Shown: positions 1 through 64,000 of the stretch, in pieces | Position numbering within the stretch: position 1 is the stretch's first letter | Layout: every line of letters starts with the position of its first letter | Source: an archaeon | GTDB lineage: Archaea; Nanobdellota; Nanobdellia; Woesearchaeales; UBA9642 | Length of the DNA stretch: 64,000 bases | NCBI GenBank assembly: GCA_020057295.1 | Contig: JAGVGF010000006.1 | Coordinates: forward strand, 32,001 to 96,000 | Direction of reading: 5' to 3' | The notes under the pieces: model-generated | The model's input: only the letters and a program-made list of their open reading frames with translations | Databases searched by the model: none | What the model was told of the DNA's origin: nothing | Translations under genes and position numbers: made by a program

Positions 1-345
1 GATCAGATCAATGATTATATTATACCATTGTTGAAAAAAGATCCTAATAGTAGACGTGCAGTGATATCATTGTTTAATCCTGCAACTGATTCCGACATAT
101 TAAACAAGAGCGTCCCTAGTTTATTATTCATATATTTTAAAATCAAAGACGGTAAGTTAAATACTACTTGCTTTATTAGAAGTAATGATTTCTTTATAGG
201 TTGGCCGGGTAACATTTATCAAATATATTTACTACAAAAATATGTTGCTGATAAATTAAATACTAAAACAGGAGCATTATCCACGATATCATGTAGTGCA
301 CATATATTTCAAGAAAATCTCGAAAATATAAATAAAATATTATAA
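1..345 (+). CDS. thyA: Thymidylate synthase (ThyA)-family protein, 5'-partial; catalytic Cys position reads Ser
   Basis: Frame open from base 1: DQINDYIIPLLKKDPNSRRA...VPSL...RSNDFFIGWPGN...SAHIF, which are ThyA motifs (SRR, RSxD, N, HIY/F). Confidence 0.8.
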   Translation, partial: DQINDYIIPLLKKDPNSRRAVISLFNPATDSDILNKSVPSLLFIYFKIKDGKLNTTCFIRSNDFFIGWPGNIYQIYLLQKYVADKLNTKTGALSTISCSAHIFQENLENINKIL

Positions 346-435
346 AGAATATATCAAAAAAAATAATATTAGAAATCACTAATTCTCGAGTGTAAAACAA
401 AAAAGTTTATAAATAAGTTGCCGCAGTTGTGAATT

Positions 436-624
436 ATGACAAAGAAAGAATATCAAGACGGAGAAGAACCTCCAGTTGATGAATTTGAATCTAATCCTGA
501 AAGTTTAAGGGATGCTGACGCAATTACTGATGCAGAAGAAGCATTCATGGAAGGATACGAATCAGGAATGGATGAGGAAGAAGAAGAGGAAGAAAAAGAA
601 AAAGTCGATGAATTTGATATATAA
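436..624 (+). CDS. Small highly acidic hypothetical protein
   Basis: 62-aa ORF, Glu/Asp-rich (EEAFMEGY), TATA-like tttataaa about 25 nt upstream. Confidence 0.7.
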   Translation: MTKKEYQDGEEPPVDEFESNPESLRDADAITDAEEAFMEGYESGMDEEEEEEEKEKVDEFDI

Positions 625-697
625 TCCTCTACAGTAACACTGTTTCTAGACTACATTTAAGAAGCTTGTCAAGATATAATTTTTAAGAAAAATTTAA

Positions 698-976
698 TTA
701 TGATTCTAGTCCGAATGAATCTGTAAATTCTGCAATCATCTTGTATTTATTCAAATAATCAAAGCCTTTCTGTGTCAAAGAATATGTTTTGCTATCGCCT
801 TGAATATTTTCTAATATAAAATCTTTACCCATTAACTCTTTCAAGTATTCTTCCATCATTTGATGAGAAAGGTTGCTCTTATAAAGAATATGGGTTGGCT
901 TAATACGATTGTTTTTGTCATGTACTGCCTTCAATATATCGTAGATTATTCTTAATCTATCACGTTTTTTTGCCAT
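698..976 (-). CDS. Winged-helix transcription regulator (archaeal HTH_45-like)
   Basis: MAKKRDRLRIIYDIL...THILYKSNLS...YLKEL...YSLTQKG pattern; start moved to ATG at 976. Confidence 0.8.
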   Translation of the reverse strand: MAKKRDRLRIIYDILKAVHDKNNRIKPTHILYKSNLSHQMMEEYLKELMGKDFILENIQGDSKTYSLTQKGFDYLNKYKMIAEFTDSFGLES

Positions 977-1661
977 TTTTACGCTTTTGTTTCTGTTTTC
1001 CAACCCTTAATATAAATAATAAATTAACCAACACCAGTATGTAAGCTATTAACTCTAATATGTGTCCTATAACATAATATGTTGAATTATCCATAGCAAA
1101 TATAAATTGTAAATATGCTATAAATAATAATATCATTGCAATAAGTACAATTAGTGATGTAGACTTACGCGTAGCCCAATAATTTCTTAGATAATAATAA
1201 ACTATAAATCCGAGCAATACTGCAGATAACATGTATAATAAAAATGTCTTATAAGGACTAAAATATAAGGCTGAAAATACGAGCAAGAATAACAGTATAA
1301 ACGTCTGTAAACTATAGATTCTTAATGCAACATATGCTAAAAGTAATAATCCTATGAGAAATAATATTGCGTGTACATAGATTCCGAACAGATTTAATAA
1401 ATATACGTCCTGTAATTTTATCAATCCACAAATATCATCATCCAATCGCGCCATCATTATAAAATTTAATACAGATTGAACAATATAAGATGCTGCTATG
1501 AAAAAGAATGCTAATGAGAATAATTTTATATTACGTTCTCCTGATATCTTATAGATTTTCCAAGCATAAAAGCTTACTAGTAGAGTGATTACAGCAAATA
1601 ATACTTCTAATAGTATATCATATCCAAAGAACCATTGTGGTGTTATAAAGACGTTACCCAT
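960..1661 (-). CDS. Polytopic (about 7 TM) membrane protein, possible sensor
   Basis: Seven hydrophobic segments; overlaps the downstream HTH gene. Confidence 0.7.
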   Translation of the reverse strand: MGNVFITPQWFFGYDILLEVLFAVITLLVSFYAWKIYKISGERNIKLFSLAFFFIAASYIVQSVLNFIMMARLDDDICGLIKLQDVYLLNLFGIYVHAILFLIGLLLLAYVALRIYSLQTFILLFLLVFSALYFSPYKTFLLYMLSAVLLGFIVYYYLRNYWATRKSTSLIVLIAMILLFIAYLQFIFAMDNSTYYVIGHILELIAYILVLVNLLFILRVGKQKQKRKNGKKT

Positions 1662-1765
1662 ACTTATAGAGTAATTGGACTGTTTTTATAGTTTATGGAA
1701 ACGGCCTACATAAATATATATTGATAACAACACAACAATACATCTATATTGGCTTAAATATTAAC

Positions 1766-3694
1766 TTAATCCATATCAAATGTTAAAGATTTGCTTCTTA
1801 TATTAGAGACCATTTTCTGGATAAATGCTTCTTTGCTAACACCAAACTTGACTTTACCATCAAGTGTTCTGACCGCTAGTGTATGATTTTCCATTTCCTT
1901 ATCACCAATAGTAATCATTAAGGGTATTTGTAGCAACTGTGCATCCCTAACTTTTTTAGGAGTACTTTCTGTACGTTCATCGACTTCTACACGAATACCG
2001 TGTCTATGCATTTCTGCTTGTAAATCTTTACAATACGCAGTATGCCTATCAGCTATAGGTAACAATTTAACTTGAACAGGACTAAGCCATAAAGGAAATT
2101 TACCAGCAAAGTGTTCCGTCATTATTCCAAAAAATCTTTCAAGAGATCCTAATATCGCTCTATGAATCATAACGGCATACTGCTTCTTACCATCATTATC
2201 AACATACATTGTCTCAAACCTTTGTGGCAAATTAAAATCAAGTTGACATGTTGGACACTGCCACTTTCGTCCTAATGCATCTTCTATATCTATATCAATT
2301 TTTGGACCATAAAATGCTCCGTCACCAGGCTTAACTTCATAAGGTATATCTGCCTTCTTCAATGCACTTGCAAGTATTCCTTCAGCCTGATCCCACAACT
2401 CTTTAGTTCCAAGCGACTTTTCTGGTTTCGTAGACAAATAATATTTTAATTTAAAATTAAATACTTCATTCCATACATATTTAATAAATTCTAGTACGCC
2501 AAATACTTCATCTTCTATCTGATCAAATCTACAAAATATGTGTGCATCATCTTGTGAAAATTTTCTAACTCTGACCATTCCTGTTAATGTCCCGGAAAAT
2601 TCGTTTCTATGCAATGAACAGAAATCTGCAATTCTTATAGGCAAATCCTTGTAACTTTTTACATCTCTATTATATATTAAACAGTGCGATGGACAATTCA
2701 TGGGTTTTAATGAAAATTCCTGACCCTCAATATCAAGTACAAACATATCGCTTCTATAATGTTCCCAATGTCCAGATGTTTCCCACAATTTTTTATTGTA
2801 CATTTGAGGAGTTATTACCTCTTTGTATCCTCTCTTTTGATATTCAGATCGTATAAAATTTAGTAATTCATTATATATTATCGTTCCGTTAAATAGAAAA
2901 AAAGGCGCTCCTGGAGAATATTCGTGAAAATAAACGAGATTCAAATCCTGTGTTAATTTTCTATGATCTCTCTTTTCCGCTTCTTCGAGTAATTTTAAGT
3001 AAGCATCTAAATCTTTCTTTTCAATAAATGCTGTACCATAAATTCTTTGAAGTTGTTTGTTATTACTATCTGCTCTCCAATATGCTCCAGCTACTTTCAT
3101 AAGCTTAACTGCTTTTAATTTAGAAGTTCTTGGAACATGAGGTCCTCGACATAAATCAAAGAATTCTCCTTGTTTATACATAGAAATTTTTTCAGTAGCA
3201 TCATCCATTGCTTCAATCATTTCAACTTTATAGTCATTTGTTGCAAACAATTTTAATGCATCACGCTTGGATAATTCTTCTCTATAAACCGGCAAATCTT
3301 CTTTAACGATTTTTTCCATTTCTGCCTCTATTGCTGCAAAGTCGTTAGTACTAAAAGTTTTTTCAGAATCAATATCATAATAAAACCCTTCCTCTACAAC
3401 TGGACCAATAGTTAATTTAATGTCAGGATACATTCGAGTTAATGCTTGCGCAAGCAAATGCGCACTACTATGTCTTATAACTTCTAATCCTTCTTTGTCT
3501 CTTCCAGTAATTATTTGTAACTGTGAATCTCCAGAAATTTTAGAGGACATGTCAACTAATTTGCCATTGACTTTTGCTGCTAACGCGGCCATTGCAAGTC
3601 TCGGACCAATCTTTTCAGCAATCTCCATAATAGAAGTTTCCTTAGGATACTCTGCTACATTACCATCAGGAAAAGTTATTTTAACAACACTCAT
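1766..3694 (-). CDS. thrS: Threonyl-tRNA synthetase, bacterial type with TGS and editing domains
   Basis: TGS N-terminus, HSSAHLLAQA, DLCRGPHV, KPMNCP, GAFYGPKID, HRAILGSLERF. Confidence 0.97.
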   Translation of the reverse strand: MSVVKITFPDGNVAEYPKETSIMEIAEKIGPRLAMAALAAKVNGKLVDMSSKISGDSQLQIITGRDKEGLEVIRHSSAHLLAQALTRMYPDIKLTIGPVVEEGFYYDIDSEKTFSTNDFAAIEAEMEKIVKEDLPVYREELSKRDALKLFATNDYKVEMIEAMDDATEKISMYKQGEFFDLCRGPHVPRTSKLKAVKLMKVAGAYWRADSNNKQLQRIYGTAFIEKKDLDAYLKLLEEAEKRDHRKLTQDLNLVYFHEYSPGAPFFLFNGTIIYNELLNFIRSEYQKRGYKEVITPQMYNKKLWETSGHWEHYRSDMFVLDIEGQEFSLKPMNCPSHCLIYNRDVKSYKDLPIRIADFCSLHRNEFSGTLTGMVRVRKFSQDDAHIFCRFDQIEDEVFGVLEFIKYVWNEVFNFKLKYYLSTKPEKSLGTKELWDQAEGILASALKKADIPYEVKPGDGAFYGPKIDIDIEDALGRKWQCPTCQLDFNLPQRFETMYVDNDGKKQYAVMIHRAILGSLERFFGIMTEHFAGKFPLWLSPVQVKLLPIADRHTAYCKDLQAEMHRHGIRVEVDERTESTPKKVRDAQLLQIPLMITIGDKEMENHTLAVRTLDGKVKFGVSKEAFIQKMVSNIRSKSLTFDMD

Positions 3695-3802
3695 TCAAAT
3701 CACCCACGCAATACAACTGCGTATAATAGCAAAAATAGTCGAGATTTTAAAAGTTTATTATTATATTGAGAGTTTATCTAATAATAGATGTTATAATAGA
3801 TA

Positions 3803-4009
3803 TTATCCTCTTCTGTTCATTCGATGTTTACGAAAAAATAGATTTAGAAATAACAATATAAAAAAAATCACTAATGACACAATCATTCCTATCTGCAGTT
3901 CTGTCATATCAGAGAACTTTTTTCCACTGGTGGAAAAAACATATAGCAGCAAAGTAAATATTAAGAAGAATAAAATCATAAAAAAATATATTAGTTTACG
4001 TGTATTCAT
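3803..4009 (-). CDS. Small two-TM membrane protein
   Basis: Two hydrophobic helices; co-oriented with neighbours. Confidence 0.6.
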   Translation of the reverse strand: MNTRKLIYFFMILFFLIFTLLLYVFSTSGKKFSDMTELQIGMIVSLVIFFILLFLNLFFRKHRMNRRG

Positions 4010-4034
4010 AAAATATAAAAAATATTTTTATAAA

Positions 4035-4232
4035 TTATTTCTTATCAACTTTGTACATGAACGTATTTCTCTTGCCTGTGTTCTTGTACTTGATTATATT
4101 CGTCTTACGTAATTTTTTAAGACTCATAGTTACTGAGCCTATAGAAACTTTTAATTTTTCAGAAATTTCTCTAGATGTAAACCATTTACCTTTGTTTTTA
4201 CATAAAAAGTCGTATACTTCCTGTTGACCCAT
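4035..4232 (-). CDS. Small winged-helix DNA-binding protein
   Basis: FTSREISEKLKVSIGSVTMSLKKLRK HTH pattern; gggggt SD-like element upstream. Confidence 0.8.
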   Translation of the reverse strand: MGQQEVYDFLCKNKGKWFTSREISEKLKVSIGSVTMSLKKLRKTNIIKYKNTGKRNTFMYKVDKK

Positions 4233-4249
4233 TATAATAACCCCCGTTA

Positions 4250-4309
4250 ATACATGAAACTCATGTATAAAATATATGTTCTAAAATACATGAAACCAAG
4301 CATGTATTT
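4250..4309. promoter_or_regulatory. Two palindromic operator-like sites with TACATG half-sites upstream of the HTH gene
   Basis: ATACATG-N5-CATGTAT (4250-4268) and AAATACATG-N8-CATGTATTT (4284-4309). Confidence 0.55.
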
Positions 4310-4460
4310 AAGCTTTTCCTTTTCACTCGATAGTTATAGCATATGCAAAAAAAGACATCGTCAATATAATCGTCTTTTTTGCACCCTAAAAATGATAAAA
4401 TCATTTTTATGGTTTATAAATGTTGATTTATAAAGAATAAGCACAAAATAAGACGAAAAA

Positions 4461-4712
4461 TTAACGTTTAGGTTTAGTAAACAAGTTTACAACAACTTCA
4501 TAATCACTTTTTTTTACGTATAAGCTATTCATGCCATCAGATTGAAGTTCACTATCATGCTCAACTCTAAATGGAATGTTATTAGCTTGAAGAACAGCAA
4601 CCAAGTCTTTATCATGAGAATCCATACCAAACAATCCCGCATTTTCAATTAGCGTATATTGTATCCATCCTTCAGAATCCATTTTTTCCATCAATTTAGT
4701 TTTTTTATCCAT
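4461..4712 (-). CDS. Hypothetical protein (DUF2007-like pattern)
   Basis: Start MDKKTKL at 4712 after ggtga SD; LQANNIPFRV...LYVKKSDYE. Confidence 0.6.
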   Translation of the reverse strand: MDKKTKLMEKMDSEGWIQYTLIENAGLFGMDSHDKDLVAVLQANNIPFRVEHDSELQSDGMNSLYVKKSDYEVVVNLFTKPKR

Positions 4713-4720
4713 AAAATCAC

Positions 4721-4855
4721 CTATAATACAAATCCTAAAACAATTGCTACTAATCCTACAGCAATAATAGCATATGCTATCCATAAATCCATACTTAAAT
4801 TTTTGAAATAATCAGAAAAACCATCAGAATCCAATGTTATTTTCTTATCTGCCAT
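4721..4855 (-). CDS. 44-aa C-terminally anchored membrane microprotein (not in ORF track)
   Basis: MADKKITLDSDGFSDYFKNLSMDLWIAYAIIAVGLVAIVLGFVL*; tiles exactly between neighbours. Confidence 0.65.
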   Translation of the reverse strand: MADKKITLDSDGFSDYFKNLSMDLWIAYAIIAVGLVAIVLGFVL

Positions 4856-4856
4856 C

Positions 4857-4988
4857 TTAATTCACACTTAAAGCTTTCATCGTCTTATTGCCACAATGTG
4901 GACATACCCATTCCTGAAATATACTATTACCAGAATTTAATTTTCCAGCCTTCTTCAATTCAGATTTACACTTTGAACATACTTCCAT
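4857..4988 (-). CDS. 43-aa zinc-ribbon microprotein (not in ORF track)
   Basis: MEVCSKC...WVCPHCGNKTMKALSVN*; two CxxC; gaggtga SD upstream. Confidence 0.75.
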   Translation of the reverse strand: MEVCSKCKSELKKAGKLNSGNSIFQEWVCPHCGNKTMKALSVN

Positions 4989-5075
4989 ACTATTCACCTC
5001 TTGAATCTTAGAAAGACTTGTTTATATAGTTTATTAATTGAAAATTATAATAAAGCCATACTAATAATTTTATAA

Positions 5076-6170
5076 TTATCGTAGATGTATCTCAATTATA
5101 TCTCTATCCTGTAACTTGTGATCTAACATAAATCTTTGTCCAGGAAATTTTGAACTTTTACCCCAAACTCTACAGAATTTGAATTTTGAAACAAAATCTT
5201 TATGTAACTTATTACATATATCTTCAATTTTTGAATTTCTAGCTATAATTAACGGAATTTTTAGGTCTGCCTCTTTGCTTGGTTCCTTCAAATATATTCT
5301 TATTAAATCTAATTTTTCAAATATCAATTCTTTTAACTGCTCAATATAGATTTTGTCCTTTGCACTAATTGCTAAATCTGCTTTTAACTCAGTAACAATT
5401 TTTTCAACTTGTTTTTCTGTTGCTAAATCAATTTTATTTACAACAATGATTGCAGGAATATATTTTTTATTACCCTCTAAAACATCAATAAATTCATCAA
5501 CATCGATATCAGTTCTTATAATAATATCGGCATTATTTATCTTAAATTCTTTACATACAGATTTTATTGTTTCCTCATCAATCTTGGTCAATTTTACTGT
5601 ACTAGCAACCTTTATTCCACCATGCGAACCCTTAACTATCCTAACTTCCGGTTTCTTTTTATTTAATCTTAAGTGCGAATCATATATCTCTTTTTTTAAC
5701 ACGTCATAATGCTCAGGAGCATTCACATCAATAATTAATAGTGCTAAATCGGCAGATCTCATTACGGACAATACTTCCTTACCTCTTCCTGTTCCAGCTG
5801 CTGCACCTTTAACAATTCCTGGAACATCTAATATCTGAATTTTTGCATCACCAAAATGCATTATTCCAGGAACAACAGTTAATGTTGTAAATGCATAAGC
5901 AGCAGTTTTAGACTCTGCATTTGTTAAATCATTTAACAGAGTAGATTTTCCAACTGATGGAAATCCTACAAGAATTACTGTTCCATCGCCTGTTTTTCTA
6001 ACATCATAACCTTCCATCTTCTTGCCGCCAGAACCACGAGTTTCACGTTTTTCCTTAAGCTTGGCAAGTTTAGCCTTCATTAAGCCGACGGCATGTTGTG
6101 TACTTTTATTATATTTAGTCTTAGCAATTTGTGCTTCTATCTCTTGAATTTCTGAATTATATTCTACCAC
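5076..6170 (-). CDS. DRG/Rbg1-family ribosome-associated GTPase with TGS domain
   Basis: GFPSVGKS, YAFTTLT, DVPG, NKID, C-terminal TGS. Confidence 0.95.
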   Translation of the reverse strand: MVEYNSEIQEIEAQIAKTKYNKSTQHAVGLMKAKLAKLKEKRETRGSGGKKMEGYDVRKTGDGTVILVGFPSVGKSTLLNDLTNAESKTAAYAFTTLTVVPGIMHFGDAKIQILDVPGIVKGAAAGTGRGKEVLSVMRSADLALLIIDVNAPEHYDVLKKEIYDSHLRLNKKKPEVRIVKGSHGGIKVASTVKLTKIDEETIKSVCKEFKINNADIIIRTDIDVDEFIDVLEGNKKYIPAIIVVNKIDLATEKQVEKIVTELKADLAISAKDKIYIEQLKELIFEKLDLIRIYLKEPSKEADLKIPLIIARNSKIEDICNKLHKDFVSKFKFCRVWGKSSKFPGQRFMLDHKLQDRDIIEIHLR

Positions 6171-6253
6171 AATGATGAATATTCTTAACTTGTTTTAAAG
6201 TTTTCGCGTTTAGAAGGATAAAATTTAAATATAACGTCTCCTAAAACCATTAT

Positions 6254-7198
6254 ATGAAAAAGGGGTACTCAATAATAATCATCTTTTCTATACTATTATT
6301 ATCTTTAAGAATAGTTAGTGCAGCTTATTCTTGTATGGATGGATCATCAGATACTCCTTGCGTGTGTGGTCATACTCCAAACTCTGCTCAAGGATACGGA
6401 CAAGTAATCATTGGTGGCGGTAATGTTTCTATAATATCATGCGATAATATTGATGATGATGCCTGCCCAGAAGATTTTATGGATCCAGTAACTAGACAAG
6501 TTGGTAATTGTAGTAGTTGTCCTGACCCTGATTGTACAGCAACAGTCAATGGAGGAGTGTTAGAAGACAGAACAGGTGCTCCTGTTGAGAAAGCTGTAAT
6601 AACTGGAAATCCTATTAAGTGGAATCAGAGTGCAAATCTTGAGCGTAGCAATTTGTCAACAAATGCTCAGGGTAACTTTACGCTTACAGCGTTAACTGGA
6701 ACATATTTTTTCAGTGCATCAAAAGGTGCTTATGATACTCAATTAATAGAAGCAACAGTTATAAGAGGAAAAACAGCAAGCATATATTTCAGATTAATTA
6801 ATGGTACATGTCATTCAGATTGTACAAACAGTTATGGTAGATGTAATCAGGCATGTGATGGTGTAAACTTTACTGATGGAATGTGTAGATTCTATAGTAC
6901 AGGAGCATCACCATTAAGGAATGATGCTGGTGCAGTAATATTTGATGGTAGCATAGCTTCTCAATGTAATAATAGAATGTTGAATACAGAAATAAGATTA
7001 GGTCAAAAAAATGCCACGGCAGCATATTTTATCAAATGTAATACCAATACAGCACCATACAGCAACGCACCGTACATTAAATACTATGCTACAGCCTCAA
7101 CAGATACTGGCACAATAAAGAATTTGATTAAAGTTGAAAAAATAGCCAAATATAATGATATACCTGTAAGAGTTGTTATAGCATATTGGCAATCATAA
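6254..7198 (+). CDS. Secreted Cys-rich protein with carboxypeptidase-regulatory-like beta-sandwich
   Basis: Signal peptide, many Cys, TNAQGNFTL...GTYFFSASKGAY motif. Confidence 0.65.
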   Translation: MKKGYSIIIIFSILLLSLRIVSAAYSCMDGSSDTPCVCGHTPNSAQGYGQVIIGGGNVSIISCDNIDDDACPEDFMDPVTRQVGNCSSCPDPDCTATVNGGVLEDRTGAPVEKAVITGNPIKWNQSANLERSNLSTNAQGNFTLTALTGTYFFSASKGAYDTQLIEATVIRGKTASIYFRLINGTCHSDCTNSYGRCNQACDGVNFTDGMCRFYSTGASPLRNDAGAVIFDGSIASQCNNRMLNTEIRLGQKNATAAYFIKCNTNTAPYSNAPYIKYYATASTDTGTIKNLIKVEKIAKYNDIPVRVVIAYWQS

Positions 7199-7277
7199 TT
7201 GTAAACATTAACTTTAGCAAAATTTTTATACCAAATTCTATAGTTAGACACAATATTAGTAAAAAATGGGGTGAAGT

Positions 7278-7796
7278 GTGTTTAAGAGATTAAAAAAGAA
7301 AGGCTACTACTTCGTTATTGATGCGCTAATAGGAGCCACAATTATTTTCTTGTCATTAATGATTATATTAAATAGTGGTTCAAGACCTACAAAGGTGCAG
7401 TATAATTATGAAATGGCTGAAGAATATACTTCATTTATTATTAATACTAAAATGGAAGATTTAAACAGCGAATTGGTTCTACAAATGATTAATGACGGAC
7501 GTATTAAAGATACAAGACATAGTATTATAGAACAAGTTGACGAATTTGATTATAAGTCGATGAGTTCCGATGCTACAGCATTGGTTCAGAACATTACAGA
7601 ACCATTAATACCACAAAAATACGGATTTTCATACACGTTAATTAAAGGTGTCACACGAACACTAATTTACAGCAGGGCTTCTCCTGATATAAATAATGCT
7701 AAAATAGTTATTGCATCAAAAAAGATTACATTTCTTCAAATTGATAGTAGCACAATGTTTGGACCTGCACTTGTGGAGATTAAAATATGGGCATAA
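7278..7796 (+). CDS. Pilin-like protein with class III signal peptide
   Basis: KKKG|YYFVIDALIGATIIFLSLMII. Confidence 0.75.
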   Translation: MFKRLKKKGYYFVIDALIGATIIFLSLMIILNSGSRPTKVQYNYEMAEEYTSFIINTKMEDLNSELVLQMINDGRIKDTRHSIIEQVDEFDYKSMSSDATALVQNITEPLIPQKYGFSYTLIKGVTRTLIYSRASPDINNAKIVIASKKITFLQIDSSTMFGPALVEIKIWA

Positions 7797-8815
7797 TATT
7801 AAACAATAAAGGTAAAATGAAAAAAAAGGCAATATTGTTCTCTCTTATATCTGTATTGATGTCTATATTGTTTATAACATTATTTTCTCAAACATTTAGC
7901 ACAGTATTAGAAGATAGGATACCCGGAAGCAACATCAGAATAAAAGTTATTGATGTATACACAAGAAATTTTGAAAATTATGCTTCTGAAAGTATAAAGA
8001 TATCAACATACAGGGTGTTAGAATCTTTAACATCGCGTGGTTCTAGTCAAGGATTTTATACTGATCAAAATGATTTCAATAGAAAATTTTACAATTGCAT
8101 GACTTGTGGAACATTTGATTGTTCAGGGTCAGTATTACAACAATGTCCTATGGGCACTTCAGGTTATGATTTAAATTCTAGAATGAAAAATATTTCCGAC
8201 TTATCATTAGCACAATTAAATATTAAGACAGAATATAAGATACACAATGTAACAATAAGACAGGATTACCCTTTCGAGGTCGAAGTTACAATAAATATCT
8301 CATATAATATAACAGATAACAGCGGTAGCGGATATTATGCTAAATGGATAAAAAATAAAGTGATAACTCAAAGTGTATCCATAATAGGATTAACAGATCC
8401 TTTGGCTAATATTAGTAGTTATGGAAATGTGTCAAGAAAAATTACAAAATATAACGGTGTATGTGTTTTTAATGAAACTTGCTGGAATCTCGCTAACACA
8501 ATTACATTCTATAATAGTAATGATTATAGATACTATGTTGGAGGAGTAGGATTTTTACAGAGATATTGGAATGATCTCACACCATCATCATGTTGTGGAC
8601 TGGAACGTATAATGCATCCAACAGAATTCAAAATAGCATTCCCAGTTTACAGAAATAATAGTTATATAGACCATTATTATTGGAATGGCACAAATAATTG
8701 CTCTTTTGGAAAAATACTAAATTATACGTTCAATGGAGATAGTGTAAGTTTAGATGAAGAAACAGCTGCAAGGTATAAAATCAGTGCATATGGAACAGAG
8801 TTTTGTAAACCTTAA
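7787..8815 (+). CDS. Large pilin-like protein with class III signal peptide
   Basis: KKKA|ILFSLISVLMSILFITLF; Cys-rich extracellular domain. Confidence 0.7.
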   Translation: MGIILNNKGKMKKKAILFSLISVLMSILFITLFSQTFSTVLEDRIPGSNIRIKVIDVYTRNFENYASESIKISTYRVLESLTSRGSSQGFYTDQNDFNRKFYNCMTCGTFDCSGSVLQQCPMGTSGYDLNSRMKNISDLSLAQLNIKTEYKIHNVTIRQDYPFEVEVTINISYNITDNSGSGYYAKWIKNKVITQSVSIIGLTDPLANISSYGNVSRKITKYNGVCVFNETCWNLANTITFYNSNDYRYYVGGVGFLQRYWNDLTPSSCCGLERIMHPTEFKIAFPVYRNNSYIDHYYWNGTNNCSFGKILNYTFNGDSVSLDEETAARYKISAYGTEFCKP

Positions 8816-8892
8816 ATCAAGTACTACTATATAATAATCAACAAACTTTTTATAGGCTCCTGGAGAATGTTTTTAAGCATAATCATTGAAAA

Positions 8893-9348
8893 ATGGGTGA
8901 AGAGGTAGTTAGAACAGGGGTGGATGATCTCTTAGACTTGTTAGCGCGTAGTGCTAAGATTCCACTTACTGAAGCTGCAGCTAAGTTAAAGGTAGATGTA
9001 GGAGTAATCCAGGCATGGGTAGATTTCTTAGTTGAAGAAGGTATAGTAGGCATAGAATACAGATTTACTACACCTTACATATATCTCAATAAAGCTGTTA
9101 ATGCTAAAAAAGTCGAAGAACTAGATAAAGAAGAGAATTATAATATACAATTTTTTAAGAAAAAATTCTGGGAAAAGGCCAAATCTAATAACATACCTGA
9201 AAGTCAAATAGAAATGTTGTGGAAAAATCATATAGTTCAAGCATTAGATATTCAAAAGAAATATTTCTATTTTGAGTCACAACGTAGGAAATTACAGAAA
9301 GCAGATGAGTTATGGAAAGAATATAGGGAGTTAATACAATACACTTAA
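8893..9348 (+). CDS. Hypothetical protein with N-terminal winged-helix-like domain (pilus locus)
   Basis: TGVDDLLDLL...EAAAKLKV...IQAWVDFLVEEGIV. Confidence 0.6.
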   Translation: MGEEVVRTGVDDLLDLLARSAKIPLTEAAAKLKVDVGVIQAWVDFLVEEGIVGIEYRFTTPYIYLNKAVNAKKVEELDKEENYNIQFFKKKFWEKAKSNNIPESQIEMLWKNHIVQALDIQKKYFYFESQRRKLQKADELWKEYRELIQYT

Positions 9349-9349
9349 T

Positions 9350-11173
9350 ATGGAATTAGAACAATATTTGGAACGCGACATAATAACATTCTTAGATAGT
9401 AAAATGGATAAGGATGAAAAAAATGTAATTGATAGAGAGGAAGATTACGGATTATATTTAACAAGAGATTACCTTAAAGACATATCTTATGCATTAGATA
9501 ATGATGAATTAACTAAAGCAAAAAAATTATTCGATGAATTGAAAATAAACTATAGCAGACTTCCTAAAAATAGTGTAGAGCGTAAAAAGATTTATTCTAT
9601 ATTAGAAAAAATGTATGAAAAAATACAAAATTATGTTAAAATCAAGGAAGGAAAAATAGAAATTATAAGACAGGGCGATAGTGAAATATTTAAGGATAAA
9701 ACAGATAAATTTACAGAGCTAAATACCGGATCACCAACCGTTGAAGAGTCTAAACCAGAAGTATCCATGCCTGTAAAGCAACAACCAGACAATACAGTAA
9801 GACCTCAGAAACATAAAAATGTTGAAGAAGATAAAATATTCGTTACAAGTAAAGGCAAGATAATTAATTCTAAAAGTTCTACAACACCTATAGAATCTAA
9901 TATCACAGAAAGCAGTATAAAGAATTCAAAAAAGGATAATATAAAGTATTATGATGAAAAAACAGAATCTGAAAAAGAAGGCGATATTAGTAGCTTAAAT
10001 GTTTTTGTTAAAAGTAAATCGGAAACTCCTATTTTTAATCAATCTTCAAGTAATATCACAGAGAAAGAGAATAAACATTTAATGCGTAACGAATATAGAG
10101 AACATTCATTTAAGGAAATTCCTAGAACTCCAAGATATTCTGAGGAGAAATCTCTGGATTTAGAACATCTAAAAAACGACATAATAAATAAAACAGTTGA
10201 ACAGGTTGAAAAATTAAAGACACACATTACTGAAAAATTGTTAGATGAGATTAAGAAAAAATTAGAAGAAGAGAACAACATACAGAATCAGAAAATCGAG
10301 CAACTAAAACAAGAAATAGTCGCTCAAGCAATGAATGAGATACGTAAAAAAATTGATCAGGAGAAACGTTCAGAAACTCATAAAATTGATTTAATAAAAA
10401 ACGAGATACTTAGTGAAGTATTCGAAAAAGCACAGACAATGATTGCTATTAATGATAAACAACATAATGCTGATCCGAACAATCGTGTTGTTGTTGAACA
10501 TTATCGTATTGAAAGTCCTACATTAAATATACCCGCTCTTGATCGCAGCGATATCATAAGATTTACTAAACCATTAAAAGCTGAAGAGCATAATAAGAAA
10601 GAAAACACTAGCGATATTAAGAATAATTTGATAGATATCAACAAATATTCTGATAATCAATTACAGATAGTTTATGAACAGGCAGTATACCATATGTTTA
10701 ATGATAAGTATGAGGATGCTGCTAAACTTTTTAGAAAAATAATTAATTTACAACCAAATAATAAAGCTGCAAGAATTAGATTACAAGAATGTTTAGACAA
10801 GGAACCAGAGCTAATGAATAATACAGAAGTTGCTGATGATAAAATTATTCAGCCACTAATTAAGATACAGAAGACCGCACATCATAAGGATCCAGTAATT
10901 AAAGAGTATGATGTTGAAGATTTTAAAAGCGACATGACTGAACATGCACATAAAATGACGAAGAAAATCGAAGAAATTCATAAGAACAGGCTTAGACATA
11001 AATATTCTGATGAAGAAATACAAAAATTATATGAGGAAGCCATATATACAATGTTCCAAAATAATTATGGAGAAGCCAAGGAACTTTTTGAAAAATTATT
11101 AGAGATTAGGCCTGAAAATAGGGCTGCTAAGATTAGATTACAAGAATGTTTAGAGGCGATGAGTAATGCTTGA
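9350..11173 (+). CDS. Coiled-coil/TPR protein with duplicated TPR module
   Basis: Two copies of KYSDxxxQxxYExAxYxMFxxxYxxAxxLFxKxxxxxPxNxAAxIRLQECL. Confidence 0.7.
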   Translation: MELEQYLERDIITFLDSKMDKDEKNVIDREEDYGLYLTRDYLKDISYALDNDELTKAKKLFDELKINYSRLPKNSVERKKIYSILEKMYEKIQNYVKIKEGKIEIIRQGDSEIFKDKTDKFTELNTGSPTVEESKPEVSMPVKQQPDNTVRPQKHKNVEEDKIFVTSKGKIINSKSSTTPIESNITESSIKNSKKDNIKYYDEKTESEKEGDISSLNVFVKSKSETPIFNQSSSNITEKENKHLMRNEYREHSFKEIPRTPRYSEEKSLDLEHLKNDIINKTVEQVEKLKTHITEKLLDEIKKKLEEENNIQNQKIEQLKQEIVAQAMNEIRKKIDQEKRSETHKIDLIKNEILSEVFEKAQTMIAINDKQHNADPNNRVVVEHYRIESPTLNIPALDRSDIIRFTKPLKAEEHNKKENTSDIKNNLIDINKYSDNQLQIVYEQAVYHMFNDKYEDAAKLFRKIINLQPNNKAARIRLQECLDKEPELMNNTEVADDKIIQPLIKIQKTAHHKDPVIKEYDVEDFKSDMTEHAHKMTKKIEEIHKNRLRHKYSDEEIQKLYEEAIYTMFQNNYGEAKELFEKLLEIRPENRAAKIRLQECLEAMSNA

Positions 11174-12659
11174 AACAAGTTATCCTACACAATTTGAAGA
11201 GACTAAAAAAGACAAGAAAGTAGAAACATACCTTGATAAGTATAAACTAAAGATTAACGATATACTTGTTGAAATTAATATAGTTCTTTATGAAGATGAG
11301 CCTACACCAAAGTATATGGTTTCATTAACTAATATAAGCGATGCTACTAAACTTATACTGGAAAAAATTAGACAAGAATTTATCTCTAGAGTAGATTCTA
11401 AACAGATTGAAAATGCAAATAATGCCAATGAAAGTAAAGATAAATTTCAATCGGAAATCACAACGCTTATTAAAAAATATTTTCCATCAGCCAACGAAGA
11501 AACAACTAACATGTTAGTAAATTATATTATACAAGAAAATCTTGGATTAGGAAAAATTGAAATATTATTGAAGGATATATTTTTAGAAGAAATTGTTGTT
11601 AATAATCATTCTGAAGCGCTATGGGTATATCATAAAAAACACGGATGGTTAATGACTAATATTAAATTAATAACTGAAGCTAAGATCAGACATTATGCTA
11701 CGATGATTGGTAGAGAAGTTGGTAAAGAAATTACTACATTAAGTCCATTAATGGATGCACACTTAAGTACAGGAGATAGGGTAAATTCTACACTATATCC
11801 TATCTCGAGTAAGGGTAACACAATTACAATAAGAAAGTTCTCCGCAGACCCTTGGACAATTACTAAATTCATTAAAGATAATACATTATCTGTCGAAGCT
11901 GCAGCATTTATATGGTTGGCTGTACAGAATGAATTATCAGTACTTGTTGCAGGAGGTACTGGTTCTGGTAAGACAAGTATGTTGAATGTTGTTGCAAATT
12001 TTTTCCCGCCTAATCAACGTATATTAAGTATTGAAGATACTCGAGAATTGACTCTGCCAAGTAATTTACATTGGGTTCCTATGGAGACAAGACTTCCTAA
12101 TCCTGAAGGTAAAGGAGAAATTACGATGCTTGACTTGCTTGTTAATAGTTTAAGAATGAGACCAGATAGAATATTAGTCGGAGAAATTAGAAGACAAAAG
12201 GAAGCGCAAGTAGTTTTAGAGGCAATGCACACCGGACATTCAGTATACGCAACTATTCACGCTAACAATGCTGATGAAGTTATTGTTAGATTAACTAATC
12301 CTCCTATTGATATTCCTAAACCAATGATTTCTTCACTTTCAATAATAATTGCACAGTCTAGGAACAGAAGAACTGGTAAGAGAAGAACATTACAAATCGC
12401 TGAAGTAACATCAACTGGTGATGCACGCATATTAATGCAACTAAATGTTGGTGAGGATAAATTAGAAAAAATGAGTGATTCCGAGGCAGTACTCGAGAGG
12501 CTAAAACTTTACACAGGTTTGAGTGCTGAAAATATCGCTAAAGATTTAGAGCAAAAAACTAGAATATTGAAATGGCTTGTCAAAAATAATATTGAAAACG
12601 TTGATAAGATTGGTGCAGTAATGTCAAGATATTATTTAGGAAACTTAAAAATAGATTAA
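11166..12659 (+). CDS. Type IV pilus assembly ATPase (CpaF/TadA/VirB11 family)
   Basis: GGTGSGKT, SIEDTRE, LRMRPDRILVGEIR, MHTGH. Confidence 0.95.
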   Translation: MLETSYPTQFEETKKDKKVETYLDKYKLKINDILVEINIVLYEDEPTPKYMVSLTNISDATKLILEKIRQEFISRVDSKQIENANNANESKDKFQSEITTLIKKYFPSANEETTNMLVNYIIQENLGLGKIEILLKDIFLEEIVVNNHSEALWVYHKKHGWLMTNIKLITEAKIRHYATMIGREVGKEITTLSPLMDAHLSTGDRVNSTLYPISSKGNTITIRKFSADPWTITKFIKDNTLSVEAAAFIWLAVQNELSVLVAGGTGSGKTSMLNVVANFFPPNQRILSIEDTRELTLPSNLHWVPMETRLPNPEGKGEITMLDLLVNSLRMRPDRILVGEIRRQKEAQVVLEAMHTGHSVYATIHANNADEVIVRLTNPPIDIPKPMISSLSIIIAQSRNRRTGKRRTLQIAEVTSTGDARILMQLNVGEDKLEKMSDSEAVLERLKLYTGLSAENIAKDLEQKTRILKWLVKNNIENVDKIGAVMSRYYLGNLKID

Positions 12660-12726
12660 ATTATAAGAAATTCACAATCAATAGTAATGTTAAATCATTA
12701 AAAAAAAATATTTTTTGAGGTGTTAG

Positions 12727-13536
12727 ATGGGGTTTGCGCAAAGTTTGGCATTACAGATGCCAGACTTGAAGGATAAAATAAGAAGCGCAGGTATACATAA
12801 GAAACCTGCGGAATTTGTTGACGAATCATTAAAAAATGCTTTCTTCATGTCAATAATGATTAGTGTTCTATCAATATTTTTAATACTACAAAATGAACTC
12901 TCCATATTGATGGTTTTTGTAGTATTTATAATAAGTTTTGCAATATTATTTTTTTTAATGCTTAAAAGATTAGACGTAGCTATCAGTAAAAGGGAAAAAG
13001 AGATTGACAAAGATGTTTTGTTTGCTGGAAGATTTTTACTTGTAAAATTGAACAGCGGCAAACCTTTAATTAACGCATTATTTGATGCATCCCAAAGTTA
13101 TGGCGTTGCAGGCAGTTATTTCCAAGAGATTGTTGAAGATATAAAAATGGGCACCCCATTAGAAGAAGCTTTAGAAAGAGCATATAAGACCACTCCTTCG
13201 AAAAGATTTAAAAAAATATTATTTCAGATTAATAATGCATTAAAAATTGGTGTAGATGTATCTCAACCACTAGAAGCAATATTACAAGAGATATCGGGTG
13301 AACAATTACTCGAAATTCAAAAATATGGTAAGAAATTAAATTCTGTAATAATGTTTTATTTATTGCTAGCAATTGTTGTACCATCACTAGGAATAACATT
13401 ATTTAGCATAGTCGCATCTATGATGTCGCTAAAACTTGATTTAATAGCATTTGTTGGAATATTGGCCGCATTAGTTATTGTGCAATTCATATTTATTGGA
13501 ATGATAAAAGGAATCAGACCTAATTTGAACATTTAA
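12727..13536 (+). CDS. Type II secretion system F family (TadB/TadC-like) membrane platform protein
   Basis: LNSGKPLINAL...GTPLEEALE pattern, TM helices, follows the ATPase. Confidence 0.9.
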   Translation: MGFAQSLALQMPDLKDKIRSAGIHKKPAEFVDESLKNAFFMSIMISVLSIFLILQNELSILMVFVVFIISFAILFFLMLKRLDVAISKREKEIDKDVLFAGRFLLVKLNSGKPLINALFDASQSYGVAGSYFQEIVEDIKMGTPLEEALERAYKTTPSKRFKKILFQINNALKIGVDVSQPLEAILQEISGEQLLEIQKYGKKLNSVIMFYLLLAIVVPSLGITLFSIVASMMSLKLDLIAFVGILAALVIVQFIFIGMIKGIRPNLNI

Positions 13537-13584
13537 TTAAACAATCATTAATAAAATTAAAAAATTTAGATATTGGAGACGTAA

Positions 13585-14625
13585 ATGGTTTTATTTGCTG
13601 AAGAGTTCGGAAAGGCATTCATATTCAAAAAGTTCAGACCTAAGATTAGAAGTTTCTTTCTAAAAGCAGGATATGAAGATGTACCTTACGAATTATTTGG
13701 AATATTATTCTATATATCATTAGTGCTAACATATTTTATCTACATATTAGCTATATATCCAAAAATCACAACACTTCCAGATAACGGCGGATTAACTTTG
13801 ATGTTGTTAACTTTTATAAGTTGGGTAATTGTTCAGATAATAATTCTATTTACTATTATTATGTATATGTATATTAGTCTGAATATTAAAGTATATTCAA
13901 GAACTAAAAATATAGAATACATTTTACCAGATTATTTGCAGATTGTGTCTTCAAATTTGAAAGGAGGACTATCTTTTGAGAAGGCGTTATGGTCTGCTAT
14001 CAAACCAGAATTCGGCGTTATAGCTAAAGAAATAACCATGGTCTCCAAGAAAGTAATGACAGGAAATGACTTGGTTGAAGCTTTAGAGGAATTTACTGAA
14101 AAATATGATTCACCGATTCTTAAAAGATCTTTTGATTTAATTATTGGAGAAGTCGAGAGCGGTGGTAAAATTGCAGAAATAGTTGATAGAGTTATTGATA
14201 ATATTAGAAAAACTAAAGCATTAAAAGAGGAAATGAACGCGGCAACTACTACTTACATGATATTTATCGGAGCTATAGTTATTGTTATCGCTCCAGGATT
14301 ATTCGCGCTATCATATTATTTATTGCATGTAATGATTGGTTTCAGTTCACAATTATCTTCGCTTAATAGTGCCAACATGCCTATCAGTTTTTCTTCTGAT
14401 AGTGTGAAACCTGAAGATTTTAAGACATTTGCCATAGCAGCCGTAATTATTACTTCATTTTTTTCATCATTAATAACTTCGCTTATAGAAAAAGGAGATT
14501 TTAAAGGAGGAATTAAATATATTCCAGTATTTATGGTTTCATCAGTATTATTCTACTTTATATTTTTAGCAATATTCGGATATTTTTTCGGAGGAATAAC
14601 TCCTACAGGAGCAGGATTAACTTAA
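13585..14625 (+). CDS. Type II secretion system F family (TadC-like) membrane platform protein
   Basis: LPDYLQIVSSNLKGGLSFEKAL...ESGGKIAEI. Confidence 0.9.
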   Translation: MVLFAEEFGKAFIFKKFRPKIRSFFLKAGYEDVPYELFGILFYISLVLTYFIYILAIYPKITTLPDNGGLTLMLLTFISWVIVQIIILFTIIMYMYISLNIKVYSRTKNIEYILPDYLQIVSSNLKGGLSFEKALWSAIKPEFGVIAKEITMVSKKVMTGNDLVEALEEFTEKYDSPILKRSFDLIIGEVESGGKIAEIVDRVIDNIRKTKALKEEMNAATTTYMIFIGAIVIVIAPGLFALSYYLLHVMIGFSSQLSSLNSANMPISFSSDSVKPEDFKTFAIAAVIITSFFSSLITSLIEKGDFKGGIKYIPVFMVSSVLFYFIFLAIFGYFFGGITPTGAGLT

Positions 14626-14719
14626 AATATAATTGCATAACATTGTTAATATCAAATAATAAGAAATAATCAAATTATAAATGTAAAAATTTATAAAATA
14701 CTAAACCAAAGGTGTAATC

Positions 14720-15181
14720 ATGTATAATAAAAAAGGTCAAGCAGCCATTGAATTTCTAGTTACATACGGTTGGGCTATAATGGCGGCAATGATTGTTATT
14801 GCAGCATTAACATATTTTGGAGTTACAAACCCTGCTACATCTCTTCCTGATAAATGTATATTCTCTAACGGTTTTGATTGTAAAGATTTTAGATTAACAG
14901 CTAGTCAAGCACAGCTTCAATTAACTAATGGTTTGGGACAAACCATGTTTACACTTTCATCAAAAACTACAGAAAATGGAGTTGCATGCACAATAAATGG
15001 TGCAGCCAGTATAGGACAACTAGATCCTGAAGAGACTATGAGCGTGGTATGTAGTACTCTTCCAAATGCTCCTTTTAATGTTCGTGAAAAAGGGAAAGTC
15101 AAAGTTTCTATTAATTATTTAAAAACTGTAGGCGGATATAATCAAGTATCATTAGGAGAATTATATGCCATAGTGCAGTAG
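14720..15181 (+). CDS. Type IV pilin
   Basis: KKG|QAAIEFLVTYGWAI class III signal. Confidence 0.9.
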   Translation: MYNKKGQAAIEFLVTYGWAIMAAMIVIAALTYFGVTNPATSLPDKCIFSNGFDCKDFRLTASQAQLQLTNGLGQTMFTLSSKTTENGVACTINGAASIGQLDPEETMSVVCSTLPNAPFNVREKGKVKVSINYLKTVGGYNQVSLGELYAIVQ

Positions 15182-15200
15182 AGATGAGTAAAAATTCAAA

Positions 15201-15647
15201 ATGATTAAATTAACTAAAGGTCAAGCAGCATTAGAATTTATGCTAACATACGGATGGGCATTACTTGTACTTGGGGCACTAATTGCTGGATTAGCATATT
15301 TTATGCCTCATCCTAAGTCATTATTACCAGATAAGTGCGTATTCGGTGCAATAACACCATGTTTAGGTGTACAATTAACAGATGCAGAACTAATAATGGT
15401 GTTAAGAAATAGTGCAGGTCAAACATTATACGATTTTAATGCTACAACCATAATGCCTAAAAATGTTAAATGTAATGTTATGGGATTATCACAAGCAGAT
15501 ATACCTGTAGATCAAAGATTTAATATCACATGCAATAATGCTATCTTAGGTTTTAAAGATGATACTAGAGTTAGGATATTAATAACATACAAAAAAATTA
15601 GGGGCGGATTAGACCAAACAGAGATAGGTGAAGTATATGCGAAATAG
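15201..15647 (+). CDS. Type IV pilin
   Basis: TKG|QAALEFMLTYGWAL. Confidence 0.9.
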   Translation: MIKLTKGQAALEFMLTYGWALLVLGALIAGLAYFMPHPKSLLPDKCVFGAITPCLGVQLTDAELIMVLRNSAGQTLYDFNATTIMPKNVKCNVMGLSQADIPVDQRFNITCNNAILGFKDDTRVRILITYKKIRGGLDQTEIGEVYAK

Positions 15648-16131
15648 GGGTCAAGCAGCAATAGAATTTCTAGTTACATACGGTTGGGCTATATTAGGAG
15701 TTTTGATAGTTATAAGTATGCTTGGATATTTTGGAATATTTAATACTCAAAGATATGTCAATGATGTATGCTATTTTGGTGATCAAATGACGTGTGAAGA
15801 TTATATATTATATAATGATTCATGGACTAATGTTACTCTAAGAAATAATTTTGGTGTAGCAGTAAGCATTAATGGAGTAACAGCAAAATCTGATTATGGG
15901 ACAGTGAGTTGTTTAAGTTCAATTCCAACTACAGGAAACGCTATTCCAAGAACCAACATACCTCCAAGTAATACTTTTGAATTAAGCTGTAAAATATATG
16001 ATATTGCAGGTGCAAGATTACCAATAAATAATAAAATAAGGTATAGAATGATTGTGGAATTTAATAGAACTGGATCAAATAATGCTCATAATCAAACAGG
16101 AGATTTAACAGTAACCGTACAGAAAAAATAA
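15637..16131 (+). CDS. Type IV pilin
   Basis: MRNRG|QAAIEFLVTYGWAI; ATG at 15637 after ggtga. Confidence 0.9.
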   Translation: MRNRGQAAIEFLVTYGWAILGVLIVISMLGYFGIFNTQRYVNDVCYFGDQMTCEDYILYNDSWTNVTLRNNFGVAVSINGVTAKSDYGTVSCLSSIPTTGNAIPRTNIPPSNTFELSCKIYDIAGARLPINNKIRYRMIVEFNRTGSNNAHNQTGDLTVTVQKK

Positions 16132-16297
16132 TACCATAATATACGCAGAGACATTTATCTTTCACAAATCAAAATATTTATAAACAATTAACGATTACCT
16201 TGATTAACGAAATCGTTCTAAGATTTAATGATCAAGAAGTAATTGGAAAGCAAAGGCGATAAACATTGTTAAAATGTTGAAAAGTAAAGGTGATTAC

Positions 16298-16921
16298 ATG
16301 GAACAGATTAAGACAGGAACAACTACACTAGGTCTAGTATGTAAGGATGCTGTAATACTTGGTGCAGATAATCGTATTACTGCAGGAAGTTTTATTGCAG
16401 GTAAAGATTTTGATAAAGTTATACAAATCAATGAAAATATTGCTGTAACTGTTGCTGGTTCTGTGAGTGATATTCAGATGTTTGTTAAAATGTTTAGAGC
16501 AGAATTAAAATTAAAGAGTATGAAGACTAATAGAACTATAAACGTTAAAGAAGCAGCAAATTTTGCTGCAAGAATAAGCTATGAAAATGCTAGATCATAT
16601 TTTCCAAGCATCGCGCATTTACTAATTGGAGGATATGATAATACGGGTCCAAGAGTTTATGAAGTTCATATGGATGGATGTATACTAGATATTAAAGAGT
16701 ATGTAAGTACTGGTTCTGGTAGTATAATTGTTTATGGAGTATTAGAAAATTCTTATAAAGAAAATATGAGTGTTAAAGATGCTGAAGATTTAGCTGTTAA
16801 AGCTATAGGAGCTGCAATGCAGAGAGATTCAGGTTCAGGTAATGGTCTTATTGTAATGACAATAACTAAAGGAAGTATTAAAAAAACTGTGCAGAAAAAG
16901 GTTTCTGGAAATCTTGTATAA
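16298..16921 (+). CDS. psmB: Proteasome beta subunit
   Basis: MEQIKTG|TTTLGL, catalytic Thr, STGSGS, RDSGSG; ggtga SD. Confidence 0.95.
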   Translation: MEQIKTGTTTLGLVCKDAVILGADNRITAGSFIAGKDFDKVIQINENIAVTVAGSVSDIQMFVKMFRAELKLKSMKTNRTINVKEAANFAARISYENARSYFPSIAHLLIGGYDNTGPRVYEVHMDGCILDIKEYVSTGSGSIIVYGVLENSYKENMSVKDAEDLAVKAIGAAMQRDSGSGNGLIVMTITKGSIKKTVQKKVSGNLV

Positions 16922-16976
16922 ACATTTTAAGTTATACAATTAAATAAATATAGTGATAGAATTATAGGTGATATAA

Positions 16977-18878
16977 GTGACTAGTGAAATAGTTAAAGAG
17001 ATATTAAAAAGTATACCGGAAGGTAAAATTAGTGATGTAAATTTTGAAGGCGCAAACATTGTTCTTTATACAAAGAAGAAAGAGTTCTTTTTAGATAACG
17101 GCGGTATAATCAAGGGGATTGTTGATGTTATTAAAAAACGTGTAGAATTAAGACCTGATCCAAGTATTTGTCTAGAAATAGAAAAAGCTGAAAAGGCTAT
17201 ACGTAAAGTAGTTCCTGAAGAAGCAAAACTTGGTAATGTAATATTTGATCCTCAAAGATCTATAGTAATTATTGAGTGTGAAAAGCCAGGAATGGCTATT
17301 GGTAAAGACGGTGAAATACTACAAGATATCAAAAAGAAAATTTTATGGGTTCCAGTTATTAGAAGAACTCCTGCAATAAAATCTCAACTTATTGAAAATA
17401 TTCGTGAAGTATTATATCAGAATAACGATTATCGTAGAAAATTCTTACACAAGACAGGAGAGAGAATATATAATGGATGGTTACGTCGACAGAAAAAAGA
17501 AGAATGGGTCAGATTAACATATTTAGGAAGCGGTAGAGAAGTAGGCAGATCATGTATATTACTACAAACTCCAGAATCAAGAATATTGCTTGATTGTGGA
17601 ATGAACATGGGTGCTGATACTCCAGAAACAATGTATCCATATATGGAAGCTCCAGAATTTAATATTTCACAACTTGATGCGGTAATTATTTCACACTCAC
17701 ATCTTGATCATTGCGCGTTAGTTCCTTACTTATTCAAGTTCGGATATAGGGGACCTGTATATTGTACAGCTCCAACACGAGATATAATGGCATTACTACA
17801 ATTAGACTTTGTTAAAATCCAACGTGAAGATGGTAAAGAACCAATATACAATAGTGATGATGTTAGAGAAATGGTTAAACATACAATAACATTAGAATAT
17901 GATGAAGTTGCAGATATAACTCCAGATATTAGAATTACAATGTATAATGCTGGACATATTCTTGGTAGTGCAATGGTTCATATACACATTGGTAACGGAT
18001 TACATAATTTATTATATAGCGCAGATACAAAATACGCTAAAACATCTATGCTAAGTCCTGCAGTAACTCAATTTCCTCGTCTAGAGACTTTAATGATTGA
18101 ATCAACTTATGGTGGTAAAGATAATATTATGCCACCAGCATTAGAAGCAGATGAGTTGCTTGGTCAAAGTATCGGAGAAACAATAAAACGTGGCGGTAAA
18201 GTTCTTATTCCAGTTCTTGGTTCAGGAAGAGCTCAAGAAGTTATAGTGTTAATGGAAAGATTAATCAGAGAGAAGAAAGTTCCTGATGTTCCAATATACA
18301 TTGATGGAATGATATGGGATGTTACAGCGATACATACAGCATATCCTGAATATTTGAATAATGATGTTAGACAACAAATATTTACTAAAGATAATAATCC
18401 ATTCTTAATGCCAAATCTTAAAAGAGTAGGCAGTCAAAAAGAGAGAATACAAATCATTGAAGAGACAGGTTCATGTGTAATACTTGCAACTTCAGGAATG
18501 CTTGTTGGAGGACCATCAGTTCAATACTTCAAAGCCTTAGCAGACAATCCTAAAAATAGTTTAGTATTCTCATCGTATCAAGCTGAAGGATCACTTGGTT
18601 CAAGAGTTCAACGTGGAGAAAGAGAATTCATGTTTAAGAGCGGTCAGCAGGCTGAAGTAGTTAAAGTAAATATGGAAATATTTAAGTTAGAAATTTCTGG
18701 ACACTCTGACAGAAAAGAATTAATGAATTTTGTTGGAAGATGCAATCCAAGACCTAAAAAAATAATAATTAATCACGGCGAGAATTCCAGATGTCTAAAC
18801 TTTGCAAGTTCTATACATAATCAGTACAAGATAGAGACTGTCGCACCAAGAAATCTAGACGCTATCAGAATAAGATAG
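16977..18878 (+). CDS. fttA: Beta-CASP ribonuclease aCPSF1 / transcription termination factor FttA
   Basis: KH domains, GSGREVGRSC, SHSHLDH, AGHILGS, ESTYG, SGHSD, HGE. Confidence 0.95.
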   Translation: MTSEIVKEILKSIPEGKISDVNFEGANIVLYTKKKEFFLDNGGIIKGIVDVIKKRVELRPDPSICLEIEKAEKAIRKVVPEEAKLGNVIFDPQRSIVIIECEKPGMAIGKDGEILQDIKKKILWVPVIRRTPAIKSQLIENIREVLYQNNDYRRKFLHKTGERIYNGWLRRQKKEEWVRLTYLGSGREVGRSCILLQTPESRILLDCGMNMGADTPETMYPYMEAPEFNISQLDAVIISHSHLDHCALVPYLFKFGYRGPVYCTAPTRDIMALLQLDFVKIQREDGKEPIYNSDDVREMVKHTITLEYDEVADITPDIRITMYNAGHILGSAMVHIHIGNGLHNLLYSADTKYAKTSMLSPAVTQFPRLETLMIESTYGGKDNIMPPALEADELLGQSIGETIKRGGKVLIPVLGSGRAQEVIVLMERLIREKKVPDVPIYIDGMIWDVTAIHTAYPEYLNNDVRQQIFTKDNNPFLMPNLKRVGSQKERIQIIEETGSCVILATSGMLVGGPSVQYFKALADNPKNSLVFSSYQAEGSLGSRVQRGEREFMFKSGQQAEVVKVNMEIFKLEISGHSDRKELMNFVGRCNPRPKKIIINHGENSRCLNFASSIHNQYKIETVAPRNLDAIRIR

Positions 18879-18967
18879 ATGATTTTTGACATAATGATAA
18901 TGGAAACATAATTCTTCGTCCCATACTAATAGTAAGATTTATATAGTGGTTTTTATAGATTTAATGT

Positions 18968-19501
18968 ATGGCGATAAAATTAGGCGAACCATTTCCTATT
19001 CTTAATATTCCTCTGACTGTAAGATATAGAGGCGTCTTCGATTATGACGGACTTTATAAGATGATGCATGCGTGGCTAGTCAGTAAAAGATTCGTGTTTC
19101 ATGAAGAAAGTTATAAGGATAAGGCTTCCACTCCAGCAGGTAACGAGATTCAGGCTAAATGGAAGGGAGAGCGTAAAGTTACAGAATTTATCAAAGAATA
19201 CATAAGAATAGAATTTCATTTATGGGATTATGCTGAAGTTGAAATAATAAAAGACGGAAGAAAAATTAAGAGCGGAAAAGCGAGGTTAGAAATAAAGTTT
19301 TTTGCAGATTTAGAATTAGATTACAGTCAGAGGTTCGCTGGCGATGATTTTTCTAAAAGGTTAGGAAAATTCTACGTTGAGAAAATCATATACTGGGATT
19401 GGCGTATAAAATATGCTAATGCTTTAGAATATTTAGTTTATGATCTACACACTAAAGTGAAAAAGTATTTAAACATGGATACTGGTAGTAGTGCATATTA
19501 A
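18968..19501 (+). CDS. Hypothetical protein, paralog of next gene
   Basis: YRGVFDYDGLYKMMHAW shared with the next ORF. Confidence 0.75.
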   Translation: MAIKLGEPFPILNIPLTVRYRGVFDYDGLYKMMHAWLVSKRFVFHEESYKDKASTPAGNEIQAKWKGERKVTEFIKEYIRIEFHLWDYAEVEIIKDGRKIKSGKARLEIKFFADLELDYSQRFAGDDFSKRLGKFYVEKIIYWDWRIKYANALEYLVYDLHTKVKKYLNMDTGSSAY

Positions 19502-19510
19502 CGGTGAATT

Positions 19511-20011
19511 ATGGCTGAAATTAAGACATTAATCGATGGCAAATCTTTATCTTACGAAGGAGTATTTAATATTAAAGAATTGTATAAGATTATTGATACA
19601 TGGTTTAAGGACAGAGGATATGATAAACAGGAAATTAAAAACTGGGAAGATGTTAGTGAGAACGAGAAACAGATAGTTCTAGAGATAATACCTTATAAGA
19701 AAATTTCAGACTATGCAAGAATTGACATTAGAATATTTATGATATTTTCTAGACTTTCAGAGATTGAAGTAGAAAAAGATAATTTAAGATTTAAAATGAA
19801 CAAGGGTCGTGCAGAATTCTACTTCGACGCATATGTAGTCACAGATTATGAGAATAAGTGGCAAACTAGACCCATATTTTTCTTTATAAAAAACATTATT
19901 GAAAAATTTATCTACAGAATGTACACTGTAACATATGATTCTGAAGCCATAAGAGATACTACAGAAATAGAGAACGAAATAAGAAGTTTCCTGAACATGC
20001 AAAGATTCTAG
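19511..20011 (+). CDS. Hypothetical protein, paralog of previous gene
   Basis: YEGVFNIKELYKIIDTW; ggtga SD. Confidence 0.75.
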   Translation: MAEIKTLIDGKSLSYEGVFNIKELYKIIDTWFKDRGYDKQEIKNWEDVSENEKQIVLEIIPYKKISDYARIDIRIFMIFSRLSEIEVEKDNLRFKMNKGRAEFYFDAYVVTDYENKWQTRPIFFFIKNIIEKFIYRMYTVTYDSEAIRDTTEIENEIRSFLNMQRF

Positions 20012-20067
20012 ATTCTATCATTACCTTTAAAAACCGATTATTATTCTTTAATATTAATAGTATTACT

Positions 20068-20149
20068 GCCGTGGTGGCACAACCTGGTACTGCGCAAGCC
20101 TGGAAAGCTTGTTTCGAAAGATTTCCCGGTTCAAATCCGGGCCACGGCG
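20068..20149 (+). tRNA. tRNA-Ser(GGA)
   Basis: GCCGTGG/CCACGGC acceptor, CAAGC-CT-GGA-AA-GCTTG, long variable arm, GGTTCAAATCC, G73; no encoded CCA. Confidence 0.95.
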
Positions 20150-20225
20150 TATATATTTTCTATAAACACATTCAACTCAATACATTTTAGGAATATTTAA
20201 AAACGACATCTAATACAGCTTCTAT

Positions 20226-20924
20226 GTGATAGATACCATTAATCCTAAATGGGCAATTAATAAGAAGAAGATAGATATAATATTTATTATAGCCATAGTT
20301 TTATTATTATGGTTAACTGTAATTTCCGCGTTTATTAGTCCAGAATCTGTTAAAGACTGTATATTTGCAATCCTTGTTATGGGTATATTTTATACAGTAC
20401 AGAAAAGATATCACGTACCAATAATTATAATAATCATAGCAATATTACCATTTTTCTTTCACCTATGTGGTGTGATTTTCTTATTCTACGAGGAATTAAT
20501 ATTGGGTATTGGTTATGATAAAATAATACATTTTGTAAACGCATTTTCAGGAACCATTGTCGCTTTTTATCTTTTAATAGCACACTCTAAAAAAATGCCT
20601 TTATTAAAAGTTTTTGCTGCAATATTAATAGTTGTGGGAATAGGTGCAATAGTTGAGAATATAGAATTTATTGGATCAAAATATCTTGACATGAAAGGAC
20701 CAACAATCTTAAGTCAAGACAGTTTTTCAGCTAGTGTAAAAAATTCAATACTAAAAAGATTCACGTTATCAGAACAAGTACAAATAGATATGATAGAACA
20801 AGATACGCCCTGGGATATGTTATTTAACACTATAGGTACAATAGCAGGAGCATTAGTCATCTGGATGTTATGGCATGTTGATAAGGAATATCTTAAAGAA
20901 AGAACACATGTTCACGAAGAATAA
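20226..20924 (+). CDS. DUF2238/VanZ-like membrane protein
   Basis: TM helices with YDKIIHF, ENIEF, DTPWDMLFN motifs. Confidence 0.65.
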   Translation: MIDTINPKWAINKKKIDIIFIIAIVLLLWLTVISAFISPESVKDCIFAILVMGIFYTVQKRYHVPIIIIIIAILPFFFHLCGVIFLFYEELILGIGYDKIIHFVNAFSGTIVAFYLLIAHSKKMPLLKVFAAILIVVGIGAIVENIEFIGSKYLDMKGPTILSQDSFSASVKNSILKRFTLSEQVQIDMIEQDTPWDMLFNTIGTIAGALVIWMLWHVDKEYLKERTHVHEE

Positions 20925-21008
20925 CTTCTGACAAGCAATAATTAATTACTAAGTAAGGTATCGTTTTCTATACCGCACATATTTAAATTATTGTGCTTTA
21001 CTGTATAT

Positions 21009-21719
21009 ATGAAGAACGTATTATATTATAAATTTGTGAAATTGCAAGATTTAGAAAAATTACAATCAAATCATGAAAATGTTTGCAAGAAACTAAATCT
21101 ACTTGGAAAAGTAATTCTCGCACCAGAAGGTATAAATGGATGTTTATCTGGAGAAGAAAACAACATTGAAGCATATGTTAAATTTATTAAAAAAGAATTT
21201 TCTATAAAAGATATAGATATAAAAATAACAAATACGAAGGAACATAATTTTAGAAAGCTTTGGATAAAAATAAAGCCACAGATTATTGGAACTAAGAATT
21301 GGAATGCTAATATAGAGAATACTGCAGAGTATATTGAGCCTTCTGAATTAAAGAAATTACTTGACAACAAAGAAGAAGTATATATTATTGATGCACGAAA
21401 TAACTATGAATATGATTCAGGACATTTTTCAAATGCACTTTATCCTAATATTAAAACATTTAGTGTATTTCATGATCTAATTAAGGATTTAGAGCACTTA
21501 AAAGACAAACAAATTGTGACGTATTGCACTGGAGGAATTCGTTGTGAGAAGGCATCAGCATTCCTAAAAGAGAATGGATTTACTAATGTTAAACAACTTC
21601 ATGGCGGAGTAATCAATTACGCTAAAAAGAATGGTTCATCACATTGGGAAGGCAAATGTCTAGTATTTGACAATAGGAATGAATTAGATATGGATGATAT
21701 AAAGAATTTTTCGGATTAG
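21009..21719 (+). CDS. trhO: TrhO/YceA-like rhodanese-domain tRNA U34 hydroxylase, lacking C-terminal domain
   Basis: YYKFV, APEGING, IDARNNYE, YCTGGIRCEKAS, LHGGVINY, GKCLVFDNR. Confidence 0.85.
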   Translation: MKNVLYYKFVKLQDLEKLQSNHENVCKKLNLLGKVILAPEGINGCLSGEENNIEAYVKFIKKEFSIKDIDIKITNTKEHNFRKLWIKIKPQIIGTKNWNANIENTAEYIEPSELKKLLDNKEEVYIIDARNNYEYDSGHFSNALYPNIKTFSVFHDLIKDLEHLKDKQIVTYCTGGIRCEKASAFLKENGFTNVKQLHGGVINYAKKNGSSHWEGKCLVFDNRNELDMDDIKNFSD

Positions 21720-21875
21720 AGTAAACAATCAACTATTTTAACTTCTGTTCAAATCTGTTACGTTACGCGTAACATTTATAAATCATCTAAAATTCCCTAT
21801 ACTATACCCGTTAGGCATACAGTCAATGATTCTATTGACCGCTGTCTGTTCACTACAATCATGTAGGAGGGCCAC

Positions 21876-22532
21876 ATGAATAAAAAAGAATGCTTAGAAG
21901 TAATACAAAAGTTAAGGAAAGATAATCCTAAGAAGAAATTTGTACAGATGGTAGACTTAATCATAAATCTACAAGATTTAGACTTTAAGAAGCCAGAACA
22001 TCAGATTGATTTCTACATAACATTACCACATAATACTGGTAAGCAAAAGAAAATTGCAGCATTAGTAGATGTAGATTTATTTGATGAAGCAAAGGCTAGT
22101 TGTGATATGGTCATTCCATTGTATCAATTTGAAGAGTATGCAAAAGATAAGAAAAAAATCAAGAAGCTTGCAAAGCAGAATGATTATTTTATTGCACAAT
22201 CAACATTAATGGCTAAGATTGCAGCAACATTCGGTAGAGTTTTAGGTCCAAAGAATAAAATGCCTAATCCAAAAGCAGGATGTGTTGTATTACCAAGAAC
22301 TAATCTTAAACCATTATATGATAAATTACAAAAGACAATAAGAATATTAGCAAGAAATAAACCAATAGTACAACTAACTATAGGCAAAGAAGACATGACT
22401 GATGAACAGCTAGCAGACAACTTGTTAATAATATACGATCAATTAATACATCATTTACCTAAAGAAAAAAATAATCTGAAAAACATTTTCATCAAGACCA
22501 CAATGGGTCCTGCAATGAAGGTGGAGGTATAA
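21876..22532 (+). CDS. rpl1: 50S ribosomal protein uL1
   Basis: KKFVQMVDLIINL, GRVLGPKNKMP, KTTMGP. Confidence 0.95.
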   Translation: MNKKECLEVIQKLRKDNPKKKFVQMVDLIINLQDLDFKKPEHQIDFYITLPHNTGKQKKIAALVDVDLFDEAKASCDMVIPLYQFEEYAKDKKKIKKLAKQNDYFIAQSTLMAKIAATFGRVLGPKNKMPNPKAGCVVLPRTNLKPLYDKLQKTIRILARNKPIVQLTIGKEDMTDEQLADNLLIIYDQLIHHLPKEKNNLKNIFIKTTMGPAMKVEV

Positions 22533-22533
22533 G

Positions 22534-23415
22534 ATGACACTTAGCGACTCCACGGTAAAAGGTAAAGGCAGAGCGCATGTATCTGATGCTAAATTAAAGG
22601 CTGTTCAAGATATTAAAGATGTCATTGAACATTATCCTGTTATTGCAATCATAAATTTAGAAAATCTTCCAGCAAGACAATTGCAGAAGATGAAAACTAA
22701 ATTAAGAAAAGATTTAGAGATAAAGGTTGCAAAGAAAAGCGTAATTGAACATGCACTACAGCTTTCTACTAAAAAAAATATAGGAAAATTATCAGAATAT
22801 CTTGTTGGTAGTCCAGCATTATTATTAAGTAAAGAAAATCCGTTTAAAGTTTACAAATTATTAAAACAGAGTAAAAGTGCAGCAGCAATAAAAGCTGGAC
22901 AAATTACTCCTAAAGATTTAGTACTACCGGCTGGTCCAACACCATTCGCTCCAGGTCCAATAATCGGAGAGCTTGGAATGTTAAAAATCAAAGCAGGAAT
23001 CGAAGCTGGTAAAGTAGTTATTAAGGAAGATGCACATGTCGCAAGTAAAGGCGATGTTGTTAACGACAAATTATCATCATTATTACAAAGACTAGGAATA
23101 GAACCAATGGAGATAGGTTTGAATCTTGTCGCAGCATACGAGAATGGCGAGATATTAGTAGGAGATGTCTTGGATATTGATGAAAAAGTATTCATGGAAA
23201 AATTACAGACAGCAGCTAGAGATGCATTAAATTTAGCAGTTGAAGTAGCATATCCATCAAATGATACAATTACATTACTGATACAGAAATCATACAGAGA
23301 AAGTAAAGCAATAGCATTAGAAAGAGATATATTAGCAGACGCAGTAGTAGAGCAAATATTATCTAAAGCTGATGCACAAGCAAATGCTGTATCGGAAATA
23401 GTCAATAAAGAATAA
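22534..23415 (+). CDS. rpl10: 50S ribosomal protein uL10 (P0)
   Basis: LPAGPTPFAPGPIIGEL, LGIEPMEIGL. Confidence 0.95.
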   Translation: MTLSDSTVKGKGRAHVSDAKLKAVQDIKDVIEHYPVIAIINLENLPARQLQKMKTKLRKDLEIKVAKKSVIEHALQLSTKKNIGKLSEYLVGSPALLLSKENPFKVYKLLKQSKSAAAIKAGQITPKDLVLPAGPTPFAPGPIIGELGMLKIKAGIEAGKVVIKEDAHVASKGDVVNDKLSSLLQRLGIEPMEIGLNLVAAYENGEILVGDVLDIDEKVFMEKLQTAARDALNLAVEVAYPSNDTITLLIQKSYRESKAIALERDILADAVVEQILSKADAQANAVSEIVNKE

Positions 23416-23478
23416 GTTGACAATAATATTTAAAAAAATACAGAATATAACAAGATTATATTTTTGGAGGTACATAAA

Positions 23479-23781
23479 ATGGAGTACGTATATGCCGCAA
23501 TGCTTTTACACAAAGCAGGACACAAAGTAGATGAACAACACGTTAAAAAAGTATTAGAAGCAGCAGGCGCAAAGGTCGATGATGGCCGAGTAAAGGCACT
23601 AGTTGCAGCATTAGAAGGTGTTAATATTGACGAAGCAATAAAGAATGCAGCAGTCATGGCAGCACCTGTAGCAGCAGTAGCAGCAGAACATAAGCCAGCA
23701 GCAGCAAAGAAAGACGATAAAAAAGAAGAAAAACAAGCTGAAGAGCAGTCAGCAGCAGGCTTAAGCGCATTATTCGGATAA
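23479..23781 (+). CDS. rpl12: 50S ribosomal stalk protein P1/L12
   Basis: [11 protein letters not shown]...AAGLSALFG; ggagg SD. Confidence 0.95.
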
Positions 23782-23858
23782 AACCGAAAATATTTTTTAT
23801 TTTAATACTATTTTTAACAAATATTTTTTATTAAATTGTTTAAGGTGAATTACCTAAA

Positions 23859-24746
23859 ATGTTGGATGAATCAGAAATTTCAAAGTTATTAGCAGAGTAC
23901 AATAGTGTTAAGACAGAAGTTAGAGATTTAAGAAATAAGATTAATTTTCTTGACAGAAAAAAAGAAGAACTATTTAGAGAAAAGAGAAAAATTTCTTCAG
24001 ATATTCATTCTAGAATAAGAGTTGCTAAAGATTCTAAAGATAAACGTAACAATTTAACTGAAGCTGTAAAAAACACAAAACATTCTAAGGAAGAGATTGA
24101 AGCAAAAATTATCGTATTAGACGAGGAAGTAAAGAAATTACGTGAAGAGAAATCTAAGGTTTTACAGAAGAGCGGTGTTGAAGATCCTATGATGTTAAAG
24201 AAAAACATCAAAAAATTAGAATTCAAAATTGAAACTGAAGGTTTAACATTTGAGAAAGAAAAAGAGATGATGAAAGTTCTTTCTAAGATGAAGAAGCAGT
24301 ATGAAAATACAAAATCTATAAGTGATATCGAGAATAAATTAGGTTCTAAATTCCGTGAATTAAGAGATTTAAGAACAATGATAGATATGACTAAGAAGAT
24401 TGTTCAAGTATCGGCTAAAGAATCACAAAAACATCACGTTGAATTAATCGAATCATCCAAAGAGATTGATGAACTAAAGAAAAAAGAAGATGATTTTGAA
24501 GGCAATGCAAACAAGTTTAAAGCAGAAATATCAGAGCTGAATCAAGAATTAGATAAAAAGTTTGAATTAATGAACTCATTAAAACAGAAATTAACAGATA
24601 ACAATGTTAGATTAAAAGAAGATCAAGAAAAATCTAATCACGAGATATTGAAGCAAAAGGATGAACAAGTCCAAGAAAAAATTAAGACAGGAAAGAAATT
24701 AACAACAGAAGATTTATTAATTCTACAGCGAACAATGAAAAATTAA
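23859..24746 (+). CDS. Archaeal long coiled-coil protein (COG1340-like)
   Basis: Heptad E/K-rich; LEFKIETEGLTFEKEK and GKKLTTEDLLILQ motifs. Confidence 0.75.
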   Translation: MLDESEISKLLAEYNSVKTEVRDLRNKINFLDRKKEELFREKRKISSDIHSRIRVAKDSKDKRNNLTEAVKNTKHSKEEIEAKIIVLDEEVKKLREEKSKVLQKSGVEDPMMLKKNIKKLEFKIETEGLTFEKEKEMMKVLSKMKKQYENTKSISDIENKLGSKFRELRDLRTMIDMTKKIVQVSAKESQKHHVELIESSKEIDELKKKEDDFEGNANKFKAEISELNQELDKKFELMNSLKQKLTDNNVRLKEDQEKSNHEILKQKDEQVQEKIKTGKKLTTEDLLILQRTMKN

Positions 24747-24823
24747 GTTATATTATACATTCTCAAAATATATTATAATCTTATTTTATCAAACTTTTTA
24801 AATTCTAATTATTAATCAATAAC

Positions 24824-25231
24824 ATGACATGCCCATTCTGCGATGTTAAAACACACGTTAAGAAAATAGTTAAGGATTTTAAATATTGTAGAGTAATATT
24901 TTGTAACCCAAGATTAATGCCTGGACATCTTTTAGTTATACCAAAAAGACATGTAGAAAAATTATCTGAATTAGATCAGAAAGAGCTTAAGGAATTAATC
25001 ACTGTTCTAATAAACTATCAGGAAAAATTATTGAAAATAAGTCCTGGATGTGACATAAAGCAACATTACAGTCCATATCTAAAAGAAGGTAGATTGAAAG
25101 TTAGACATCTACATCTTCAACTCCAACCAAGAAGAAAAAATGACGCATATTACAAACATGCAAAACTTGCATCGTTATACAAAAATATTACAAATAAAGA
25201 AATAAAAGATGTGATGAAAAAATTAAAATAA
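24824..25231 (+). CDS. HIT-family hydrolase (HxHxQ variant)
   Basis: CPFC, PGHLLVIPKRH, HLHLQ. Confidence 0.8.
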   Translation: MTCPFCDVKTHVKKIVKDFKYCRVIFCNPRLMPGHLLVIPKRHVEKLSELDQKELKELITVLINYQEKLLKISPGCDIKQHYSPYLKEGRLKVRHLHLQLQPRRKNDAYYKHAKLASLYKNITNKEIKDVMKKLK

Positions 25232-25296
25232 GAGTAAATCGAGATAAGTAGTTATCTTTATCAAAATTTATAAATTCTATTAGCATTATTAGAAGC

Positions 25297-26055
25297 ATGA
25301 CACTATACTTTATAGGTATCGGACTATGTGATGAGAACGATATAACTGTTAGAGGTCTAGAAACTGTCAGAAAATGCGATGTAGTTTATTTAGAGAAATA
25401 TACTTCTGTGCTTCAATGTCCTATTGAAGATTTGGAAAAATTATATCATAAAAAAATTATTCTTGCAGATCGTGAACTTGTTGAAAGAAGAGCCTATGAA
25501 ATTTATGAAGGCGCTAAAGATAAAAATGTTGCTTTCTTAGTTGTCGGAGATATTTTTGGCGCTACAACACATACAGATTTGATGTTAAGAGCTAAAGAGA
25601 ATGGTGTTGAATGTGAATTTATTCACAATGCATCAATAATTAATGCTGTAGGTATTGTGGGATTAGAATTGTATAAGTATGGAAAAACAACAAGCATTCC
25701 ATTCGCAACAGAGAGTTTTAAGCCAGAGACACCCTATGAAGTCATTAAGATGAATCGAAAAGATGGATTACATGCTTTAGTTTTGCTTGATTTAAGACCT
25801 GATGAAAGTAAATTTTTAACAATCAATGAAGCTATAAGATACTTATTACACATTGAAAATAATCGTAAAGAAAATGTATTCACTGAAGATACCGTATGTG
25901 TTGGATGTGCACGTATAGGATGTAAAGATTTTAAGATCAAAATTGGTAAGGCTAAAGATTTACAGCATGAAGATTTCGGCAGACCATTACATTGTCTAAT
26001 TATACCCGGAACATTACACTTCATCGAAGAAGAAGCACTAAAACAGTGGGAATAG
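25297..26055 (+). CDS. dph5: Diphthine synthase
   Basis: LYFIGIGL, YLEKYTS, GDIFGATTH, LELYKYGKTTSIP, LHFIEEEAL. Confidence 0.95.
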   Translation: MTLYFIGIGLCDENDITVRGLETVRKCDVVYLEKYTSVLQCPIEDLEKLYHKKIILADRELVERRAYEIYEGAKDKNVAFLVVGDIFGATTHTDLMLRAKENGVECEFIHNASIINAVGIVGLELYKYGKTTSIPFATESFKPETPYEVIKMNRKDGLHALVLLDLRPDESKFLTINEAIRYLLHIENNRKENVFTEDTVCVGCARIGCKDFKIKIGKAKDLQHEDFGRPLHCLIIPGTLHFIEEEALKQWE

Positions 26056-26089
26056 TAACCTATTTAAATACGGATTATTATAATCTATC

Positions 26090-26578
26090 ATGTTTAAAAG
26101 AGGTTCGAGAATGCGTCTTAAACGCAGATTCTATAAGAGAGGTATTTCTCCATTAATAGCTACTGTTCTATTGATAGCTTTCGCTGTATCTATTGGTACA
26201 ATGATTATGAATTGGGGAAAAGATGCTGTGGCTGTCGGTGATTGTACAGAAGCTAAACTTGAAACTCAAGTGATTAATTCTAAACCATTATTTTGCTATG
26301 ATACATTAAACAACAAGGTTAATGTAATGGTCAAGAACGTTGGGAGTGTAGATGTTACTAGATTGAAGATGCGTGTAATAACTCCTGATTTTAATACTGA
26401 AGATAGAGAAATAGTTGATAGTAGTATCAAAGCAGGAGATATTAAAACTAAAAATATTGATTATACTAAAGCTGGAAAATTCCGTGTAGAAATAATACCT
26501 GTAATCACTGTTGGCGGAAAAGAAAAAATTTGTTCTGAAAAATACATATTTGTAGATGATATAGATCGATGTAACTAA
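26090..26578 (+). CDS. Archaeal pilin/archaellin-like protein
   Basis: KRG|ISPLIATVLLIAFAVSIG. Confidence 0.85.
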   Translation: MFKRGSRMRLKRRFYKRGISPLIATVLLIAFAVSIGTMIMNWGKDAVAVGDCTEAKLETQVINSKPLFCYDTLNNKVNVMVKNVGSVDVTRLKMRVITPDFNTEDREIVDSSIKAGDIKTKNIDYTKAGKFRVEIIPVITVGGKEKICSEKYIFVDDIDRCN

Positions 26579-26622
26579 TTCTAAATAACTTTATAAAAAC
26601 ATCTAACATAACAATTAGTGAT

Positions 26623-27411
26623 ATGGAACTCCGTTTAAACATTAATAAGACTATTGAACAGAATGCCGAAGTGTACTTTGAGAAAGCCAAAAAGTATAAG
26701 AAAAAAATTCCTGGAATATTAAAGACCATAGAATTGTATAAGGATAAACTTTCCAAAGCACAATCAGCGTATGATACTGAACAATCTAAACCTAAAATTG
26801 AAAAGATTAAGAAAGAATGGTTCGAAAAATTCAGATGGTTTATATCATCTGATGGATTCTTAGTTATTGGTGGAAGAGATGCAACTACTAATGAGATTAT
26901 AGTTAAAAAATATATGAATAAGAATGAGATAGTATTTCATACAGAATTGCCGGGAAGTCCATTTGTAGTAATAAAAAATCCTGATAATCAGAACATACCC
27001 GAACAAACTATCAAAGAATCCGCAGAATTCTGCGCAAGTTTTAGTAAGTCTTGGAAGTCTGGAAGAACAACAGCAGAAGTATATCACATAACTCCAGAAC
27101 AGGTTAGTAAAGAAGCACCGGCTGGAATGGCCGCTCTTGCTAAGGGATCGTTTATGATTAATGGAAAAAGAAATTATGTGAGTCCTGCATTAAATCTTGC
27201 GATATGTAATATTGGCAGAATAATGGCAGGTCCTGTTTCAGCTGTAAAAATACAATGTGAAGATAAGGATTTAAAATATGTAGAAATAATACAAGGTGAA
27301 GATAAATTAAGTGATGTCGGTAAGAAAGTACAGAGAATAATCGGTGGAGAATTGGATGATATAATAAGAAATCTTCCATCAGAATGTGCAATCAAAAAGG
27401 ATAAGAGGTAA
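26623..27411 (+). CDS. NFACT-R (DUF814) RNA-binding protein, short Rqc2/NEMF-like
   Basis: QNAEVYFEKAKK, WFEKFRWFISSDGFLVIGGRDATTNE, KGSFMINGKRNY. Confidence 0.9.
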   Translation: MELRLNINKTIEQNAEVYFEKAKKYKKKIPGILKTIELYKDKLSKAQSAYDTEQSKPKIEKIKKEWFEKFRWFISSDGFLVIGGRDATTNEIIVKKYMNKNEIVFHTELPGSPFVVIKNPDNQNIPEQTIKESAEFCASFSKSWKSGRTTAEVYHITPEQVSKEAPAGMAALAKGSFMINGKRNYVSPALNLAICNIGRIMAGPVSAVKIQCEDKDLKYVEIIQGEDKLSDVGKKVQRIIGGELDDIIRNLPSECAIKKDKR

Positions 27412-27415
27412 AGAA

Positions 27416-27676
27416 ATGGATAAAGTATTCAAGGAACTAAGGAAGGAATCAAAAATTTTAGCCCCGAATATAATTATTGGGAAGAATGGTTTAACAGATG
27501 GTGTAATTAGAAATATAAATTTCGAATTAAATAAACAAAAAATTGTAAAGATAAAGATTCTCAAAAGTTATATTGATACGGCAGGGAAAGATAAGACTTT
27601 TGCAGATATAGCAGAAAAAACTGGTGCAAAAGTAGTTCAAAAAATAGGTTTTACGATAAGTTTAACAAAAAGGTAA
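27416..27676 (+). CDS. YhbY/CRM-domain RNA-binding protein
   Basis: IIIGKNGLTDGVI...IVKIKIL...VVQKIG. Confidence 0.85.
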   Translation: MDKVFKELRKESKILAPNIIIGKNGLTDGVIRNINFELNKQKIVKIKILKSYIDTAGKDKTFADIAEKTGAKVVQKIGFTISLTKR

Positions 27677-27768
27677 CTTATAGACAAGAGATAAGAGTAT
27701 TCATTCAAGCGTAAGGTTTATAAATATGTGTTTCTAAGGATATTATTGCGTAGATGTTAGTCTCTTTA

Positions 27769-27886
27769 AAAAGAGGATATTTGTTTAGTAGGCTCATACA
27801 GATGTTTAATTGAGTGTTCAGCCGAGTTCATTGTAGCTAGACATGATTTCGAGAATTCGCTAGCAACTAAACAAATATAAAAGAGG
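27769..27886. repeat. 102-bp element with perfect 13-bp terminal inverted repeats flanked by 8-bp direct repeats (MITE-like or structured leader RNA)
   Basis: AAAAGAGG[ATATTTGTTTAGT 27777-27789 ... ACTAAACAAATAT 27866-27878]AAAAGAGG. Confidence 0.6.
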
Positions 27887-27891
27887 ATATT

Positions 27892-29385
27892 ATGGCTGAT
27901 GATAAAAAGGAAGAAAAAAGCCCTATCGAACTAGTTGGTCAAGAGTGGAATTGGGCTGAAGAAGAATTTGAAGATAATAAAGATGTATATGTAAAGACTA
28001 ACTATCCCGAGCCTCATAGAAAGTTTAGGATAATTTACGAAGCATTCTCATTATCTATGGAAGAAACATATTATTGGATACTTAATGCTTTACAACAAGA
28101 TATGGCGTATCCTAAAGTTGAAAAGATAACAGACATGTTTTCTAGTGCAGAACACAGTTCGATATTTGGTCAAGCATCACAAAGATTAAGCATACAACAG
28201 GATCGTATACAAAATCTACTCGCTACTGTTGGTAAAATGGTTAAAGATGTTTTTGCTCTGGTTAGAGAATTAAGAATTATTGATGAAAGAATAGCTGCTT
28301 ATGATGCATGGAATAAGGAACACAGCAAGTCTGCAGATTCTACTTTAAAACAATTATATATTGACTTTGTAGAAAGTCAAGGCGGTCAAACCAAACCATC
28401 TTCAATATATGGTTTAGCGCAAAATTTAGGTTACGTTACATTACCAGATTTCTATTTTAATACTCGTGTTTTTAAAAAAGAAGATGTCGATAAGACTGTT
28501 GATGCACTATCTACCAATAGCAATCTTAAAAATGTTTTAAGAAGAAAATTATTCGAGTTCATTGTGTGGAAGGAAGAGACTGAAAAAGAAATTAGAAATA
28601 GGAGAACGTTTAGTTTACAATATTTAAGGCAACATTGGGCTGTTATCAAAATGTATATGGGATGGTTAAAGCCTTATTTAAGAAATGTTAAAAGACTTAG
28701 TATGAATGATCAGCAGATGCTTGGCCCAGAAATAATTTCTGCATTTGAAACTGCTGCTTTAGAAATTGAAATATTAGCTTATGATCCAACAAAAGCTAAA
28801 AAAGATGTTAGTGGATGTATATTAATAAATTTCAAATATTTTGTCAAGCCATCATTAAGTTATCAACAGCCAGAAAGTTATCAGAGAGGTCCAATACATG
28901 TTGGTAAGGTAGATATAACTATGAGAAGTTATGGTTGGTCACAGGCTGAAGTCGATGCGTATAAAAATTATCGTAGCAAGGAAGAGATGGACTTACTAGG
29001 AATTATTGACGCATCATTAAAGGCTGCAATGGATACGTTATCTGAGGATTTAGAAAAATATCTTGCACAAGCCGGAGAGGAAGAATTCAAGAAAAAATTT
29101 GAGGAAAAAGCTGCAGCAGAAAGTAAGGATGATAGAATATTTATTTACAAATTTTTAAATATAAAGACTGTAAAGAAAAAACAACACGGTGCTAGTGCTG
29201 CCGAACCGTTTATTGCAATATTTATGGGATTCGGAGAAATATTGGGAGCATTTCTTCCATCAAAGGTCGAGCAGATTAAGGTCACAATTAGTGATAAAAA
29301 TGATAAGGCAAAAAGTGATGCGTCTGGTAAGTTAGTAAAATTATGGGGAATATATAAAAAGTCTCATCAAATGCTTACATGGTAA
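27892..29385 (+). CDS. Hypothetical protein, mostly helical, first gene of a three-gene operon
   Basis: 497-aa ORF, gagg SD, no recognised catalytic motif. Confidence 0.85.
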   Translation: MADDKKEEKSPIELVGQEWNWAEEEFEDNKDVYVKTNYPEPHRKFRIIYEAFSLSMEETYYWILNALQQDMAYPKVEKITDMFSSAEHSSIFGQASQRLSIQQDRIQNLLATVGKMVKDVFALVRELRIIDERIAAYDAWNKEHSKSADSTLKQLYIDFVESQGGQTKPSSIYGLAQNLGYVTLPDFYFNTRVFKKEDVDKTVDALSTNSNLKNVLRRKLFEFIVWKEETEKEIRNRRTFSLQYLRQHWAVIKMYMGWLKPYLRNVKRLSMNDQQMLGPEIISAFETAALEIEILAYDPTKAKKDVSGCILINFKYFVKPSLSYQQPESYQRGPIHVGKVDITMRSYGWSQAEVDAYKNYRSKEEMDLLGIIDASLKAAMDTLSEDLEKYLAQAGEEEFKKKFEEKAAAESKDDRIFIYKFLNIKTVKKKQHGASAAEPFIAIFMGFGEILGAFLPSKVEQIKVTISDKNDKAKSDASGKLVKLWGIYKKSHQMLTW

Positions 29386-29440
29386 ATTTGTAGAATATAA
29401 CATAAAAATAAGAAAAGTAAAAAACTAATTATAATATAAA

Positions 29441-30169
29441 ATGGTAAAAACTGCTAATGATGTTATGGATATTACTCCTTTAGAGAGAATGGATAAATTA
29501 GAAGATATAGAGACAGAGAAACGTGGAACGATTGCTTCTAAAAAGAAAGAGTTTGAAGAATTAGAAAAAAATACAAAAAAAGGATTAGAAGAACTAGATC
29601 AAAAGAAACGTAAAGAATTTGAAGAATTAGACAAGAGAAAACAAAAAGATTTAGATGAACTAGATAAGAAACGTAAAGAACTCAAGGATTTAGAGGATAA
29701 AAAATTAAAAGAAATTGAAGAGACTGAAGCGCTAATTGAGAAAAGTTTTCAAGAATTGATGCGTCATAAAAGAATATTATTAAAAGAAGAGGATGACAAG
29801 GATCAAGATCGAAGAAAAACTAGCGCCGCAGAGATTAACTTAGAAGAGGTCGCAAATACAGCGCCGAAAATTGTTCCTGAAGGCGTGCATATGAATTATA
29901 GTAAATTTTTTGAGAACTTGCAAGCCCCACAAAAGTTTTACGAAATTAATAATCCATCATTTTATGAAGGATTAACTGGTTTAAGAAATAAAGCTGCTAC
30001 AGGACAGATTACTCCTGAAGAAGAAATGTTTGTTGAAAAACTTCGTAATCAATTCGAACAATTTACACAAAATCAACAGTATACTGAAAATGATCAGAAT
30101 CAATATATTAAGAGATCTATGAGTGTTATCGATCAAATTGGTAAATACCATAAGATGAGGAGCGACTAA
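29441..30169 (+). CDS. Coiled-coil protein with 11-residue K/E repeats
   Basis: KKKEFEELEK / KKGLEELDQ / KRKEFEELDK / KQKDLDELDK repeats. Confidence 0.75.
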   Translation: MVKTANDVMDITPLERMDKLEDIETEKRGTIASKKKEFEELEKNTKKGLEELDQKKRKEFEELDKRKQKDLDELDKKRKELKDLEDKKLKEIEETEALIEKSFQELMRHKRILLKEEDDKDQDRRKTSAAEINLEEVANTAPKIVPEGVHMNYSKFFENLQAPQKFYEINNPSFYEGLTGLRNKAATGQITPEEEMFVEKLRNQFEQFTQNQQYTENDQNQYIKRSMSVIDQIGKYHKMRSD

Positions 30170-32089
30170 ATGGCTATATTTAATATAGATTATTTTAATA
30201 CTTTAGATCGCGGATATTATAGTGCTCAAACAATGAAAGATGCTAAGGAAGCTGGTACGTTTGTTGATTTTCCACAAGATGCTGGTCCAGGTACAAAATT
30301 AACTGCTAAAGAAATTGGTACTACGATGGCTCCAGATACGTATCCATTACAAGAATTACAGGCTAAGATAAGGACTGGAGCTGCAAGATTAGAGATTGGT
30401 TTTGCTGGTGCAGGTAAGAGTGGTTTTGGCGGAAGGGGAGCTACACCAGAAATATTAGGAAAACTTGAAAGAGAACAGTTTAGAGAATTACAAAAGGTCA
30501 GTGATGTTAAAGTTACTACACACGCCACATTTGGCAAACAAGGACTTTCTGGATTAACACAACAAGGATTCAGTGAGGATGAAGCTCAAAAAACTTTAAA
30601 AGAAATAAACAAAGCAATAGATTTTGCTGCAACAGCAACTCGCGGTGGAGCGGTAGTATTTCACGCTGGCGAATGGCAGAGACCTATAATGGATGCGGGC
30701 GAAAAGAATCCAGATAAAACTTCAGCACGTGAAAGAGTTTTCAGCGAGTATGAAAACGAATATCAAAAGGCTCCAATATTTTTAGCTGATGAACGTACTG
30801 GACAAATAATGGCATTAAATAGAGATATGAAATTCTATTTCCCAAAAGAAAAACGTGATCCAAAAACAGGCATGGTATACGTTGAAACAGCACAAGATGG
30901 CACTCCTATAATAGAAGAGATGGATTATGGTCACGCATTAGGTCATATTAAACAACGTTATAAAGATAAACCTGAAATTCAAGGTAAGAGTGATGCTGAA
31001 ATACTATTATATGGTTATAGGGAACAACAATTGAAAGAAGCTAAAGGTACAGCTTTAAGATATACGGAAAATTTAGATAGTTTCAAGAAAAAATTAGAGT
31101 ATGTACAGGATCAACTCAAATTACAAGAAAAAATGTGGAATAATACTTCTGAAGAGGATCGTTGGAAATTACAGGAAAAGGATCCTAACATCCCAACGAT
31201 TTATAGACCTGTAAAAGATATTTTAGCTGAAGAAGAAAAAAATCTTAGACATCAAATTGAAGGAGTACAAACTACGGCAGCTGCAGCTCAGGAACAGTAT
31301 AAAAAGATTGAAGAGGAACAGAAGAGATTTAAGCCTATTGAAGAAGTTGGTATAAAGAGAACAGCAGATACTTTAGCCAAAGCAGGTATAAAGGCAATGA
31401 TTACTTCAGATCAGTATAAAAAAGATTTAACTGAACCAATATTTATCGCTCCAGAAAATGTCTTCCCAGAATTTTATGGTTCACATGCAGATGAAATGAT
31501 TAGAATAATACAAGATTCTAGAAAGACAATGGCTGATAAGTTAAAAAGGCAAGGATATAGTGCTGAAGACGCTAAAAAGAAGGCAGAAACACATATTAGA
31601 GCTACACTAGATACAGGTCACTTGAATAATTGGCGTCAACATTTTCAGGCTAAAACCGATGAGAATGGTAAGGTTTTAGAAAATCCTGAGCAAGTTGATA
31701 AGAGATTTAAGAAATGGTATCTTGAACAAGTTCAAAAGATGGTTGATAAGAAAGTTTTAGGGCACATACATTTAACAGATAATTGGGGTTATGATGATGA
31801 ACATATTACACCAGGTCAAGGTAATACGCCTACAAAAGAAGCTGTTAAAATTTTAGAGGAAGCTGGATTTAAAGATTTCATTGCTGAAGTTGGAAGCTTT
31901 AATTCTAATACAGTATTACAAGATACATTAGCAGAATTAGGTAGTCCAGTATATGCACTTGATAAGAGAATGACATTCGGAAAATTACGTCACGGACATT
32001 TTGGTTACAATGCACCTCCAAATTATATAGTTGGAGGATATGCTCCTAGTAATGACTTCAGGTTGTGGAGCGAAGTGCCATTAGAATAA
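30170..32089 (+). CDS. Xylose-isomerase/AP-endonuclease-2-like TIM-barrel metalloenzyme with large helical insertion
   Basis: THAT, VVFHAGE, APEN, LDTGHL, HIHLTDNWGYDDEHITPGQGN, FIAE. Confidence 0.85.
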   Translation: MAIFNIDYFNTLDRGYYSAQTMKDAKEAGTFVDFPQDAGPGTKLTAKEIGTTMAPDTYPLQELQAKIRTGAARLEIGFAGAGKSGFGGRGATPEILGKLEREQFRELQKVSDVKVTTHATFGKQGLSGLTQQGFSEDEAQKTLKEINKAIDFAATATRGGAVVFHAGEWQRPIMDAGEKNPDKTSARERVFSEYENEYQKAPIFLADERTGQIMALNRDMKFYFPKEKRDPKTGMVYVETAQDGTPIIEEMDYGHALGHIKQRYKDKPEIQGKSDAEILLYGYREQQLKEAKGTALRYTENLDSFKKKLEYVQDQLKLQEKMWNNTSEEDRWKLQEKDPNIPTIYRPVKDILAEEEKNLRHQIEGVQTTAAAAQEQYKKIEEEQKRFKPIEEVGIKRTADTLAKAGIKAMITSDQYKKDLTEPIFIAPENVFPEFYGSHADEMIRIIQDSRKTMADKLKRQGYSAEDAKKKAETHIRATLDTGHLNNWRQHFQAKTDENGKVLENPEQVDKRFKKWYLEQVQKMVDKKVLGHIHLTDNWGYDDEHITPGQGNTPTKEAVKILEEAGFKDFIAEVGSFNSNTVLQDTLAELGSPVYALDKRMTFGKLRHGHFGYNAPPNYIVGGYAPSNDFRLWSEVPLE

Positions 32090-32189
32090 AGTTTAAGACA
32101 TAAAGGCAAGACTTAAATTTGAACTACTATTGAATGGTCATTAAGCTTAATAAAGTATTAACGTTTTATTATAACAAGAGGTGGGTTGA

Positions 32190-32999
32190 TTGGATTTTAA
32201 AGTTGAAAATCGTAAAAATTTGCATGCTCAAAAATATTCTAAAGAAGATGTAGATATAGTTTACGAATTCTCTAAAGATGTAAAAAAAGAATTAGGAGAT
32301 ATGCTTAAAGCAATAGTCCTATTCGGTAGTACAGCAAGAAGAATAGACACTAATAAGAGAGGTCATGATATAGATATATTATTAGTATTGGATGATGTTA
32401 GAATTCAATTATCTCCAGAACTTATCCAAACATATAGAATTATAGTTGAAAAAATAGTTATAAAAGTTTCTAAAAGAATTCATGTTACAAGTTTAAGATT
32501 AACAAATTTTTGGGAGTATGTTAGAGCTGGAGATCCTATCGCAATAAATATTTTAAGAGATGGTGTGGCTATTATTGATACAGGATTCTTTGAGCCACTA
32601 CAATTATTACTTTATCAAGGAAGAATCCGACCTAGTGCAGAATCAATACACAATTATTTGTTGATGGCACCACAAACATTACAGAATTCTCGCGGACACA
32701 TATTACAAGCAGTATTAGATTTATACTGGGCAGTTATTGACGCTGCACATGCAGCATTAATGTACGTTAACGAGATACCACCAAGTCCAGCACATGTGTC
32801 TGATATGATGGAAGAAAAATTGATTAAACCAGGATTACTAGATAAAAAATATGCTCACACGATGAGAATGTTCTATACGGTTGGTAAAAGTATAATGCAT
32901 GGCCAGTTAAACGATATTAGCGGAGATCAATATGATGGATATTATAGAGAAGCATATGATTTCGTTCTAGCAATGAAGAAATTTATAGAGAAGAAATAA
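32190..32999 (+). CDS. Minimal nucleotidyltransferase fused to a HEPN-like domain
   Basis: IVLFGSTAR...DIDILLVLDD; C-terminal LYWAVIDAAHAAL helical domain. Confidence 0.85.
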   Translation: MDFKVENRKNLHAQKYSKEDVDIVYEFSKDVKKELGDMLKAIVLFGSTARRIDTNKRGHDIDILLVLDDVRIQLSPELIQTYRIIVEKIVIKVSKRIHVTSLRLTNFWEYVRAGDPIAINILRDGVAIIDTGFFEPLQLLLYQGRIRPSAESIHNYLLMAPQTLQNSRGHILQAVLDLYWAVIDAAHAALMYVNEIPPSPAHVSDMMEEKLIKPGLLDKKYAHTMRMFYTVGKSIMHGQLNDISGDQYDGYYREAYDFVLAMKKFIEKK

Positions 33000-33017
33000 A
33001 TTCTAAAAATTTTTAAA

Positions 33018-33662
33018 ATGCATAATTATTCTAAGAATATGAATAAAGATAAAACTAAAGATATTCCGTCAAAAGATTTCAATCTACAAAAAAAGCTTTG
33101 TCTAGAAAAATTATACAAACCAGATAATAGTAGGAAAGGTACTGTTGATAAAGCTATAATCCCACTGATAGAATATATTAATTCTTTAGATAATTATTAC
33201 ACCACAAGTTCTTGTTCTGGACGTATACAATTATTAACTGAAGCTGATTCTAAACATGATGTTAAATGGTTATTATCAACACATTCGAAAACAACATATG
33301 CCAAAATTAATCAAATATTATCTTCTAAAAATTTAAAAAAGTATTCTAAAGACAGGGTTTGGTTGAGACAAGAAAATCTTATTTTACATGTAGCGTGTAG
33401 AACGATCGATGATGCTAATAGATTATTGAAAATTACACGCAATATAGGATTACGTAGAGGGGGAATTATTGCTGACTCTAAAATAATCATTGTAGAAATT
33501 TGCTCAACAGAAAAAATGAGTATTCCGGTAGCGGATAAAGGTAAATTAATTGTGTCTTCTGAATATATTAAATTAATATTAAAGATTGTAAATCAAAAAT
33601 TCTCCAAAGGTCAAGACAGACTTCAAAGATTAGAAGAAGGAATAAAAGAAAAATTAAAATAG
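33018..33662 (+). CDS. taw3: tRNA wyosine methyltransferase Taw3/TYW3
   Basis: DNSRKGTVD, YYTTSSCSGRI, ILHVACR. Confidence 0.9.
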   Translation: MHNYSKNMNKDKTKDIPSKDFNLQKKLCLEKLYKPDNSRKGTVDKAIIPLIEYINSLDNYYTTSSCSGRIQLLTEADSKHDVKWLLSTHSKTTYAKINQILSSKNLKKYSKDRVWLRQENLILHVACRTIDDANRLLKITRNIGLRRGGIIADSKIIIVEICSTEKMSIPVADKGKLIVSSEYIKLILKIVNQKFSKGQDRLQRLEEGIKEKLK

Positions 33663-33721
33663 CTTACAAAAATATAAAATAAAAAGCATAAATCAAATAA
33701 AATATTTCTATTGTTTTGAAT

Positions 33722-36700
33722 TCAACACTTATACACATTCATATCGCTTAGTGAGCCACTTACACATACTTCTGATGCATCTTTAAACACATCATTATAT
33801 TTATTCCAATTTGCAAGTACTCTTGTTGCCATCGTCGTATCCTTTGCATCATATCCGTGTACTAATAATTTATAGCTACTTCCAGTTTTTACTAAATGTA
33901 TTTTTCCGACACCAGGAGTATCTTGTACCGTACACTCAACAGGATTTCCATAAATACTTGCTGCTACAAGATTAGCACATATTCCACCAACAACAATCAT
34001 ATTTGTATTATAATCATCATTAGATATTTGATCATCAAATATAACTATTCCTGGAGGGAATGGATTATTTCCAGCATATCTTTGCATACTTGCAACTATG
34101 TCGGTTATACCCATCACATCATCAACAGCGGCTCTTCTACCAACAACAAACATTGTGTCAGGTTGACCTCCTTTATTTAAGAATGGTTGAGGGAAATCTT
34201 TTAATGTTTCTGTTGATTGTTGTACTGTCACGAGTGGAGCACAAGCATATACTGTTAAAGAATTTGTTAATTCTCCTGTAACACATAAGCTATTAGTATT
34301 GGCTGTAATGTTTTCAAGATTATAATCTTTCCAATTTGCAAGAACTTTTGTAGCCCTCTTCAAATCTTCATCGCTATATCCGTGAACTATAATTACAGGT
34401 TTATCATAATCAGTTACTATGAAATCTATACGTCCAACACCTTCAACGTACCCCTCGGCACAATTTGTAGGATTATCATAAACTTTTTCAGTTATGCTAT
34501 TACTACATATTCCACCAATTACTATAAATCCTTTAGAGTCCCAATCATTTTGAGTTATTTCTGTATCTAACTTAGCCCATCCTACTCCAACGTTTCCGGT
34601 TTTATTAGAATATCTTTGTAGACTCGCCGCAATATCCACTCCTGAGAGAACATTTACAGGTGTTGCTCTAGCACCTACAACAATTACTCCGGTAAAATCT
34701 TTTATGTCATTAAAGAAATATTTAGGATAATCTTTAAGGATCAGTGAAATTGCTGTACTATTCTGTATACATGCACCATTAATACATCCATTTTGGCATG
34801 TTTGCCAACCTCTCTTGAAAAAGTTTCCATCACAATAATATTCTGATACAGATGGTCCTGTAGGACTTGGTGCATTTAAACAATTTGTACAACACGAATC
34901 ATTAATAGAAACTACAAATCCGTCAGGGAATGTTTCTGTAACAGTTCCCTTAGTATATATATTTCCATTATCAGACTTACTACAAGTAACATCTGCTAGT
35001 TTTGCAAAGTGTCTAACAAATTTCTGCGACGCATTATAAGATCTTCCACCATAATCATAATTCATAGTTACAAATATATCATATGTTCCGGATGTTAATG
35101 CTAATGGTAAATTTATGTTGAATTGTTCAGTTGAATAACTATATCCTGAAGATAAACCGGTCACAGTTTTTACTTCAGATAAATGCAAAGCAGGTATACT
35201 TAAAGTAATATATACTGCACCTACTGTTGATGGGAAGTTATTGATAACTGAAACATCAGCATAGATATAATCTGCATTATATGCTCCTATAACGACAAAG
35301 TCTTGTGGATATACATTAACACTATGGAATTGTACACCTGAGTTTGTAGTAGAATTAATACATGCTCCTAATCTACATCCATTTGGACAATCATTCACTA
35401 TGAAAAATTCTCTATATGCAGGCAATGTTGCTTTATCACAGTACGCTTCCGCAATGTAGCATGCATTTCCACTACATGAATCGTTGTCAAAATTATTATA
35501 GTGATACCCTTGACCATTGTAAGAAACATACACAGAACTTCCTGATATAGGTGTTACACATTTATCGTTATAAAAACTGCCATCAACAGTTGTAAAACCT
35601 TTAACATAATAATATTTGCCACCGTCAGTATCTGTACATGTTGAATAAACATCTTCCGCAATATATCTCGCATAATATGAACCAAATATTACTGGAAAAT
35701 TGGTAAAAGGTCTATTTTCACCAATTACAATAACAAAATTTTCTGAAATCCATACTAGAAGGGTGTCGTTGTCATTATCTACATTGGCCGATACATATTT
35801 TCTACCGTTATGTTCCAAAATTGTGTATGAACCTTTATTACTTATATCTGCTAAAGCAACCTTTAAGAAGGATTGCGCTTCTGAAGAAGAAGAGAATACT
35901 GCAACAGTAGCTCTTGCTGTAATATCATTAGTAGAATCATAATATTCTATATTATATGCTGAATGCTTAAAACCATATTCTGTGGATTCAATTAAAGAAG
36001 GAGTTCTATTAACAAAATTTCCGATAGTAGTCACTATAAGATATTTGGAAAAGTCTATAGATATTGGAGTAGATTTACATGCTCCATCATCACATCCGTT
36101 TGGACAAGTATATTTTTCTCCAGATCCGCCTTTGTCAAGTGTACAAAATAATTCCATTACAGTATTACTATCATAACAATGATCTTCGCCAGTATCATCT
36201 TCAAAAGTTACAGTCCCTTTTAAATAATAATTTTTACCATCTGGATATTGCGAATTAGCGTCAGTATCTGTACACACTGATGCTTTCTTATATACTTTGA
36301 ATTGTCCATGCATTGTTCCAGGAGAGTATCCTGTACCATCATTGAATTTTAGAGTCCATGAATTGTCAAAATTATATTTTATGCCATAATATCCTTGCCT
36401 AGTATTTAGTCCTGGACTGTTAGAATAAAATGGGCCATAAGTTCCTGCACGCCATGCAGTATTGTGATTAAATATTAATTCTCTACCCACAGTAAAATGT
36501 CCTAAATAAATTTCAGAAGGCATTGGAGGATAATATCCGTAAAACGATCCTAATTTTATAGTGTGATTAAATAAATATAAATCTACATTAGCTGCTGCAT
36601 TAAACCATTCCATTTTAACATAATAATCTCCATCTTCACGTATTATTAAACGATTTTTTTTTGAGGCTGAATCGGTATAAGTTTCTGAAGTAACATCTAA

Positions 36701-36874
36701 AGCATCAAGATTAGAGTCTGTAGAAGAGTACTGCAAACCATCAGTTACTGCTCCTATAGCCATTCCAATATTATTAGCAGCTAAACTTGTTGTAGATGAT
36801 GCATATATCATCCCTACAATACCCAAAAATGCAACTATACCCACTACATATAGAACTATTGATTCTTCACGCAT
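33722..36874 (-). CDS. Large cell-surface protein with Cys-rich CTDTD repeats and two S-layer-like C-terminal domains
   Basis: N-terminal TM; CTDTD...KGT...CPNGCxxGAC x3; duplicated LKDxP...VVG...DIxASxQRY...GGICxN...HGY...ATxVLANW. Confidence 0.8.
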   Translation of the reverse strand: MREESIVLYVVGIVAFLGIVGMIYASSTTSLAANNIGMAIGAVTDGLQYSSTDSNLDALDVTSETYTDSASKKNRLIIREDGDYYVKMEWFNAAANVDLYLFNHTIKLGSFYGYYPPMPSEIYLGHFTVGRELIFNHNTAWRAGTYGPFYSNSPGLNTRQGYYGIKYNFDNSWTLKFNDGTGYSPGTMHGQFKVYKKASVCTDTDANSQYPDGKNYYLKGTVTFEDDTGEDHCYDSNTVMELFCTLDKGGSGEKYTCPNGCDDGACKSTPISIDFSKYLIVTTIGNFVNRTPSLIESTEYGFKHSAYNIEYYDSTNDITARATVAVFSSSSEAQSFLKVALADISNKGSYTILEHNGRKYVSANVDNDNDTLLVWISENFVIVIGENRPFTNFPVIFGSYYARYIAEDVYSTCTDTDGGKYYYVKGFTTVDGSFYNDKCVTPISGSSVYVSYNGQGYHYNNFDNDSCSGNACYIAEAYCDKATLPAYREFFIVNDCPNGCRLGACINSTTNSGVQFHSVNVYPQDFVVIGAYNADYIYADVSVINNFPSTVGAVYITLSIPALHLSEVKTVTGLSSGYSYSTEQFNINLPLALTSGTYDIFVTMNYDYGGRSYNASQKFVRHFAKLADVTCSKSDNGNIYTKGTVTETFPDGFVVSINDSCCTNCLNAPSPTGPSVSEYYCDGNFFKRGWQTCQNGCINGACIQNSTAISLILKDYPKYFFNDIKDFTGVIVVGARATPVNVLSGVDIAASLQRYSNKTGNVGVGWAKLDTEITQNDWDSKGFIVIGGICSNSITEKVYDNPTNCAEGYVEGVGRIDFIVTDYDKPVIIVHGYSDEDLKRATKVLANWKDYNLENITANTNSLCVTGELTNSLTVYACAPLVTVQQSTETLKDFPQPFLNKGGQPDTMFVVGRRAAVDDVMGITDIVASMQRYAGNNPFPPGIVIFDDQISNDDYNTNMIVVGGICANLVAASIYGNPVECTVQDTPGVGKIHLVKTGSSYKLLVHGYDAKDTTMATRVLANWNKYNDVFKDASEVCVSGSLSDMNVYKC

Positions 36875-37000
36875 CTTAACCCATCCTCCTAATAAAAGTA
36901 TATTAATCGAAATATTTTATAAAAACTGGATAAACTAATATTTAAAGATATCCTTTTGTATATCTGGAGAGAAATAAGGTGTTAGAATTAAAATTTAGAA

Positions 37001-37438
37001 TTATATTATAACATCTTTTACTGTAACATACGTTATGCTTATTTTTTGTAATTGCCCTATTGCTAAAAATTCTGAAACACTATTCACACTCAGTATACAT
37101 CCATTAGAATTAACTTCTTCTATAGTTATAGTATTTCCCGCATAGTATGTTGATGCACCTTCTCCCAACGTTACGGACAAAGTATTAGTATCATAATTGT
37201 TATTAACAGATACTAGTATTTTACATGATCGTGTTTCCTGTAATACTGCTGTTGCTTGACCAACATTTGGCAAGGCACTGGTTATGGTTGATTGTGCTCC
37301 ACTCTTTAATGCCAATATCACTATAATAACTATTGCAACGATAGCAAATATTGCTATCAAATAATTATTAGTTCTAGAAATCCTTGGCTGTTCCACATGT
37401 TTCTCAACGTGCGTTTTAACGCGCTTCTTTGCAACCAT
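37001..37438 (-). CDS. Membrane-anchored hypothetical protein
   Basis: Single N-terminal TM followed by beta-rich domain. Confidence 0.7.
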   Translation of the reverse strand: MVAKKRVKTHVEKHVEQPRISRTNNYLIAIFAIVAIVIIVILALKSGAQSTITSALPNVGQATAVLQETRSCKILVSVNNNYDTNTLSVTLGEGASTYYAGNTITIEEVNSNGCILSVNSVSEFLAIGQLQKISITYVTVKDVII

Positions 37439-37526
37439 AAAGTCATCTTAGAGAATCTTATTTATATATTTTGTGTTATGAAATCACAATGTGTAAGATA
37501 ATTATTCTACAACAGCGATTATATCT

Positions 37527-38645
37527 TCATATCTTTCTTATTTTTGCAACGAAAAACCCTTCAGTATCATTATCGTAAGGATGTATTCGTAAACATTTTG
37601 ATACTTCAGGATTAATAACTAAATCTTCAAATTTCAGGATAGGCTTTGTTGTGTTTATTCCTAATTCCTTAAAATCTATAATTTCTAATTTTGCATTAGG
37701 ATACTTGTCTAATAAATATGATACTACAGCCTCATTTTCTTCAGGCTCTATTGTGCATGTACTATATACCATTACGCCATTAGGTTTCAACAAATTAAAA
37801 GCTAAATCTATAAGATTTTTCTGTATTTTACTCAATTTAGTTATACCGAGTGAATTCCACATTATAATTGTCTTTAATGATTTTCTAATAGTTCCAGTGC
37901 CTGAACATGGTGCATCTACTAAGATTCTATCAAATCTAAATTCTGGGTGTTCTTCGCTGATTCTCTTAAACCGATGTTCTTGCATCATAGTCTGTACAGC
38001 ATTTCTCACACCACACCTTTGCATATTCATTCCAAGTGCTCTAAGTCTTGCCCCAGCAATATCGTTGGCAATAAGTATCCCTTTATTATGCATATACATC
38101 GCTATCTGTGTAGTTTTACTTCCTGGAGCAGCACATAAGTCTAGTACAGTTTCTCCAGGTTGTGGATCAAGTACTACTGGTGGTATCATTGATGCAGATT
38201 CTTGGACATAAACATATCCTAAATGATGTTCTATTAAATTTCCTAAGTCAAAACGTTTGCCATCTTTGTATGTTATCCAGAATCCTTCTTTACACCAAGG
38301 GATTGGTTCTAAAATCCATCTATCGGATAACATTTTTCTAACTTCTTCAATATCTGCCTTTAAAGTGTTTACACGAATACATTTACGAATATATGATGTT
38401 GAATAATTCATAAATTTATCATAATCTTCACCTAATAATATTCTATAATGATCTTCAAATCTTTTCTTAACATCAACATTACGAGGAATTTTTTCTAACT
38501 TATGTGCACTGCCAGAATCATTACATTCAATGCAGAATTCATTAGTAGATGTATCAACATCCTCATTAATATTATCGCTGATATTGTTTTTTTCTATATT
38601 CTCTGCTTCTGCTGCTGCTTGATCTATATCTAATAACTTAGCCAT
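37527..38645 (-). CDS. NOL1/NOP2/Sun (RsmB/RsmF) RNA m5C methyltransferase
   Basis: QESASMIPP, DLCAAPGSKT, DAPCSGTG, YSTCTIEPEENE. Confidence 0.95.
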   Translation of the reverse strand: MAKLLDIDQAAAEAENIEKNNISDNINEDVDTSTNEFCIECNDSGSAHKLEKIPRNVDVKKRFEDHYRILLGEDYDKFMNYSTSYIRKCIRVNTLKADIEEVRKMLSDRWILEPIPWCKEGFWITYKDGKRFDLGNLIEHHLGYVYVQESASMIPPVVLDPQPGETVLDLCAAPGSKTTQIAMYMHNKGILIANDIAGARLRALGMNMQRCGVRNAVQTMMQEHRFKRISEEHPEFRFDRILVDAPCSGTGTIRKSLKTIIMWNSLGITKLSKIQKNLIDLAFNLLKPNGVMVYSTCTIEPEENEAVVSYLLDKYPNAKLEIIDFKELGINTTKPILKFEDLVINPEVSKCLRIHPYDNDTEGFFVAKIRKI

Positions 38646-38713
38646 AATATTCAGAATAAGCGTTAGTTTATAAAAATTGTTGATAGTGAAAAGAAATTTA
38701 CTGTAATTTTGGT

Positions 38714-41473
38714 TTACTGCAGTTTAGGCAAGGTTATTTCTGGTGGTGTATTAAATTGATATTTTTCTTTAACAAAATATTTACTAATTTCCATCATTAT
38801 AAATCCAAGACAAGATATAGAAAGTATAATTATCCATTCCATAAATCCTAATGGGACAGTACCAAATACTTGCTGCAAAAACGGAACATATATCACGATT
38901 AATTGTATTCCTATAGAAGCTGCTATCCCTAATGATAACCATTTATTGCTTAATGGACTGATTTTTTTAAACGAAGCAAAACTTCTAGCACTCATTACTG
39001 CAAACATTTCAAACATTACAAGCGTAGTGAATGCTACTGTCTGTCCAAGTTGTAAATTACTTTTATAATATATACTAAATGCGAATAATGTTCCTAAACC
39101 CATAGCTACACCAAATATTAGTATAAGCCATAGCATTTGTTTTGTCAACGGATTCTCTTTAGGATTCCTCGGGCTATGCTTCATAACATCATCTTCTGCA
39201 GGTTCAGATCCTAAACCTAATGCTGGCAAGCCATCTGTCAATAAATTCATTAATAATAATTGTAAAGTAATTAAGGGTAACGGAAATGAGAGCAATACTG
39301 CAAAGAATACAGTAGTAACTTCACCGACATTGCAAGCCAATAAATATTTTGTCGACTTGATAATCCTATCATAAATATTTCTACCTTCAGCAATAGCATT
39401 GACTATGGTTGCAAAATTATCATCTGCAAGAATTGTTTTAGCAACCTCTTTACTAACATCAGTTCCTGAAATACCCATAGCTATACCTACATCAGCTTTT
39501 TTTAATGCTGGAGCATCATTTACACCATCACCAGTCATAGCAACAATGTGTCCTTTCTTTTGTAATGCTTCAACAATTCTAGTTTTTTGAATTGGAAGAG
39601 CTCTTGCGATTATCCTTATATTATCTATTTGTTGTTCTAATTCTAAGTTAGATAATTTGTCTAATTCTTGACCTGTTAATACTATATCACCATCACGTAA
39701 TAATCCTATCTGTCTACCTATAGCTTTAGCCGTCGTTGGATGATCTCCTGTAATCATCATAACTCTAATGCCTGCAGTACCACACTGCATTATAGCTTCC
39801 TTAACACCTTCTCTTGGAGGATCAATCATTCCAACAAGTCCTACAAAAATCAAATCTTTTTCAACACTAGAAACATCATATTTTTTTAAACTGCTAACGT
39901 CTCTATATGCAAGAGCTAAAACACGTAGTGAATCTTCAGCAAAGATATTATTAGAACGTAATATTCCATCTTTATCACTCTTAGTTATTAAACGTATTTT
40001 ACCATCAATTAGAATTTTACTACATGATCTTAAAATAAAATCTGGAGCTCCTTTAACATATGCTTCCGTTTTTTCATTAATATAATTTTCATATATTACA
40101 GACATTAATTTTCTATCCGAATCAAATGGTAATTCCTGAACTTTACTAAATGTACCTTCAAAATATTTTTCATCTAATTTACCTTTTCTTGCAAGTACAA
40201 TTAATGATCCTTCTGTAGGATCTCCGATTATCGACCATTTACCATCGCTACTGTCAGAACTTTTAGAGTCACCAGTATTGCTCACAAGTTTCGCATCATT
40301 ACACAAATATCCTATTCTAAACAACAATTCTAAGCCTTTTAGATTTTTATCATCTAAAACCTTATTATCAACAACAAATTCTCCAACAGGAGCATATCCT
40401 GAACCCTTTACTTCAATAACTTTTTTTCCAGTATACATTCTAGTTATAGTCATCTGATTTCTAGTTAATGTTCCTGTTTTATCAGAACATATTACTGTAA
40501 CAGCACCTAAACTTTCAGCAGCGGGTAATCTCTTGATAATCATATTTTTTGATGCTAATCGTTTTGCACCGCGTGACAAACTAATGGTTACTATTGCAGA
40601 TAATGCTGAAGGCACAGCAGCCACTGCTAAACTCAGAGAGAATATGAATAAACTCGCTAAGAATTTTCCCCACTGAACGTTACTTCTATCTAAAGTTATT
40701 AAACCTATAACAAATACTACAACAACTAATCCTAAAACTATATAAGTTAATTCTCTAGACATCTTTGCGAATTTTATTTCTAATGGTGTTGCAGTTTCTT
40801 CAATTTCTGAAATCGTTTGAGCTATCTTTCCAAATTCTGTTTTTTGACCTGTAAATGTAACAATTCCTTTACCATCTCCTCTAGTTACTATAGTTCCACT
40901 AAAAGCCATATTTTTTTGATCAGCGACAGATGATTCAGGTTTTAACTGTGTAACTAATTTTTTTGCAGGAACACTTTCCCCTGTTAGTGATGATTCATCA
41001 ATTTCTAAACTGTCAGAATCTATTAATCTAATATCTGCCGGGACAATATCTCCCTCCTCAATTAACACTATGTCTCCTGGTACTAATTCTCTTGAAGGAA
41101 TTTTTATTTCTCCACCATCTCTTAAGACTTTAGCATAAGGTGCACTAATTTTTTGTAATGCGTCCATTGCTTTTTCTGCACTGTATTCTTGAATAAACCC
41201 TAAAATAACACTTAATATTATTATTGCAAGTATCCCATAAAATTCTAGATGTTCTCCAACGAATAAACTTATTAGAGCAGCAGCAATTAAAAGCAATATC
41301 AAGAAATTTTTGAATTGATTAATAAATATTTTTAAGGCGGTGTTTTTGTTTTTTTTGTCTAATTCATTGAATCCATAATCTTTAATTCTCTTCTTAGCCT
41401 CAAGAGTATTTATTCCTTTATCATTAGAATTAAGTCTAAGAAATACATCTTTTACAGATTCATCAAAATACAA
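38714..41473 (-). CDS. P-type IIA-like cation ATPase with atypical TM4 (PSAL)
   Basis: TGES, CSDKTGT, KGAP, MITGD, TGDGVNDAP, NLLTDGLP. Confidence 0.93.
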   Translation of the reverse strand: MYFDESVKDVFLRLNSNDKGINTLEAKKRIKDYGFNELDKKNKNTALKIFINQFKNFLILLLIAAALISLFVGEHLEFYGILAIIILSVILGFIQEYSAEKAMDALQKISAPYAKVLRDGGEIKIPSRELVPGDIVLIEEGDIVPADIRLIDSDSLEIDESSLTGESVPAKKLVTQLKPESSVADQKNMAFSGTIVTRGDGKGIVTFTGQKTEFGKIAQTISEIEETATPLEIKFAKMSRELTYIVLGLVVVVFVIGLITLDRSNVQWGKFLASLFIFSLSLAVAAVPSALSAIVTISLSRGAKRLASKNMIIKRLPAAESLGAVTVICSDKTGTLTRNQMTITRMYTGKKVIEVKGSGYAPVGEFVVDNKVLDDKNLKGLELLFRIGYLCNDAKLVSNTGDSKSSDSSDGKWSIIGDPTEGSLIVLARKGKLDEKYFEGTFSKVQELPFDSDRKLMSVIYENYINEKTEAYVKGAPDFILRSCSKILIDGKIRLITKSDKDGILRSNNIFAEDSLRVLALAYRDVSSLKKYDVSSVEKDLIFVGLVGMIDPPREGVKEAIMQCGTAGIRVMMITGDHPTTAKAIGRQIGLLRDGDIVLTGQELDKLSNLELEQQIDNIRIIARALPIQKTRIVEALQKKGHIVAMTGDGVNDAPALKKADVGIAMGISGTDVSKEVAKTILADDNFATIVNAIAEGRNIYDRIIKSTKYLLACNVGEVTTVFFAVLLSFPLPLITLQLLLMNLLTDGLPALGLGSEPAEDDVMKHSPRNPKENPLTKQMLWLILIFGVAMGLGTLFAFSIYYKSNLQLGQTVAFTTLVMFEMFAVMSARSFASFKKISPLSNKWLSLGIAASIGIQLIVIYVPFLQQVFGTVPLGFMEWIIILSISCLGFIMMEISKYFVKEKYQFNTPPEITLPKLQ

Positions 41474-41603
41474 CAGCTCACCTCTAATACAATTAATGCA
41501 ATACTAGTATAAACCCGAAAACCATATTTATAAATATTCTTATTTATTTGAATAACAGGAACATAATAAGATTTATATATTAGAAATCTTCAGTTATTCT
41601 TAT

Positions 41604-42341
41604 ATGGTTGAAAAGGAAATCTCTGAAGAGGATTTGAAGAATATGTCTGCTGAAGAGATTGCAGAATTACAGAAACAAAATTGTATATTTTGTAAAATTG
41701 CTAGCAAGGAAATTCCTGCAAAAATAGTACACGAGGATTCTGATTGTATATGTATTCTCGATATTAATCCTGCATCTGAAGGACACATATTAGTATTTCC
41801 AAAAAAACATTATATGATTATGCCACATGTTCCTGAAGATATACTTGCTAAAATGTTTAAGAATGTTGAATTGATGTCACACACATTACTAAAAACATTA
41901 CAATGTAGAGGAACTACGGTGTTTGTTGCTAATGGAGTGGCTGCAGGTCAAAGAGCACCACATGTTCTTATACATGTTTTTCCTCGTCGAGAAAATGATG
42001 GTTTAGTTCAATTGCCTAAATATGAAATGAATGATGAACAAATTTCTAAATTAAAATCCTTGTTGAAACCTTATATTACACAAGTGTTTGGCGGAAAAAA
42101 ATCTACAATTAAAGAAGCTGAATTTATAGAGAAGAAAAACGAAAAGATAGAAGAAGATATTGTTAATGAAGAAGTTGTTAAAGAATTAAAAAATGATAAC
42201 GTAGAAGAAAAAGATTTGAAAAAAAATCTCAAGAAAAAATCCACAGATAATAAAAATAATGAAGATAAAAAAGAGATTAGCAAAGATAAAAACAAAGAAA
42301 AGAAATTAGATTTAGATGATATATCGAGGTTATTTGGATAA
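41604..42341 (+). CDS. HIT-like protein, middle triad His replaced (HVLIH), acidic/basic tail
   Basis: CIFCKI, LDINPASEGHILVFPKKH, AAGQRAPHVLIHVFPR. Confidence 0.85.
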   Translation: MVEKEISEEDLKNMSAEEIAELQKQNCIFCKIASKEIPAKIVHEDSDCICILDINPASEGHILVFPKKHYMIMPHVPEDILAKMFKNVELMSHTLLKTLQCRGTTVFVANGVAAGQRAPHVLIHVFPRRENDGLVQLPKYEMNDEQISKLKSLLKPYITQVFGGKKSTIKEAEFIEKKNEKIEEDIVNEEVVKELKNDNVEEKDLKKNLKKKSTDNKNNEDKKEISKDKNKEKKLDLDDISRLFG

Positions 42342-42883
42342 TGGAATGCGTTATTTGTAATAAAAATTTTGAAAATAATATTTTATTCGAAGATGATAAA
42401 ATTATAATAATGTTAGCTGTTGAACCATCAGTCAATGGACACATACAAATATTTTCTAGAGAACATCATACTATACTTGAGCAAGTGCCTCAAGATATTT
42501 TGAATTTAATGGTTAATGCTGCTAATAAAATTTCTATAATATTATTTGAATTATTAAAAGTTCACGGTACAAATATAATTGTTAATAATGGTGTTCCAGC
42601 GGGTCAAAAAATTCCGCATGTATCAATAGATATTTTACCTCGACGTACAGAAGATAATTTGAAACTTGATTGGACATTGAAACAAGCTCCTCCTGAAGCA
42701 CTTGATAGTATTCATAGAATTATTGAAGAGGGAATGAGTAAGTCTGACATTATAGCAGTTACAGATGATAAAAAAGAAGAATTCAAGAAAGAGATTAAAG
42801 AGGAAAAAGTCGAAGAAAGTAACGATCAACCTCGTGAAAAGAAAACTAATTATTATCAGCAGTTGTTTGAGAGAACTCCTTGA
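42341..42883 (+). CDS. Degenerate HIT-like protein (HVSID)
   Basis: CVIC, GHIQIFSREH, NGVPAGQKIPHVSIDILPR; TAATG overlap with previous gene. Confidence 0.8.
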   Translation: MECVICNKNFENNILFEDDKIIIMLAVEPSVNGHIQIFSREHHTILEQVPQDILNLMVNAANKISIILFELLKVHGTNIIVNNGVPAGQKIPHVSIDILPRRTEDNLKLDWTLKQAPPEALDSIHRIIEEGMSKSDIIAVTDDKKEEFKKEIKEEKVEESNDQPREKKTNYYQQLFERTP

Positions 42884-42989
42884 TTTTTATTAAAAAATTT
42901 GAGAAGTAAAGTTTTTTAAAATTTGTTAAAAAAATAAATTATCTATAATATTCTTCTAGAAATATTAGATCGGATTGCAAGCAATCAGA

Positions 42990-43184
42990 TTAGTATCCTT
43001 TCTTCTTCTTATAGCATTCTTTGCAAAAAACTGGTTTTCCTTCTGTTGGCTTGAATGGTACTTCACATTCTTGTCCACATTCAGAACACGTTGCTTTATG
43101 CATTTCTCTAGGGCCGAAATCTCTTCGGAAACCGCCACTGCTGCCTCCGCCTGAACTTCTACCGCCTCGATTGAATCCTTCCAT
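42990..43184 (-). CDS. CxxC-x17-CxxC zinc-binding protein
   Basis: Gly/Arg-rich N-terminus, REMHKATCSECGQECEVPFKPTEGKPVFCKEC. Confidence 0.9.
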   Translation of the reverse strand: MEGFNRGGRSSGGGSSGGFRRDFGPREMHKATCSECGQECEVPFKPTEGKPVFCKECYKKKKGY

Positions 43185-43244
43185 GCGCTTACGCCTCCAT
43201 TATAATATAAGGAAGAAACTACTAGTTATAAAGGTGACGGTATT

Positions 43245-44111
43245 TTAGAATATACCAGCATAATACATTATTATCGTTGCTATAAACGCCATTAAGAATG
43301 CAGGTATAAAGGGTATACCTTCCTTGATTGTTACTGTTTTAATCTTTCCTTTTGCAGCATATTTTTTTAATAATACTATTTGTTCTCTTGATATTCCTAA
43401 ATCTTTTGGTCCTGTAATGCGTTTTTTATCAATCCTTACATCCTTGTATATCCAGTCACCTTCTGTTAATTTAGATATCGATATGTCCTTGACCATACAG
43501 CTCTCCTCAATAACTTTTACAAATAACCACACATAAAACATTACATAGAACATCGCAACGAAAGATAAAAGTATCAGCCTAAATTGTTCTGGAATAAATA
43601 AAAATACGCATAATAGTAGAATTATTGTCGTGAATAACATTACTCTTCTGATTAATAATATTTGACTTTTTTGTGACCACTCTGCTAAGCTTTTAATAAA
43701 TATTTTACGATTTTTTATGGCAAGACCTATACTCCATATTAGTCCATAAATTGCACCAAATAATATTATATTTGCTAGTAGAATTAATATCCAAAAATTA
43801 TCTTGACCGAATAATGGAAAAAAATTAAATCCTAAGACAGCGCCGAGACCCATTATTAGTTTACTATCTCCACCACCCCATTGTCCCATATAAAACATCG
43901 CGTATGCTATTATAAGTCCTACTATAAAACCCATAATTGATTGTGATATATAGGTGTAATCTAAATATACTATAGAATATATAACCGATATTCCTAACGC
44001 AATAAATGTTAGACCATATGAAATATAATCAGGAACTTCTCTCTTCTTTATATCTGTAATTGTTGAGATTACAAGAGCAACAAATGCAATGATTATAGCA
44101 ATTAAAAGCAT
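43245..44111 (-). CDS. Prepilin/prearchaellin peptidase (A24, PibD/FlaK-like)
   Basis: TDIKKREVPD, WGGGDSKL, LTEGDW, GIPFIPAF. Confidence 0.9.
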   Translation of the reverse strand: MLLIAIIIAFVALVISTITDIKKREVPDYISYGLTFIALGISVIYSIVYLDYTYISQSIMGFIVGLIIAYAMFYMGQWGGGDSKLIMGLGAVLGFNFFPLFGQDNFWILILLANIILFGAIYGLIWSIGLAIKNRKIFIKSLAEWSQKSQILLIRRVMLFTTIILLLCVFLFIPEQFRLILLSFVAMFYVMFYVWLFVKVIEESCMVKDISISKLTEGDWIYKDVRIDKKRITGPKDLGISREQIVLLKKYAAKGKIKTVTIKEGIPFIPAFLMAFIATIIMYYAGIF

Positions 44112-44216
44112 AAATCATATTTCAAGGCAGAGTATTTAAAGTTTATGAGTTTTAGTAACTCCCCCATAATAACACAATATTTATATATTAGTATATCTTT
44201 TAGTATATTGGTTTAT

Positions 44217-44558
44217 ATGCAAATTCATAAAATCTGCAATTTGTGCGGAACTGGATCTGAGGAAACAGCAATATTTACGTGTAACTATGCTAAAGGCGAG
44301 TTACAGATATGTTTAGGCTGCCTAGCAGAAGGAATTCTAGAAACTGCTGCACAAAACAAACCTAAAATTCCTGCAACTAAACAAAATCCTGAAATAATCG
44401 ATCCGATGCTGTTCGATTTAAGCATTCCAGACGAAGTTTACGGCTTTGCCTGCGAATCATGTAAAAACATTCTATTCGCTGATTCATTTCCAGTACAATG
44501 TGAATCATGCCAACACATCAATCACGAACACGTTCTAGAAAGACAAATTAAAAAATAA
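44217..44558 (+). CDS. Double zinc-finger hypothetical protein
   Basis: Four CxxC pairs (CNLC, CLGC, CESC, CESC). Confidence 0.7.
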   Translation: MQIHKICNLCGTGSEETAIFTCNYAKGELQICLGCLAEGILETAAQNKPKIPATKQNPEIIDPMLFDLSIPDEVYGFACESCKNILFADSFPVQCESCQHINHEHVLERQIKK

Positions 44559-44571
44559 TCGAGACAATAAA

Positions 44572-44847
44572 ATGGAAGAAAAACACAGTTTATACATTGT
44601 AGGAATAGTTGGAATAGTAGCCGTTGTTGCACTAGTAATACTAACATTAGGCGGAAACCAAAACAACACATCAACATCAGAAGATCCAGCAGGACAAGCA
44701 ATGGTTGTTGCAGATAGCGTAGCAGGATGCTTCGTGTACTGTGATAATACATATGTTCCTCAAGGAGGAGCAGACGCTAGCGGAATACATCAAAACAGCG
44801 ATTGTAAAAATTGGTGCAGAGGATACTACAATAGATTCTTACAATAA
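44572..44847 (+). CDS. Small membrane-anchored Cys-containing protein
   Basis: LYIVGIVGIVAVVALVIL TM, AGQAM, CxxxC x2. Confidence 0.7.
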   Translation: MEEKHSLYIVGIVGIVAVVALVILTLGGNQNNTSTSEDPAGQAMVVADSVAGCFVYCDNTYVPQGGADASGIHQNSDCKNWCRGYYNRFLQ

Positions 44848-44898
44848 AGTATAATTTTTTTTCATTAACTTTTTAATTCTTTAAACATTTAATCAATC

Positions 44899-45528
44899 AT
44901 GAAAGATAAATTCGATTGGAAAAAAATCGATAAAATAGTATATGATAGACTTCATGATGAAAAATCTGGCCACGATTATTCTCACGTTAAAAGAGTTTTT
45001 AGTAACGCTATGATTATTGCAAAATCTGAAAAAAAAGTAGATTATGATATTCTAAAAGCCGCATGTTTACTACACGATATAACAATGATTAATCCTAAAA
45101 CTCATCATGTTGAAAGTTCTATAACAGCTGGAAAGATACTCAAAGATATGAACATATCTGATAATAATATTTTGAAAATTCAGCATTGTATAATTAATCA
45201 TAATAGAAATTTTGGCAAAGAAAAACCACTTCCAAAATCTAAATTATCTATTGAAGCTAAAATATTGGTTGATGCAGATAATATTGATGCATTAGGAAGC
45301 ATAGGGATTGTTCGTATGATACAATTTTCTACAAGGCAAGGAGTTCCATTGTTTCATTCCAAAAACGATAAATTAGATACTACATTATATGGTAACATGA
45401 AATTTATGATAAATATATCTAACAAAATGCTAACAGTTTCTGGAACAAAACTTGCAAAGACCAGAGTTAAAGTAATGAATGATTTTCAGAAATGCTTAGC
45501 TGATGAATGTAAACAATCACATTTATAA
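44899..45528 (+). CDS. HD-domain phosphohydrolase
   Basis: GHDYSHVKRV, LLHDI, DADNIDALG. Confidence 0.9.
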   Translation: MKDKFDWKKIDKIVYDRLHDEKSGHDYSHVKRVFSNAMIIAKSEKKVDYDILKAACLLHDITMINPKTHHVESSITAGKILKDMNISDNNILKIQHCIINHNRNFGKEKPLPKSKLSIEAKILVDADNIDALGSIGIVRMIQFSTRQGVPLFHSKNDKLDTTLYGNMKFMINISNKMLTVSGTKLAKTRVKVMNDFQKCLADECKQSHL

Positions 45529-45550
45529 AATAATAATTGTTTCTATGCAT

Positions 45551-45711
45551 TACCAATGATTTGTGAGGCTCGAATGAGCTGAATGAGGTATTATATTTCT
45601 AATGTAATACCAAAGGTATATAGGGAGAACTTTGTTATTAACCGATAGCTTCGATGAAGTCGAACTATCAGTTTTAATAAAACTTTTCCTAAAAGTTTTG
45701 GAGGAATAAAA
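45551..45711 (+). promoter_or_regulatory. Structured rpl7ae 5' leader with kink-turn motifs (probable L7Ae autoregulatory site)
   Basis: UACC-AAU-GA...GA-GGUA k-turn, second GA/GA around the GGCUC/GAGCU stem, long downstream hairpin; TATA at about 45522. Confidence 0.65.
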
Positions 45712-46011
45712 ATGGATCATAAAGGATACGAACTTGTTGAAATAGCAAGAAAAAGTGGAAAGATAAAGAAGGGAACTAATGAAGCAACTAAGATGGTTGA
45801 ACGTGGCACTGCAAAGGCAATAGTCTATGCAACAGACGTAACACCAAAAGAGATTGTGATGCATATTCCATTACTAGCAAAGGAAAAAGGCATACCATGC
45901 TTTGAAGTTCCTAGTAAGGAAGAGTTAGGTGCAGCAGCAGGTTTAACTAAACCAACAGCAGCTGTCGCAATAGTTGATGCAGGCGATGCTAAAGCATTAT
46001 TAAAAGAATAA
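45712..46011 (+). CDS. rpl7ae: Ribosomal protein eL8 / L7Ae
   Basis: GKIKKGTNEATK, VPSKEELGAAAGL. Confidence 0.95.
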   Translation: MDHKGYELVEIARKSGKIKKGTNEATKMVERGTAKAIVYATDVTPKEIVMHIPLLAKEKGIPCFEVPSKEELGAAAGLTKPTAAVAIVDAGDAKALLKE

Positions 46012-46028
46012 ATTTTGAGGTCTAAAAA

Positions 46029-46340
46029 ATGGCTGATAACAAAAAGAAACCTATGAAATTCGACAATGCTCCGCAGCAAACTACTGCAAGCGAAGAGCGT
46101 AAGGGTGGTAGTGTAAACTTCACTTTAGCTGTTCCTGCAAAAGTTGAGGAAGTTGTTGGAAGAACAGGTACAAGAGGAGAAGCCACACAAGTACGATGTA
46201 AAATCCTAGACGGCAGAGACAAAAACAAAAGTATGAGAAGAAACGTTCGAGGACCAGTACAAGTTGGCGATATATTAATGCTTAGAGAAACAGAAATCGA
46301 AGCAAGACCATTAAACAAGATGGGTAGAGGAAACCAATAA
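46029..46340 (+). CDS. rps28e: 30S ribosomal protein eS28 with N-terminal extension
   Basis: [36 protein letters not shown]. Confidence 0.93.
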
Positions 46341-46350
46341 AGGTGAAAAT

Positions 46351-46530
46351 ATGAAATGCTCATTTTGCAATAATGAAATGTCAAAAGGCACTGGTAAAAT
46401 GTACGTAAAAGTATCAGGCCAAATACTTTATTTCTGTTCAAGTAAGTGTGAAAAGAATATGTTAAAATTAGAAAGAATACCACGAGAACAAAAGTGGGTC
46501 AATAATGCTGTTGAAAAGAAAACTAAGTGA
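46351..46530 (+). CDS. rpl24e: 50S ribosomal protein eL24 (not in ORF track)
   Basis: MKCSFC...GTGKMYVK..G.ILYFCSSKCEKN...PREQKW; ggtga SD. Confidence 0.95.
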   Translation: MKCSFCNNEMSKGTGKMYVKVSGQILYFCSSKCEKNMLKLERIPREQKWVNNAVEKKTK

Positions 46531-46534
46531 GAAG

Positions 46535-47059
46535 ATGACAGATAAACCAAAAGTAGATCCGAACGAACCAATAATGCAGAGAACATTAATATTGTTCAAA
46601 CCAGATTCTGTACAACGAGCAATCGTTGGAAAAGTCTTACAAAGATTTGAAGATGCAGGATTTAAGATTGTTGGTATGAAAATGCGATGGATTGATAGAA
46701 ATTTCGGTAAGAAACACTATTTTGATGTTGCACAAAGACATGGCGAAATTGTACTCAATAGATTATTGAACAGTATTACTGAAGGACCAGTAATTGCAAT
46801 GGTATTGGAAGGAATATCTGCGGTTGAACAGGTAAGAAAAATTGTTGGAAGTACAGAACCAAAATCAGCTACGCCTGGAACAATAAGGGGAGATTTCGCG
46901 CAACACTCGTATGCTGTTGCAGATAGCAAAGATGTCGGTATAAAAAACATCGTGCACTCTTCTGGAAGCTTGAAAGATGCAGAATATGAAATCGCATTAT
47001 GGTTTACACCAGACGAACTTCACACATACAAGACAGTACATGAAATACATGTATTTTAA
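46535..47059 (+). CDS. ndk: Nucleoside diphosphate kinase
   Basis: RTLILFKPD, PGTIRGDF, NIVHSS. Confidence 0.95.
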   Translation: MTDKPKVDPNEPIMQRTLILFKPDSVQRAIVGKVLQRFEDAGFKIVGMKMRWIDRNFGKKHYFDVAQRHGEIVLNRLLNSITEGPVIAMVLEGISAVEQVRKIVGSTEPKSATPGTIRGDFAQHSYAVADSKDVGIKNIVHSSGSLKDAEYEIALWFTPDELHTYKTVHEIHVF

Positions 47060-47137
47060 TTTTTTATTTTAATATACTATTATAATTAACTAAAAATATG
47101 GAGGTAGGAGAACATACACTTGTTTTCCTAAAACTTT

Positions 47138-49318
47138 ATGGGAGAAAAAATGGTTGATCGCGTTATGCGAATCATGAACAAGCCTGACTTTATTAGAAAT
47201 ATTGCCACATGTGCACATATTGATCACGGTAAGACAACATTCTCAGATAACTTACTTTTTGGTGCTGGTATGATGTCACAAGAACTTGCTGGAAAAGCAT
47301 GTGTTCTAGATTTTCACGAAGATGAGAAGGCTAGAGGAATCACAATCGATGCAGCAAACGTTTCAATGGTACACGAGTGTGAAGGAGAAGAATATCTAAT
47401 TAATTTAATTGATACTCCTGGACACGTAGATTTCGGTGGAGACGTAACAAGAGCAATGAGAGCAGTAGATGGTGCAATAGTATTATGTTGCGCTGTTGAA
47501 GGAATCATGCCACAAACAGAGACAGTATTGAAACAAGCATTAAGAGAGCGAGTTAAACCGATATTATTCATCAATAAAGTTGACAGATTAATTAAGGAAG
47601 TAAAATTAACTCCTGAAGCAATGCAAGAAAGATTCATGAAGATTATTAATCATGTAAATAAATTAATTATAGATATTAGTCCAGACATGGGACCAAAATG
47701 GCAAGTAAATGTACTTGATGGTTCAGTATGTTTTGGTTCAGCATTTCATAATTGGGCAATGAGTGTTCCTTACATGAAAAAGAAAGGATTAACATTCAAA
47801 ACAATAATTGAAGCATATGATAACGATAGTTGGAAAGAATTAAAGAATATAGCACCTTTACATGAAGTAATTCTAGATGCTGTAATTCAACATCATCCAA
47901 GCCCGGTAAAGTCTCAAGTATATAGAATACCAAAGATATGGCATGGAGAAGTAGATAGTACAATTGGACAATCATTAATGCATGCAGATCCAAAAGGACC
48001 ATTAGCATTTGTTGTGACAAAGATGACTATAGATCCTCAAGCAGGAGAAATATGTGCAGGAAGAGTATTCAGTGGAACTGTACGTAGGGGAGAAACTGTC
48101 AGATTAAACAGAGCAAAAACAGATGTACGTATACAGCAAGTATTCATTTACAATGGAGCAAAAAGAGAAATAGTAGACAATGTTCCAGTAGGAAACATCA
48201 TTGGAATTGCAGGTTTAAGAGGAGCATATCCTGGAGAAACTGTTTCATTTGGTGAAATGGATACATTCGAAGCAATCACACACATTTTCGAACCAGTAAT
48301 GACTAAAGCAATCGAAGCAAAGAAGGCATCAGACTTACCAAAATTAGTAGAAGTATTAATACAAGTCTCTAAAGAAGATCCTTCAATAGTAATTCAGATT
48401 AATCAAGAAACTGGAGAACACTTAATGTCTGGTATGGGAGAATTACACCTTGAAATTATAGAAAATAGAATCAGAACAGAAAAAGGAGTAGATATTCAAT
48501 CCTCACCACCAATTGTAGTATATAGAGAGACAATTACAAAGAATAGTCCGGGATCATTTGAAGGAAAATCTCCAAACAAACACAACAAGTTCTACTTTAC
48601 TGTTGAACCATTGAGTCAAGAATTAAGAGATTCAATAAAAGCTGGAAAGATTCCAACTGGAAGAGTAAAGAAGAATATGCAAGATTTATGGGCAGAACTT
48701 GAAGCCGCAGGAATGGAAACTAAAGAATCAAGAAAAGTTAGAGATGTATACAATGGAAACTTATTAGTAGATGGTACAAGAGGAATTGTACACATTGGTG
48801 AAGTAATTGAAATGGTTTCTGATATGTTTGAGGATGTAATGATGAAAGGACCTCTTGCAAAAGAACCATGCATCGGTGTAAAAGTAATTTTAGATGATGT
48901 AAAACTTCACGAAGATGCAATTCACAGAGGACCAGCACAAGTATACCCAGCAGTAAGAGAGGGTATAAGGGGTGCGATGATGCAGGCAAATCCATTAATG
49001 TTTGAGCCAACTCAAGTATTACAATTTGATGCACCGGTAGAATTTATGGGAGAAATCTCAAAGTTAATCAGCAGCAAGAGAGGACAATTATTAGACATGC
49101 AACAGGAAGGAGCACATATTGCAGTAAAAGGAAAATTGCCTGTTGGAGAGATGTTTGGACTTTCATCTGATTTAAGATCCGCTACTGAAGGACGAGGAAA
49201 CTTCTTCGTATTAGACCAGACATTCGAGAAATTACCTGAAGAATTACAAGGTAAAATAATCAATAACATAAGAAGCAGAAAAGGTCTAAAAGGCGGCGAA
49301 GAAGAGCAATCTGAATAA
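47138..49318 (+). CDS. fusA: Elongation factor aEF-2
   Basis: AHIDHGKTT, DTPGHVDF, NKVD, diphthamide motif DAIHRGPAQ. Confidence 0.98.
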   Translation: MGEKMVDRVMRIMNKPDFIRNIATCAHIDHGKTTFSDNLLFGAGMMSQELAGKACVLDFHEDEKARGITIDAANVSMVHECEGEEYLINLIDTPGHVDFGGDVTRAMRAVDGAIVLCCAVEGIMPQTETVLKQALRERVKPILFINKVDRLIKEVKLTPEAMQERFMKIINHVNKLIIDISPDMGPKWQVNVLDGSVCFGSAFHNWAMSVPYMKKKGLTFKTIIEAYDNDSWKELKNIAPLHEVILDAVIQHHPSPVKSQVYRIPKIWHGEVDSTIGQSLMHADPKGPLAFVVTKMTIDPQAGEICAGRVFSGTVRRGETVRLNRAKTDVRIQQVFIYNGAKREIVDNVPVGNIIGIAGLRGAYPGETVSFGEMDTFEAITHIFEPVMTKAIEAKKASDLPKLVEVLIQVSKEDPSIVIQINQETGEHLMSGMGELHLEIIENRIRTEKGVDIQSSPPIVVYRETITKNSPGSFEGKSPNKHNKFYFTVEPLSQELRDSIKAGKIPTGRVKKNMQDLWAELEAAGMETKESRKVRDVYNGNLLVDGTRGIVHIGEVIEMVSDMFEDVMMKGPLAKEPCIGVKVILDDVKLHEDAIHRGPAQVYPAVREGIRGAMMQANPLMFEPTQVLQFDAPVEFMGEISKLISSKRGQLLDMQQEGAHIAVKGKLPVGEMFGLSSDLRSATEGRGNFFVLDQTFEKLPEELQGKIINNIRSRKGLKGGEEEQSE

Positions 49319-49404
49319 ATATTTATTATTTTTTCTTTTATTATTTTATTATTCAACTTATTTCTAAACAACAACTATTTAAATAATCATTCTTATCGTA
49401 AGCT

Positions 49405-49713
49405 ATGACTTTCATCATTATATATGTTACACATAAGAATTTGAAAGAAGCAAAAAAGATAAGCTCGCATCTTCTTAAGAAAAGACTCATAGCATGCGTG
49501 AATTTCTTTCCAATAGAAAGTAATTATTGGTGGAATAATAAAATAACTAATTCAAAAGAGATTATCTCATTGTTGAAGACTAAGAAAGAAAATTGGTTGA
49601 AAGTAAAGTCAGAAGTTAAGAAAATTCATCCATACACAACTCCATGCATTATGAAGTTTGACGTTGAAGCAAATGATGATTATGAGAAATGGATTAATAA
49701 AGAAATAACATAA
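49405..49713 (+). CDS. cutA: Divalent-cation tolerance protein CutA
   Basis: RLIACVN, SNYWW, IHPYTTPCI. Confidence 0.9.
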   Translation: MTFIIIYVTHKNLKEAKKISSHLLKKRLIACVNFFPIESNYWWNNKITNSKEIISLLKTKKENWLKVKSEVKKIHPYTTPCIMKFDVEANDDYEKWINKEIT

Positions 49714-49892
49714 AATTCATTGCCAATCTATCACTTTCTAATGGAAAATATCCTCTAGGTATCTTTAATATATTCTCCTATACAAAAGCAAAATATTTAT
49801 AAAGGAACTAAAATTCCTAGTATCATCCCGTTGTTGGGGTAATTATTTAAAATAAAGTTATATTTAGCTTACAATATTAGGAGGAATGTAAA

Positions 49893-51203
49893 ATGGCAAA
49901 GAATAAGGAACATATAAATCTTGTATTCGTAGGTCACGTAGATCACGGAAAATCAACTACTGTAGGTAGATTATTATACGATTCTGGTAATGTAGACGAA
50001 CAAGCAATGAGAAAATTAAAGGATAAGGCTCAAGAATTAGGAAAGGGCGGATTCGAATTTGCATTCGTTATGGATAATTTAAAGGAAGAACAAGAGAGAG
50101 GAGTTACAATTGACTTATCTCACAAGAAGTTCGAAACTGATAAATATTTCTTCACAATAATCGATGCTCCTGGACACAAGGACTTCGTTAAGAATATGAT
50201 TACTGGTGCATCCCAAGCAGATGCTGCAGTTTTAGTATGTGGTGCAAACGAGATTAAGGGAACTGAAGGAGTTACAGAATTACCACCACAAACAGTTGAA
50301 CACGCAAGATTAACAAAAATCTTAGGCGTAGGACAATTAATAGTTGCTGTAAATAAAATGGATATGCAGGGTTACTCACAAGAAAGATTTGAAGGAGTAA
50401 AGAAAGCAATCACAGCATTACTAAAGACTTCCGGTTGGAAAGTTGAAAATGTACAGTTTATAGCTATTGCATCATTACCTGGAGAAAATATTGTAAAAAA
50501 ATCCGATAAGATGCCATGGTATACTGGACCAACATTATTAGAAGCAATTAACAATTTAGCTGTTCCACAGAAACCAACTGATTTACCATTGAGATTACCA
50601 ATCCAAGATGTATATAACATCACAGGTATTGGTGTAGTCCCAGTAGGTAGAGTTGAAACTGGTGTAATTAAGGTTAACGATAAGGTTGTAGCAGTTCCAG
50701 GAAGAGAAGGTAAAGGAGTTCCTGGAGATGTAAAGACTGTCGAGATGCATCACGAGCAGATGCCAGAAGCAGGTCCTGGTGACAATGTCGGATTATCAAT
50801 CAGAGGATTTGGTAAGAAAGATGTTGCAAGAGGAGATGTTATTGGTCATGCTACTGATGTTCCAACTGTAGCAACAGAATTCACAGCACAGATTGTTGTT
50901 TTAAATCATCCAAGTGTAATAACTGTAGGTTATACTCCAGTATTTCACATACATACAGCACAGGTTGCATGTACAGTTTTGGAGATTGTTAAACAATTAA
51001 ATCCTATGACTGGTGAAACATTGAAGGAGCATCCAGACTTTATCAAGAATGGAGACGCAGCAATTGTAAAGTTCAAGCCAGTACAACCATTAGTAATTGA
51101 AACTCACAAGACAATACCACAAATGTCAAGATTTGCAATCAGAGATTCTGGTTCAACAGTAGCAGCTGGTATGTGTATTGAAGTTGTCAAGAAACAAATG
51201 TAA
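49893..51203 (+). CDS. tuf: Elongation factor aEF-1alpha
   Basis: [24 protein letters not shown]. Confidence 0.98.
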
Positions 51204-51270
51204 ATATTATTTTTATAATTTTTTTATTATTATGATATGATGAACTAACTGTTCACCATTGGAGTAAACA

Positions 51271-51582
51271 ATGCAGAAGGCAAGAATCAAATTAGCAAGC
51301 ACCGACATCAATAAGATTAATCAGACATGTGAGTATATCAAAGATGTCGCTTCAAAGACTGGCGTAGTAATTAAAGGACCAATACCTCTTCCTACTAAAA
51401 AGTTAAAGATAACTACTAGAAAAGGTCCATGCGGTAACGGTACAGCAACTTGGGACAGATTTGAAATGCGAGTTCATAAAAGATTAATTGACTTAGGCAT
51501 TGATGAAAGAGCATTGAGATTAGTCATGAAGGTTCCAATTCCAGAAGGATTGAACATTGAAATCGAAATGATTGATGAATAA
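51271..51582 (+). CDS. rps10: 30S ribosomal protein uS10
   Basis: [24 protein letters not shown]. Confidence 0.97.
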
Positions 51583-51650
51583 ATACTGATTCTAAATTTT
51601 TTATTTAAGAACAATTCTTTAAAGTTTAATTGATTCACATTTTTGTGATT

Positions 51651-52118
51651 TTAATTTTCTATTAACGTCTCTAATGCTTTCAAAGCATAGAATTTTATAT
51701 CTTCTTTAATATCTTTTGCAGATTCTAATTCCTCACTAGTAAACCATTTACAGTTTTCTGTTTTTTCAGTTTCTGACAGAACAAGTTCATCTGTTTTCGC
51801 TTTAGCAAAAAATGTGAGTGTAACATGTTCATGATTCTCATTTATTCTGTGTCTATTCATGAATATTGGCGGTATAAGTTCTTTATAATTCGCATATTTC
51901 CATAAGGGATGATTATGATTAAAGTACAATTCAACATCTAATCCTACTTCTTCTTTAACTTCACGTATTGCCGCCTGATTTGGATCTTCATCTAGTTCGA
52001 TATGACCTCCGACGCTCAGCCATATATGATATTTATCATGCTTTCGTAAGAGAACCTTATTTTTATAAACAACAAAAACTTCTACACAGAAATCTATTTT
52101 TTCGTGAATGTGAGGCAT
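51651..52118 (-). CDS. NUDIX hydrolase
   Basis: GGHIELDEDPNQAAIREVKEEVGL Nudix box. Confidence 0.93.
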   Translation of the reverse strand: MPHIHEKIDFCVEVFVVYKNKVLLRKHDKYHIWLSVGGHIELDEDPNQAAIREVKEEVGLDVELYFNHNHPLWKYANYKELIPPIFMNRHRINENHEHVTLTFFAKAKTDELVLSETEKTENCKWFTSEELESAKDIKEDIKFYALKALETLIEN

Positions 52119-52209
52119 AATATTAAATTAGTATCATAATTTATAACTTTTTTGTTAATTGCTTTGCTTTTAGTAAACTTTATTAATATCTTCGATGAGT
52201 TTTATGTTT

Positions 52210-52953
52210 ATGTCTGATTCGATAAAAGTGGTGAGCTTTAATATAGAGTATTGTGCGTCTATAACTCAAGGTTATTGGGAATATGCTTTTTCTTGGTGGA
52301 AATATATTATACCGCATAATATTAATGCTATATGGAAAATTTCTGAATTAATTAATAAAGATGATATTGATATAGCCACATTCACAGAGATTGATGGTGG
52401 AAGTTATAGAACTAAGCATAAGAATTATCTTAATATAATGTCTCAACTAACTAATCTTAAGAGAAATACATTTTTCCCAGTACACAGTCTTGGTAAATTA
52501 TTTAATCAAGGTAATGGGATATTAACAAAATACGATTTGATAGAAGCTAAAAATATTAAGCTAGAGACTAATGGAGAAAATAGATATTTAAGCGTTAGTA
52601 AATTAAAATTCGGCGATACAGAAGTTAACGTGATGACTACACAATTAGCTTTAGGACACATTAGCAGAGTAAAAGAATTAAGACATATTGTTAGAATAAT
52701 TAATGAAACTCCTGGACTAGTAATATTTACGGGAGACTTGAATACACATAACGAAAAAGAATTAGATATATTAAAAGAGACTAGATTAAAAAGGATAGAA
52801 ACACCGCAAACATTTCCATCATGGGCCCCTAAAAAAAGGTTAGATTATGTATTTTACAGTCCTGAATTTGAGGTAGTAAATAGTTACGTTCTAGAAGAGT
52901 TAAAAATCTCAGATCATTTACCGATAGTTGCAGAATTTAAAATAAAAAAATAA
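52210..52953 (+). CDS. Endonuclease/exonuclease/phosphatase (EEP) family protein
   Basis: SFNI, TE, GDLN, TFPS, LDYVF, SDHLP. Confidence 0.9.
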   Translation: MSDSIKVVSFNIEYCASITQGYWEYAFSWWKYIIPHNINAIWKISELINKDDIDIATFTEIDGGSYRTKHKNYLNIMSQLTNLKRNTFFPVHSLGKLFNQGNGILTKYDLIEAKNIKLETNGENRYLSVSKLKFGDTEVNVMTTQLALGHISRVKELRHIVRIINETPGLVIFTGDLNTHNEKELDILKETRLKRIETPQTFPSWAPKKRLDYVFYSPEFEVVNSYVLEELKISDHLPIVAEFKIKK

Positions 52954-52963
52954 AGTAAAATAA

Positions 52964-54076
52964 TTATCTCACGCTAGTATATCCGCCCTTAATACCTTTC
53001 TTTGAGAATACTATCTGATATAATTGTATATTTCTACATCTAAACGAACCAGCGCAACTTAAAAGATAGTATCGCCACATACGATAAAATCTATCATCAT
53101 ATATCGGTTTTGTTCCTTTTAGTTCATGCCATGTTCTTTCAAAGTTTGCATGCCATCCCATCAATGTTTTATCATAATCAGCACCAAAATTGTGCCAGTC
53201 TTCAAGAGTAAAAAGTCCTTCAGCTGCTGCTGTAAGCTGTTTTGCTGATGGCAACATCGAATTAGGGAATATATACTTAGCAGTCCACGGTTCTGTAACA
53301 ACTACAGACTTATTTCCGGCAATAGTATGCAATAAGAATAATCCATGATCCTTCAAACATTTGTTTGCAAGCTCCATAAATGCTCGATAGTTCTTGTAAC
53401 CTATATGTTCACATAATCCTACAGATACTATACGATCAAACTGTCCGTGAGCTTCACGATAATCTGCTTCTATGAACGTTACAGGTAAACCTTTACACCA
53501 TTCTCTAGAATAAGCAATCTGTTCTTTACTAATATTGTAACTTACAACTTCACAACCGTATTCTTTTGCCATGAATCTTGCAAGTCCTCCGAATCCTCCT
53601 CCTAATTCAAGAACTCTCATTCCTTTTTTTAACTGAAGTTTTTCACATACTAATCTTAATTTTGCAACTTGTGCTTGATCTAATGTTTTTGCATTCTTCC
53701 AATATCCACAAGTGTACTGCATATTTTTGTCAAGCATTCTTGTGTACAATTCGTTTCCTAAATCGTAATGTTCCTGTGCTACAACTTTAGATTTAGATTT
53801 TGTTTGTTGATTAAACAATAACGATTTTATTGCTCCAGCCACAATTATTGTTTTTGAAACATGTTTATCTAATTCAGCATCTAATACTTTGTAGAAGAAT
53901 TGGTCTAAATCTTTTACATCCCACCAACCGTCCATATATGCTTCTCCAAGTCCTAAAGTACCTTGTGACAAAATTCTAGAGTATAAATTAGGATTATGTA
54001 CATGTATGTCCCACGTATTAGGACCATCAATTACGACTCCTGCATGATTCAACAATTTCTGTATTTTTTCTTTCAT
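52964..54076 (-). CDS. cfa: Cfa-family fatty-acyl-phospholipid methyltransferase (cyclopropane synthase or TmpB/TmsB-type methylase)
   Basis: LGLGEAYMDGWW, EHYDLGNELY, MQYTCGYW, VLELGGGFG, YIFPN, FYRMWRYYL; start MKEKIQ after gaggt. Confidence 0.92.
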   Translation of the reverse strand: MKEKIQKLLNHAGVVIDGPNTWDIHVHNPNLYSRILSQGTLGLGEAYMDGWWDVKDLDQFFYKVLDAELDKHVSKTIIVAGAIKSLLFNQQTKSKSKVVAQEHYDLGNELYTRMLDKNMQYTCGYWKNAKTLDQAQVAKLRLVCEKLQLKKGMRVLELGGGFGGLARFMAKEYGCEVVSYNISKEQIAYSREWCKGLPVTFIEADYREAHGQFDRIVSVGLCEHIGYKNYRAFMELANKCLKDHGLFLLHTIAGNKSVVVTEPWTAKYIFPNSMLPSAKQLTAAAEGLFTLEDWHNFGADYDKTLMGWHANFERTWHELKGTKPIYDDRFYRMWRYYLLSCAGSFRCRNIQLYQIVFSKKGIKGGYTSVR

Positions 54077-54144
54077 AATAAATACCTCGCATTTATTTTT
54101 TATATTTTTATTTCTTATATTTTGAATAATATCTGAGTTCAGAG

Positions 54145-55491
54145 TTATTTTCTCAAAACACATTTATCATACAAATTTTTAAATCTGTAATTAGCATCAT
54201 ATTTTTTCTTTAGTTTATCGTAAGTCTTTTTATTATATAACTCCCAAAATTTTTTCTCATCGTAATACGCTGTTGAATATAAAGATTTTTTTCCGCGGAG
54301 TTTCTCTACGATAAATTCTACTTTCTTGTTTAAGTATCCGTCTTCTTTACCTGTTTTTACTACATCCCAGAATCCAAAATTAATATATAATATTTCTGGT
54401 TTCATCACGTATAAATCGTATTTCGCTTTACCGTTAAGCGGTTGTGTTGGGCACATCCATACAGGAGCTATTCCTATCTCTTTTTGAAAAAAATCCAAAA
54501 ATTCTGGAGCGTTTGCTATAGGAATTTCTACATCTTGTATAACTGATTCTTTTTTTATTCCAAAAAATGCATCTATCTTTTCTAATATTTTAGTTTTTCC
54601 TGCAAATGCACGTATTTTCCAATAAGTTGTAGATTTCAAAAATTTCTTACCAACTAAAAATCTTACAATTTTATTTTGCACTCCAAAACTTGATGAACAC
54701 CAGAACCAGTCAGTATCCCATCTCCAGATATAATCTTTTATTGTTAAATAATCAGTAGTTTTTGTTTTTATCGATTTATAATAGATATTCATATAAGTAT
54801 AATCACTAACATAAGGAGCAGAGCTAACGCATTCTCCAATAGTTAGATACATTTCATTTTCACTAAATATAGATCCATCTACAAATGTCAAATCTTTTGA
54901 TTTTCTATATTTTTTACAATTAGAATTCACAGCATCAAAATAAGATTTAGAATTATCATATTTAGTGTGTGTTAACTTCACGTAAGGAAGTGTTTTTACA
55001 AGTTTGACTTTTAATCTTAATACATATCCAAATGTTCCGTAAGAGTTCGGAAATCCATAAAATAAATCTTTATATTTATTAGTTCTAGTGCATACGACTA
55101 TTCTTCCATCGCCAAGTAATAGTTCTAATTCTTCTATTGTTTCATGAACTAAGCCGTATTTGAATGATGAAGATTCAATCCCTCCACCAGTTGTTGCTCC
55201 TCCAATAGTTATGGATTTTAATTGTGGAACGACAGTCGGCATTAAACTATATTTTAGTGTCTCTTCTACTAATTCTTCGTACGTTGTCATTCCTTCTACA
55301 TCTGCTATAAGATTTTTTGAGTCAATATTAAGAACGTGATTAAAATTTTTTACATTAATCTTTTTTGCATTAACATCTCTGTGCCTAAACAGATTTGAAG
55401 TATCTTTCTGGAGAACAACTGCACCATCAATTGATTTAAATTCTTCTAATAGAATACGTTTACGTTCTTCAAAACCCCCATAACTATCCAT
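54145..55491 (-). CDS. FAD-binding oxidoreductase (VAO/DHCR24 superfamily), TmsA/TmpA/BfaA(Rv3719)-like
   Basis: TSNLFR, VVPQLKSITIGGA..GIESSSF, GFPNSYGT, WRWDTDWFWCS, QDVEIP, KSLYS; start at 55491. Confidence 0.88.
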   Translation of the reverse strand: MDSYGGFEERKRILLEEFKSIDGAVVLQKDTSNLFRHRDVNAKKINVKNFNHVLNIDSKNLIADVEGMTTYEELVEETLKYSLMPTVVPQLKSITIGGATTGGGIESSSFKYGLVHETIEELELLLGDGRIVVCTRTNKYKDLFYGFPNSYGTFGYVLRLKVKLVKTLPYVKLTHTKYDNSKSYFDAVNSNCKKYRKSKDLTFVDGSIFSENEMYLTIGECVSSAPYVSDYTYMNIYYKSIKTKTTDYLTIKDYIWRWDTDWFWCSSSFGVQNKIVRFLVGKKFLKSTTYWKIRAFAGKTKILEKIDAFFGIKKESVIQDVEIPIANAPEFLDFFQKEIGIAPVWMCPTQPLNGKAKYDLYVMKPEILYINFGFWDVVKTGKEDGYLNKKVEFIVEKLRGKKSLYSTAYYDEKKFWELYNKKTYDKLKKKYDANYRFKNLYDKCVLRK

Positions 55492-55542
55492 GAAATTATC
55501 AATAATAATGCTTTTAAAAAGGTTGCTAAAATGAAAGTATAA

Positions 55543-55667
55543 CGCCGACGCCCAGATTTGAACTGGGAAACCTTTCGGAAATGGTTCTTTTGGGCGAAAG
55601 ACCAAAAGTTTCGAAATAGCATTTCGCCATTCGAGACCATCGCAGTACCAGATTGTGCCACGCCGGC
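55543..55667 (-). tRNA. tRNA-Ser(CGA) with 43-nt intron (55587-55629) at position 37/38
   Basis: GCCGGCG acceptor, D/V/T arms identical to Ser(TGA) copy, ATGGT-CT-CGA-A[intron]A-ACCAT. Confidence 0.9.
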
Positions 55668-55758
55668 ATAGTATATGAGATAGATAACATCTTATAAATT
55701 TTCTCGAAAAATATATAAAACAGCATTGGTTTCAAAAAGTATACTTGGAGGATTAAGA

Positions 55759-56001
55759 ATGGATGATATAGAACCTTACGATCACTTAAGAACAATATTA
55801 AGAGCAGAAGGATTCATGGCAGAAATATATAGAAGTACTAAAGGAATATATTTAGGAATACCTGTAGAGCAAATAGCTCAAGATAAAAATAAACAAAGCA
55901 TGGTTAAAGAAGCAATGGATAGAATTGCTGATGATTTAGGATTACATCCAGAAACTCATATATGTCAACACAGAATACAAATAAAATATTCTTTACTATA
56001 A
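55759..56001 (+). CDS. Hypothetical protein
   Basis: ggagg SD then MDDIEPY; 80 aa. Confidence 0.65.
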   Translation: MDDIEPYDHLRTILRAEGFMAEIYRSTKGIYLGIPVEQIAQDKNKQSMVKEAMDRIADDLGLHPETHICQHRIQIKYSLL

Positions 56002-56059
56002 ATATGCGGCAGCTAGAACATATCGATAATTTTTTATAGACATAATATTCTCTAAATGT

Positions 56060-56716
56060 ATGGCGTCTAAACCTATAATTATTCCAGACAATAACAATAA
56101 TTATTCAATTGAACAATTAAGCGTTCCAACACATTATCGTGAATATTTAAGTAATGTAATGATTCCAAGAGGTCTTATAAAAGATCGTATTGAAAAACTT
56201 GCTCAAGAAATTCACGAAGATTATCAAGATAAAAGTATACATTTAGTGTGTGTATTGAAAGGTGGAGAAAAGATTTTTGCTGATTTAACAAATAGTTTAC
56301 ACACGTTAAATAGCAGATATGGTCAGAAAAGCATTCCTATAACACATGACTTCATCAAAGCTTCAAGCTACATCAATACACAGACAAGTGGTTCAGTAAA
56401 TGTATCTACAGATCATAAACAATTAGAAAGTCTCAAAGATAAACATATACTTCTCGTTGAGGACATAATCGATACTGGAAAAACGATAGTTGCATTGAAG
56501 GAAATAATATCGAAGCACAATCCTAAATCATTAAAGGTAATTAGCCTATTAATTAAACGAATTAATCACAGTAATGGTTTTGTTCCAGATTATTGTGGAT
56601 TTTCTATACCAAACGAATTTGTCGTTGGATACTGTCTTGATTATAATGAACATTTTAGAGATTTACAACACATATGTGTTCTCAATACTCTTGGAAAGAA
56701 TTCATTCAAAGCATAA
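56060..56716 (+). CDS. hpt: Hypoxanthine(-guanine) phosphoribosyltransferase, eukaryote-like
   Basis: CVLKGG, SSY, LLVEDIIDTGKT, FVVGYCLDYNEHFRDL. Confidence 0.95.
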   Translation: MASKPIIIPDNNNNYSIEQLSVPTHYREYLSNVMIPRGLIKDRIEKLAQEIHEDYQDKSIHLVCVLKGGEKIFADLTNSLHTLNSRYGQKSIPITHDFIKASSYINTQTSGSVNVSTDHKQLESLKDKHILLVEDIIDTGKTIVALKEIISKHNPKSLKVISLLIKRINHSNGFVPDYCGFSIPNEFVVGYCLDYNEHFRDLQHICVLNTLGKNSFKA

Positions 56717-56735
56717 ATATAATATCGCAAAATAT

Positions 56736-57953
56736 TTATTTCTTATAAGCTGCTTCTAGTATTCTGGAATAGTTTCTACTAATAAAATTAGAAAGATGCA
56801 ATAACGCTTCTCCGCCAATACCTGCTGTATTCAATCTTGATGTTCCATTTTCAGTTATCATAAATTGATTTACGAAGTGTCCAGATCCATCAGTTAGCCA
56901 TCTAATTGAATCATCAGTTGTTTTTTTATCTGCTTCCTTTCCACCTAGGAACATCTTTTTTGAACCATCACCATAGGTTTTTATTTCTATTCCAGCATCT
57001 GCAATTCTATTTTTTGGAAGAGATACATCTAAATGTTGTAATCCAATCTGTGGATTAAGGTGTCCGTCAACCCATTTTAGCACAACATCTATTTTTTCTC
57101 CATAAACACCTATTGCAAGATATTTTGCAGTTATTGATTTGCCATCAGTACTAATTCTTGCACGAATACGGCTCTGATCTGAACCAGATTTTAATTTTAC
57201 AATAGTTTCTCTACGACCATAAGTATCGTTATCAATATATGCTTCAGAATCTAAGATTTTTTCTAATGCATCTAAATTTAATTCTGATGAAGGATAATAA
57301 GCTCCAACATATCCTGTGAAAAAATGGAATAAAGGATACTCTCTTAAAATTGCAGCCTTTGAAGATGCATCTATTAAAGCATAAGCAAACACAGGATCTC
57401 CTACGGATAGATTTAATGGAATAGTATTTCCAATTGCGGCAGATTGTGTATGATTTTTGACAAGATGTGCAGCTTCTATATATTTTTCTTTAAATGTTTC
57501 TGTTACATCTACTTTAGCAATACTGTGTTTTAGTTGTTCAAAAAATTCTTGTGGAAGAAATCTTAACGGATAGCTTAAGCCGTATGCTTCTATAGCTGCT
57601 CTCTCAACAAGAAATTGTGATATATCTGGATGTAAGCTATCTAAATGTTGTTCAAATTTTCTAAGATTACCCATTCCTTCAAGTACAATGTCAGCTCTAG
57701 GGAAACTAAACTGTGATTCTGCTATATGATATATTTCTGCAAATGTTATAAGCTTTTTTCTTAATACATCCACACTTCCATTCATTATTTTAGCAGCATT
57801 TCCATTCATAGAACCAGATTCTAGCATATGGTCTATTCCTTTAAAACGTGTATCTTTATAGAAATCTACGGATTTTTTTAATATAGCACCAGCTACTTGT
57901 GTATCTCTTTGAAACTGTTCAAGATTCTTTAATAGTGTACTATTGTCGACCAT
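56736..57953 (-). CDS. Hypothetical protein
   Basis: 405-aa ORF, ggggt SD-like element, no recognised motif. Confidence 0.75.
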   Translation of the reverse strand: MVDNSTLLKNLEQFQRDTQVAGAILKKSVDFYKDTRFKGIDHMLESGSMNGNAAKIMNGSVDVLRKKLITFAEIYHIAESQFSFPRADIVLEGMGNLRKFEQHLDSLHPDISQFLVERAAIEAYGLSYPLRFLPQEFFEQLKHSIAKVDVTETFKEKYIEAAHLVKNHTQSAAIGNTIPLNLSVGDPVFAYALIDASSKAAILREYPLFHFFTGYVGAYYPSSELNLDALEKILDSEAYIDNDTYGRRETIVKLKSGSDQSRIRARISTDGKSITAKYLAIGVYGEKIDVVLKWVDGHLNPQIGLQHLDVSLPKNRIADAGIEIKTYGDGSKKMFLGGKEADKKTTDDSIRWLTDGSGHFVNQFMITENGTSRLNTAGIGGEALLHLSNFISRNYSRILEAAYKK

Positions 57954-58029
57954 AAAAACCCCTAAATATGTTATTACTAGAGAGTGACATCTATTTATAA
58001 ATTTATCGTTATATTCAATAATTTATAGA

Positions 58030-58398
58030 CTACAAACCTTCACGAAGAACTTCAAAATCAGAATAATCTTGCAACAATTCATCTCCTTTTTTTATATCTG
58101 TTTTGGCAAATATTTTTCCAAAAGATTTTGCATAAATATTAGGATTCTTAGAATGATTACAGAATCTAATATCGTCATGCGATAAATGCCACATATTCTT
58201 GTTTTTATCTAAATAACCATAGTGTTTAAAGAATTCTTTATACTTATCCGTAAGAATGTCAAATTCTTTTACAGAAAGCCATACATCAAGATCATGATTA
58301 GGAGTATAAACCAATTCTCCCTTAGAAATATCTTCATTAGCAAATACACCAGCGCCATGAATCCTACTCTTTCCAACCTTAATCTCTACGTGAAACAT
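58030..58398 (-). CDS. SET-domain protein
   Basis: SRIHGAGVFA, RFCNHSKNPN, IKKGDELLQDY. Confidence 0.9.
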   Translation of the reverse strand: MFHVEIKVGKSRIHGAGVFANEDISKGELVYTPNHDLDVWLSVKEFDILTDKYKEFFKHYGYLDKNKNMWHLSHDDIRFCNHSKNPNIYAKSFGKIFAKTDIKKGDELLQDYSDFEVLREGL

Positions 58399-58404
58399 AA
58401 ATAT

Positions 58405-58707
58405 CTAAGAAAGATACGCGATTAATCCATTCAAGCGTTTCTCAGGAGTTGGAAAATATTTATCAGTTTTTAATCTAGGATATTTCGTTTTTAGACCTAC
58501 ATATATTTCTCTTATTTTTTCTAAATTAGTTTTACACTCACCATAATCTTCACTAGTTATACAACTTAAACAAAGTCCCCACAGATTTTGTATTTCTCTA
58601 TCTTCACTTTTAAAATCTATTTCTAACATTTTTAGATGACGACTAACAATGTTATACTCTCCTAAAAATCCGTTCAAAAGTTCTCTAGCTTCCCTCTTAT
58701 CAACCAT
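58405..58707 (-). CDS. Hypothetical protein
   Basis: 100-aa ORF with aggtga SD. Confidence 0.65.
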   Translation of the reverse strand: MVDKREARELLNGFLGEYNIVSRHLKMLEIDFKSEDREIQNLWGLCLSCITSEDYGECKTNLEKIREIYVGLKTKYPRLKTDKYFPTPEKRLNGLIAYLS

Positions 58708-58827
58708 AAACTATCACCTAAATGTTTAATGGCAAATATACTTTAAAAATGTTTCCAAGATAATTTGTTAAAAAAAGTTAATGCTCCAGCAGATTAATGG
58801 TTATCTTTATTTTTCTTTAGAAAAAAC

Positions 58828-59544
58828 TTATTTTTTGGCAATGTTCCACAGCAATTCAAAATATGTTTTGAATGAATTGGACACAGATTTGCTCGTTATT
58901 AACGTAGCCATTGGCGTCTCTCCCCAACTTAATATGGCAACTTTTTTGCCATAAATAATCATTGTTATCGGTATTGAATACGAATCAGGCAAATATTTGA
59001 TTTCGGCATATGCTACTTTCCTTAAATCATCTTTTTGTTTTGTTGATTCAGTCGGTATTACCTTTGATTTAATATCCAATTCCTTTTTTCTGTTCTGAAA
59101 AGCAATAAAATCGTGTTTCATTATTTCCATAAATTTTCCCGAAGAGCCATATGCTATGTATTCTTTATACAGCAAAATATCATTAAGTATGGATTTTATT
59201 CCTTTTTTTCCAACATATGTTTGGGATTCTTCTACTTGTTTGGTAGAATTGTATAATCCAGAAAGTTCCGGCAATATCTCATTTGCGGCTTCTTCTTTTT
59301 CCTTTATCTGATTAAGGAATATTTTTGGGTCTGTCGCTCTGAATATTTTTCTATTTGCAGATATAGCATAACTTATCACGCCTTTTTCAATCAATCTTTC
59401 TGTCGCGTCATATGTCGCAGGTCTGTTTATTTGCGCCTTCTTGCTTAATTTACCAACTTGTGCATCTCCTATTTCTAATAACGAGACATATATTCTCGCC
59501 TCGTTTTTTGTGAGTCCTAATTTTTCTAGTTTTTCGCTTATCAT
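58828..59544 (-). CDS. TrmB-family transcription regulator
   Basis: LGLTKNEARIYVSLL...YDATERLIEKG; C-terminal effector domain FKTYFELLW. Confidence 0.9.
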   Translation of the reverse strand: MISEKLEKLGLTKNEARIYVSLLEIGDAQVGKLSKKAQINRPATYDATERLIEKGVISYAISANRKIFRATDPKIFLNQIKEKEEAANEILPELSGLYNSTKQVEESQTYVGKKGIKSILNDILLYKEYIAYGSSGKFMEIMKHDFIAFQNRKKELDIKSKVIPTESTKQKDDLRKVAYAEIKYLPDSYSIPITMIIYGKKVAILSWGETPMATLITSKSVSNSFKTYFELLWNIAKK

Positions 59545-59566
59545 TGTCGTAAATATGTTTACAACA
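59545..59566. promoter_or_regulatory. Palindromic operator candidate abutting the TrmB start
   Basis: TGTcGTAAA-tatg-TTTACaACA. Confidence 0.45.
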
Positions 59567-59627
59567 TAAATTAATATATAAGTTTAACGTTACTACTATT
59601 AAATAATTAATAAAAGAGGTAAACAAA

Positions 59628-60047
59628 ATGAAAACACAAAAAATAAACTCAGCATTCAAAATCGGAGCAATATTAATAGGACTAACAGGAACATATATTG
59701 CAGGATACTTTAACGGACAAAACAATACTGAAGAATACTATGCAAAGAAACCCGTTCCAGAGTATCATATAGAAATTAACAGACAAAAAAACCACATAAT
59801 GAGCATAGACCTGCAAACTTCAATGAATGGATTGGAACCAAACCGTATAAGAATAAATCCAGACGGAACAATCGAAGACATAACTAAAAATAATCAAAAC
59901 AGATTACAAATTACTCCGTTTGCAGATTATCAACACAAAGAACTAGGTCTGCAAGGAACATACAACTCACAGATTAATTTACAAATAAAAGAATCCAGAC
60001 TGCTAGAACACAACAGCATAGACGCAAAAGTTTGCCAATATAATTAG
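59628..60047 (+). CDS. Membrane-anchored/secreted hypothetical protein
   Basis: gaggt SD, N-terminal hydrophobic segment. Confidence 0.65.
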   Translation: MKTQKINSAFKIGAILIGLTGTYIAGYFNGQNNTEEYYAKKPVPEYHIEINRQKNHIMSIDLQTSMNGLEPNRIRINPDGTIEDITKNNQNRLQITPFADYQHKELGLQGTYNSQINLQIKESRLLEHNSIDAKVCQYN

Positions 60048-60084
60048 GGAACATTGTCCCATGCAAATGTCCTGAGAGGACGAA

Positions 60085-60159
60085 TGCTCCCGCCGGGATT
60101 TGAACCCGGGTTTCTACCGTGAGAGGGTAGAGTGATTGACCGGTCTACACTACAGGAGC
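60085..60159 (-). tRNA. tRNA-Glu(CTC)
   Basis: GCTCCTG acceptor, CTACC-CT-CTC-AC-GGTAG, GGTTCAAATCC. Confidence 0.95.
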
Positions 60160-60347
60160 ACATTCTTAGAACTGAAAGTTGTTTTATAAATATTTCGTCG
60201 GTACGAAATAGTTTCGAACGAATTGAGAAAAGATAATTATTTATACGTTATTCAGTCGTGAAATTATAATAAATAAATTTCACTACCGTCGATAAAAATT
60301 CATAAGTCTTATAAAGAAGTGTGGCTTTCCAAGCACAGGTGATATGA

Positions 60348-60947
60348 ATGGAATTTAAGGAAATTGTACAGAAGAGATATGCTACTAAAACGTTTGATGA
60401 AAAACAAATCCCACAAAATAAAGTTGACGAATTATTAGAGTTAATAAGACTTAGTGCTTCCTCAGCAAATATTCAACCATGGAAAATAAAAATAATAAAA
60501 GATCATAAAATAAAGGAACAACTTGCACCAATATCATGGAATCAACCTCAAATAACAACATGTTCTCACCTTTTAGTATTCTGCGCAGATAAAGATGTAC
60601 AAACCAGAGTAAAAACTATTGAAAAGAATCTGATAAAGAACGGCGCAACAAATGAAAGTTTGAAAGGATATATGGAAATGATAAACGGAATAGCAACAAG
60701 AATGAATGATGAACAAAGTTTAGCATGGGCTCAAAGACAAACATACTTAGCAGTAGGAAACGCAATCAACGGAGCAAAGAGTTTAGGATTTGATTCATGT
60801 CCTATGGAAGGATTTAATGCAACAGAATATTCTAAAATATTAAAGTTGCCTGAGAATCTAGTGCCAACATGTTTAGTGCCTATAGGATATGCAACAGACA
60901 CACCAAAGCCAAAAACAAGACTACCAAAAGAAGAATTATTTTTCTAA
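60348..60947 (+). CDS. Nitroreductase family protein
   Basis: RYATKTF, SASSANIQPW, GFDSCPMEGF. Confidence 0.93.
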   Translation: MEFKEIVQKRYATKTFDEKQIPQNKVDELLELIRLSASSANIQPWKIKIIKDHKIKEQLAPISWNQPQITTCSHLLVFCADKDVQTRVKTIEKNLIKNGATNESLKGYMEMINGIATRMNDEQSLAWAQRQTYLAVGNAINGAKSLGFDSCPMEGFNATEYSKILKLPENLVPTCLVPIGYATDTPKPKTRLPKEELFF

Positions 60948-60999
60948 ATTTTTTTATAACTCTAAAAATGTAGAACACATACCGACTGTAAGAATATAT

Positions 61000-61572
61000 T
61001 TATCCGAATTTTGACAAAATCTGTCGTCCCATTTTTGCAACATACTCTTTGGTTTCTTTGCTTCCTTTAGAAGTAATGTGAATTAAGTATGTATCTTTGC
61101 AAATCCAAAGATGATAATAATAAACATTCGGCTCATTATTAATATTACCTCCATAATCGTTCACATTATTAACACGAAATCTGCTTTGATCTCCATAATC
61201 ATTCTCACTTATAAGTCCTTCAACACTATACAAGTGTAGGGAATCATATTGATATGTGCCATTCAGGGATTCAAAATTTGTAAATTTCTTCAATTCAACA
61301 ATTACTTGACTATCATTCAAATTATTAATATTATAATTACAGACACTATACTGCATCAGCGGCGAATACTCGCTAGTTTCATATTCCTCTGTTTGACACT
61401 CGGTCCCGTTGATTGTTATCCCGAGTTGTTGAAGATCTTGTTCATTAAACACCAACTCTTGAGTTCCTGATAGTGTACTGTTTGTAATTATTGTCGAATT
61501 AGATGAATTATTCACTATTGAACATCCTGTAACAAATATCAGGAAAATCCCTAAAAGTATAATCCTCTTCAT
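61000..61572 (-). CDS. Putative lipoprotein
   Basis: MKRIILLGIFLIFVTGC lipobox-like signal. Confidence 0.7.
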   Translation of the reverse strand: MKRIILLGIFLIFVTGCSIVNNSSNSTIITNSTLSGTQELVFNEQDLQQLGITINGTECQTEEYETSEYSPLMQYSVCNYNINNLNDSQVIVELKKFTNFESLNGTYQYDSLHLYSVEGLISENDYGDQSRFRVNNVNDYGGNINNEPNVYYYHLWICKDTYLIHITSKGSKETKEYVAKMGRQILSKFG

Positions 61573-61713
61573 AATACTTTTTCAATTTACGGATTTATAT
61601 ATTTTATTATAAGCGATTTTGTCATCCACAAAACCTTTGACTGTAGAATTAGTAGATGAACCCACGCAGTTCGTGAGTTCGTCACTTTTGACTCGCCTTT
61701 TTGTAAAAGGCGA

Positions 61714-61787
61714 CGGGCCATGGGAGATTTGAACTCCCGACCAACAGATTAAGAGTCTGCTGCGCTACCAGGCTGCGCTAATGGCCC
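61714..61787 (-). tRNA. tRNA-Lys(CTT)
   Basis: GGGCCAT acceptor, GCAGA-CT-CTT-AA-TCTGT, AGTTCAAATCT. Confidence 0.95.
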
Positions 61788-61867
61788 ACATCGACTAGAA
61801 TCTGAATGTGTTTTTTAAAGGTTTTGATTTGAGTAAACTTTATAATAACATATTGCTTTCAATAAAT

Positions 61868-62104
61868 ATGGAAGTCGCAGGTATGGTAATAGGAACGTTT
61901 CTGATTATGGTATTGTTCTTTTTAGCTATAGCTGCCATAGCTATACTTGCGTTAGTATTTTGGATATTAATGCTTGTTGATTCTATAAAGAGAAAATATA
62001 AAGATGATAATGATAAAATAGTGTGGGTTTTGGTAATAGTTCTATTAGGAATTTTAGGAGCAATAGTATATTACTTTGTTATTAAGAGAGATAAAAAGAA
62101 ATAA
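61868..62104 (+). CDS. PLDc_N-like small membrane protein
   Basis: FWILMLVDSIKR...KIVWVLVIVLLGILGAIVYYF. Confidence 0.85.
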   Translation: MEVAGMVIGTFLIMVLFFLAIAAIAILALVFWILMLVDSIKRKYKDDNDKIVWVLVIVLLGILGAIVYYFVIKRDKKK

Positions 62105-62160
62105 TTCTATAATTTAATTTAAGTATTTATCTATAAGTAAATAAAGGTATAAATATAATA

Positions 62161-62242
62161 CGCCGCGGCCCAGATTTGAACTGGGAAACCTTTCGGAACT
62201 GGCTCTCAAGGCCAGCGCAGTACCAGATTGTGCCACCGCGGC
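62161..62242 (-). tRNA. tRNA-Ser(TGA)
   Basis: GCCGCGG acceptor, CTGGC-CT-TGA-GA-GCCAG, long variable arm. Confidence 0.95.
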
Positions 62243-62274
62243 ATTTGATCGCTTGGTCGATCATTAAACTTTAC

Positions 62275-62350
62275 TGTGGGTGGCGAGATTTGAACTCGCG
62301 ACTTCGAGCTTATGAGACTCGCACTCTAAACCAAGCTGAGTTACACCCAC
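62275..62350 (-). tRNA. tRNA with CAT anticodon (elongator Met or Ile2; not initiator)
   Basis: GTGGGTG acceptor, CGAGT-CT-CAT-AA-GCTCG; lacks A1-U72 and the three G-C anticodon-stem pairs. Confidence 0.9.
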
Positions 62351-62413
62351 ACGGATATAAATTTATCTATGAATTAAGAACAAATGATTATTTATAAAGG
62401 TTATTTATAGAAT

Positions 62414-62809
62414 CTACATGCTTCTTAATTTTTTAGCTAAGTCTTCTAATACTTTCGGGTCAGCTTTTTTTGCTAGACAAGGATCTAAATCATTAACGTT
62501 ATTCACAGGAACAAGATGTAAATGCACATGGTCAACAGAAATTCCTTCAATAGCCAAACCTATCTTTTTAGCTTGAGTTACTTCTTTTAATTTAACAGAC
62601 AATTTTTTTGCAGTCTTAAATAATTCAGAGTAGAGTGGGTCATCAACGTCAAAAATATATTCTTGATGTTCTTTAGGAAGCAATAATGTGTGACCAGGAT
62701 GCATCGGATTAATGTCTAGAAATGCATATGTTTTTTCATCTTCATATATCTTATAACTAGGAATTTCTCCCTTGATGATTTTACAGAATATACAATCATC
62801 TTTTTTCAT
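62414..62809 (-). CDS. Canonical HIT (HinT-like) hydrolase
   Basis: DCIFCKII, FLDINP..PGHTL, HVHLH. Confidence 0.93.
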   Translation of the reverse strand: MKKDDCIFCKIIKGEIPSYKIYEDEKTYAFLDINPMHPGHTLLLPKEHQEYIFDVDDPLYSELFKTAKKLSVKLKEVTQAKKIGLAIEGISVDHVHLHLVPVNNVNDLDPCLAKKADPKVLEDLAKKLRSM

Positions 62810-62838
62810 TAAATCACCTAAATATTTGACGTAATTAA

Positions 62839-63474
62839 TTATTCTAAATATTTCTGTAAATCTGTTAATTCTAAAACCTTAGGATCATATTCTCTACGAT
62901 TTCTTCTATCGATAAGTATGCCTTTGATACCTATAGCTTTAGCTGTTTCCATGTCTGAATCTATACTATCACCGATCATTACAACATCTTCAGGCATTAA
63001 ATTATATGTGTCAATAATATTATTATAGAATTCTTTTTCATTTTTTAAAGTTCCAGTATCACAAGATAATATTATTAGATCAAAATATTCTTTAAACTTA
63101 TACCGTTCGATTACTTCTTTACTAAAGCAATCAATATTAGCCACGAGTATTAATTTATATTTACCTTTTAACTCTTCCAATGAAGATAAAGTGTCAGGAT
63201 AAAGTTTAGTTAATAATTTATTTTTATTCCATAAGCCAACTAATTTATCTATCAAATAGTCTTTAGGAACAAGATGAAATTCTTCACATACTTTAGCAAA
63301 TGCATCTTTCAATGATGCATGTGTCTGTGTCATGAAAACTTTTTCAAAACGCATTACAAAATCACTAAATGGCGCATCGATTCGTAGAATATATTTAACC
63401 TGTTTTAATGGACTTGGAAATACTCCATTTTCTACTAATGTACCTTGTAAATCAAATATTAATGCTTTAACCAT
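62839..63474 (-). CDS. HAD-superfamily hydrolase
   Basis: IFDLQGTL, MIGDSIDSD. Confidence 0.88.
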   Translation of the reverse strand: MVKALIFDLQGTLVENGVFPSPLKQVKYILRIDAPFSDFVMRFEKVFMTQTHASLKDAFAKVCEEFHLVPKDYLIDKLVGLWNKNKLLTKLYPDTLSSLEELKGKYKLILVANIDCFSKEVIERYKFKEYFDLIILSCDTGTLKNEKEFYNNIIDTYNLMPEDVVMIGDSIDSDMETAKAIGIKGILIDRRNRREYDPKVLELTDLQKYLE

Positions 63475-63510
63475 AAATAGCCCCCATTATTACGAATAAT
63501 TAGAGTGAGG

Positions 63511-63906
63511 TCAGGTTTTTAAAGTTTGCTCTTTATCCTCTTGATTCTTAAAGAACAACCATCCATTTTTAGCCTTAAGAAATTTTAATAAAGTATATCT
63601 GCCTTTTAGTTTCTTACCATGTAGGACAAATACGAATTTATTATCATGAACACTTTCCATCTCGTAAAAGCCATTATCCCATATTTTTACTGAACCTTTA
63701 CCATAGCCTTCCTTTATTTCTCCATGAAATGTTGCATAAGAAAGCGCATGATCATCTACTAATATTGCAAGTCTTTTTACACCTTCTTCAACTGATGGCT
63801 CTTTTGGAACGGCCCAAGATTTTAGAACACCATCTAATTCAAGACGAAAATCCCAATGTAAACGTGTAGCATGATGTTCTTGAACTACAAATATTAGTTT
63901 TTTCAT
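63511..63906 (-). CDS. Stand-alone LigD 3'-phosphoesterase (PE) domain
   Basis: FVVQEHHATRLHWDFRLE, KSWAVPK, RLAILVDDH, YGKGSVKIWDNG. Confidence 0.92.
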   Translation of the reverse strand: MKKLIFVVQEHHATRLHWDFRLELDGVLKSWAVPKEPSVEEGVKRLAILVDDHALSYATFHGEIKEGYGKGSVKIWDNGFYEMESVHDNKFVFVLHGKKLKGRYTLLKFLKAKNGWLFFKNQEDKEQTLKT

Positions 63907-63907
63907 T

Positions 63908-64000
63908 TTATATGAAATAGAATGCTATGGCGATTATTAAATATAATGATATTAATTGTACCCCTTCAAGCCAATTACATCTTCCATCACCTGATAAATA
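63908..64000 (-). CDS. C-terminal end of a Ca2+/H+ antiporter (ChaA/CAX family), partial (not in ORF track)
   Basis: YLSGDGRCNWLEGVQLISLYLIIAIAFYFI* matches the CAX C-terminal DGxxNWLEG motif. Confidence 0.8.
   Translation of the reverse strand, partial: YLSGDGRCNWLEGVQLISLYLIIAIAFYFI

Follow-up and report, generated by a model that had tools for sequence, protein, structure and literature searches.

A conserved cluster of genes in the window

The window, the whole 64,000-nucleotide stretch of archaeal DNA that was analyzed, contains three closely spaced genes in the same orientation, here called A, B, and C, which are followed by a fourth, D (Table 1). The tight packing reported by the first-pass annotation was exact to the nucleotide: the TAA stop codon of B ends at 30169 and the ATG of C begins at 30170, with a GAGGAG ribosome-binding-like site placed 8 nt before that ATG. 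The identities given to the neighboring genes (NFACT-R, YhbY, NTP_transf_2, and TYW3) were right by Pfam. Their description as an RNA-processing neighborhood holds in part. D, the nucleotidyltransferase gene, was present in 15 of the 23 module loci examined, but the NFACT-R and YhbY genes were each found upstream of A in only seven, all of which belong to one order, and the link is confined to part of that order.

Table 1. Genes and sequence features of the A/B/C/D cluster (positions in the window)
Feature	Position	Strand	Description
NFACT-R protein	26623-27411	+	Pfam; upstream of A in 7/23 loci
YhbY/CRM protein	27386-27676	+	Pfam; upstream of A in 7/23 loci
TATA-box-like TTTATAAATA	27717-27726	+	166-175 nt upstream of A; possible promoter, weak evidence
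Gene A	27892-29385	+	ORF, 497 aa; phylum-wide family without known relatives
A hydrophobic segment, residues 437-455, AEPFIAIFMGFGEILGAFL	29200-29256	+	KD19 1.57; conserved, moderately hydrophobic
Gene B	29441-30169	+	ORF, 242 aa; charged coiled-coil or single-helix protein
33-nt (11-residue) tandem repeats in B	29542-29671	+	TRF period 33, 3.9 copies, 71% matches
GAGGAG ribosome-binding-like site	30157-30162	+	Within 3' end of B, before C ATG
Gene C	30170-32089	+	ORF, 639 aa; xylose-isomerase-like (PF01261) TIM barrel, predicted metalloenzyme, MJ1311/endonuclease IV ligand type
C insert, residues 172-423	30683-31438	+	Between barrel strand 3 (H165) and helix 3/strand 4 (E429)
C C-terminal tail, residues 597-639	31958-32086	+	Nearly invariant (...PSNEWxLWSEVPLE); pLDDT 33-43
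Gene D	32190-32999	+	269 aa; Pol-beta-type nucleotidyltransferase with C-terminal helical domain; frequent fourth module gene

A TATA box and a long structured leader had also been proposed upstream of A. The word TTTATAAATA is present, but TATA-like 8-mers of this kind occur about once per 1,153 nt of strand in this AT-rich window; at this frequency, it is regarded as no more than a plausible promoter. The structured leader was not upheld. The predicted RNA fold of positions 27745 to 27895 had a z score of −0.83, with 42 of 200 shuffled sequences folding equally well, and the leader had no Rfam match. Of 23 related loci, 18 had a gap of less than 140 nt in front of A. In 10 of 22 such loci, a TATA-like word preceded A by 29 to 67 nt; therefore, the long leader seen here is not conserved.

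Distribution and synteny across the phylum

The sources label the phylum Nanoarchaeota/Woesearchaeota. A was present in 248 of the 251 genomes of a phylum-level sample, including all 63 that lie outside the order of the window, and in 113 of 121 genomes chosen as one per family of that order. C was present in 247 of the 251 genomes, plus one divergent copy, and in 116 of the 121. The divergent copy comes from the one closed genome that the C search missed: immediately 3' of the A homologue there lies an ORF of 690 aa whose PF01261 matches are split. Among the 118 genomes with both positions listed, A immediately preceded C in the same orientation in 92, and this arrangement extended to five distant lineages, one of them represented by the closed genome just mentioned. 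A and C were unlinked in some well-assembled genomes (five).

The genes are thus syntenic in relatives, and the proposal that the three form a functional unit is borne out by the near-universal co-occurrence of A and C together with this synteny. Since A, B, and C are neighbors in nearly every genome of the phylum, the trio, which has been kept across a phylum of tiny symbiotic archaea, probably has a joint role in a core task that has not been described. The scale of the cluster, a phylum-wide core module with D as a frequent fourth member, had been missed by the first-pass annotation.

The accessible portions of the literature on Woesearchaeota and DPANN TIM barrels and on Nanoarchaeota signature proteins, including PMC9258230 and PMC8204110, contain no description of an A/B/C module. 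The available part of PMC8204110 describes a module of Pacearchaeota and Woesearchaeota (module_98) whose families are mostly of unknown function, and it lumps PF01261 proteins into a single family, fam00074; among the 48 of 51 module_98 family rows covered, none could be mapped to A or C.

C has a TIM barrel, candidate metal ligands, and a long insert

C matched PF01261 at 54.4 bits (cutoff, 31.1) in two stretches split by an insert, and 81 of 81 C homologues carry the precomputed PF01261 label. The predicted structure of C is a (beta/alpha)8 barrel that is superposable on solved PF01261 members, with candidate metal ligands H118, H165, E429, D481, H484, H534, D543, H545, and E573 positioned at strand ends. 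The full ligand set that had been read from the sequence of this 639-aa protein was confirmed: all nine residues were invariant or nearly so among 42 aligned homologues, and of 24 orthologues drawn from the whole phylum, 23 retained the set. One lineage has lost H118, H165, and H534, and a subclade (8 of 24 loci) combines D543H with E573S.

The approximately 250 residues noticed between VVFH (H165) and APEN (E429) correspond to residues 172 to 423 in the AlphaFold2 (AF2) model. This insert is predicted to consist of a small beta subdomain (residues 202 to 251) and four long helices (275 to 300, 302 to 325, 348 to 386, and 390 to 415), with a pLDDT of about 90. Its sequence was variable in the homologue alignment, and the spacing from H165 to E429 was 215 to 356 aa in all 24 orthologues examined. 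No Atlas lead was obtained for the insert (scores of 0.76 to 0.77 only). A search for shorter close relatives of C that lack the insert yielded 17 hits, all of them contig-end fragments from the C family. The physical complex proposed by the first-pass annotation received no support. A complex prediction with full-length A and the conserved C-terminal tail of C (residues 580 to 639) scored 0.00 and gave no answer.

Sources annotate C as a sugar isomerase/epimerase. In the sugar enzymes of PF01261 (ketose 3-epimerases, UlaE, and xylose isomerase), four residues bind the one or two metals that are used, and C differs from them in keeping five residues more. It is unlikely that C acts as a conventional isomerase or epimerase of sugars or sugar phosphates, that its insert is decorative, and that A and B are mere neighbors with other roles. 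The five further invariant His/Asp residues would be superfluous for an epimerase, and the best curated epimerase model, fructoselysine 3-epimerase, scored 20.5 bits against a cutoff of 305 and covered residues 523 to 570 only; both the ligand set and the curated models set C apart from ordinary sugar epimerases. Furthermore, about 98% of the genomes retain C; these genomes are 0.5 to 2 Mb in size and encode little metabolism, and its synteny with A is maintained across orders.

Ligand comparisons pointed instead to two other barrel types. In MJ1311 of Methanocaldococcus jannaschii (PDB 3WQO, annotated as a "D-tagatose 3-epimerase-like protein"), eight of the nine ligands of C align to identical residues. 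Identity between the two proteins is only 22%, and the uncharacterized MJ1311 has 293 aa and no insert, whereas C is extended after strand 3 by 215 to 356 residues, has conserved tails, and is accompanied by dedicated partner genes. No DNA-binding groove was reportedly seen in the MJ1311 structure.

The second type is endonuclease IV (Nfo; e.g., PDB 2X7V, 4HNO, and 1QUM), which has a three-zinc center. The nine candidate ligands of C may correspond one-to-one with the trinuclear metal ligands of Nfo. The same genome encodes a separate 292-aa endonuclease-IV-like barrel protein, whose H, H, and E align with H534, H545, and E573 of C. That protein scored 46.4 bits with the nfo model, below the cutoff of 129.65, and weakly matched CbiR, a small-molecule phosphodiesterase model of the AP_endonuc_2 superfamily. 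C differs from Nfo in its large insert on the catalytic face, and the NCBIfam nfo model (TIGR00587/PRK01060) did not hit C at an E value of ≤0.1. We consider it improbable that C is a second, specialized DNA-repair endonuclease, i.e., a paralogue of endonuclease IV held on DNA by coiled-coil partners, as in repair complexes that combine a nuclease with coiled coils. A role for C as the sole AP endonuclease of the lineage is ruled out by the 292-aa Nfo-like gene.

A is strongly conserved and has no detectable relatives

The A family comprises 700 representative clusters. In an alignment of 41 sequences, mean column identity was 51%, and 55 columns were invariant. No family was found for A in Pfam, NCBIfam, PHROG, or PADLOC; a profile search gave no PDB sequence match; and the AF2 model (pLDDT, 74; pTM, 0.52) gave no Foldseek or BFVD structure match at an E value of ≤0.001. 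The conservation of A matches that of a housekeeping protein, and the family has no detectable relatives. The model comprises an N-terminal beta region, a long helical hairpin (residues 94 to 142 and 210 to 269), a long three-stranded sheet (289 to 349), and C-terminal helices.

A C-terminal amphipathic or hydrophobic helix had been claimed for A, and only the hydrophobic element is retained here. In 30 of the 41 family members, the 19-mer of highest hydropathy lies at the position of residues 437 to 455, AEPFIAIFMGFGEILGAFL; within this segment, P439 is invariant and F440, F444, and G446 are nearly invariant. The last helix is not amphipathic (hydrophobic moment of 0.53 versus 0.56 in shuffles). 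The suggested attachment to the membrane was not supported, as there is no TM segment and a KD19 value of 1.6 was reached by only 3 of the 41 members, leaving the segment below the threshold in the other 38.

The conserved hydrophobic segment would have a natural place in a membrane-associated salvage machine, in which C would cleave the phosphodiester of a lipid head group or a host small molecule, A would serve as the anchor, and D would reactivate the product with a nucleotide. The hydropathy of the segment and the nonamphipathic last helix speak against such an anchor, however, and none of the proteins A, B, and C shows signs of a TM helix or a signal peptide. The AP_endonuc_2 superfamily does contain a model for a small-molecule phosphodiesterase (CbiR), and the layout of D resembles that of small-molecule nucleotidyltransferases, with weak matches to kanamycin nucleotidyltransferase. 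According to reviews, the lineage lacks lipid and nucleotide synthesis, which counts in favor of salvage. A weak match of the C insert to apolipoprotein A-I (E = 0.006) was treated as compositional, being at chance level. No transporter was consistently linked to the module; a Na/H exchanger was present in 6 of 23 loci. Overall, we give salvage of this kind little credence.

B is a fast-evolving, highly charged protein

B has the sequence of a fast-evolving, charged coiled-coil protein, with 48 Lys and Arg residues and 55 Asp and Glu residues, and it had no protein-family match. A single-sequence search retrieved B from only 15 of 121 genomes; 13 of the matches come from beyond the genus of the window, and at least 9 of these sit in the slot between A and C. 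In 19 of 23 loci, this slot is occupied by a same-strand ORF of 156 to 275 aa. The slot ORFs mostly share an N-terminal P-x-E-R...L-K-x-L motif plus other short motifs.

The 11-residue repeats described for B were substantiated by the 33-nt tandem unit (Table 1) and by the autocorrelation of residue classes, which at lag 11 was 0.565, compared to 0.264 ± 0.053 in shuffles; the peaks at lags 11 and 22 were equaled in 0 of 2,000 shuffles. The hydrophobic period of B is 3.6. Alignment showed that the repeat block is an insertion specific to the B protein of this genome.

D is a universal nucleotidyltransferase often linked to the module

D matched PF01909 at 27.9 bits (cutoff, 21), and its G-S...D-x-D motif (G46, S47, D60, and D62) was invariant in 15 orthologues. 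The D family was found in 251 of 251 genomes at an E value of ≤1e-20, usually as two paralogues; in 55 of 121 genomes, i.e., under half, a copy is located no more than 6 kb 3' of C, with a paralogue elsewhere. With kanamycin-nucleotidyltransferase-like two-domain enzymes, D has in common the N-terminal G-S...D-x-D domain, a helical C-terminal domain, and a length of about 260 aa. Beyond the first 70 residues, the match to kanamycin nucleotidyltransferase is at chance level (E = 0.54), and D is a universal core gene here, whereas kanamycin nucleotidyltransferase is a resistance gene. Two replacement roles were considered and ruled out: that of D for the CCA-adding enzyme, by a cca_archaeal match of 240.9 bits, and that of the module for the RNA exosome, by two RNase PH genes.

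It is scarcely credible that the cluster is a mobile defense or toxin-antitoxin-like island pairing a nuclease with an MNT-type nucleotidyltransferase: the N-terminal domain of D weakly matches the MNT-type candidate model PDC-S09 (E = 1.2e-11) and distant D orthologues match MntA at 27 bits, but the cluster is single copy and near-universal in the 251 genomes, its sequence conservation follows kinship, it shows no unusual GC content, none of the proteins A, B, and C matches any PADLOC family, and D matches only generic MNT-domain candidate models.

A possible phosphate-ester hydrolase module

The reading that we prefer, to which we assign somewhat less than an even chance, is that A, B, and C, often with D, constitute a vertically inherited core module of the phylum built around a phosphate-ester hydrolase that acts on nucleic acid. 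C would be the catalytic part, as suggested by the ligand pattern common to MJ1311 and endonuclease IV, and would hydrolyze a phosphate ester rather than isomerize a sugar. The active sites of TIM barrels lie on the face where the strand 3 insert of C leaves; exiting the barrel right after strand 3 on this face, the insert may act as a lid or as an arm that holds the substrate. A and B have no catalytic motif. A, built around a long helical hairpin, and B, a variable charged helix, could be partners with a role in targeting, regulating, or assembling C. The favored substrate would be a nucleic acid, either its end or its backbone, with RNA favored over DNA, because the known phosphoesterases of this fold are nucleases and because the recurrent neighbors include a nucleotidyltransferase, methyltransferases, YhbY, and NFACT-R. 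Counting against this reading are the missing nfo match of C, the groove reportedly lacking in MJ1311, the separate endonuclease-IV-like gene, the altered ligands in one lineage and one subclade, the genomes in which A and C are unlinked, the loose linkage of D, the restriction of the RNA-related neighbors to 7 of 23 loci, and the fact that none of the proteins A, B, and C is basic.

A more far-reaching version, possible yet doubtful, is that the trio, frequently joined by D, forms an undescribed machine composed of a phosphodiesterase with an endonuclease-IV-type metal center and a long helical arm on its active-site face, a new-fold protein, and a charged spacer helix. Such a machine would have originated at the root of the Nanoarchaeota and would be indispensable to host dependence, for instance through the processing of a host-derived or lineage-specific polymer (RNA ends, DNA, or lipid head groups).

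Significance

The Nanoarchaeota of the source labels (Woesearchaeota, Pacearchaeota, and their kin) are among the most widespread uncultivated archaea, and the genes that distinguish them are mostly "hypothetical." The analysis defines a small gene set that is kept in about 98 to 100% of sampled genomes, down to 0.5 Mb. It includes an enzyme whose active site can be read from its sequence and a strongly conserved protein without detectable relatives. Vague "lineage-specific unknowns" are thereby turned into a concrete, expressible target of three or four soluble proteins with a predicted metal center. The substrate, if found, would reveal a core process in which these symbionts depart from the rest of the archaea, and it would probably also provide a function for the unexplained MJ1311-type barrels of other archaea.

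Conservation of the A-C pair

The three same-strand genes of the module (A, B, and C) were found exactly where the first-pass annotation had placed them, with the ATG of C abutting the stop codon of B as claimed. A and C form a pair that is vertically inherited, nearly universal, and in most cases adjacent. Their distribution was determined in an order sample of 121 genomes, nearly each from a separate family, and in 251 genomes sampled at the phylum level (completeness, ≥90%), each belonging to that order or to its class. In the order sample, C was present in 116 genomes and A in 113. In the phylum-level sample, the C profile matched 247 genomes at E ≤ 1e-5, and the A profile matched 248, including all 63 outside the order. 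The A misses (G037, G242, and G288; 70 to 100 contigs each) were still negative at E ≤ 0.01. One C miss, the single-contig 0.6-Mb genome G311, encodes a 690-aa ORF with PF01261 matches ∼1.2 kb apart, which adjoins a 576-aa A homologue and lies directly downstream of it; G259 and G274 have just short PF01261 ORFs, and G171 (30 contigs, 97% complete) has no PF01261 ORF.

Synteny in relatives had been set beforehand as a test of the module. Among the 118 genomes with both positions within the best 150 listed A- and C-profile matches, 92 had A immediately upstream of C, in the same orientation and no more than 3 kb away; the two genes were farther apart on one contig or on opposite strands in 7 and on different contigs in 19. 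A-C gaps were bimodal: 18 were below 200 nt, and most others, at 470 to 1,000 nt, matched B in size. Outside the order, positions were examined in eight genomes; A and C were adjacent or separated by only small ORFs in five (G130, G134, G195, G298, and G311), far apart on one contig in two (G151 and G125), and on separate contigs in one (G128). The counts include genomes flagged unpublished (G112 for A and C in the order sample; G306 and G307 for A, C, and D in the phylum-level sample; G307 also for A-C linkage and D position), and removing these three shifts each count by at most two.

Features of the A-B-C module (nucleotide positions within the window; residue numbers within each protein)
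Feature	Position	Strand	Basis
Gene A, 497 aa	27892-29385	+	ORF call
Gene B, 242 aa	29441-30169	+	ORF call
Gene C, 639 aa	30170-32089	+	ORF call
A, N-terminal beta region			AF2 model
A, long helical hairpin	residues 94-142 and 210-269		AF2 model
A, three-stranded long sheet	residues 289-349		AF2 model
A, C-terminal helices			AF2 model
A, unconfident stretch	residues 423-466		AF2 model
C, barrel strands and helices, first part	residues ∼43-171		AF2 model
C, insert, well modelled	residues 172-423		AF2 model
C, insert: small beta subdomain	residues 202-251		AF2 model
C, insert: short helix			AF2 model
C, insert: four long helices	residues 275-300, 302-325, 348-386, 390-415		AF2 model
C, barrel, remainder	residues 424-596		AF2 model
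C, tail	residues 597-639		Near-invariant sequence in alignment; pLDDT only 33-43

C is a barrel with a putative metal site and a family-wide insert

C belongs to the PF01261 superfamily (54.4 bits; cut-off, 31.1), with the match in two stretches, and an AF2 model with 42 homologues as input was confident (pLDDT 84, pTM 0.80). C is an MJ1311-type barrel with a putative metal site, and its catalytic face bears an insert kept throughout the family. MJ1311 of Methanocaldococcus jannaschii (PDB 3WQO) is its closest solved relative (phmmer E, 5e-4; profile E, 1.1e-10; Foldseek E, 1.4e-5), although the function of MJ1311 itself is not known. Residues invariant among the 42 homologues include H118, H165, E429, D481, H484, H534, D537, and H545, and D543 and E573 are near-invariant; eight of the conserved residues align with identical MJ1311 residues. 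The nine-residue candidate ligand set (H118, H165, E429, D481, H484, H534, D543, H545, and E573) was retained in 23 of 24 orthologues drawn from the whole phylum-level sample.

An insert of ∼250 aa had been noted between VVFH and APEN, and the model places it between the two barrel parts. Its sequence is variable among homologues, and the spacing from H165 to E429 was 215 to 356 aa in all 24 orthologues. In TIM barrels, the segment directly after strand 3 lies on the catalytic face; the insert starts right after the strand-3 ligand H165 and is thus assigned to that face.

In a subclade of 8 of the 24 loci (L040, L041, L043, L044, L045, L049, L050, and L052), C carries coupled D543H and E573S substitutions in the putative metal site, with N486 and N538 replaced too, suggesting that the metal centre may have been remodelled. 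L045 also lacks H118, H165, and H534 and is the sole locus failing the ligand set. G002 encodes two tandem full-length C copies (G002:C11:5801-7567 and 9422-11191; 36% and 39% identity to the C of the window).

Two rival readings are that C is an ordinary sugar isomerase and that it is a DNA-repair paralogue. Sugar epimerases of this fold are known to use only four of the nine positions. All nine would correspond to the ligands of the three-zinc centre of endonuclease IV (Nfo), and the MJ1311 structure paper reportedly noted the same ligand conservation. Curated models supported neither epimerase nor Nfo membership of C, and membership in either family is not demonstrable.

A has no detectable relatives

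The A family has no detectable relatives, yet it is strongly conserved: over 41 sequences, column identity averages 51%, and 55 columns are invariant. Searches of Pfam, NCBIfam, PHROG, and PADLOC assigned A to no family; no consistent hit emerged when each of the 41 aligned members was scanned at E ≤ 1, and the A profile had no PDB match at E ≤ 10. Structural comparison yielded no match for the A model (pLDDT 74, pTM 0.52) against PDB and viral models by Foldseek at E ≤ 0.001 and nothing in a fold search of the Atlas.

At 50% identity, the family forms 700 clusters within a library of 1.8 billion proteins; every homologue is named "hypothetical" by sources, mostly from Woesearchaeota, Nanoarchaeota, or Nanoarchaeia. 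Clear homologues (40 to 70% identity) also occur on many contigs titled "uncultured Methanosarcinales archaeon," "Alphaproteobacteria bacterium," or "Methanobacteriota archaeon" (e.g., L058, L060, L064, L065, and L068). These records are probably mislabelled bins, and source names therefore understate the lineage specificity of A.

The C-terminal amphipathic or hydrophobic helix attributed to A was borne out in part: residues 437 to 455 form a conserved hydrophobic segment just below the usual transmembrane threshold, which only 3 of 41 members exceed, but the last helix is not amphipathic. In a third rival reading, a membrane salvage phosphodiesterase, A would be anchored by this segment.

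B is variable

Between A and C lies the gene for B, a variable helical protein in which 43% of residues are charged. Its reported 11-residue repeat is genuine, though alignment showed that the repeat block is an insertion peculiar to the window's genome. Queried as a single sequence, B had matches in no more than 15 of 121 genomes, and at least 9 of the 13 outside the window's genus were in the A-C slot (immediately following A, immediately preceding C, or flanked by the two). A same-strand ORF of 156 to 275 aa occupies this slot in 19 of 23 loci; 12 of these 19 were grouped by BLAST, and short motifs are common to most in alignment. A and C are adjacent, without B, in the other four (L032, L040, L046, and L055).

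Upstream region and neighbouring genes

The source genome (G000; 1.2 Mb, 6 contigs) is rated 100% complete, and the window, at G000:C3:32001-96000, is AT-rich (GC, 0.29 to 0.35). GAGG lies ahead of the A ATG, and GAGGAG lies inside B, 8 nt upstream of the C ATG. A promoter upstream of A is plausible: the proposed TATA box, TTTATAAATA, is present at 27717 within the 215-nt gap between the YhbY gene and A, but in the window, words of this kind turn up roughly every 1.15 kb of strand. Among related loci, the gap before A was below 140 nt in 18 of 23, and a TATA-like word lay just 29 to 67 nt from the A start in 10 of 22. The long structured leader also claimed is not supported as a structured, functional element: positions 27745 to 27895 folded at −30.3 kcal/mol, versus −27.6 ± 3.3 for shuffles (z, −0.83), with no Rfam match at E ≤ 1.

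The suggested RNA-processing neighbourhood is conserved in part: a Pol-beta-type nucleotidyltransferase gene, D (∼266 aa), lies downstream of C in 15 of 23 loci, including three outside the order; NFACT-R and YhbY were upstream neighbours in only 7 of 23 each, and TYW3 was near the module in 3. An Na/H exchanger with a TrkA domain was found in 6 of 23 loci, and in 5 the gene for a small class-I methyltransferase separates C from D. The D family is well conserved, with an invariant G-S...D-x-D motif. At E ≤ 1e-20, its members were found in all 251 genomes, most of which have two paralogues. In 121 genomes, the best D copy was on a different contig from C in 51 and elsewhere on the C contig in 15; in the others it lay downstream of C, at <300 nt in 32 and, in the same orientation, at 0.3 to 6 kb in 23. 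D is therefore a frequent but non-obligate companion of C. Nearly every phylum-sample genome has two D-family matches; the second in G000 (G000:C4:61051-61821; L137, ORF 988-2880) is the mid-part of a 630-aa protein on another contig, whose N- and C-terminal extensions have no assigned family.

The archaeal RqcH model has 645 positions, of which the NFACT-R protein (26623-27411, +; 262 aa) covers only 381 to 638 (290 bits; cut-off, 400). The RqcH N-terminal half is not encoded beside it, and this may be a ribosome-rescue factor in split or truncated form. The ORF upstream (26090-26578, +) encodes a pilin-like 162-aa protein whose N-terminal segment, ...RGISPLIATVLLIAFAVSIG..., resembles an archaeal type IV pilin-like signal; its sole family match is a weak one to CARDB, and 3 of 23 loci have homologues upstream. 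Another long-helix protein close to the module is a 295-aa coiled-coil protein (23859-24746, +) matching DUF7121 (45 bits), with weak SMC-like matches. A 1,050-aa ORF (33722-36874, −) with a hydrophobic N terminus and repeated Cys modules (...CPNGC..GAC...) encodes a probable secreted or surface protein.

Interpretation

We propose that C would hydrolyse a phosphate ester at a multi-metal centre, that its insert would gate or hold the substrate, and that A and B would bind C. Nucleic-acid ends or backbone are tentatively favoured as the substrate because the phosphoesterases known for this fold are nucleases, and the products of the linked genes work on RNA or nucleotides. Of the rival readings, only a defence island is effectively excluded. 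We found no published account of the A-B-C module in the literature searched. Enzyme C itself falls within a known superfamily; the A-B-C assembly as a whole is possibly a new kind of machine.

Follow-up and report, generated by a model that had tools for sequence, protein, structure and literature searches.

A Cfa-type methyltransferase and a BfaA-family reductase encoded side by side in a DPANN archaeon

The two-gene locus and its archaeal surroundings

The window, that is, the whole 64,000-nucleotide stretch that was analyzed, begins 32 kb into a 243,751-bp archaeal contig, and 53 to 55 kb into it, deep inside that contig, lies a cassette of two minus-strand genes. The genes and the features that surround them are as follows.

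52939 to 52963, minus strand: T-rich tract directly past the methyltransferase stop codon, from its sequence possibly an archaeal terminator, and overlapping the end of the convergent EEP gene
52964 to 54076, minus strand: gene for an E. coli-Cfa-type SAM methyltransferase of the reductase-linked subclade (370 aa; NF008686, PF02353)
54084 to 54088, minus strand: GAGGT, Shine-Dalgarno-like by sequence reading, 7 nt upstream of the methyltransferase ATG at 54076
54145 to 55491, minus strand: gene for a BfaA-family FAD-dependent reductase, the first gene of the cassette (448 aa; PF01565)
55512 to 55520, minus strand: TATA-box-like TTTTTAAAA, 20 nt upstream of the reductase ATG, from its sequence a candidate archaeal promoter
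55542 to 55668, minus strand: tRNA-Ser(CGA) with a 43-nt intron, located by ARAGORN with introns allowed

The reductase open reading frame has a longer form (54145 to 55605, minus strand) with a TTG start; because that form extends into the tRNA, the start was placed at the ATG at 55491, and the public gene call likewise gives 448 aa (P0001). The methyltransferase frame spans 52964 to 54163 on the minus strand, and an in-frame ATG at 54163 would yield 399 aa and a 19-nt overlap with the reductase gene. The public gene call begins at the ATG at 54076 (370 aa, P0121), a start that is supported by the GAGGT upstream of it. The candidate promoter TTTTTAAAA was likened to what we take to be the archaeal TATA consensus.

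The original prediction placed the pair directly 3' of a tRNA-Ser(CGA), and this is the arrangement found, with the tRNA ending 50 nt before the reductase ATG; the tRNA was recovered only by intron-aware ARAGORN and went undetected by default ARAGORN and by the Rfam scan. No direct repeat of the tRNA end was present around the cassette, and a tRNA-targeted integrative element was rejected for want of such a flanking copy. Neighboring genes in the window encode EEP-family and NUDIX proteins. These are considered to lie outside the cassette since no third gene was shared within the 6-kb flanks of seven DPANN loci.

The host is archaeal, a small, symbiotic DPANN member of the Woesearchaeota type. 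Genes for aEF-2 (TIGR00490, 1016.6 bits), EF-1alpha (TIGR00483, 650.2 bits), and the eukaryotic/archaeal form of uS10 (TIGR01046, 137.7 bits) are found at 47138 to 51582, 1.4 kb from the cassette on the same contig, and the genome consists of 6 contigs scored as 100% complete and 0.46% contaminated. The pair is under purifying selection, and its composition matches that of the host. Both reading frames are intact, pN is 0.11 to 0.23 against a pS of 0.73 to 0.87 in comparisons of the two genes with their orthologs in two other genomes (G177 and G339), and 24 of the 29 differences listed within the genes between this genome and a related strain from groundwater affect the third base of a codon. 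The GC3 of the two genes is 0.19 to 0.24, and that of neighboring genes is 0.14 to 0.23. The genes are therefore probably in use.

Family placement and distribution of the pair

By alignment and tree placement, the reductase is a true member of the BfaA family. The three motifs by which a FAD oxidoreductase had been recognized are all present (WRWDTDWFWCS at residue 256, QDVEIP at residue 319, and KSLYS at residue 402), and the N-terminal, PCMH-type FAD_binding_4 domain (PF01565) is matched at 54.9 bits (cutoff, 26.4). WRWDTDWFWCS and K.LYS are signatures across the family in 93 aligned relatives, and the protein retains all 90 of the 90 columns conserved at 95% or more among them, including the WRWDTDWFWCS block. 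Its identity to actinobacterial BfaA orthologs is 41 to 48% over 92 to 99% of the length (41% over 99% for the Tsukamurella oxidoreductase, 42% for Nocardia BfaA, and 48% for Nonomuraea), and its identity to the Variovorax homolog is 45%; the actinobacterial orders themselves are approximately 50% divergent from one another in BfaA. The closest syntenic reference is the Tsukamurella locus, which reads recR, "Rv3717 family" amidase, FAD oxidoreductase, SAM methyltransferase, and dnaX. In a quick tree the reductase fell within a 94-row methyltransferase-linked clade (SH-aLRT, 99), and eight DPANN paralogs with 31 to 35% identity and no methyltransferase nearby fell outside it. The cited passages of two reports describe BfaB as forming 10-methylene chains that BfaA then reduces with NADPH (PMC7791843, PMC5660069), and NADPH-dependent reduction of 10-methylene acyl chains is the activity predicted for the window reductase.

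The gene that follows on the same strand encodes a Cfa-type SAM methyltransferase, as had been proposed, with a PF02353 (CMAS) match of 255.4 bits. It scores 557.4 bits against NF008686, "cyclopropane fatty acyl phospholipid synthase" (equivalog cutoff, 400), and 416 bits against PDB 6bqc, and its identity is 51% with E. coli K-12 Cfa and 30 to 34% with BfaB. BfaB forms its own 37-row clade (SH-aLRT, 100), whereas the window protein falls within the E. coli-type clade; a BfaB/TmsB type was ruled out by this placement and by the low identity. Within the E. coli-type clade it belongs to a 25-row subclade (UFBoot, 98; SH-aLRT, 98) made up of 12 bacterial and 9 DPANN reductase-linked methyltransferases and 4 unlinked ones, with members from Acidobacteriota, Nitrospirota, Gammaproteobacteria, Verrucomicrobiota, and DPANN archaea, and its sisters there are from Acidobacteriota (100/98). 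E. coli Cfa shares with the window protein its two-domain length and the five positions C139, E239, H266, I268, and Y317, which we take to be the bicarbonate ligands of Cfa. However, E. coli Cfa has no reductase neighbor and clusters with 17 unlinked DPANN methyltransferases apart from the linked subclade, in which the changes G116A, D173E, I174L, and T197N are fixed; these and A112S, also specific to the clade, lie mainly in SAM-binding motifs. The five ligand positions are kept in all four methyltransferase clades, BfaB included, and were dropped as a discriminator between cyclopropane and methylene formation; an alignment across the four clades yielded no residue that separates the two kinds of enzyme. 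Because the methyltransferase is of the E. coli Cfa type, a 10-methylene product is suggested by its partner gene and not by its family.

The locus had been described as a Tms/Tmp/Bfa-type module. The reductase half of that description holds, but the methyltransferase is of the E. coli Cfa type rather than BfaB, and the locus is not of the Tmp type. Tms is given as the former name of Bfa in the cited part of PMC7791843, where TmpA is described as a geranylgeranyl-reductase-like flavoprotein with "no meaningful protein homology" to BfaA; a Tmp assignment was therefore rejected for the window reductase, a FAD_binding_4 protein. The TmpB/TmpA operon for 10-methyl-palmitate, tested from Marinobacter and Thiohalospira, nevertheless resembles the window in its makeup, a Cfa-like, 10-methylene-making methyltransferase gene and then a flavoprotein gene (PMC7791843). 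The actinomycete BfaA/BfaB system, the two-step tuberculostearic (10-methyl) pathway outlined in the cited sections of PMC5660069 and PMC7791843, has the two-gene logic and the reductase family in common with the window. It differs in its methyltransferase clade, in the SRPBCC/polyketide-cyclase gene that stands upstream in actinobacterial Bfa loci and is absent from the window, and in its hosts, the window host being an archaeon without the fatty-acid and phospholipid synthesis families that were searched. The true nearest relatives are pairs of an E. coli-type Cfa and a BfaA-like reductase in Acidobacteriota, Nitrospirota, Gammaproteobacteria, Verrucomicrobiota, and Patescibacteria, adjacent as in the window, with methyltransferases 48 to 59% and reductases 47 to 58% identical to those reported here; their hosts are bacteria that, except for the Patescibacteria, have genomes of several megabases. 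Literature searches returned no experimentally characterized pair of this composition.

The pair recurs in other DPANN archaea, as the original prediction anticipated; within the phylum of the window, 10 of 401 genomes carry it. Every one of these 10 genomes with a close reductase has an adjoining methyltransferase, both gene orders occur, and among seven other DPANN loci four show a 1- to 4-nt overlap of the genes. Retention among relatives is patchy, however: at an E value of ≤1e-30 the reductase is present in 17 of the 401 genomes and in only one of nine other genomes of the genus. Among Patescibacteria a close reductase was found in 6 of 401 genomes, with the methyltransferase adjacent in all 6. 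In bacteria, a Cfa-superfamily methyltransferase lies within 3 kb of the reductase in 71 of the best 80 loci (from 580 relatives), and at these 71 linked loci the BfaA reductase is paired with three different methyltransferase clades (35 BfaB, 19 E. coli type, and 17 Variovorax type). Five natural fusion proteins contain both PF02353 and PF01565. The reductase is not strictly bound to a methyltransferase, since eight gammaproteobacterial reductases have none within 3 kb; nor does the methyltransferase appear bound to the reductase, since four DPANN genomes (G089, G147, G150, and G181) keep a linked-clade methyltransferase with no reductase at an E value of ≤1e-30, which suggests that it can serve alone. 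No lipid-related Pfam families were found beside a gammaproteobacterial reductase of the methyltransferase-less kind (L080) or beside a distant DPANN paralog (L014). A prediction of a reductase-methyltransferase complex, run without controls, gave a score of 0.00 (mark, 0.32).

Both window proteins are 50 to 60% identical to proteins of Acidobacteriota, Nitrospirota, Gammaproteobacteria, and Patescibacteria, and these bacterial relatives are as close as those from DPANN archaea. The genes are tightly linked and have spread horizontally, and on these sequence relationships the pair is best described as a self-contained, horizontally moving cassette of bacterial origin.

Lipid synthesis in the genome and a proposed function

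The genome lacks the core of both the archaeal and the bacterial routes of lipid synthesis, a point on which the original prediction had called for a search. The search covered ten Pfam families, and none of the seven functions GGGPS, CarS, PlsY, KAS, CdsA, CDP-alcohol transferase, and acyl-activating enzyme was found; PF01884, PF01864, PF02660, PF00109, PF01066, PF00501, and PF01148 had no match in the genome, and the control genomes were matched. A GGPP-synthase-like gene and a UbiA prenyltransferase are present, as is one protein with a PlsC-type acyltransferase domain, for which the match is weak (30.5 bits with a Pfam cutoff of 23, and 30.9 bits to TIGR00530 with a cutoff of 103).

We consider it probable that the pair introduces methyl branches in the middle of the chains of acyl phospholipids that the cell has scavenged. 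The methyltransferase, a soluble, membrane-peripheral enzyme of the Cfa family, would transfer the methyl group of SAM to the cis double bond of an unsaturated acyl chain in a phospholipid already in the membrane. In place of a cyclopropane, or alongside one, this would give an olefinic product, either an allylic methyl-olefin or an exomethylene, whose reduction by the BfaA-type FAD enzyme with NAD(P)H would leave a saturated methyl branch in mid-chain (10- or 11-methyl). The acyl phospholipid would be obtained from a bacterial partner or from the surroundings, since no fatty-acid synthase, acyl-activating enzyme, or CDP-diglyceride, CDP-archaeol, or GGGP step was found in the genome. Archaeal phospholipids are likewise probably not made by the cell, given that GGGP synthase and CDP-archaeol synthase were not found. 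The gene content thus suggests an archaeon that lives on borrowed bacterial-type lipids and tailors them, with the modified lipids presumably residing in its own membrane. We know of no acyl lipid demonstrated in any DPANN cell.

It is unlikely, in our view, that the methyltransferase is instead a cyclopropane fatty-acyl phospholipid synthase, with the FAD enzyme serving these lipids in some other way (by acting on a side product, for example) or having an unrelated function. The NF008686 score well above the equivalog cutoff, the 51% identity to E. coli Cfa, the retention of every bicarbonate-ligand position, and the four DPANN genomes with a linked-clade methyltransferase and no reductase are all consistent with such an enzyme. 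However, BfaB conserves the bicarbonate residues just as well, so that they provide no argument for cyclopropanation, and the linked E. coli-type methyltransferases form a clade of their own apart from E. coli Cfa. The adjacency in three separate methyltransferase clades and the fusion proteins also argue against cyclopropane synthesis, as does the orthology of the reductase to BfaA, for which the only activity shown in the passages cited above is the reduction of the methylene product of a Cfa-like methyltransferase. The original prediction had alternatively allowed for unsaturated isoprenoid chains of the archaeal type as the substrate. Such a reaction would be analogous to that of sterol C24-methyltransferase followed by a FAD reductase of the DHCR24/DWF1 type. 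Both in that sterol pair and with UfaM of Rhodobacter furan-fatty-acid synthesis, SAM-dependent methylation of a double bond yields a methylated olefin on which a FAD enzyme can act next; the substrates differ from those proposed here, and the sequence relation to the window pair is remote or absent. BfaA-like enzymes are distantly related to such eukaryotic proteins (one, P0247, is 31% identical to the window reductase), and the GGPP-synthase-like and UbiA genes have been kept in the genome. Cfa-type enzymes, however, have as their known substrates cis-disubstituted acyl double bonds and not trisubstituted isoprenoid ones, both window proteins have their 50 to 60% identities with proteins of acyl-lipid bacteria, the reductase has every family-conserved column, and the GGGP and CDP-archaeol synthases that archaeal lipids would call for were not found. 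No support was found for action on isoprenoid chains, which we regard as highly improbable.

The patchy occurrence of the reductase in the genus and the phylum and the closeness of the bacterial relatives might also be expected if the pair were a recent neutral or decaying horizontal acquisition without a role, or a piece of bacterial DNA wrongly joined at the assembly or binning stage. A check for chimeric assembly, which the original prediction had named as an outcome contrary to it, revealed no chimera. The pair sits deep in a long contig of a 6-contig genome with little contamination, its flanks carry archaeal translation genes and an intron-bearing tRNA, its GC3 is like that of its neighbors, and both frames are uninterrupted, pN being much lower than pS. 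In a groundwater metagenome (the only DNA run among the matches listed, which contained 0.18 of the sampled words; no RNA run was among them), contigs of a related strain span the EEP-methyltransferase junction and join the 5' end of the reductase gene to the HPRT side. Other high-quality DPANN genomes likewise carry the pair on long contigs, such as ones of 350,984 bp and 130,764 bp. We therefore consider a neutral or artifactual origin extremely improbable.

Bearing on DPANN membranes and methyl-branched biomarkers

Lipid synthesis is missing from DPANN archaea and CPR bacteria, and the pair offers a concrete genetic handle on the makeup of their membranes. Its only known substrates are membrane-bound unsaturated acyl phospholipids, and it is selected for in an archaeon without the core lipid-synthesis families searched. 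Methylation and reduction of scavenged phospholipids would predict acyl, methyl-branched lipids in these cells, and the two genes are open to expression and assay. The original prediction spoke of an undescribed membrane strategy, and this is true only in part. Genes for cfa in five Woesearchaeota metagenome-assembled genomes were published in 2024 (PMC10936187) and are taken up in PMC11868695, and both reports suggest that DPANN archaea alter lipids acquired from bacterial hosts. These reports concern the same kind of organism and the same methyltransferase family as the window, but their cited passages make no mention of a reductase partner, of two Cfa lineages, or of a methyl-branched product. 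Neither a reductase partner nor a pairing of E. coli-type Cfa with BfaA in Woesearchaeota was found in literature searches.

We tentatively extend the proposal beyond this genome. It is possible that the archaeon, approximately 2% of its phylum, and some Patescibacteria have membranes that consist partly of bacterial ester phospholipids, tailored in place to mid-chain methyl-branched chains by a third version of the tuberculostearic-acid pathway, built from E. coli-type Cfa and BfaA, that 10- and 11-methyl acids in groundwater and sediments are accordingly not markers of free-living bacteria alone, and that the cassette is the source of the 11-methyl-16:0 of Nitrospira. The pairing with an E. 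coli-type methyltransferase is widespread in Nitrospirota, Acidobacteriota, and Gammaproteobacteria and so matters wherever 10- and 11-methyl fatty acids serve as biomarkers, and many genes annotated as cyclopropane synthases may not yield cyclopropanes. Nitrospira makes 11-methyl-hexadecanoic acid, as stated in the cited part of PMC5516240. The link between this acid and the E. coli-type pair is circumstantial; the family of Nitrospira carries such pairs at three of the loci surveyed (L066, L109, and L114).

The locus and its archaeal host

The original prediction placed an FAD reductase and a Cfa-type methylase directly 3' of tRNA-Ser(CGA), and all three features were confirmed at the locus. 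They follow one another on the minus strand, with 50 nt between the tRNA and reductase genes and a 68-nt spacer before the methylase gene.

55542-55668, minus strand: tRNA-Ser(CGA) with a 43-nt intron (ARAGORN with introns allowed)
54145-55491, minus strand: reductase gene, 448 aa (FAD_binding_4, PF01565, 54.9 bits)
52964-54076, minus strand: methylase gene, 370 aa (CMAS, PF02353, 255 bits)

The three reductase motifs on which the prediction was based lie at residues 256, 319, and 402, and the methylase scores 557.4 bits on the NCBI equivalog for E. coli-type Cfa (cut-off, 400). GAGGT 7 nt upstream of the methylase ATG, TTTTTAAAA 20 nt upstream of the reductase ATG, and a T-rich tract 3' of the methylase stop are a putative ribosome-binding site, promoter, and terminator, respectively. 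The tRNA was missed by a default ARAGORN run and by the Rfam tRNA model at its gathering threshold, and further intron-bearing tRNAs of this genome may escape these searches likewise.

The source contig (243,751 bp, of which the window is bases 32001 to 96000) belongs to a genome of 6 contigs and 1.20 Mb that was scored as 100% complete and 0.46% contaminated. The host is archaeal; the window encodes aEF-2, EF-1alpha, and an archaeal/eukaryotic uS10 at 47138-51582 and a TrmB regulator at 58828-59544, and public homologs of the cassette proteins carry the names Woesearchaeota or Nanoarchaeota. The GC3 values of the two cassette genes (0.235 and 0.194) compare with 0.14 to 0.23 in neighboring genes. 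Short contigs of a related strain were present in one groundwater metagenome run; one of 841 nt spans the ends of the methylase gene and of the adjacent endonuclease/exonuclease/phosphatase (EEP)-family gene, and a second connects the 5' end of the reductase gene with the HPRT side. A chimeric assembly at the flanks was rejected on the archaeal neighbors, the matching GC3, and these contigs. The same neighbors and host-like GC3 make it extremely improbable that the pair is a relic or artifact.

Several neighboring genes were noted. The EEP-family gene (52195-52953, plus strand) is convergent to the methylase gene, has a weak PRK05421-type match (54 bits), and is not conserved next to the pair in other DPANN loci. 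Between the tRNA and HPRT genes lies a 91-aa open reading frame (55726-56001, plus strand) with a faint CyaB/CYTH-like match (16.3 bits), which may be missing in the related strain, as a groundwater contig joins 55660 to 56019. A 405-aa protein without a Pfam or NCBIfam match (56736-57953, minus strand) adjoins the HPRT gene, and a SET-domain protein is encoded at 58030-58398.

Identities of the reductase and the methylase

A tblastn search of plasmid-collection records with the reductase gave six matches, four of them from actinomycetes. A Tsukamurella record, evidently a piece of chromosome, carries recR, ybaB, an 'Rv3717 family' amidase gene, an SRPBCC gene, genes for an FAD-binding oxidoreductase and a SAM methyltransferase, and dnaX. 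We take this order to be that of mycobacterial Rv3715c-Rv3721c, so that the oxidoreductase and methyltransferase would be orthologs of BfaA and BfaB, the actinomycete reductase and methylase of 10-methyl fatty acids (formerly TmsA and TmsB). Across 99% of its length, the window reductase shares 41% identity with the Tsukamurella oxidoreductase, and its identity is 42% to a Nocardia protein and 48% to a Nonomuraea protein; BfaA proteins of different actinomycete orders themselves differ by about 50%. In a quick IQ-TREE phylogeny (102 rows, LG+G4), all methylase-linked reductases formed one 94-row clade (SH-aLRT, 99) within which actinobacterial BfaA was monophyletic (99), and eight DPANN paralogs with 31 to 35% identity fell outside it. 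At all 90 alignment columns with a conservation of 95% or higher across 93 relatives, the reductase keeps the family residue. Full-length identity, clade membership, and conserved columns all support the predicted assignment, and the window reductase is, judging from its sequence, a BfaA.

A second, distant BfaA/DHCR24-like FAD_binding_4 family, 31 to 38% identical, occurs at eight DPANN loci (L011-L018) and six Patescibacteria loci (L157-L162). A methylase is absent near 7 of the 8 DPANN and 5 of the 6 Patescibacteria copies; a 35%-identical methylase match adjoins the L157 copy, and the L014 paralog has PIN, DUF7670, and GDT1 genes as neighbors.

The methylase assignment fared differently. 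Its identity to E. coli K-12 Cfa is 51%, compared with 30 to 34% to three BfaB orthologs and 31% to a Variovorax methylase, and a 104-row tree resolved three clades (SH-aLRT of 99 to 100 each): actinobacterial BfaB, a Variovorax/betaproteobacterial type, and an E. coli type. On this evidence the window methylase is not BfaB, the predicted BfaB/Tms type was not borne out, and the inclusion of Tmp, a separate 10-methyl-palmitate operon, needs correction.

In a more careful tree (58 rows, LG+G4, no mixture model), the window methylase lies in a 25-row clade (UFBoot 98/SH-aLRT 98), in which the reductase-linked methylases number 12 from bacteria and 9 from DPANN and the remaining 4, also from DPANN, are unlinked. 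Within this clade it belongs to a 9-row group that it shares with Acidobacteriota (100/98). E. coli Cfa lies in another part of the tree, together with 17 DPANN methylases that are unlinked. Some linked E. coli-type methylases (two from Patescibacteria and those of loci L065, L082, L116, and L140) fall outside both groups, so the linked methylases are not one clade. The 21 unlinked DPANN rows include genome G395, flagged as unpublished, on which no claim depends.

None of the methylase residues compared reveals the product. The five positions that we take to be the bicarbonate ligands of E. coli Cfa are kept in the window protein and equally in BfaB and the Variovorax type, and were therefore rejected as a discriminator. 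Fixed differences between the linked and stand-alone clades (G116A, D173E, I174L, T197N, and A112S) are mostly within SAM-binding motifs; the Variovorax type shares G116A and T197N, and position 116 is Ile in BfaB.

Coupling, distribution, and selection

Of 580 bacterial reductase relatives, the best 80 were compared, and 71 of these had a Cfa-superfamily methylase within 3 kb: a BfaB-type partner in 35 (all Actinomycetota), a Variovorax-type partner in 17 (all Pseudomonadota), and an E. coli-type partner in 19 (6 Acidobacteriota, 3 Nitrospirota, 3 Pseudomonadota, 1 Verrucomicrobiota, 1 Saccharimonadota, and 5 without a phylum). In the other nine of these 80, no methylase was found within 3 kb; eight are Pseudomonadota and one is a Nitrospirota locus ending at a contig end. 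Both domains are fused in five public proteins, as methylase-reductase (Variovorax type) or reductase-methylase (BfaB type); none of the five is of the E. coli type, which is weak evidence. In the characterized pair, BfaB methylates a delta-9 acyl chain to 10-methylene, BfaA then reduces it with NADPH, and an engineered fusion increased conversion, as described in PMC7791843 and PMC5660069. The two window genes are thus predicted, with some confidence, to function together.

The eight gammaproteobacterial BfaA-like reductases without a Cfa-family methylase within 3 kb are those of L062, L072, L080 (beside TPR and DUF2860 proteins), L093, L095, L106, L108, and L132. At L061, a Saccharibacteria contig, two E. 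coli-type methylase genes flank the reductase gene; the downstream one clusters with the stand-alone clade, and the upstream one, which is truncated where the contig ends, shares 61% identity with the window methylase.

Across 401 genomes of the phylum, the window's own included, the reductase matched in 17 (E ≤ 1e-30), 10 of them at 41% identity or more, and the methylase in 43 (41 at 47% or more). The expected recurrence in DPANN held in that a methylase neighbors the reductase in all 10 genomes of the closer group, in either gene order and with two split across contig ends. Occurrence is patchy: of nine other genomes of the genus, one has the reductase and four a methylase, which is of the linked type in G177 and the stand-alone type in G334 and G296. 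Nothing beyond the pair is common to the seven other DPANN loci compared, in four of which the genes overlap by 1 to 4 nt. Among 401 Patescibacteria genomes (including that at the sample center), the reductase matched in 12, and a methylase adjoins it in all 6 at 51% identity or more. On this distribution, the pair is a small mobile cassette common to bacteria, CPR, and DPANN.

With synonymous sites saturated, pN/pS of the reductase was 0.19/0.80 against G177 and 0.23/0.73 against G339, and that of the methylase was 0.11/0.87 and 0.18/0.77 in the same two comparisons. Among the 40 listed of 221 differences from the groundwater strain, 24 of the 29 inside the two genes are at third codon positions (methylase, 15/17; reductase, 9/12). 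The cassette genes are very probably in use.

Lipid supply and the probable product

The prediction called for a search for lipid synthesis genes, and ten Pfam families were searched in the whole genome, each search being validated with 14 named genomes as controls. Seven families had no match: PcrB/GGGPS, CarS, PlsY, ketoacyl synthase, CDP-alcohol phosphatidyltransferase, AMP-binding enzymes, and CdsA. UbiA, polyprenyl synthase, and a PlsC-type acyltransferase had a single match each; the prenyl enzymes look like GGPP synthase and an unassigned prenyltransferase, and the acyltransferase scores only weakly (30.5 bits; for TIGR00530, 30.9 bits where the cut-off is 103). On these ten families, de novo synthesis of phospholipids, whether archaeal or bacterial, would be beyond the cell. 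Next to the gene for the 350-aa PlsC-type protein, on its downstream side, lies one for a PIG-L family deacetylase (G000:C6:25170-26943; L148:1671-3444); in the controls, the acyltransferase Pfam family matched in the ten bacteria and in none of the four archaea.

A 2024 study presented the Cfa genes of five Woesearchaeota MAGs as a novelty among archaea (PMC10936187), a 2025 paper takes such genes to hint that DPANN modify the lipids of bacterial hosts (PMC11868695), and bacterial fatty-acid genes have been noted in Woesearchaeota (PMC8204110). Among the literature matches listed, with most subscription journals outside the search, we found no paper that describes a BfaA partner in either archaea or CPR, nor, in the literature searched, one that assays an E. 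coli-type pair. As a variant of a known system, the cassette has an unexpected host, but one for which cfa genes have been published before; it is less surprising than originally judged, yet interesting and directly testable.

We propose that acquired phospholipids would be the substrate source, that their unsaturated acyl chains would be methylated in the membrane, and that reduction of the olefinic product would then leave a saturated methyl branch in mid-chain, as in the Bfa system. We consider such a product probable, if by no means assured, and prefer it to plain cyclopropanation because the reductase is orthologous to BfaA and is almost always linked to a methylase, from any of three clades, and because linked E. 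coli-type methylases have a separate clade. Against it stand the close similarity between the methylase and a true cyclopropane synthase, the retention of a linked-type methylase without the reductase in four DPANN genomes, and reductases that occur without a methylase; a cyclopropane product with an accessory reductase is nonetheless unlikely in our estimate, and isoprenoid substrates are highly unlikely. Nitrospira makes 11-methyl-hexadecanoic acid (PMC5516240), and its family carries the E. coli-type pair, which is circumstantial evidence in favor of a methyl-branched product.
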